DNA of 31,736 bases from Octopus sinensis. Its lineage: Eukaryota. A program made the translations under genes and the position numbers. The notes beneath the pieces are model-generated. The model was given only the letters and a program-made list of their open reading frames with translations. It did no database searches and had not been told where the DNA came from. Below are positions 1-31,736 of the stretch, one piece after another. Each line of letters opens with the position of its first letter. Position 1 is the stretch's first letter. The stretch lies in the NCBI RefSeq assembly GCF_006345805.1, contig NW_021829637.1, positions 1 through 31,736 of the forward strand, given 5' to 3'.

Positions 1-877
1 TAAAATATTAGTACGATTTTTTTCACATTTTAAACTTTAATATTTGTTAGTAAATAGTTACAAAACAAAAGTTAGGTTTTTTAAAAGTAACAAAATCATT
101 TAGTCTTAAAAATCAAGAAATCAGTAAGTTCATAAGTAAATCGGATTTGACGACATATTTAATCGTCTATCTTATTTCTGGATTTTATTTGTAATGGAAA
201 AATTCGTTTACTTCAAAGATACTCAATGGCATCATTCTGTCATTAAATATCTCAACTTTTTTATAGCCGCCGAGCCGGGCTCAGCAAACTGCCGAATATC
301 TTAGCTATGAAACCAAATTTAAAAATTTTTTGAATATAAAAATTTGCAAGTACCAGATTTTCTAAATATGAAGAATTTAATGCCAAGAAAAATCTGTCAT
401 TAAGATGATTTTATTGACTATTAACAGGATTTTATTTGATGGTTTTCAATACTTGGTCAGCTGAAAATTAAAATTAGACGATTTTTCAGGTCCAAAAACC
501 TCAGTCCTGCAGAATTGATGAGTTCAATTGATGAGTATTCAAATAAACTATATTTTATGATTTTTATTAATCCTTTCAATTTCTCATAAATTCGTTAGAA
601 TGGCACTGTCATCATAGTTAACACACAAATCATCATTTTTACTCGTATTTTGATCATAGGTAATTTTTTGGTGTTATGATAATTGTGGAAATCGGGTGTA
701 AAAGATTCTGTTTTGCTCACAGCAAAATTATTTACGATGGGTAATTCATAATGATAAAAACCTGTGAATCATTTTTAGCATTCTACGAATTTAAAATTTT
801 GAATACATAGAATCAAGTAAATTCCGAGTAGCATTTTCAAAATTAGAAAAATAAAAAAATCAACTTCTCTTAAATTG

Positions 878-1276
878 ATAAGCGTATGTTTATTAATGAT
901 AATTTAGTTAGTATTATGTTTATGATAGATATGTAGCCTGGCGGATTGCCAAATTGTTTTCCCGGATAATGGCGATCGAGAACCGTTGCATTAGCCAGTC
1001 GGCCTCCCGAGGATCATGGGTGCGCATTGAGATTTTGGCTCCGAGCTTGAGAAGGAACTTTTCAGTTTTTGGACCGAGAGCACCCGACGTCTCCGCCGCG
1101 ATCGCCACCACAAAAAACTCCTCCGAGAGGGCAGAATATTTTGATAGCTTTAAATCTTCAGCCTTCTTAGCTGCAGATTTTGCCTCCAGAGCACACGAAG
1201 TTAAGTGAGAAGCAGAAAATGTGTCATGCAACCATCCCATACGAGGCCTTTTCCGCCTTCAAAGGGGAAAGGGTTA
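878..1276 (-). mobile_element. 5'-truncated CRE-clade (restriction-like endonuclease) non-LTR retrotransposon, 3' end, with 12-bp TSD
   Basis: Minus strand reads PFEGGKGLVWD (frameshift) DTFSASHL...AAKKAEDLKLSKY...VAIAAETSGALG...DPREADWLMQRFSIAIIRENNLAI, the RLE C-terminus of CRE-like LINEs. Flanked by the exact direct repeat TCTCTTAAATTG at 866-877 and 1277-1288. AATAAA lies near the 3' end. Confidence 0.85.
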
Positions 1277-1339
1277 TCTCTTAAATTGTATTTGTAAAAA
1301 GTTTTAATACAATAAATAATCTTAGTTATTAGTTAAATT

Positions 1340-2540
1340 ATGCAAGAATTAGTCTAAATCTTTGATAATATCTCCCCTTCTTCTAGAATAAGACTTTGTT
1401 GCCATCTCCTTTTTCTCTGAAATTTCTTCGTCAGAGGGAATCATTATATCTATGTTAGAATTCTATGCAATGTCCCCACAACATGCCAGTTTCACAAGTT
1501 GTTCGGAAGCTAAGGCGTGCTTTTAATCAGATACCTTCATCCGTTGTATGTATTCGATTAGCATGCCTTCAAAAGTCATTTTCATCACATCTGATTGAAT
1601 ACAAGTTGTTTCTTTAATAGATAGATAATTATTGTGACATTTCGGGATAAATCCGTTCCAGGTCATAGGAATTGCATTTTATTCCCAGTAGTAAAAAAGT
1701 GCAAGTTTACTTTCAAACAGATAAATTTCGAAAACTTCAATATGTTAGTCAAAACCACGCATCAATTCTGAATGTAACATTTTGTGTCGCAGATATTGAC
1801 TTATCAGAATTCCCTTCTTGCTTTCTTTGCATAATAAATTTTCTAACTTTATTGTGTGTTCAAAGGCATTCATTTGCAGTATTTTAATACATACATTGAG
1901 TAGCAAAATGGTCAATCGTTTTTCTATTTTTTGCGAAAATCCATGAGACGAAATAAATTTCTATCTCATATCAGAGAGTCAATTTAAGAACATGGAGTTA
2001 AGAATTCCGAGAGGACAATCAAATAAATAAAATAAGAAACCAAAGGCCTGGGATATATTTAATCATTACAAAAACAACAAAAACACCACTTCTGTTTGTC
2101 AGAATGATATGTATCTTGTCCGATTTCAAAATTTTTTTCAATCCAAGCGCTCGCTGTTTTGATCTTCTTAGTTAATGCACAAGGAGAAGCATAAATAATG
2201 TCACGAATAGCACGAACGGATTATTAATCGCTAATTCAATCAATACATCATATTGAAGATAGCCTTTCTTTTTGGGGGTATGTTTTCAAAATTCCCTGAA
2301 AATTGTTTTAATTTCCTGAATTTACTCTCCGAATACTTCACATTGTAAATACTCAAAGACAAGACTTTACAAACACTCAAAATCCTCCAAATCTTTGTTT
2401 CGCACCGTACTTAATCTGAGATACTATATAGCCTCAGAAACACAATTGCCGTCCATATAAAGGAATGTAAGTATGTTAGGACGAAATATGTCAATATTAG
2501 TTATTGTGCCGTCATTCAATCGCAGGAATGACAGCCCGCT
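1340..2540 (-). pseudogene. Unidentified degenerate protein-coding remnant with micro-intron-like segments
   Basis: Coding-like stretches on the minus strand (e.g. NIDIMIPSDEEISEKKEMATKSYSRKKGRYYQRFRLILA*) and GT..AG 25-30 nt segments, but several in-frame stops. No family recognised; boundaries approximate. Confidence 0.25.
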
Positions 2541-2607
2541 TCAACCTAAAGACGCCTAAACATTTCAGTTCATTAACAAACAAAAAAAAGGCCGTTTTAA
2601 AATAAAT

Positions 2608-3620
2608 TCAAAATAAACTTTTAAACATTTTGATCAATTTAGAAAGCGAATATTTAACAGATTTGTATGGACCAGCCGTCACCAATCCCTTGACTGTCTG
2701 CGAAAGACTGGCCCGGGAGACAATAGCCTTTATAGAGCTCACAATCATCTGACGTGAAGGCTGATGAGCCAAAGTCAACAAAACTTCCTCCATGTCGGGA
2801 TACTTCTGGTCGACATTCATTCTGTGCCACAACTCCAACTGCAGATTTTTAGGCAAATGATTCAAATGATGAAGTCTGGAGGAATATACATGCTGTTGCT
2901 CGAAAATCCCCTCTTTTTGATGCCAGCACAAATGTCCTTCAAATCCATTTATAAGTGGACCGTAAAGATCTCGAAAATTCTGAATATGCCCACGAAAAAT
3001 GTTTTTTATTTTATTTTTATCTTCTCCAAACTAAATAATAAATAAATAATTAAATTACAATTAATCTAAAATCGCCACTATAAGACAACCAAATAATCAT
3101 GCTAAACAAATCCTCTTCAGTAAACGACTCAGGAAGGAGTAGAAGCGCAGTATGCAAAGCAGAAGAAAGATTACTGTGCAAAGCAGTCTTTAAATCCTCA
3201 GGAAAAACATCCTTCAAAGCCCAAACAGGCTTTTGTAGTCTACTCCTGTTACAGACCACGTGACCTTCCACTGGCATAAAGGCAATCCCAGTCATACAAG
3301 TCGGAGATCAGGTCCTCGGATGTGATGACTCCATATTTGTAGTATAATCCTTCGTGGGGGATCAGAGTATTGTAGAACATCTTTGAGCCATGTTTACGTT
3401 GGAGATTGGCTAGTTTGGAGGGGCCTGCGAGACTGCAGAGGGAATAATGTTTAGGATTTGTTCTGAGGTTGGAGGTGTGGAAGAGGACTGCGTCTTGTAC
3501 TACGACTATGAGGTCAATCATTTTGGATTGCTGAGGAAGTATCCCAGATCCGTAGGCGAATGCCATTGTTATTGGATCAGGGAGAGTAGATAGGAAACCA
3601 CGACACTTCTCAAGTGTCAT
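2608..3620 (-). CDS. TAMM41: Mitochondrial phosphatidate cytidylyltransferase Tam41 (3 exons)
   Basis: Motifs AFAYGSG, MIDLIVVV, NPKHYS, YYKYGVI, DLYDWDCLYASGRLQKPV, LSYSGDFR, FGEDKNKIKNI, QTVKGLVTAG. Removing introns 3240-3264 (25 nt) and 3031-3058 (28 nt) joins three ORF fragments into one frame ending TGA at 2608-2610. Confidence 0.95.
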
Positions 3621-4208
3621 GTGTAAAATCTATTAAATTTAAATTATTATTTTTTTCAACTTTTTTTATTATTATTAATAATTTATACAATTAAAAAAAA
3701 TCTAGCTATTAGGTACCAGATTCTAACCTTAACGTACAAGTCATGTCTTCTACCTTTTTGTGTTTTGGATATGAAATTTGTAGACATTTAGAAACTCTTG
3801 CAATAATCCTCGTAACTAGCTTGAATGAATCCAAACGAAGGAAAAAGTAAAGAACTCAATAGAACAAGTAACCAGGAAGAAAAATCCAAAAAAGAGTGCA
3901 TTCACAGTTTCCTAGAAATCTTAGCAAAACAAATGTGAAAATGGCACAAAACAATCAAGGAATGTCTCATTTTTATAAAACATGTCGATTTGATTATTCC
4001 GCAAATAATGTTGAGAACCCACGGTAAATATACGTGGGATATGGCTCAGGATCCTCTGTTGGCTAATCAGCAAAACACGTTTTGAGAGAATGTCTCATCT
4101 GGAAAAACAGATAGACTAAAAGCATGAGTTTAAATAATAATTATAATCTAAGTAAAAGTTTAATTTTAAACTACTGTTTTTTGAATTGATTATAATTGTG
4201 GTTGTGTT

Positions 4209-5009
4209 ATGGAAGTTGCTTCAGACATTCCGACATTTCATTTCAACGGACTAGAAAATACCGAACGCCCTCCAATCGCGGAAATTAATAAAATCTTCAA
4301 AACCAAAATCCTACATGGAACAACCACCATGGCTTTCAAATACAAAGACGGCGTGATAGTGGCTACTGATTCCCGGGCAACTGCTGGAGCAACAATCGGT
4401 ATTTTCTGGTTATAACTCTCAGGGTCCCAAACGGTGAAAAAAGTAATTCCGGTGACTCCCAACGTTATTGCCACTATGGCCGGAGGGGCTGCCGACTGTC
4501 AATTCTGGCTAAGAATAATGACTTCTAAGGCTCAGTAAGTTAAAAATCTCAACCCAATCAATCATAGAGCATACAGAATCCGACATAACAGAGAAATGTC
4601 AGTTGCGGCGATTTCATTAATGCTGGCCAACTCTTTGTACCAATATAAGGGGTATGGACTCAGCATGGTAGTTTTGGGCATGGAGACTGAGTAGGGGTCG
4701 ACGATTGTGGGGTATGATAAGACTGGATTCCATATTTACATGGTGGAGGACAGTGGACTGAGATTGGAGGTCGATATGGGCGGATATGGCTCAGGATCTC
4801 CGTATGCTTATTCTGTGATGGACAATAAGTACAAGAGGACGGATCTCCCCTTTGAGGATGCTGTCCAATTGGCGAAGGAGGCTATTTCGAATGCCACCAA
4901 ATTCGATACGATGAGTGGAGGACATGCCAATATTTATTGTGTCACCAAAGATGGCTATCGACAACTTTGCTTTACTGATGTCGATGACTTATATGCCCAG
5001 GGGTTCTAA
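4209..5009 (+). CDS. PSMB5: Proteasome subunit beta type-5 (chymotrypsin-like), 4 exons
   Basis: 37-aa propeptide, then [64 protein letters not shown]. Catalytic Thr1, Asp17, Lys33 and S1-pocket Met45 are present. Introns 4399-4422 (24 nt), 4535-4567 (33 nt), 4668-4694 (27 nt). Confidence 0.95.
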
Positions 5010-5656
5010 TTTTACTTTTGTTTTGGGTTTTTTGATTTGATTAAACTTTTTTTTGGCCATTCTAAGCGAACAATTTTTAAACCAAAAGTTGGAATTACGA
5101 AGCTATTAGTGCATTGCTTAGTGCATTACGTTTGGTTGTACCTGATGGCACGAACCGTCTCAATGGCCATGCCACGTATAAATACATTATTTAAATTTGT
5201 TGTTTGTAACTCTCGTGAATTCTTTAATCGCGTCAGAACTGTTGTAGAATTGTTTCGGGTTTTACAAGCATTGAACTTTCGCTTAATTTCCCAAAAATGT
5301 GAACTTATAAACATTTCAGTTGCGCATGTTCAATGTAATAAATAATTTACTCTCGGTCAAGATCACCGGGACCCGGTTGACCGTTCCGTAGATCTTGTTT
5401 GTTTAGATTCCCCACTCCTGGAATGCATCAATAACATTCAGGCATGACTATCTGTTTCAAATAATAAAATACAAATATGAATTTAGTTTCACCAAACAAG
5501 AAAATGGTTATTGACGAATAGCCACGGCACTACTAATGACTCTGACCAAAAAGACTTGTTCTGCTCGAGGGATTGATAACAATTTTGTTAATAAATGATA
5601 AACAAAACTATATAAATTATTAATTTAGTGGATATTAATAGATTAATAAGTGTATT

Positions 5657-7710
5657 CTAATTATCTTCTTCCTCACATAAGTCAATTTTACAACTGAAAA
5701 TGTCGATTGTCTTCTGCCTGCTCACAATATTCTAATTTTAATCAAAATAAACAGATTGACCTTCGCAGTTGCATTCTCGAGATATGTTTTGATTAGATCA
5801 CGTGCCGACTCTACAAAATCCTCAGATTTGTCATATGCAGGTAAGATTAATTGCTCATCCAAGTCCATCTCCTGGTTAAATTCTACAAATTTCTCATGTC
5901 CCAGCTTAAAGTAACTAAATAATCTTCCAAACCAATATTTGAGGTGAATGGAAAAAATAAGAAGGGAGATATGAAGCGAGGGTCGTAACAGAATGAGCGT
6001 AAATATCAGCGAACCTCTGAACCTGATGAAAAAAGTAGCTATGCAATGACCCTGAAATGATCCCAAAAATACAACCTGACCGAAATGCGCTTCCAAAAAT
6101 TCCGTATTGGGCATCAATCATTTGACTAAGGGACTAAAATGAGCCATTTTCCCATTACCTTGTAGGCAGATGATGCCCAGATTGCTATATTTTTATCTTC
6201 GTGTTTAGAGTGACTATGAATGAACTAAACGTGGTACAATGTATTTTTTTGAATTTGGTCGAGTCCATCAAGCATTTTGTAGGACCTGTAATTAGACCAC
6301 CACTGTTTGATTTCTTTTTTGAGGTCTGGTATGATCAACATGGTTTTCCAGAAATTTTTTTTAGATTTTAATATGTCTCCATAAATAGAATCTCCGACAT
6401 AAATAACAGACCGAGTTTTTGCTCCAGTAAGACGACAGAACTCGGAGGCAGAGCCTCAAAAAATAAAGTCACAGTCAAAACCTCCAGAGTAAATAAACCC
6501 AGGTTTTAACTCGTTCAATTCACATTTAAGAGTTTTAGATTTTTCCTTCTGCGCATCACATGTATCACTTTACTTGATCAATTAAACAAAAATGGTCTTT
6601 TTTAGATGTAAAAAATGCAGGTTTTTTGGAATCTACAATGACGTAATCAAAATAATCTGTCCACTCAAGGTCGTCCTCATCCAGCAAATAGCGCATAATT
6701 TTCTATTTCTAGTAAAAAGTGGACAAACCTCGACGTAGTTATATTTACTGTTCGTCAAGAGAAATGTTTTGCACCCGCATTCTCTCAATCTTAATTCAAG
6801 AAAATAACACAAAACTGAAGAAGGACCTTCCCAATGAGAGGATCTTTGTCCAAATATTTCGAAATGTCGGCCAATATTGCTGGTTTTAGTTCCTTGACAT
6901 TTGGATAAAATTGTCACATTTTTGTGAACGTAGACAACATTCTCGTCAATTTCACGATACAAGTCAGCGTAGAAGATCATGTAATCTCCCTCTACATACA
7001 GTCCCGTTTTTTCACTAAGATTTATTATTTAATTTGGACTACTCTGACTCACTTCCGATTGTCATGTAGTAATCCACGACTTGAGAAATAAGCGAAATGA
7101 CTTAAAATAGTGTGGAAAATATCCAAACCACTTTGGCAGTATACTGTACTGAAAATGACAAAGTTTTTGTCACTCAAATCAATGTGACGATTAGGATAAT
7201 AACAGTCGATCTCCTGCCTAATCATTAAAGTAACATGTGCACTGTTCAAAAAGTCTTGTCCCGTGAGTAGCCACCAAGATGTGTCCGTAGGCATCCACCT
7301 TAAGGAAATTTCCATGAAATATATCATAGCATACTCCACTTTCATGTAAAAAATATAGCAAACCGGACTGCAAATGATTTGTCGTATTCAAACTCGCGTA
7401 TTTCTCTTGGAAAACCGATTTGTACTAATCTTTGTTTGATTAAATCAAATATCAGAGTTTCCATTTCTGGAGACTTGTACACTGTTCAAAATCATTAAAA
7501 AATCTGAAACAAGCAAGTGTATAATCCATGTCAAATCCGTAGTACTCCAGTTTGTCCAAACGAAGATTAGAGTTTGCATAAATTCTTATTTTGAAAAGTT
7601 TTTTTTTACTTTTCGGTATATTTGTCCTCAATAGAAATGCTCGGATTTTTGGACATTTGCATCCTTTGCTTTAGAATATGAACCAGTGATTCTTTACGTG
7701 TGGTGCTCAT
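5657..7710 (-). CDS. NT5C2: Cytosolic purine 5'-nucleotidase (cN-II, HAD superfamily), multi-exon
   Basis: Spliced translation gives [17 protein letters not shown] (HAD motif I), [23 protein letters not shown] (motif II), [29 protein letters not shown] (motif IV), [21 protein letters not shown], and an acidic end CEEEDN*. Many 24-29 nt introns; not every internal junction was checked. Confidence 0.92.
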
Positions 7711-8010
7711 TGGTCTACTAAAGTTTATATTTTAGTATTTAAATAAAAAAATTATAAGTTTGAACGCAATTGTCAGATAAATTTGGACGTAAAAATATTT
7801 CGATTTTTTAATTAAAAATTGATTATTACAATTATCCGATCATTATAAATTTAAATATGTGGAGATTGAAAATAAGAAAATAAAACTTTTAATCGATAAA
7901 GCTGAATTAATTTATAATGAAAAAAATAAAATATACTTACTCAATGATAATAATTTAAATATAAATAAACAGTAGTCAAAGTGGTTTGATCGTGATAAAT
8001 TTAATCTAAA
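7711..8010. promoter_or_regulatory. Probable bidirectional promoter region between divergent NT5C2 and KDM6A
   Basis: Only 300 bp of very AT-rich DNA separates the two head-to-head start codons (7710 minus, 8011 plus). No specific element identified. Confidence 0.35.
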
Positions 8011-11000
8011 ATGAATTATTCTGGAATTAAAAACGTCTCAAGCTTCACAGAACAGCCAAACCTGCTAAACGAATTTGACAGGTATTATATTTAAATATAT
8101 CAGCACTTTCTACGGAATAAAGATAAGCCAGGAACTTTTACTCCGGCTAGATCGAGTATACTCTTTCTCTCTTTTACATCAAGACTGTCAATATTTTGGA
8201 AGAACAGCTTCGTATATCAGAAATAAATGGAGCCGAAATAGCCCTCAAACTCGGCCATTTAAACCTTATTCTTAAAAGCTATCGGAAATGTAACTTTTTG
8301 ATAATATTCTAAGCACTTTCTGCATATCAGTTATATTTCAAACTGAACAAAGATTCCTGGAGAAATGAAAATTTTCTCTTTGGAATAGGAATTTGCTACT
8401 ACCGTTTCGGATCAATAGAAAAGTAAGTCAACATTCATTCATATTTTAAGTGCCCTCAAAGTACTTCTTCAACTGCTGTTCGAATGCCCTCTTTTTTGTC
8501 GCTTAGTGGATGTTTATTTTATTCTGGCTCTTATATACCGCGTAAAACGGAATTATTCGAGATATTTATACGTTTTTTACTGATTGTGAGTATATTTAGT
8601 TCCTCAAACTAACTCTTCATCAATGCAAGCCTTACAGCCTCCAGTACTACGAAGGTAGGCAGTATTTTTATATTGAAATAGTCAAGCTATTCATGGTTCA
8701 AGGCTACGTTCACAAAGTTGTTAGAAACAAATGTTTTGTAGGGAAAAATCAATTTGGCTGGAAAATTTTTACAAGAAATTTTGGAATCGAGTTGTCCTCA
8801 GAAGGTCAAGTCTCAGGCGATGCTTCAAACTGGTATTTGAGTGGCATGTCAGAATAGCCTGGATGCTCTTCACTGGGATAGACATGTCGGGAATTGCCAG
8901 GAAGGATGAGGTCGAGGACTACCTCCGTCTGGCTATCATGTCTGACCCCTCCAACATCACTGCCTGGTACTTCTTCGGGCGGTAGGCGTAAGTGGACTAT
9001 TCAGTAGATATAACTCAGAAGTAGGCAATATTGGGCTGGCCTTGGATATTTATCTTAGCACAGTGGATAACATTTGGGGTACTTCCAAGATGTGGTGTTC
9101 TGTCGGGTTGTCTACTTTATCAGCATTTCAGACTTCTCTATCACGGACAAAACCAGCACAGCGACGCCTTGCAAGCATATGTGTGTGCATTGAAATTAAA
9201 TCATTGCGATGCTGGCACGTGGATAAATATGGCCATTCTGTATGAGCAGAACATGCAGATTAACGACGCCGTCGAGTGCTATCGCCATGCACTCAAGTAT
9301 TCTAGTGAGTGCTTGTTTTCTCATTTGAAGCACAAAAGCAACAAATTCGTAGCAAAATATACTCCCTGGCCAGCCATAACGTAGTTCCACGGCAAAACAA
9401 GTCGTTTTGTTTCAATTTTTAGGCTTCTCTCAATCCGTGAGGTTGTAAACGACGTTTTTTTCAAATCGGTAATTCATAAGAAAGTTGTTCTTTGATTGTT
9501 CCAATTTAGTTGAGGAATGACGGCGGTGAGTACACCAAATTGCTGTTTAAAAAGACTTCAACTGTCTATTGCGTTGATCTGTCGTTTAATCGTGGTAGGA
9601 GAATTTATCTGAGTTGTCCAGTCGGCTTTACAGTTTCGGACTTAGTCAAGAAAATATTGACAATCTAAAAAAAATGGAGGGAGTGCCTTTAAATTCGCTT
9701 GTCGTTTTTTTGGTAATTTTTTAGTCAGATACGTTTCTCCGTGGATATGCCTTGATCTGTCGGTCTGACGAGTTGGTTTGCCCTTCAACGCGGTTTTTTG
9801 ATGCTGAGGAAGTATTGTTGTTATATCAGTAATACAAGCTATCACACAAGTCTTGTTCTCATTACGGAATCGACTCGAGTGATTTAAAAATGCTTCCAAC
9901 GGGTATTTTTGTGGCTAATTTGTTGAGGTCGGATGTATTTCAGAGAAGTCTCCTTTTAATAACTCGTCCATCAAGTCTTTGGGAATTCCGTTGCAAAGAC
10001 GTACCAAAATAATTAATGTGATTTATATTCTTTATTTTTAGTTTGATTCCAAGTTGGAGTCAGCCTGGATTGAGCTCAGAAATATTTGTTATCGAAATGA
10101 CTGCGCTGTGATTAAAAATTTATGTTTGCATACAAAATTTGGTAGATTTATTGAAATATCCAGATTGTTCTGCATTTTCTTCATCTTTGTTACAAAAGTT
10201 GATTGCACAGAGAGAAACATTAGTAAAAATCCACGTTTATTCCAAATTTACAACTGTTGGTAGGCCTATCATGGGACTCCAGAAGAGAACGGGGATTTTA
10301 GTGGGGAGAATGGATGGAGAATGACACAAAAACATATCAAATCAGACGTGTTTCGTTCTGCAGCTTATCAATTTCGTAGTTTCAAAGATGCGTCAAAAGT
10401 TTGTGAAATATGCGTCATTCTAAGGCCGAATCGTGCGGATTGGAAATATCGGATTCTTTTCAGGACAAGGAAATCCACATATCCAACGTTGAGCTTTTTG
10501 CTGAAGGAGAATCCAGTAATTTATGGTCCCAACAAAAGCATGAACTTGACAAATTTCCGTCATTTTTGAGGGTCTTTTAGCTTTAAATGATTTTAGATAA
10601 ATTCGAAATTAAATATGCTCACGTATATTAATTATTGGCCTGCTCACGCTGGGCCTTGTTTAAATATGCTTGTGCCGGGTTCTCGGCTTACTGGTTTGTT
10701 TACTTTTTTATTCCCAGCTCGCCGAACTTTAGGGGGGTTAGTGTCCGTTTATCTCAATACGGGACCTGGGAATGTCGAGTGGTTTTGTATTCCGAGCGAA
10801 TTTTCATCCGAATTTAATTCTGCCTGCGAATTGTTGTAAATTATGTACTAAGAATTAGTTATGGGATGAGCTGTTTTGACTCCAATTCTTCGATATGGCC
10901 AAATCTGGATTCGTTGGGCGAATTGAATATTCCATATCATCGATTTATTCAAAAAAGTGGGGATTTAATCTGGCTGAATTCTGGCTGCATTTATTACTTC

Positions 11001-11627
11001 CAATCTCATGTGGATTTTGCGTGTTTGATAAAATAGGGCTGGGCGAACACGGTCTCTTGGTGTTTGGCACCAATGACGCGCCAGCACTTGCAATCGATCG
11101 TAGCGTGTTATGAATTTGACAGATATAACTATTATAAGCAGACTGTCCCAGCTGTACATTTGTGTTGGACACTGAGACTGTCACTGCGATTTGTCGATGA
11201 ACAGTTTTTTAGTATTGTCAAGTATTTTTTTCCATATATTCGAGAAATGTGTTGTGGAATTCTCTAATGAAGTGCCAAAGAATTTCCGAATATGTGATTT
11301 CCGCTGGGTATCAGTCCAGGATGAAGAGAATGAGTGATCACTGTTTTAAAGACGATAATTTTAGAGTCTATTTTTGCATTGTTTGCCGGGTTGTGGGTTT
11401 TACTTTGACTTGGATAGTGTGAAATATTCAATTTTATATTCGCGCCTGTAGATTCGAGTGATATTTCTGTCAATCACTCATCAATGAGTGACAAGATTAC
11501 TGTGAGTGTAATGTGTTATCGTTGTGTTCTTCAACGGTACTCCAATTTAGATAATGTGATTATAATTATGGATCGAGAAATGAGCGAATTAACGAATATT
11601 CATGATTCATTCCAACGTGTTGTTTAA
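8011..11627 (+). CDS. KDM6A: KDM6A/UTX-family protein (TPR repeats + JmjC + C4 zinc-binding domain), predicted catalytically inactive
   Basis: Spliced translation follows UTX: LGHLNLILKSYRKSLSAYQLY..DSWRNENFLFGIG, DPSNITAWYFFGR, WCSVGLLYHGQNQHSDALQAYVCALKLNHCDAGTWINMAILYE, WSQQKHELDKFPSFLR, VPGSR, NTGPGNVEWF, YRFIQKSGDLIWLNSG, CIVC...CYRC; stop TAA 11625-11627. More than 20 introns, mostly 22-30 nt (e.g. 8082-8103, 10142-10163, 10694-10717, 11010-11036). Confidence 0.93.
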
Positions 11628-11813
11628 TTATTTATTTTTGCATAAAAATGTCTTTTTTGATATTTTTTGACTTATTAAATGAGTTTAATTTTACTCAAAT
11701 CTTACTATGCATATAAAGAAAATCTATCTTTTCAGGTAAGCCAAATGAGAGCTCGATAAGTTGTAGAGTTCTTTACGTCGCCGACTGTAAATCTAGCGAT
11801 GCTAGTTCAACTG

Positions 11814-12481
11814 AGACTGAAAACATGGACTATATTTACAGTATATCGTCTTGAACTGCATTTTTGTAGATTTTCATAAACAAGCTCAGATGGTTTCAAT
11901 CACTTAAGTTGTATAATTCAGAAGGGACAAATGTGTTTTTGTTTACAAAACAAAGCATTGCACTTTAGAAGCAAGATAGGAACTTGTTTTCGCATCCACT
12001 GGGTCTTTATGCAATTATTGTAAAAAAAATATAAAAACTGTTGACCATTTTCCAGCTCTCGCGTTCGGGTTTAAGTTAGGGTTAGGATGAAAATCATATG
12101 CGAGTTCTGCTTGTGGATGCAACCAATCTATTTGATTTTTAAGGAGAACCGTCCCCGTTATTGTTGACTTTATTAACTTGTTTACTTCCTTACACCCTCC
12201 CTATCAACTCAAACTAAGGATTCATGATATGTTGTCTCAATATGTGATTTTCCAGTTAAAAAAAATTACACTATAACCTATTCAAGCCGCTGAAAATAAT
12301 ACGTCGATACTCCATAAGCGCAGATAATCAAAAAATGGGAAAGTGCGTCGCCTTCTGTATAGATTCGTCTTAACATCTGTTTTCGTGGATACCTTTGTGT
12401 GATGTGGCTATTATTTTTCTTATTTAAATACTCATTTTCAAAAAATCAACAAATCCAAAAATAGACTGAAAACATGGACTA
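11814..12481. repeat. 19-bp exact direct repeat bracketing ~630 bp (possible TSD of an unidentified insertion)
   Basis: AGACTGAAAACATGGACTA at 11814-11832 and 12463-12481. Confidence 0.5.
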
Positions 12482-12875
12482 AATCAGAAATATGATTTAT
12501 TTAGGAAACAATAAAAAGTGTCACCGTGCAATCTAAGACTACTCAATTCCAAGACAACTACGCTTGGATGGCTTGTAATCCCCCTCCTTGTTGGTTAACA
12601 ACTTTTCAATCTCCTTCGTTTTACGCATCCATTCCTTGTCTCTTTGAATTAGCCAATCTTGAGATACGCGAAAACAACGCCATTTCCAAAATTCTGATCG
12701 AGGCCCAAATAAGTTGGGGAACAAAAGTTTGATCGTTCTTAACTAGTGACAAATTACGCAAACGGTCCTCGGTTGATCGGAACTTTTCTTCCCAACAAAA
12801 TTAGTCAGGTTCTTTCCAATAAATCAGATCTGGCTACATGTCCAAAGAAACCCAATCTGAGTTTAAAGATTTTTC

Positions 12876-13703
12876 GGATCACATAAAACAAACGCCCCCA
12901 GGGGCGTTTGTTTAATATGTGTAAAGTTAGGGGCGTTTATTTAATATGTCGCGAGCGCAGCGAGCGACCGAGCGCTAGACGCGACTTTGACAGCTAACAA
13001 GCCTGTCATCAACAAATATATTTATTAAATTATTTAAAATTTTAACATGATTTAAAATTAAAATTGAAATAACTTAAGTTTTCCATTGAATCCCATAAAA
13101 TAATTTATAAGTAGAACTTAATAGAAAAAGTAAAATCAATGAATACTGAACGCTAATTTGCTCATTTTCACCGGCAAGAGGTTTTATGCGAGTGGTTCCA
13201 AATCGATCAGCGGCCACTTTAAAACCAATTATCTGTGAAGTAATTCTGCCAAGATCAATTATCCATAGTGATGAATGGAGGGTCCTGGGTTCAATTCCAA
13301 GTGTCTGCCTCTGCCACATTCCACGTAAGAAATAATACGAGAAACTGGGAATCTTTAAGACGTATTCTTTGGATAACTCCTTGTACGGAAAATGACTGTT
13401 TCTTGTAAAAATCAAAAAAGAATTTTTACAAGACTACCTAAACGAATTTATGTGGCGTGACAACGTAATTGGTTATCCTTTTGAAAAGTTAATGGAGCTT
13501 TAGAAAAATTATTATGTTGTTCAATAAACTTGTTTCTAAAGTATAGTATTTATTTATAAATTTGATTTTTAGTTTTACATTATTTTAATGTTTTCGTCGA
13601 ATGTTTAACATTTCTAAATTTAGGGGCGGTTGTTTAATATGTGTAAATTTAGGGGCGGTTGTTTAATATGTGTAAATTTGGGGGCGTTTGTTTAATGTGA
13701 TCC
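12876..13703 (+). mobile_element. Non-autonomous Merlin (IS1595/ISXO2-like DDE) DNA transposon, 828 bp
   Basis: 25-bp TIRs starting GG (12876-12900 and 13679-13703, 1 mismatch); 8-bp TSD GATTTTTC (12868-12875, 13704-13711); 29-bp subterminal repeats; transposase remnants RVVPNRSAATLKPIICEVILPRSIIHSDEWR and FLQDYLNEFMWR. Confidence 0.92.
13281..13410 (+). mobile_element. Foreign filler inside the Merlin transposase, beginning with a tRNA-like 3' half (possible tRNA-SINE fragment)
   Basis: GGTCCTGGGTTCAATTCCAAG resembles a tRNA T-arm with a Pol III B-box (GGTTCAATTCC, 13288-13298). It replaces the transposase segment between HSDEWR and IKKEFLQDYL. Confidence 0.45.
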
Positions 13704-14899
13704 GATTTTTCCTTCAAACGAAATATCCGTTTACACCAATTTGAATATATCGATGTTCGTTATTTTTAACGTCCAAGGGATTCTCAGTAACCTCCTCAAA
13801 CACCAAAGTTCAAAAAATCAATTTTTCGTCCATCCGCCTTTTTCAGTATACATGTTTCCGCGCTTTATACAAAAACCGGAAACACAATTGCATTGAACAA
13901 TATGACTTTGATTCTTAAGCAAATTTCCCTGCTCTTCCATATACTGTCCATTTTCAAAAAACAACTCCGTCCCATGTTAGTAGCTTTCTTCATCCCTCCT
14001 GGCAGGCATTTTACATCTTGAGTTAAGCTTTCTTTGTCCAAAAGCGTTAGCAATTTTAAGAGCCTGAGCGATGATTTAGGTGTTGACAGAGAGCCGCTCG
14101 GAGCTCTTAACCGCCATTTTGTATTTGAAATGTTTTATTGCAGCACTCCTGATAACCAGTTGGATATCGTTCCACAATTCATAAGGCATCCAGTAATCCA
14201 ATATTTTGCTTAACTTCCGTGGCGTGTCCCGGTGGAATGTTTGAGACATCAAATTTCCTTACTCGGAGAATATTCCAAATGTTGCTAAATTTTCCTAATA
14301 ATTGCAACAAGTAGCTGATGATCTATTCCACAGTCTGCTTCAGGATATGTCTTGAACGCTGTTTTCCAGCGTTTTGAACACAAAATATAAGTTCTTCGTC
14401 TCTGGAGTCAGAGCATGCTGCCGTGTTTCCTTCCAAGAGAACTGTATAAAAAAGATACCTCTACAAATTCAATGGAAGAGTATTCGAGATTAGCCTGCAG
14501 GCTACGGGAAACAGCTGTATGAAAATTCACAATTTCAGTTTTCGGGAAATTCACTGCAAGACAGCGAAAAAAAGAGACATAGCTTGAGCTGACAAATTTA
14601 CTAGGTGTGTGTACTCTAGTCTCTTATTCTTTAGTGATTCCCGAGTCCAGCAGGCGGGAATGAGTTTTTCACTCTAACTTGAAATTATGAGTTCTCCACG
14701 ACCTTGGGAGAATGATTATATCTAGTAGAAATGACTCACTGGAATTGTAAAGGCTCTGATTAAAAATTTCGATTTTTATTCTTTGCAGTCATGGAATTTG
14801 TTCCGCACATAAATGATACTTTACTAATTTATAATGCTTTCTGTTTAATATGACACATTAGACTATGCGTACATACTAGATTGAACAAAATCTGCTTAT

Positions 14900-15430
14900 G
14901 TTGAATTTAAAAGAGTTACTCACGGGGCAAAAAGAAGGGCTCTTCAATCACAAGAAAATCCACATCTTATTACAACCGAAGCTTGTGTAGGTTTTCCGCT
15001 ACCAGTTTCTGGTTGACTACCGACAATCTCTTTAATAAAAAGAAACATCGGAAACTCAAGAAATTTAAATGTTCAAACTCCTCCCAATCCAGATACCTTG
15101 GATCAATTAAAATACCTACCGAATACAAATCAACTTATGCAAATGAACTGTTTCTTTTATATGACAGTGAAGACAGTTTAGACCGAATCATTATTTTTAC
15201 AACAAAAAGAAATCTTCAATTACTCCTCACTACAAACTTTTGGTATGCAGATGACACTTTTAAGGCAGTTTCATCTTTAATTAATCAAATGTACACAATT
15301 CACGGGGTAATAAATAATAACGTTTTGCCTCTTGTGTATATTCTAATGTCTAAAAGAATAGAAGGAACTTTTTTGAATTAAAAACTTTGGAGTCGTCATT
15401 ATCATCAATGACAATTATGATAGACTGAAA
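14900..15430 (+). mobile_element. MULE/Mutator-like transposase fragment (degenerate)
   Basis: IPTEYKSTYANELFLLYDSEDSLDRIIIFTTKRNLQLL..WYADDTFKAV..QMYTIHG..VLPLVYILM and downstream TIMID match the MULE DDE domain (canonical DGTF). Stops and frameshifts present; no TIRs found. Confidence 0.85.
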
Positions 15431-15742
15431 AAGAATGTATAGGTGTTAGGTCAATGATTTCTGTATTTCTCATTTTTGCAGGTATTTAATTTTTAATACA
15501 ATATTAGTTACTGCATTTCTTAATTCAGGGTCAAAATTAATAAAACTTTTTCGGCCAGTTGCATTTTAAGCTCAGAACTGCAAACTTATTGGTTGTTCTA
15601 AGGACTTATGACAAAATCAAAACATTTTTATTAAATAGAGCCAATATATTCTCTAATTCGAAGAGAACATGCTTGGAGTTTACACATGCACAGATTGGTA
15701 CATAAATGACCATGTAGACATTCGTAATTATGGTCCATAAAA

Positions 15743-16350
15743 TTACGATAAATTATACATTAAGACGTGTTTTACAAAGGCATTGTAGATTCTAGAGCGT
15801 AGTGAGGGGTGCATAGGACAATGTCGTAGCCAGTCCTTCATGACGTTTTTAGAGCAGCAGCGGACAGAGTTTTTCTGCGCATTATGTCTTCCCTGTCTCC
15901 AAGCAGTCACCAAGCTTTTTTGACAGTCTCCATGTTTCCATAAGCTGGGTATCCGAACGTGATACATCGACAACGTCGTTCTTCTCCGTGTTCATAATTA
16001 AGAAACATTCTCCAATAGTCTAAGGTGCGCGGATTTGTCGGTCGACACAAAGTAGACGTCATCAGCGTAAATTACTTCGCTGATTGGCTTCTCGTATAGG
16101 CTTTTCAACTCTCGCAAAGCAACCTTGAGGTAGATCACTAACAGCAGAGGCGAGAGAGAGTCACCTTGAGGGGTTCCCACATTTGTCAGCAAAGGTCTGG
16201 ACAATATTGTTCCAAGGCGATCAGTGAGTTCCGTTTTTGTCAGTTACACTCTTATCATTCTGATGTCATCTTCGTTTGAGAAAGTTTTCAGGACTTTCAT
16301 GAGTGAGTCTCGACGGATAGAGTCAAACGCTCTTGACATATCGATCCAAG
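15743..16350 (-). mobile_element. RTE-like LINE reverse transcriptase fragment (degenerate)
   Basis: IDMSRAFDSIRR, TNVGTPQGDSLSPLL, IYADDVYF, then WRLSKKLG..DIMRRK..SRIYNAFVKHVLMYN across frameshifts. Related to the LINE at 29735-31736. Confidence 0.85.
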
Positions 16351-16793
16351 TATCCACTTAGTTTTAGAATATTAACATTACTCACATTAAGTCAAACAAT
16401 TTAAAACGGGAAATGTCTGAAGTTTTCTGAAAGGATTCTTTGAAATCATGGTATTTGACGTGTAAGACCTAGACTCAAATGATCATGTAGTTCATATGAG
16501 TACAAATTTTCTATTTATCCATCGTTACGCTTTAAATGAAACAAAAACCTACCAAAAATTAAAAATCAAACCAATCGAGTCGTAGAATTCACCCGATAAA
16601 TCTGAAATCACAAAAACGTGTGTAGTAAAGACAAATAAAAGCATAACAATATATTAAACCCTTTTGCTCTATCTTCTGTGGATGGAATTCCGCTAATGGG
16701 TCTGCTTTTGGTATTGGAAGAGTGTCTTATTTCGATAAAAATTAATAATTTTTTTTTCTAATTTAAATTTATTTCAAATCAAAAGAGAAATAG

Positions 16794-17055
16794 TCATTGG
16801 CAGATAGCCAGAGTATTGCCTCTGACTATGGCTATAGATATTCTTTTGATTAAATACCGGTGCTCACACGGGTCGCCGGTAACCCTTTCGATTAATGAGG
16901 CAATACGCTGGAGTAGAGTCCGAGTAGAAGGCCCCTATATTCCTGACGTCTCAACAGCCAGGGGGACAAACACTCTGCCATTCCCAATTCCAGCGTATTT
17001 CTCAGCTTTTCTTTTCTCAACCCGATCAGACGGGGCTCAGGATTCTCGATGCATA
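16794..17055 (-). mobile_element. Second CRE-clade RLE 3' fragment
   Basis: Minus frame not in the ORF track: EKRKAEKYAGIGNGRVFVPLAVETSGI*GPSTRTLLQRIASLIERVTGDPCEHRYLIKRISIAIVRGNTLAICQ*; AATAAA and an A-run follow on the minus strand. Confidence 0.85.
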
Positions 17056-17238
17056 ATTTGATATTCTAATTTGGTTATTTCCATCGACGAAAAGTTTATA
17101 ATAAACTAGCTCAGCAGTTCGCTTCGCTCACTGCGAGCTAGCTCCTGCGGAGGCCCTGCTCGCTACGCTCGCAGTTTCCTTAAATAACTATAAATTTATG
17201 TAGATATATAATGCGACCTGCTTTGATATAACCTTATT

Positions 17239-18045
17239 CTAAGGCCTGTGGATAAACGATGTTTGCAGTCCGTCCATCCTTGGCAAATATAAATAAATTT
17301 CTCTTCTACCTACCCTTGAGCACCCCACATACAGCTGGCCATGTGAAAAGCACTCGTTCTCTAAAAATAAGCCTACTACCTTTAAAGACTGTCCCTGGGC
17401 CTTGTTTATTGTCATAGCAAAACTTATCTTCAGCGGAAATTGTAGTCTCTTAAATCTATCGCAGGCCCTTTCATGGTCCATAATAACGTCGACCGATTTA
17501 TATATTCTTTCTCTGCCAGGGATTTTCATTAATAAATCTAAATTTATATTAAGTACCTCATCATTAAGTGGAGCTAATATAGCTCGTTCACGCAGCCAGT
17601 CGAAATTCACGTAGTGTTCAGATAGTTCGGAATAGACGGCATTCAATAATTCTTCTGCTGTTTCTACGAAAATACATATTCTTCCGGTAGCCTAATTTCT
17701 GGTCGTGCATTTCTGAAGTGATTGCCCCATTTCCAATATCTAGAAGGATTTGTGGGAATATGCTATTAACGCCTTGTAAATGTGCATGTACATTTACATA
17801 AGCTTACCTTTTTCACGTGTGTCCACAAATATGACGATTTGAGGCAGGCATTCAATTCATCCGCAGGCGTCCCTCTTTGAATAATTGGCAGCGTCTGTCT
17901 AAAATCACCTGCCAATACAACTAATGCTCCCCCAAACAAATGGTCGCTACAATTCTTGATATCTCTATATGTTCGGTCAACTGCTTGAATGCGCCTTTAT
18001 GAGCCATCGTACATTCATCCCAAACAATTAACCTAGAATGCATAA
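17239..18045 (-). pseudogene. Helitron Pif1-family helicase C-terminal remnant
   Basis: [90 protein letters not shown]; frameshifts and an internal deletion. Confidence 0.93.
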
Positions 18046-18317
18046 TTCTATTACCCGTAGTTGAGTCTAACAGCAGTCCTGACCTTGTTCAGCTGTTGTC
18101 TAAGTTCCCTCACCATTTAAGCACATCTTCCCTCGTTTCTCTTTTTTTGTTATATGGTTCATATTCTCTTGTTTGTTAACATTCTCAGATCTCTCTTTAT
18201 AGGACATTCTTATGATTTTGTAAACGCGAATCAGTAATTTATATTAAATTTTCTACGTAAATTTATTTAGTGAAATTTATGTAAAGTGTATTATCCAATC
18301 AAAGCCATTATACTTAA

Positions 18318-18552
18318 TTGCCTCTATGTTTAAAGGAATTGAAACTTTAGCATAATCGAACTTGTCTGTTTCGGTAAAGAAAATGATAATCAGCTTCATC
18401 TTTGTAGTATTATAAGGAAAAAAATTAAAGCCTGTTAAATCAAGGAGATTTAAATATAGGCAAATTGAAATTTACATGACTAATTTAAATTTTATTTGCC
18501 TCTATCTTTTAAGAAATCTAAACAGTAGCATAATCGAATTTGTCAGTTTCGG
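18318..18552. repeat. Older diverged direct repeat (~57 bp, spacing 178 bp) inside the Helitron
   Basis: TTGCCTCTAT...TAGCATAATCGAA.TTGTC.GTTTCGG at 18318-18374 and 18496-18552. Confidence 0.7.
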
Positions 18553-18751
18553 CAGTTAAAAAGAATCAATTATGTAAATCTCTAATAATTTTTGCTTTTT
18601 CCTTTTTAGTGGTTTTCAAAATCTGATAATTGCACAGTCTATTCATGGTCGATAACAATTAGAGCTTTTATTTTATTTTTTTACGAAAATTTAACAAAAA
18701 AGAATTTATGTCATCGAAAAAAGATAGCTAAGCTAATTAATGGCCTCACGA

Positions 18752-20286
18752 GGCTTGAAGGTTGTGGAGGACCTCATCATGTGAGTCGAGGACTTTCTTG
18801 TCGTTCATTTTAACAAAAACGCAGAAAAATTTTTTTTTAATTTTTGGGCTTGAAGGTTTTGGGGGACCACATCATGTGAGTCGAGGACTTTCTTGTTGTT
18901 CATTTTAACAAAAACGCAGAAATAATTTTTTTAATTTTTTGGCTTGAAGGTTTTGAGGGACCACATCATGTGAGTCGAGGACTTTCTTGTTGTTCATTTT
19001 AACAAAAACGCAGAAAATAATTTTTTTAATTTTTTGGCTTGAAGGTTTTGAGGGACCACATCATGTGAGTCGAGGACTTTCTTGTTGTTCATTTTAACAA
19101 AAACGCAGAAAATAATTTTTTTAATTTTTTGGCTTGAAGGTTTTGGGGGACCACATCATGTGAGTCGAGGACTTTCTTGTTGTTTATTTTAACAAAAACG
19201 CAGAAAATAATTTTTTTAATTTTTTGGCTTGAAGTTTTGGGGGACCACATCATGTGAGTCGAGGACTTTCTTGTTGTTCATTTTAACAAAAACGCAGAAA
19301 ATAATTTTTTTAATTTTTTACCTGAAGGTTTTGGGGGACCACATCATGTGAGTCGAGGACTTTCTTGTTGTTCATTTTAACAAAAACGCAGAAAATAATT
19401 TTTTTAATTTTTTACCTTGAAGGTTTTGGGGGACCACATCATGTGAGTCGAGGACTTTCTTGTTGTTCATTTTAACAAAAACGCAGAAAATAATTTTTTT
19501 AATTTTTTAGCTTGAAGTTTTGGGGGACCACATCATGTGAGTCGAGGACTTTCTTGTTGTTCATTTTAACAAAAACGCAGAAAATAATTTTTTTTAATTT
19601 TTTGGCTTGAAGGTTTTGGGGGACCACATCATGTGAGTCGAGGACTTTCTTGTTGTTCATTTTAACAAAAACGCAGAAAATAATTTTTTTAATTTTTTGG
19701 CTTGAAGGTTTTGGGGGACCACATCATGTGAGTCGAGGACTTTCTTGTTGTTCATTTTAACAAAAACGCAGAAATAATTTTTTTTAATTTTTGGCTTGAA
19801 GGTTTTGGGGGACCACATCATGTGAGTCGAGGACTTTCTTGTTGTTCATTTTAACAAAAACGCAGAAAATTAATTTTTAATTTTTTGGCTTGAAGGTTTT
19901 GGGGGACCACATCATGTGAGTCGAGGACTTTCTTGTTGTTCATTTTAACAAAAACGCAGAAAATAATTTTTTTTAATTTTTGGCTTGAAGGTTTTGGGGG
20001 ACCACATCATGTGAGTCGAGGACTTTCTTGTTGTTCATTTTAACAAAAACGCAGAAAATAATTTTTTTAATTTTTTGGCTTGAAGGTTTTGGGGGACCAC
20101 ATCATGTGAGTCGAGGACTTTCTTGTTGTTCATTTTAACAAAAACGCAGAAAATAATTTTTTTTTAATTTTTTGGCTTGAAGGTTTTGGGGGACCACATC
20201 ATGTGAGTCGAGGACTTTCTTGTTGTTCATTTTAACAAAAACGCAGAAAATGACTTGAAGGTTTTGGGGGACCTCATCATCGAGGA
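18752..20286. repeat. Tandem array: 16 copies plus a partial copy of a ~94-96 bp unit
   Basis: Unit GGCTTGAAGGTTTTGGGGGACCACATCATGTGAGTCGAGGACTTTCTTGTTGTTCATTTTAACAAAAACGCAGAAAATAAT(n)AAT(n); GAGTCGAGG counted 16 times. Differences are mostly homopolymer length. Confidence 0.97.
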
Positions 20287-20420
20287 TATTCTTTCTTATT
20301 AAAATTTTGACAGGAAGGTTCTTAGAGGATATCAACCTTTTATGTGCCTCATTATCGAATAACTACAAAAGGAAGGTTTTGACAATTTGATCTGGTTTGT
20401 AACAATTTGAATGTGGGTGG

Positions 20421-20451
20421 CACAGACAGACAGACACACAGACAGACAGAC
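20421..20451. repeat. (CAGA)n/(GTCT)n microsatellite near the Helitron 5' end
   Basis: CACAGACAGACAGACACACAGACAGACAGAC. Confidence 0.85.
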
Positions 20452-20769
20452 CACACCATACCATTTTATTATTAAGATATTTTAAAATTTTTGATGAAAT
20501 TCGGAAATTTTCCATTTTCCAAATTTGACAGGAACCAAAAATAGAAACTTAAGAGTGTTTACTGTCTTTCCATTTTATCCGCTTTTTCATCTTTTCTTCA
20601 AATTTTGCAATATTTCCGAGGGCTATTTTCCTTTTTTATGAACTTCAGAATTTGTTAGATTTTTACTTCCTTTTTGAGATCAATGTCGATCAAGAAGTCA
20701 AAAGGCTTTTGTTTTGTAGTTTCATGAATTGATTAATTGTATCTTTACTATTTTTTGACGAATGTTTAT

Positions 20770-20806
20770 AGAGGCGGTCCTCAACCTGGGTTCGATTCGA
20801 ACCCCA
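20770..20806 (+). mobile_element. Possible isolated terminus of a hAT-like MITE
   Basis: AGAGGCGGTCCTCAACCTGGGTTCGATTCGAACCC resembles CAG..GTTCTCAACCT-type termini and contains the palindrome GGGTTCGA-T-TCGAACCC. No partner TIR seen. Confidence 0.25.
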
Positions 20807-21080
20807 AAAGTCGAAAATCAACTCAAATCAATCGTAAAATAATAGAAAATAAATTCAAGTTTTAATTTTTTTTCGTTTAAATTGTCAATATAAAAACTAT
20901 TATTTGACATGGACAAACAGGTCCTATGTAATGAAGTTTAAAAATTAATTAACATTTAACAGTTATTTATTTTGGCGAGACATCAATCACCATTTGAAAA
21001 TTCGGCCATTCTCGCGCGGAAATCTCGCTCTGTCTACTGTCGATCCTGGGCACTCTTTGAGGCTGGCCGAGGGTAGCAAG

Positions 21081-21956
21081 ATTCCTAAATTTCAGAGCTG
21101 CAGTCTCATATAAAACAATGGAAGTAACTCTACTACGAAAGAAGTAAATAAAACTTTTCAAACAAAAAGCCAATTTTAGCTAAAACAAATGCTCCCGACA
21201 AAAGCTGTAATGAATTTTTGTATTAAAATATCAGATACAAATAATAACATCAAAATTTCCCAGATTGCCAATAACGCCATCATTGGTTTTTCTGGGAACA
21301 TGTATGTTTTGGATTTCTTGGAGCAAGAATTTTCTCGTTATTTTCTGTATTTTTTGAATTAATTTGTTTTCTAGACGGTCTTGGAATGTATACCTAATGT
21401 TTTTGAAGGATTTTATTAAAAAAATTCTATCAAATTTCATACTTCCACACCAATTATCGGTATATTTGAGTTCTTGTTATATTTTTAGACCGTTATTCTC
21501 TTATGTGTGCATAATGCAGGAATTTATCAATTTGCAATAAATTCCTTCTCAACTGTAGACTGCACATGTCGCGTTACGACAATCGGGTCAGGCGGAATAA
21601 GGGCGCGTACTTGGATAAATATGCAGTATTTTCTTTTATAATCATTGCCAGTTATCGTGGAATTCATACAACACAGAGTGAGGCTATTGAGTTAGCCCAC
21701 AATGCCATTAAACATGCAGCACTGACTGATCGATTTACTGGAGGATTTTCCAATAGTATATTTGCATATATAATACTTTAGTTGAATTTATAATTTATGA
21801 ATTTATAAATGAATATAATGAGGAAAGTTAATTATTATATATTTAAGATATGAATATGTTTATATTAATAAAATTTAAATAAATTATTAGTATACTTTAG
21901 TTTATACAATCTCGATTCTTGGAATAAATTTTGTCGTCCTTTTTCAGCTTTTTTAA
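21081..21956 (+). pseudogene. Highly diverged proteasome beta5-like paralog, probably a pseudogene
   Basis: Propeptide-like IPKF..EVNKTFQTK (PSMB5: [13 protein letters not shown]) with stops at 21111 and 21177 and no HGTTT. Spliced exons then give IKISQIANNAIIGFSG, TTIGSGG, EAIELAHNAIKHAALTDRFTGGFSNIYTI. Introns 21207-21234, 21347-21374, 21460-21488, 21626-21651, 21756-21781/21900. Confidence 0.75.
21784..21891 (+). repeat. 108-bp insertion copied from 22777-22875 and flanked by an 11-bp duplication
   Basis: 21798-21894 matches 22778-22875 apart from one indel; ATACTTTAGTT occurs at 21773-21783 and 21892-21902. Confidence 0.85.
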
Positions 21957-22182
21957 TGCGTATCGATTCTAATCTTCATTAATTTTTTATTGTCATACAT
22001 TTTTCTTAAATTATTAAAACTAGCTAATAAACAATTCCGTGAAAAGAAAAAAATATTAAGATAATATCGAGCAACATATATAAAAACTAAATATGACAAA
22101 GAAGTCAGACGTTCTTCAGGAAAAGTTGTTTGTGGCTGTTAAACAGAGCGCTGCGGATACTATCGGTTATAGAGACAACCGT

Positions 22183-22597
22183 TCAAGCATCTTCAAAAAC
22201 AAGGCCCGTCGGTTCCAGAATTGAAGGGAAACCAGCTCTTTTCAGAGCTTTGTGAATTAGATTGTTAATTTCAGTGTGCCGAGGAAATCGGCCGGCGCTT
22301 ATTCGGATGTAGCCAAAGGCGTCAACTTTATCCCCACAACAACAGAGGTGAGGTCTGCAGACAGGGAGTCGAAGGTACCCAAGATACCCAAACGGAGTGA
22401 ATCCCTATCGAGGACAGTATCCAAAGGTGGAGAAGGGAGTACATTCAGCCAGGAGCCTGAGTATGGCTGACAGGCGGAACGGAAACAAGTCAGTCTGTGT
22501 TGGTCGAGGAGTGGTTCCAAGTCAGTTGAAGGTCGACGGCAAAGAATTTTGTCCCAATCTCGCTGAGAAAAGACATCGGAAGGGACTTTATTTCCAC
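22183..22597 (-). mobile_element. Third CRE-clade fragment (pre-RLE linker and degenerate zinc-knuckle region)
   Basis: PSDVFSQRDWD..PYSGSWLNVLPSPPLDTVLDRDSLRLGI (frameshift) LRLPVCRPHLCCCGDKVDAFG..SAGRFPRHTEINNLIHKALKRAGFPSILEPTGL. Confidence 0.85.
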
Positions 22598-22883
22598 TAA
22601 TTTTAAATTATCGATTGAAGTAACACTCACTTCCACATTAATTGGCTTATTTGTAGAGAAATATATTAGATTTCTATTTCAAAAGTGATAGAGCATGCTC
22701 ATTAATTACTCTTAAGTCGATAAGCTTACTTTCCTAAAGTCTTCCTATACACTTTTGTACTTCCTTTTTAATATTTTTGAATTTATAAATGAATATAATG
22801 AGGAAAGTTAATTATTATATATTTAAGATATGAATATGTTTAATATTAATAAAATTTAAATAAATTATTAGTATAACGTGTTG

Positions 22884-23017
22884 ATGAGGGCTAAGGTTGT
22901 GTCATGTTAATAATTTTTAGTGGAAAAAGAAAAGGATGCGAAAACTCAAACGCAAGCGTCGTCAAATGCGGAATCGGTTAGAAATTTCCCCTTTAAATCA
23001 TTTTTAGTGCAAAGTAG
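22884..23017 (+). CDS. RPL41: Ribosomal protein eL41 (25 aa, 3 coding exons)
   Basis: Exons 22884-22895, 22921-22976 and 23008-23017 give MRAKWKKKRMRKLKRKRRQMRNRAK*; GT-AG introns of 25 and 31 nt. Confidence 0.95.
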
Positions 23018-23103
23018 TTAATTTTCACTGATTTGATCTTTCTGTTTAATAATTACATTTTTTCCATTCTTTTTGATCAGATATATATTTCTTTAAATTA
23101 GAC

Positions 23104-23224
23104 GCGTAGCCCTCGTTAGCTTACACGTGAATAAGTACTTAGGCTATTAGGGCCATGCATTGAGAGGCATCTACAAAGGGTCTTTATTACGGTTTCAATA
23201 GAATCCTCATAATGACTTACAAAG
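23104..23224 (+). ncRNA. Candidate two-hairpin structured RNA (H/ACA snoRNA-like)
   Basis: GC-richer island. Hairpin 1: GCCCT/AGGGC plus TAGCTTA/TAGGCTA. Hairpin 2: AGGCAT/ATGACTT plus AGGGT-TTTATT/AATAGAATCCT with an internal loop. ACA follows at 23219-23221. No canonical ANANNA H box. Confidence 0.3.
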
Positions 23225-23307
23225 TAAGTTAGAAAAATAAAATTATTTAAAGAAATTTTTAAATCATAAATTTTAATAAAATAATGTTAATTTAAATAGA
23301 TTTTTAT

Positions 23308-26120
23308 ATGGAGTCTTGTGAGTTCACGTGCAAAATAATCGAAAGTATAAAGAATTTTAAAGTATTAAATTCATTTAATAAAAGAACGAAATTGAAGATA
23401 ATATCAAATACGAGAACTTGAAGTCTGCAATAAGAAATCATCTTAGCCGGCCTTTAAAGAACATTATCAAATCAGTAGACACACTCTCATCTCAAGAAAA
23501 TGCTCACAACATTTTTTTCGACATTATCCGCCTGGATATTGGCAATGTTTCAGAGAATTCTATTCTTCTTCGTGCTTATTTCGTCATAGTTCTCCAGTTT
23601 GACTGGCTAGATTACTTCATCAAAGTAATTTACTCAAAAAACTCTTAGAAAAGTGGTTCGTTGAGCCCCGCTGAGCAAATTCCACTTTACGCGAATCTTA
23701 TTTCTGTCTTAAACGAAAGTGAACCTGGAAATTCGCTGTTTCCGGCAAAATTTCAGCAAATTTTTATTTTCATATTTTCCGATGAAAACAGCTTTGTTTT
23801 TAAAAAACCGGAAACTGATTATTTCACTTTGATTGAGGCCGCAATGACCACATTGATGGATAGATTTACTCCCAAATTCGTGCTCAAAATATACCTGAAC
23901 TACTCTCTGCTTGTTAATCAACAGGAATTAAAATTTTTCGATATTTTTACCCGCAATGTTGGCATTTTAGTCAAAAATGGACGGGTTGGTCTTGATTTTG
24001 TACTTTCTCTAATCCTCGATATGTTTTTAAAAGTCGATTCCTCTTCTTTTGCTCAGTTTCTGGTCCTTCGCAGTGTTCCTGTCAATTTCTCCTTTTATAA
24101 GTGCATTGAGCCTTTGATAAAATTCTTTGATTTGTCAACCAGTGACCTCATAAACCAGCTTCCGTGGGAACCAAGACAAGTTTTATTGTCCGTCAAGTCG
24201 GTTGTTGGGCTGTGTGGAGGATCTGTACCAACCTGTGGAGATATTTTATGTTGGCTACTCGAATTTATTCCCGGAAAGACCTCAAAGAATGAAGTTATGA
24301 GGGAAATGTATCTCTCGTCTGATCATTGCTTAGTTTTGATGCCATTCATTCAGCATTCAATCAGAATTTCCGAATATTTGAGGATATTTCGACCTGGCTG
24401 CTCCTCACCGACTTGATGAGACTATTTAAGGACCAGGGCGGACATCGAGTTAAATTTGCGGATTAATTTTAGTTATTACGGGATCTTTTTAAAAAACAGT
24501 CCCGCAAATTCCGGTCCTCACTCCCTCCCTTGGAATGTCCGTTGGATATCGAGACTTTGTGTGAGAAGGGACTATCGATTTGTAGTGATTGGTCATTGGA
24601 GTGGTCATTTTTTGCTTCTTATTACAAAACTGCGGTCAGACTGGTTCAAGAATTTATTAAAGCTAAACCAGAACACGTCAATTTGACTAGAATTTGCAGA
24701 GAATTTACCAAAAGGACTGATTTGCTGAGAATTTTGGGAGAAAATGTAACAGTCTTCTGTTCAGACGAGTCCCTGTTAACAAGTCGACTCGAGTTTTTGA
24801 TTTCTGTTTTGTAATTTTTGATATTTTTAGAAAAATTGTCTCGTCGATGGATTTTTGACAGTTTTTATGATTTGGTTGTCGCCCCTGTGATTGATGCATG
24901 TTCCCTCAACAGTCCCAAGTCGGCAATTTATTCCACTCTTACTGTTGCAGAGGTAGACTACTCAAATGACTATTTTAGACTTTTTGTGTCAGCTGTGATA
25001 AGAATACGACTGGAATTGTCAAGTTTATACTTTATTTGTTGGATTTCACTCATTTTTTGTTTAAAAACTCAGAGAGTGGTGAGATGGTGCCCAATCCTTC
25101 CCACTTTATGTACGTCAAAAGTAGGGTTTTGGGGTCTTTGGTGTGCATTTCTAAGGTGGAGACAGTCCGCGAAGCTGTTTCAAGTTGATTGCAAATAAAT
25201 CGAATTTAGACGTGTTAAATGACATTCATTCCCCCACACTTTTGACTCATTTCTACGTAAAACAAATATTTGGAATATCGTCACACAAACTGACAACCCA
25301 GTTGACTATGTTTGCTAATATTTAGTGAGTTGTCTGGACAGGATTGCCTGGGTGTGGCCGATCTGGTAAACCTTGCTCGCTCTGGCTGTTTACAAGCACA
25401 CGTTAAGGTGGATTACTGTCATTTGCTGTTGGCTGTTTCGTCAGTTAATGACTTTTGGGGTTGATTTTGATAGATTGTGCCGCATTGCACGTCTCGGGAG
25501 TTTAGATCAGTTGTCGAATTCTGTTCTTCTCTCATCTGTCCAGACACCTGTTGTGAAAACCATTTGGCATGTATTATTCAATATTCTGACCCACTAATAG
25601 CTGCAGCCACGTTTTCGTCAGTTTCGACATTCTTGTGTCATTTGATGTCTGTGCTGTTGCCCAATTTGTCTGATTTTGGCGACTATCGACGACAGCTTAC
25701 GGGATATTATTTAAGCTTCGTTCGAGTTAGTTTATGTGCTGATTGGACAGAAGAAATTGTTGGTGGATGCTCAGTGTTTTGTCAATGAGACGATTCGAGG
25801 ACTAGTGCTGGACGAATTGAAGCATCAGCTTACTAATCTTGTTGCGTTGCTGATGGACAGGGACTGTGATGAATTCTCTATGATCAACTCGGTTATTTTT
25901 TCGTTGACTCAATGAGTTTTTGAATGTGTGGTTTTTTGAGGGGTTTAAAATATGCGACTGAGTTAAAATTTTTTGTTAATTTGAGTAGCTATGGACTTTT
26001 TTATAACACTGATTTTCACTGAATGATTTAATTATGTAATAATTTTGCTCAGCTGAGTATCCTCGTGACATGCCAGCTCCGCAAGTTGATCTTCGTTATC
26101 AACCTGGATTATTGAATTAA
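23308..26120 (+). CDS. Long multi-exon gene for a divergent, probably alpha-helical protein; weak resemblance to TELO2/Tel2
   Basis: ATG at 23308 and successive plus-strand ORFs joinable by micro-introns. Segments GILVKNGRV, LVLRSVP..CIEPLI, SKNEVMREIFDAIHSAFN and KTAVRLVQEFIKAKPE..SRLEFLISVL are collinear with my recollection of TELO2. The gene is likely real; its identity and 3' end (25915-26120) are uncertain. Confidence 0.55.
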
Positions 26121-26204
26121 TTTATTATAATGAAGGTATGTTTTTAATTAAAATACTATTAATTAAAACACGATAATAGTCTCAGTTTTTAAAATACACT
26201 CACA

Positions 26205-28978
26205 ATGTGGCACCGAAACATGGTTTGTTTAAATCAGAAAAATTATTATTTGTAGAAGCTAGTGAAATTTTTTCCAGATAAATTAAAAAATTTTATACGA
26301 AATGTTAGCCATCAAATAGAGTATGGGAACAGGTTTTTAATAAAAATTACCTCAAGCATTCTAACAGTGGAAACCGATAAAATAGGACGACAGGCTGCCG
26401 GGTCAGTCTTGGTTCAAGTAAATTATTTTTGAATTATTTTGAGTGCAAAAATTGCACAATGATAAGTTCAATCGTCGCTGTCAATCAAGCAGCCGCCGTC
26501 GGACCATCTTTGAATGTTTTTTGTACATTTAAATATTTTTTGGTCGATTTCAAATCACGAAATAAACAGGAAGGGCAAATCAACAATAAAAGGAAACCAA
26601 ATGTCAATATTGAGACCCAAGTTCTGACAAGCAGACTGATCGGTTTTTGTATTTTTATCACATTAGACCGATCAATCAGACCGATTTTGGACCCTCGGAT
26701 GGACTTTGCTCTCAACGTTAGTATTTTGTTTTGTAATTCCAAAGATGCACGTTAAATCTCTTTCTACTGACCATACATTTGATTCCGAGGTTTTGGGCAT
26801 CAATGCGGGTTATTAAAATTTGGTTTTCTTTTTTAGGATCTCTGAGTCTGGTTTCTTCCCATTTGCCCATTAACCGAACAGTCGCAGCGATTCGGTTGGC
26901 TTTGATGCCGAATGGGTCAATAATTTTGTTTCCCTCAAAACAAGAGCTTTTAGAATGTTCAGGAAACATTGTCATGGTCGTGGACTCGAATGGAAAGATA
27001 AGTAATTGGAATTACCTCAATGAGTAGTCATGTTGGAGGGGGCCATGGATAACCAACCAACTTCCGTGGTGATGCGAGCCATTTCCACGGCCTGGGAAAA
27101 CTGTGTGCTTCTTGCAGGACGTTTTTTGAGAATTCAGAAGGAAGTGATACATTTTGATGATACAAATTCTGAAATCAACGTTCGAGAAATTTCAGGGTTT
27201 GGTCAATTTGATATAAGTAGATGTCTTAAAGACTATTTTTTGGAATTTCTAAATCTTCCGCCTTCCGATAAGGTAATTTTGTGTGCCACCTGTAGAAAAG
27301 TGGAGTTGAAGCACTCTCATTGCTCAAATCAAAGTTCACAGAAAAGGCCATTGGTTTGTAAATATACGTCTTTAGCCAAGAACTGAACATTCCTTCTGAC
27401 TCTCATAACAACATATTTAACAATCTACTGACTACTCATTTCCGTGATCACATTCTTCGGTCTGAAGTGAGGACTGACGGAAGGACCTTTTCTCAAATTA
27501 GAGACGTCTCTTGTGAGGTAGATATAGCACCAGGAATACACGGTTCTGCCATTTTCCGACGGGGGGAGACACAAGTATTAGAAAAGATTGTTCATAGTAG
27601 GTTTTGAGTTGTGTCGAGTTGTTATCCCCATATTCCACGTCACGGAGACATCCATTTTCCGCGATTACCGGGTTGGTGTTACCTGCTAATCGTGTCTCAG
27701 TGCCTGTGTCGATAAGCAATTCGAACTGATCTATGAAGTATATATTTTTTATATTTGGCTTAGTTTCCGCCTTATTCGACAAACGAGGTTAGACAGAGTG
27801 GAAACTTGAATCGAAGGGAGATGGGTCATGGTAAGAGTACTGTATGACATGTCAGGGGCACTGGCGGAGAGAGCTCTCCTTCCGACCATTCCAAAGGCGG
27901 GAAATCGGTTTTTTAGTGTATCTTGTGACGTCACGGATTCCCATGGTGTGAAAATTCGTGATTTATTCAGGCTCATCTTCAATGGCTTCCGTATGTGCTG
28001 GATCGTTGGCGTTGATGGACGCGGGAGTTCAAATCACGGAATTGGTGGCTGGGATTGCCATGGGGGTTGTGAGTACGTCATGTGGGAGACGGTGGAAGGT
28101 CATCACCGACATCACTGTTGATCAAAAATGCTATTTTTAAGGGAATGGAAGACTCCCTTGGAAACATGGATTTTAAAGTAGCTGGAAGTGTCCGTGGATT
28201 CAATTCTATGCAGGTTAGTGTTTGTGACCATTGGGTAGTTGGATGTCAAGGGAGATGGAATATGCTTAGATATACTAGCAGACTCGCTGGAGAAAGGGCA
28301 TGGTTTGTTATTGCAGTTATAATCTTTTTAGAGGCAATTTGTCGTTTGGTAAATCAAATGAAAACAGCAATTGATAAGCCACGGGAATCAGTAAAGGAGT
28401 GCTGGCCTGTCAGCAGAGTATTGGAAGTGACCTCAAGTCAGCGAGCCCGCATCATTGGATCGGGGGGACAGGGACTCAGACGACATTTCAGTCAGTCTGG
28501 TTAGGCATATTTAATTATTTTTAGGTGTACTTGTTGAACCTCTTGACGAGAATTGTCTTTTTTTATTTGCTCCTTCTGTTGAGGCCTTGGAATATGCTCG
28601 AGAGGCACTGAATGAGACGATCCTTCAAAACGTATTCTAAACGATATATCATTTTCTAGAAAGAAGTAGATTTAAAATTGTATCAAGTCTATGATGCCAC
28701 AATAGTTGAAATGACGTTTGTTTTTTGAGTTATTCGTAGTGATAATGGTGTTTGGGTGAGAGTCTACAAAACAATGCAGCCAATTTTTCTTCACTGTAAT
28801 CACCTTTCTCTCGACAATGTATTTATTTTGTTATATTTTTGAGACTAAGAAACCAGCTGATCTCGGATTTTATGAAGGGTTGAATATTCGAGTACAATAT
28901 TTTGGGATTGATTCGATGACGGGCAATCATCGTTTGTCTCGGAAATTGGCTCTGACAAAAGAAATGGAAATTAATTGA
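26205..28978 (+). CDS. PNPT1: Mitochondrial polyribonucleotide nucleotidyltransferase (PNPase): two RNase PH domains, KH and S1
   Basis: [95 protein letters not shown] (both metal-binding Asp kept), [24 protein letters not shown]; TGA 28976-28978. About 20 micro-introns. Confidence 0.95.
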
Positions 28979-29329
28979 TTGTTGTGATTTATTGTTTTTA
29001 TTGAGATAGTATTCAGTGTTGATATTTAGTTTTGCTTTTAGAGTGATTTGAATCTAGTTTGGTTCAATAATGTTCAGAAAAACTACTTCGTAGTTGTTTT
29101 TCGTTGTCTGGAATATTCGAATCTCATTGTCTCCTTGTTAATATCTATTCCTTGTTAAATATTTAATCAGTCAATTAACTTTCATAAGCTTTAATTGCTT
29201 TTCTTCATTTTGGTCTAAAACATTTAGAGTTCAGACAAGGTAAACGAACAGTAATCAAAAATACTTAGAAATCTACAATTCATAAGCAGATTTTGATTCA
29301 GTACGATTTTGACTAGAAGTGATATGTTA

Positions 29330-29705
29330 TTATTAACACACTTATTGTAGGGCTATAATAATTATAGTCCCACCTGTGCAACACCCAAAACAATGTTAGT
29401 AACGAGTCTCCTCCATTTTCCTCGGTTAAGCGCTGTGAGCCGCAGCCTGTCCAAGTCATCATCGGTCTTGAGACAGGATTTGATTTGGGCGAGGTCCGCT
29501 TTCAGAAAGACAGGTAACGTAGTGCGTAGACCTTCCCGGAACCGTGGTTTGTCGCATTGGAAGTAATCCTCCATCACCGTATTTGCGGGTGCGGACTGGT
29601 CCATTTGCAGTATGTGTCCAAATAGCTTCCAGCGGGATTCAGCAACGTCAATGCAAAGTGGCCTTGTAGAACACTTTATATATAACGACTCCCGGGATAT
29701 TCTAT
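29330..29705 (-). mobile_element. 3' terminal fragment of an RTE-like LINE
   Basis: ISRESLYIKCSTRPLCIDVAESRWKLFGHILQMDQSAPANTVMEDYF..RTTLPVFLKADL..DLDRLRLTALNRGKWRRLV, stop at 29362-29364, then a short TAA-rich tail. Confidence 0.8.
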
Positions 29706-29734
29706 AAAGACACTCGGGGTAGCTCTATTGCACA

Positions 29735-31736
29735 ATGTCTGGAAAACGCCTTAATTCACTGTTGGGACTATCTATCGTCACTTTTAATGTCAGGGGAATC
29801 TCCAATACATATAAAAGAAAACAATTGTGCAAAGATTTTGAGAGATACAATGTATCAATCGGATGTATACAAGAAACGAAGGTCTTGGAAGGGGCTGATG
29901 AATCATATGGAAACTACCGTCTAATACTACTTCCCAGCATATCGAAGCACTATGGGCAGGGATTCATTGTCCATAAGACTTTAGCCCCTGGAATTCATCG
30001 TGTATGATGTGTAAATGATATAATCTGTGTTTTGCAAATAAAGACATGTGACAAAGGAAAATCGAGGGGAATTATCTCCATTATTAATGTCTATGTCCCA
30101 CATTCTAGGATTGTTGTGAAAGACCCAGAAGTTTTAATCATATTCTACTCTGAGCTATCCAAAGTCTATACCGAACTTGAATCCTCTTTTATAATATTCA
30201 TTACGGGTGATTTCAATGCCAAAGTTGGCGTTCAAAAAGGATTACAATTCATGGGAAGACATGGATGCGGTATAAGAAACTTATCTGGGTGCTTCCTCGC
30301 GAATTTTCTGTTTGTTATGTGACTTATTTATATGTAATACTGCTTTTCAGCACCCTGCACGTCACAAAACGACATGATGAATCAATCTATATATACAATC
30401 AAATTGATTATATTCTCTGTCGGATGAATGACAAAAGCTTTCTGCTTGACTCACGCTCTTATGGAGGATCAACTGTCGACAGTGATCACAAAATCGTTAT
30501 GGCTATGATTAGCATTAAAATCCATCTCGTGTTCTTAAAAAAGACTATACCCAAAAATTCTAGAGAAGCCGGATATATGATCGGAAAGCTAACCTTTAAT
30601 CTACTTATTCAAGAAGCTTATAAACAACACATTGAATGTCTATTGAAAAACCTGGACATGCCTCAGTCAAATCAAGACATTTGGAATAGCGGATAACCAT
30701 ATCGAAAAAAAGATTTAAACTAGAGGAAAATTTATGAAAGCCTGCCATCCTAAAGTTCCAATGATATCCTTAAGGCAAAAAAATGTCAGGCTTAAATTAT
30801 AAAATACTATTGACGCGAATAAAAAACAGATTTTAAAAACAGATTGTAATTTTTTGAAATGGCAAATAAAGAAACTAAAAAACGAGCACATAAGAAATCT
30901 AATGAGGACTAATATAAATGAAATCGAAAACTTAAAAGATGGTGCACAAATGTTTGCAGGAGCTCGTCTGCTAAAAAATAAGGAACAAAAAACTCACCTA
31001 AGGATACATGACTTTGAGGAAAGAATTATACTTTACCCTCAGTAACAAACAAAAGTCATCGAAAACCACTTTGAGAAGCAATTTAACACATTAAATGGAT
31101 CTCTGGATGCTTTTGTCGGACCCTAAAGAGAATTAGTAATTCCGATTACGTCTGAAGAAGTGCAATCAGCAATTTTAAAATTGAGGAACAATCGATCTTC
31201 GAGACCCGATAACATTAACCCCGAACTACTGAAATACGGGCCATATATACTATTTGAAATTATTGCTAAATTGCTGAACGATATGTTCACATCGAATTCT
31301 TCTCTACCTGTGGGGAAAGGCATTCTAATCCCAATTCAAAAGCCACATAAGCCGAAAGGCCCTTTGGAGAACCTACGGCCGGTCATTCTTTTAGACTCTC
31401 TTCAAAAAGTGCTTGCACTGATCATCCTGAAGCGAATAAAAGAGCCTGTCAACGAATACCTCTCTGCCAGTCATAGTGGGTTCAGACAAGGGAGATCCAC
31501 AGCGGATATTGTATGGAGCCATCGATGGAGATGCACTATATCTCAAAGATTCAAATGTGCAACCACGCTTTTGGGAATTGACATGTCCAGGGTCTTTGAC
31601 ACAATAATCAGGGCAAAGCTGATTGAGGTGTTATAACGCTTTTTGGATGAAAGCTCGGTTAGAGTAATTAGATTGCTTTTTGCCAACACTGAACTTGAAT
31701 TAAGAATATACTTGGAGTCTGCATTACGAGATCTAA
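29735..31736 (+). mobile_element. RTE-like LINE ORF (APE endonuclease + RT N-terminal half), degenerate, runs off the window
   Basis: TFNVRG, GCIQETK, INVYVPHS, GDFNAKVG, NQIDYILC, DSDHKIV (APE); IPIQKPHKPKGPLENLRPVILL, SGFRQGRSTAD, GIDMSRVFDTI (RT). Several stops and frameshifts. Confidence 0.92.

What the first reader, a model, noticed from the sequence alone, without database searches (positions are those of the whole stretch)
10660..11010. KDM6A/UTX has lost all three JmjC iron ligands: an intact pseudo-demethylase
Seen: after removing intron 10694-10717 the JmjC core reads LNMLVPGSRLTARRTLGGLVSVYLNTGPGNVEWF, aligning without gaps to UTX [34 protein letters not shown]. H-x-E has become R-x-T (codons 10720-10722, 10726-10728). 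WLNSGCIYYFQSHGW aligns to WINAGTVHWVQAIGW, so the distal His is Tyr (10992-10994). The 2-oxoglutarate-binding Lys, Thr and Asn positions are Leu, Leu and Tyr. The spliced frame, TPRs and CxxC..CxxC zinc site are kept. Known: the H-x-D/E...H triad is essential for JmjC catalysis, and UTX has demethylase-independent roles in MLL3/4-COMPASS. Inference: a maintained scaffold or reader in a lineage that may have dropped active H3K27 demethylation, or H3K27 methylation itself.
Basis: partly seen in the sequence, partly recalled or inferred. Interest (0 to 1): 0.82.

Follow-up and report, generated by a model that had tools for sequence, protein, structure and literature searches.

The report
Catalytically dead UTX in hidden parasite
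An intact copy of the gene for the histone eraser UTX, on a contig that likely comes from a tiny-intron parasite (probably a dicyemid) sequenced along with its mollusc host, has lost every iron- and cofactor-binding residue; the parasite keeps the genes that write the H3K27 mark and no active eraser was found, so it likely uses UTX only as a scaffold.

Summary
Observation confirmed. The gene (8011-11627, +; modelled at 970 aa with 27 GT-AG introns, median 26 nt) is a UTX/KDM6A orthologue. H1146/E1148/H1226 are R/T/Y, and Y1135, K1137, T1143, N1156 are N/L/L/Y. A second haplotype contig (C9499) carries the same residues. The 24-nt intron matches a host UTX intron in position and phase, and no splice choice restores H-x-E.

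The contig is not host DNA: its introns, repeats and CpG content mark a second animal, probably a dicyemid. The host has its own intact UTX.

It also keeps KMT2C/D. Four searches found no other KDM6 in it and two found no KDM7, but the parasite assembly may be incomplete.

Best reading: a dead enzyme kept as a TPR scaffold for KMT2C/D-COMPASS, with K27 methylation removed passively. Ligand-less KDM6 copies also occur in copepod-like, ant and tapeworm proteins, so the pseudo-enzyme is not unique; being the only KDM6 found is what stands out. The scan had not noted this before.

The parts
8011..11627 (+). UTX/KDM6A orthologue; modelled at 970 aa, 28 exons, 27 GT-AG introns of 22-41 nt (median 26)
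   Evidence: Spliced alignment to P0115 and P0056; open frame from ATG to TAA; 17 of 17 comparable introns share position and phase with host UTX (read by eye)
8184..9304 (+). TPR region (aa ~42-345), the part of UTX that binds MLL4 in mammals
   Evidence: (TPR_1 E 3.9e-10); 35% identical to host TPR exons; PMC7608747 passages
9331..10017 (+). Short linker (aa ~346-519); exon limits tentative
   Evidence: the four exons carrying haplotype SNPs each have one stop-free frame, the modelled one
10042..10571 (+). Pre-JmjC region; T-N-x-D-L strand kept as S-N-V-E-L; substrate-binding Glu near E999 lost (Leu or Lys, by alignment)
10597..11009 (+). JmjC core; 37% identical to the host's against 88% for zebrafish-host
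10663..10689 (+). Codons for Y1135->N (10663), K1137->L (10669), T1143->L (10687)
   Evidence: residue roles from PMC6052472, PMC9111933, PMC3459986 passages
10694..10717 (+). 24-nt phase-1 intron at the position of a host UTX intron
10720..10728 (+). H1146-Q-E1148 replaced by R-R-T
   Evidence: same on C9499
10750..10752 (+). N1156->Y (S1154 at 10744 and W1166 are kept)
10992..10994 (+). Distal His1226->Tyr
11037..11221 (+). KDM6 C-terminal helical domain
   Evidence: PF21322 E 4.5e-9
11375..11525 (+). Zn site CxxC (11375, 11384) ... CxxC (11514, 11523), split by intron 11390-11417

Best explanation
This is the UTX gene of a second, tiny-intron animal in the assembly (probably a dicyemid); its JmjC domain lacks all iron and 2-oxoglutarate ligands and is predicted to be inactive, and the protein likely survives as a TPR scaffold in the KMT2C/D (MLL3/4)-COMPASS complex while H3K27 methylation, likely still written by PRC2, would be lost passively. 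Shown here: the residue losses, the intact exon structure, the second haplotype, the cobiont origin, and E(z), SUZ12, KMT2C/D and H3K27 in the same organism. Taken from known biology: single changes at H1146, Y1135 or T1143 abolish UTX activity; the N-terminal TPR part binds MLL4. Inferred: expression, COMPASS binding, absence of any active K27 demethylase, and removal of the mark by replication dilution or histone turnover. My odds per step: dead enzyme 0.97, expressed protein 0.85, only KDM6 of the organism 0.7, COMPASS scaffold role 0.65.
For: Seven of 7 cofactor positions are changed, each invariant in 115 of 115 homologues. The JmjC core is 8-fold further from the host than zebrafish is, against 2.3-3.4-fold for the TPR, helical and Zn parts. 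Catalytic domains of the same organism stay 52-73% identical to the host's (KDM5 68, E(z) 73, SETD1 67, KMT2C/D 52). KDM5 and three cupin hydroxylases keep their His-x-Asp/Glu...His motifs, so Fe/2OG chemistry is not lost in general. Between haplotypes, 4 of 4 indel events fall in introns (P 0.0014) and 7 of 11 coding changes are synonymous (P 0.0025-0.013). KMT2C/D with PHD, FYR-type and SET regions lies on C9073, which shares repeats with the window at 92-98%. Searches with the KDM6 helical domain, a JmjC core, the host TPR exon and the host H-Q-E exon returned only the host gene and the two dead copies; the last found even the dead exon. eIF6 and two S8e-family genes were found on small contigs. 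Literature: C. elegans UTX-1 works without catalysis in a SET-16 complex (PMC3342935); mouse embryos survive to term without KDM6 activity (PMC4125042); UTX supports enhancers without catalysis (PMC13570294).
Against: No RNA or protein evidence. All 4 non-synonymous haplotype differences lie in the C-terminal half, which has 0 synonymous ones; this is compatible with neutral drift there (P 0.28-0.39). If two uncertain SNPs are counted as non-synonymous, the selection signal weakens to P 0.024-0.079. The TPRs are also very divergent (35%). PTIP, a UTX-module subunit, was not found in the cobiont. The cobiont's 18S rDNA was not found, so its assembly is incomplete in at least that respect. In copepod-like proteins a dead TPR-bearing UTX has an active sister paralogue. 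In Drosophila, which has a single Utx, catalysis is essential (PMC5788527, abstract).
Confidence: 0.58

Rival explanations
1. Division of labour: this copy is the TPR scaffold, and an active KDM6 (perhaps without TPRs) exists but is missing from the assembly.
For: This pattern appears in copepod-like proteins: dead TPR-bearing P0003a, P0202 and P0170 are sister to active P0003b, P0259 and P0249. The cobiont's 18S was not found.
Against: Four KDM6 searches found nothing else. Many single-copy chromatin and housekeeping genes are present, often on two contigs.
Confidence: 0.2
2. The gene, or at least its JmjC half, is no longer under selection and is decaying; an intact frame only shows that the decay is recent.
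For: 4 non-synonymous and 0 synonymous haplotype differences in the C-terminal half. An earlier scan note reports dead duplicates in this organism (e1-9587120; not checked for this gene).
Against: About one substitution per site has accumulated in the JmjC core with no stop, frameshift or broken splice site across 27 introns. The four Zn cysteines and core tryptophans are kept. Both C-terminal-half indels are intronic. It is the only KDM6 found, not a spare copy.
Confidence: 0.11
3. The dead JmjC-Zn module is kept as a reader that binds the H3 tail (K27-methylated or not) and so places COMPASS.
For: The Zn site, S1154, W1166 and the N-x-D/E pair are kept; H3 L20, R26 and K27 are kept.
Against: Y1135, which contacts the K27 methyl groups (PMC3459986), is Asn. 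The invariant G-M-N-T-V stretch is replaced and the Glu near E999 is lost. The organism's H3 differs at positions 21, 22, 24 and 29-32.
Confidence: 0.08
4. The lineage dropped H3K27 methylation altogether, which made the eraser redundant.
For: The H3 sequence after K27 is altered. No Polycomb-type chromodomain or RAWUL domain was recognised on cobiont contigs. EED was not tested.
Against: Full-length E(z) with a SET domain 73% identical to the host's and best matching EZH2; SUZ12 with Zn finger and VEFS box; K27 kept in all 8 H3.1- and H3.3-like genes read.
Confidence: 0.03

Closest known systems
Human/mouse UTX (KDM6A), PDB 3AVR
   Same: TPR-linker-JmjC-helical-Zn layout; best PDB hits are UTY/UTX; intron positions shared with the host's UTX.
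   Different: All three Fe ligands and Y1135, K1137, T1143, N1156 are replaced; much shorter linker (970 aa in all).
Mouse UTY (KDM6C)
   Same: A natural UTX homologue without detectable demethylase activity that keeps a developmental role (PMC3459986, passages).
   Different: UTY keeps H1146 and E1148 and loses Y1135 and T1143; it lives beside active UTX and JMJD3. Here the whole site is gone and no active paralogue was found.
C. elegans UTX-1 (engineered catalytic mutant)
   Same: [quoted passage not shown]
   Different: Wild-type UTX-1 is active and three JMJD3-like paralogues exist.
Ligand-less KDM6 proteins in public data (P0202, P0170, first domain of Tigriopus P0003; P0218; Rodentolepis/Hymenolepis P0236, P0303, P0208; second domains of ant P0002, P0005)
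   Same: Parallel losses, including His->Arg at 1146 and His->Tyr at 1226.
   Different: None is a close relative (34-36% over the JmjC-helical part for the four tested, like any UTX). The copepod and ant cases sit beside an intact domain; the paralogue status of P0218 and the tapeworm proteins was not tested.
Schistosoma mansoni Smp_034000
   Same: Single UTX of a parasitic spiralian.
   Different: Keeps His/Glu/His (PMC7077139, passages).

Membership tests
KDM6A/UTX orthologues | N-terminal TPR array | tested here: met
KDM6A/UTX orthologues | KDM6-type JmjC plus C-terminal helical domain | tested here: met
   (PF02373 27.7 bits, PF21322 36.2 bits, both over cut-off)
KDM6A/UTX orthologues | Four-Cys Zn-binding domain | tested here: met
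   4 of 4 Cys align; PF21326 weak, E 0.045
KDM6A/UTX orthologues | Shared exon-intron structure | tested here: met
   17 of 17 comparable introns, of 27 (by eye)
Active JmjC H3K27 demethylases | H-x-E...H iron triad | tested here: not met
   R-x-T...Y
Active JmjC H3K27 demethylases | 2-oxoglutarate and methyl-lysine residues Y1135, K1137, T1143, N1156 | tested here: not met
   N, L, L, Y
Active JmjC H3K27 demethylases | H3K27me2/3 demethylation in an assay | not testable with these tools
   Needs recombinant protein
KMT2C/D-COMPASS subunit | KMT2C/D partner encoded in the same organism | tested here: met
   C9073
KMT2C/D-COMPASS subunit | PTIP present | tested here: inconclusive
   Host PTIP found; the only cobiont BRCT hit is TOPBP1
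KMT2C/D-COMPASS subunit | Physical binding of the TPRs to KMT2C/D | not testable with these tools
   The spliced protein could not be folded; no job was run
PRC2 system in the same organism | E(z), SUZ12 and H3K27 | tested here: met
PRC2 system in the same organism | EED | not tested
   No suitable query was at hand
Dicyemida (source organism) | Uniform introns of about 26 nt, about 36% GC, mollusc host | tested here: met
   Median 26 nt against 26.2 (PMC2222250) and 27 (PMC6543705); GC 35.8% against 36.7% (PMC6736024); host UTX groups with Mya arenaria at 0.99
Dicyemida (source organism) | 18S rDNA placement | tested here: inconclusive
   18 of 18 primer matches are host-type

The most novel reading that the evidence does not exclude
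Dicyemids are animals that write H3K27 methylation with PRC2 but have no enzyme that erases it: their only KDM6 is a fully stripped pseudo-enzyme kept for COMPASS, KDM7, KDM2, KDM3, KDM4 and JARID2 are gone, and canonical PRC1 may be gone too. That would be a whole-organism natural version of the catalytic-dead UTX experiment.
Probability: 0.42. Interest if true: 0.75.

Novelty: new variant of a known kind. Interest (0 to 1): 0.55.

Why it matters
Whether UTX matters as an enzyme or as a scaffold is a standing question, relevant to Kabuki syndrome and to cancers with KDM6A mutations: mouse and worm data favour the scaffold, fly data the enzyme. An animal that kept the gene, PRC2 and KMT2C/D but discarded the whole active site, with no active paralogue, would show which UTX function evolution cannot drop, and its conserved surfaces would map the scaffold role. 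The parallel losses in copepod-like, ant and tapeworm proteins suggest this happens repeatedly. In practice, the gene must not be read as a gene of the host assembly.

Tried and rejected
RNA support: no RNA holder was listed for window 8000-11700; this is no evidence either way.

Orthologues from other dicyemids: word searches with a JmjC exon and a TPR exon gave 1 and 0 hits. The HMMER search of cluster representatives gave at best 59% over 41 aa. So no between-species dN/dS could be computed. P0218 pairs with the window protein in the tree (0.91) but is no closer by identity (35%); I read this as long-branch attraction. An Atlas search with P0218 gave only generic UTX clusters.

Lineage by 18S: two pattern searches found host-type copies only. 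The FASTA supplement of PMC12953835 could not be read, and part 1 of 8 of its spreadsheet held no sequences.

Rejected: sequencing error (second contig is identical at these codons); rescue by other splicing (0 of 10); a host gene (repeats, CpG and introns differ, and the host has its own UTX); general loss of Fe/2OG enzymes (KDM5 and three cupins intact).

The Pfam JmjC search missed the window's own gene, so it was not used alone for absence claims. One search used an irrelevant family and is uninformative. My first regex count of the distal His missed the I-H-W variant and was replaced by the alignment count.

Literature searches that found no description of this: (listings only; the library lacks most subscription papers).

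Full report
What is there. The window is the whole of a small contig, G000:C6108, in a 2.7-Gb assembly with chromosome-sized contigs. A spliced alignment to full-length UTX proteins recovers the TPR exons and the C-terminal half. A hand-completed model runs from ATG 8011 to TAA 11625-27: 970 aa, 27 GT-AG introns of 22-41 nt, median 26. The linker introns (9305-10041) are not anchored by homology and are tentative. Unspliced exons hit UTY, UTX and JMJD3 in PDB and TPR, JmjC and KDM6_C-hel in Pfam.

The active site. In human numbering (roles from passages of PMC6052472, PMC9111933 and PMC3459986), H1146, E1148 and H1226 are R, T and Y. Y1135, K1137, T1143 and N1156 are N, L, L and Y. S1154, W1166 and the four Zn cysteines are kept. 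Each of the seven lost residues is invariant in 115 of 115 aligned homologues (five two-domain proteins left out; the set leans to mites and fish). H1146A, Y1135C and T1143I each abolish UTX activity in cells (PMC3459986). The 24-nt intron equals the 8-residue gap in the PDB alignment and sits where the host's UTX has a phase-1 intron. Seventeen of 17 introns that could be compared with host exons agree in phase and position (read by eye; 10 were not comparable). Retention and nine alternative in-frame splices give no H-x-D/E.

Not an error, and probably not a dead gene. Contig C9499 holds a 99.4% identical copy with the same residues. Between the two copies, 4 of 4 indel events are in introns (P 0.0014) and 7 of 11 coding changes are synonymous (P 0.0025-0.013 by transition weighting; 0.024-0.079 if two uncertain sites are counted against). 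Against this, all 7 synonymous changes are in the N-terminal half and all 4 non-synonymous ones in the C-terminal half, which on these few sites cannot be told from neutral (P 0.28-0.39). At depth, the JmjC core is 37% identical to the host's (zebrafish-host 88%), an 8-fold longer distance, against 2.3-3.4-fold for the other domains. Catalytic domains of KDM5, E(z), SETD1 and KMT2C/D in the same organism stay at 52-73%. The enzyme-type constraint is gone; residues of the fold remain.

Whose gene. The host has its own UTX on C1 with long introns and an intact triad; it groups with the clam Mya arenaria (0.99). The window shares repeats with small contigs C8703 (97% over 739 bp), C9073 and C1794, and none with 187 kb of host DNA. 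Its CpG ratio is 0.91 (0.80-1.00 on 11 other small contigs) against 0.21-0.46 in six host samples, and it lacks the host's microsatellites. Intron size, GC and a mollusc host fit Dicyemida (PMC2222250 mean 26.2 nt; PMC6543705 median 27 nt; PMC6736024 GC 36.7%; passages). PMC13644364 names only dicyemids and myxobolid myxozoans as animals with such introns. No 18S of this organism was found, so the assignment is indirect (about 0.85). Earlier scan notes reach the same view and call the host an octopus; my reading predates them (note).

The chromatin context. A SET search found on these small contigs a full-length E(z) (best PDB hits EZH2, E 5e-24), a KMT2C/D and, by recalled motifs, SETD1, NSD, SUV39, SETDB1 and SETD8. 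SUZ12 is on C8703. A divergent H3 set found only on small contigs keeps K27 in 8 of 8 H3.1- and H3.3-like genes read, with changes at 21-24 and 29-32 and R26L in two copies; a ninth locus is a cenH3-like gene. Loss of H3K27 methylation is therefore unlikely. Four searches for KDM6 returned only the host gene and the two dead copies. KDM2/KDM7 searches hit host contigs only, and JmjN and JmjC searches show KDM5 as the only such gene on small contigs. KDM5 and three cupin hydroxylases keep their metal motifs (family labels recalled). Completeness is fair but unproven: eIF6 and two S8e-family genes were found, while rDNA, PTIP, a Polycomb-type chromodomain and RAWUL were not. EED was not tested.

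How it most likely works. In mammals the N-terminal TPR part of UTX binds MLL4, which stabilises it (PMC7608747, passages). In C. elegans, catalytically dead UTX-1 rescues development within the SET-16 complex (PMC3342935, passages). Mouse embryos lose H3K27me3 without KDM6 activity (PMC4125042, abstract), and UTX supports enhancers without catalysis (PMC13570294, abstract). With KMT2C/D kept and the synonymous changes concentrated in the TPR half, the best reading is a COMPASS scaffold with a structural C-terminal module, and K27 methylation removed by dilution or turnover. These last steps are inference. A reader role is less likely, because Y1135, the stretch before it and the Glu near E999 are changed (E999 placed by offset, within one residue). 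In Drosophila the single Utx needs its activity (PMC5788527, abstract), so this outcome is not trivial.

Novelty. Ligand-less KDM6 domains are not unique. Among 150 representatives, the distal His was replaced in 9 of 144 aligned stretches and H-x-E in 8 of 42. Examples are a copepod-like clade with TPRs, sister to an active paralogue, hymenolepidid tapeworms, ant second domains and mouse UTY. No dicyemid orthologue was found. Five literature searches (listings only) and the scan's own index showed no description of this case. What is distinctive is the completeness of the loss and the apparent lack of any active partner. I rate it a new variant of a known kind, interest 0.55.

Noticed in passing
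P0202, P0170, P0235, P0003 (first domain), P0199, P0161: A copepod-like clade of KDM6 proteins with degenerate active sites (several with TPRs) is sister to an active clade (P0003 second domain, P0259, P0249): a possible split of UTX into scaffold and enzyme.
   Followed up: partly
P0236, P0303, P0208: KDM6 proteins of Rodentolepis nana and Hymenolepis weldensis have Phe at the distal His and Asn at Y1135 (where covered), so hymenolepidid tapeworm KDM6 may also be inactive.
   Followed up: partly
P0218: Unnamed 708-aa TPR-bearing KDM6 with His->Lys, Glu->Thr and His->Tyr; organism unknown.
   Followed up: partly
L134-L142 (C8311, C8744, C9082, C9339, C7512, C12468, C12441, C10743): The cobiont's H3 is unusually divergent around K27 (S-A-R-K-S-V-S-Q-F; P30 lost); two copies have R26L; the H3.3-like genes have Leu before K36 and Arg at 37.
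   Followed up: partly
small contigs of G000: No CpG depletion (0.80-1.00 against 0.21-0.46 in the host), which suggests little or no DNA methylation in the cobiont.
   Followed up: no
small contigs of G000: KDM4, KDM3, KDM2/7, JARID2, PTIP, a Polycomb-type chromodomain and RAWUL were found only on host contigs or not recognised, while several HP1-like genes, SUV39 and SETDB1 are present.
   Followed up: partly
L061/L062 (C9073:71.9-77.4 kb): A very compact KMT2C/D, about 5.5 kb of genomic DNA, with PHD, FYR-type and SET regions.
   Followed up: partly
window 2608-3629 (-), 4695-5009 (+), 23649-28504 (+), 29362-31636, 920-1258, 17239-17691: Neighbouring ORFs that look like TAMM41, a proteasome beta subunit, a large unknown gene, PNPase-like pieces, LINE and helitron-like fragments (labels recalled). 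The C9499 copy differs from the window by mobile-element insertions just after 11985.
   Followed up: no
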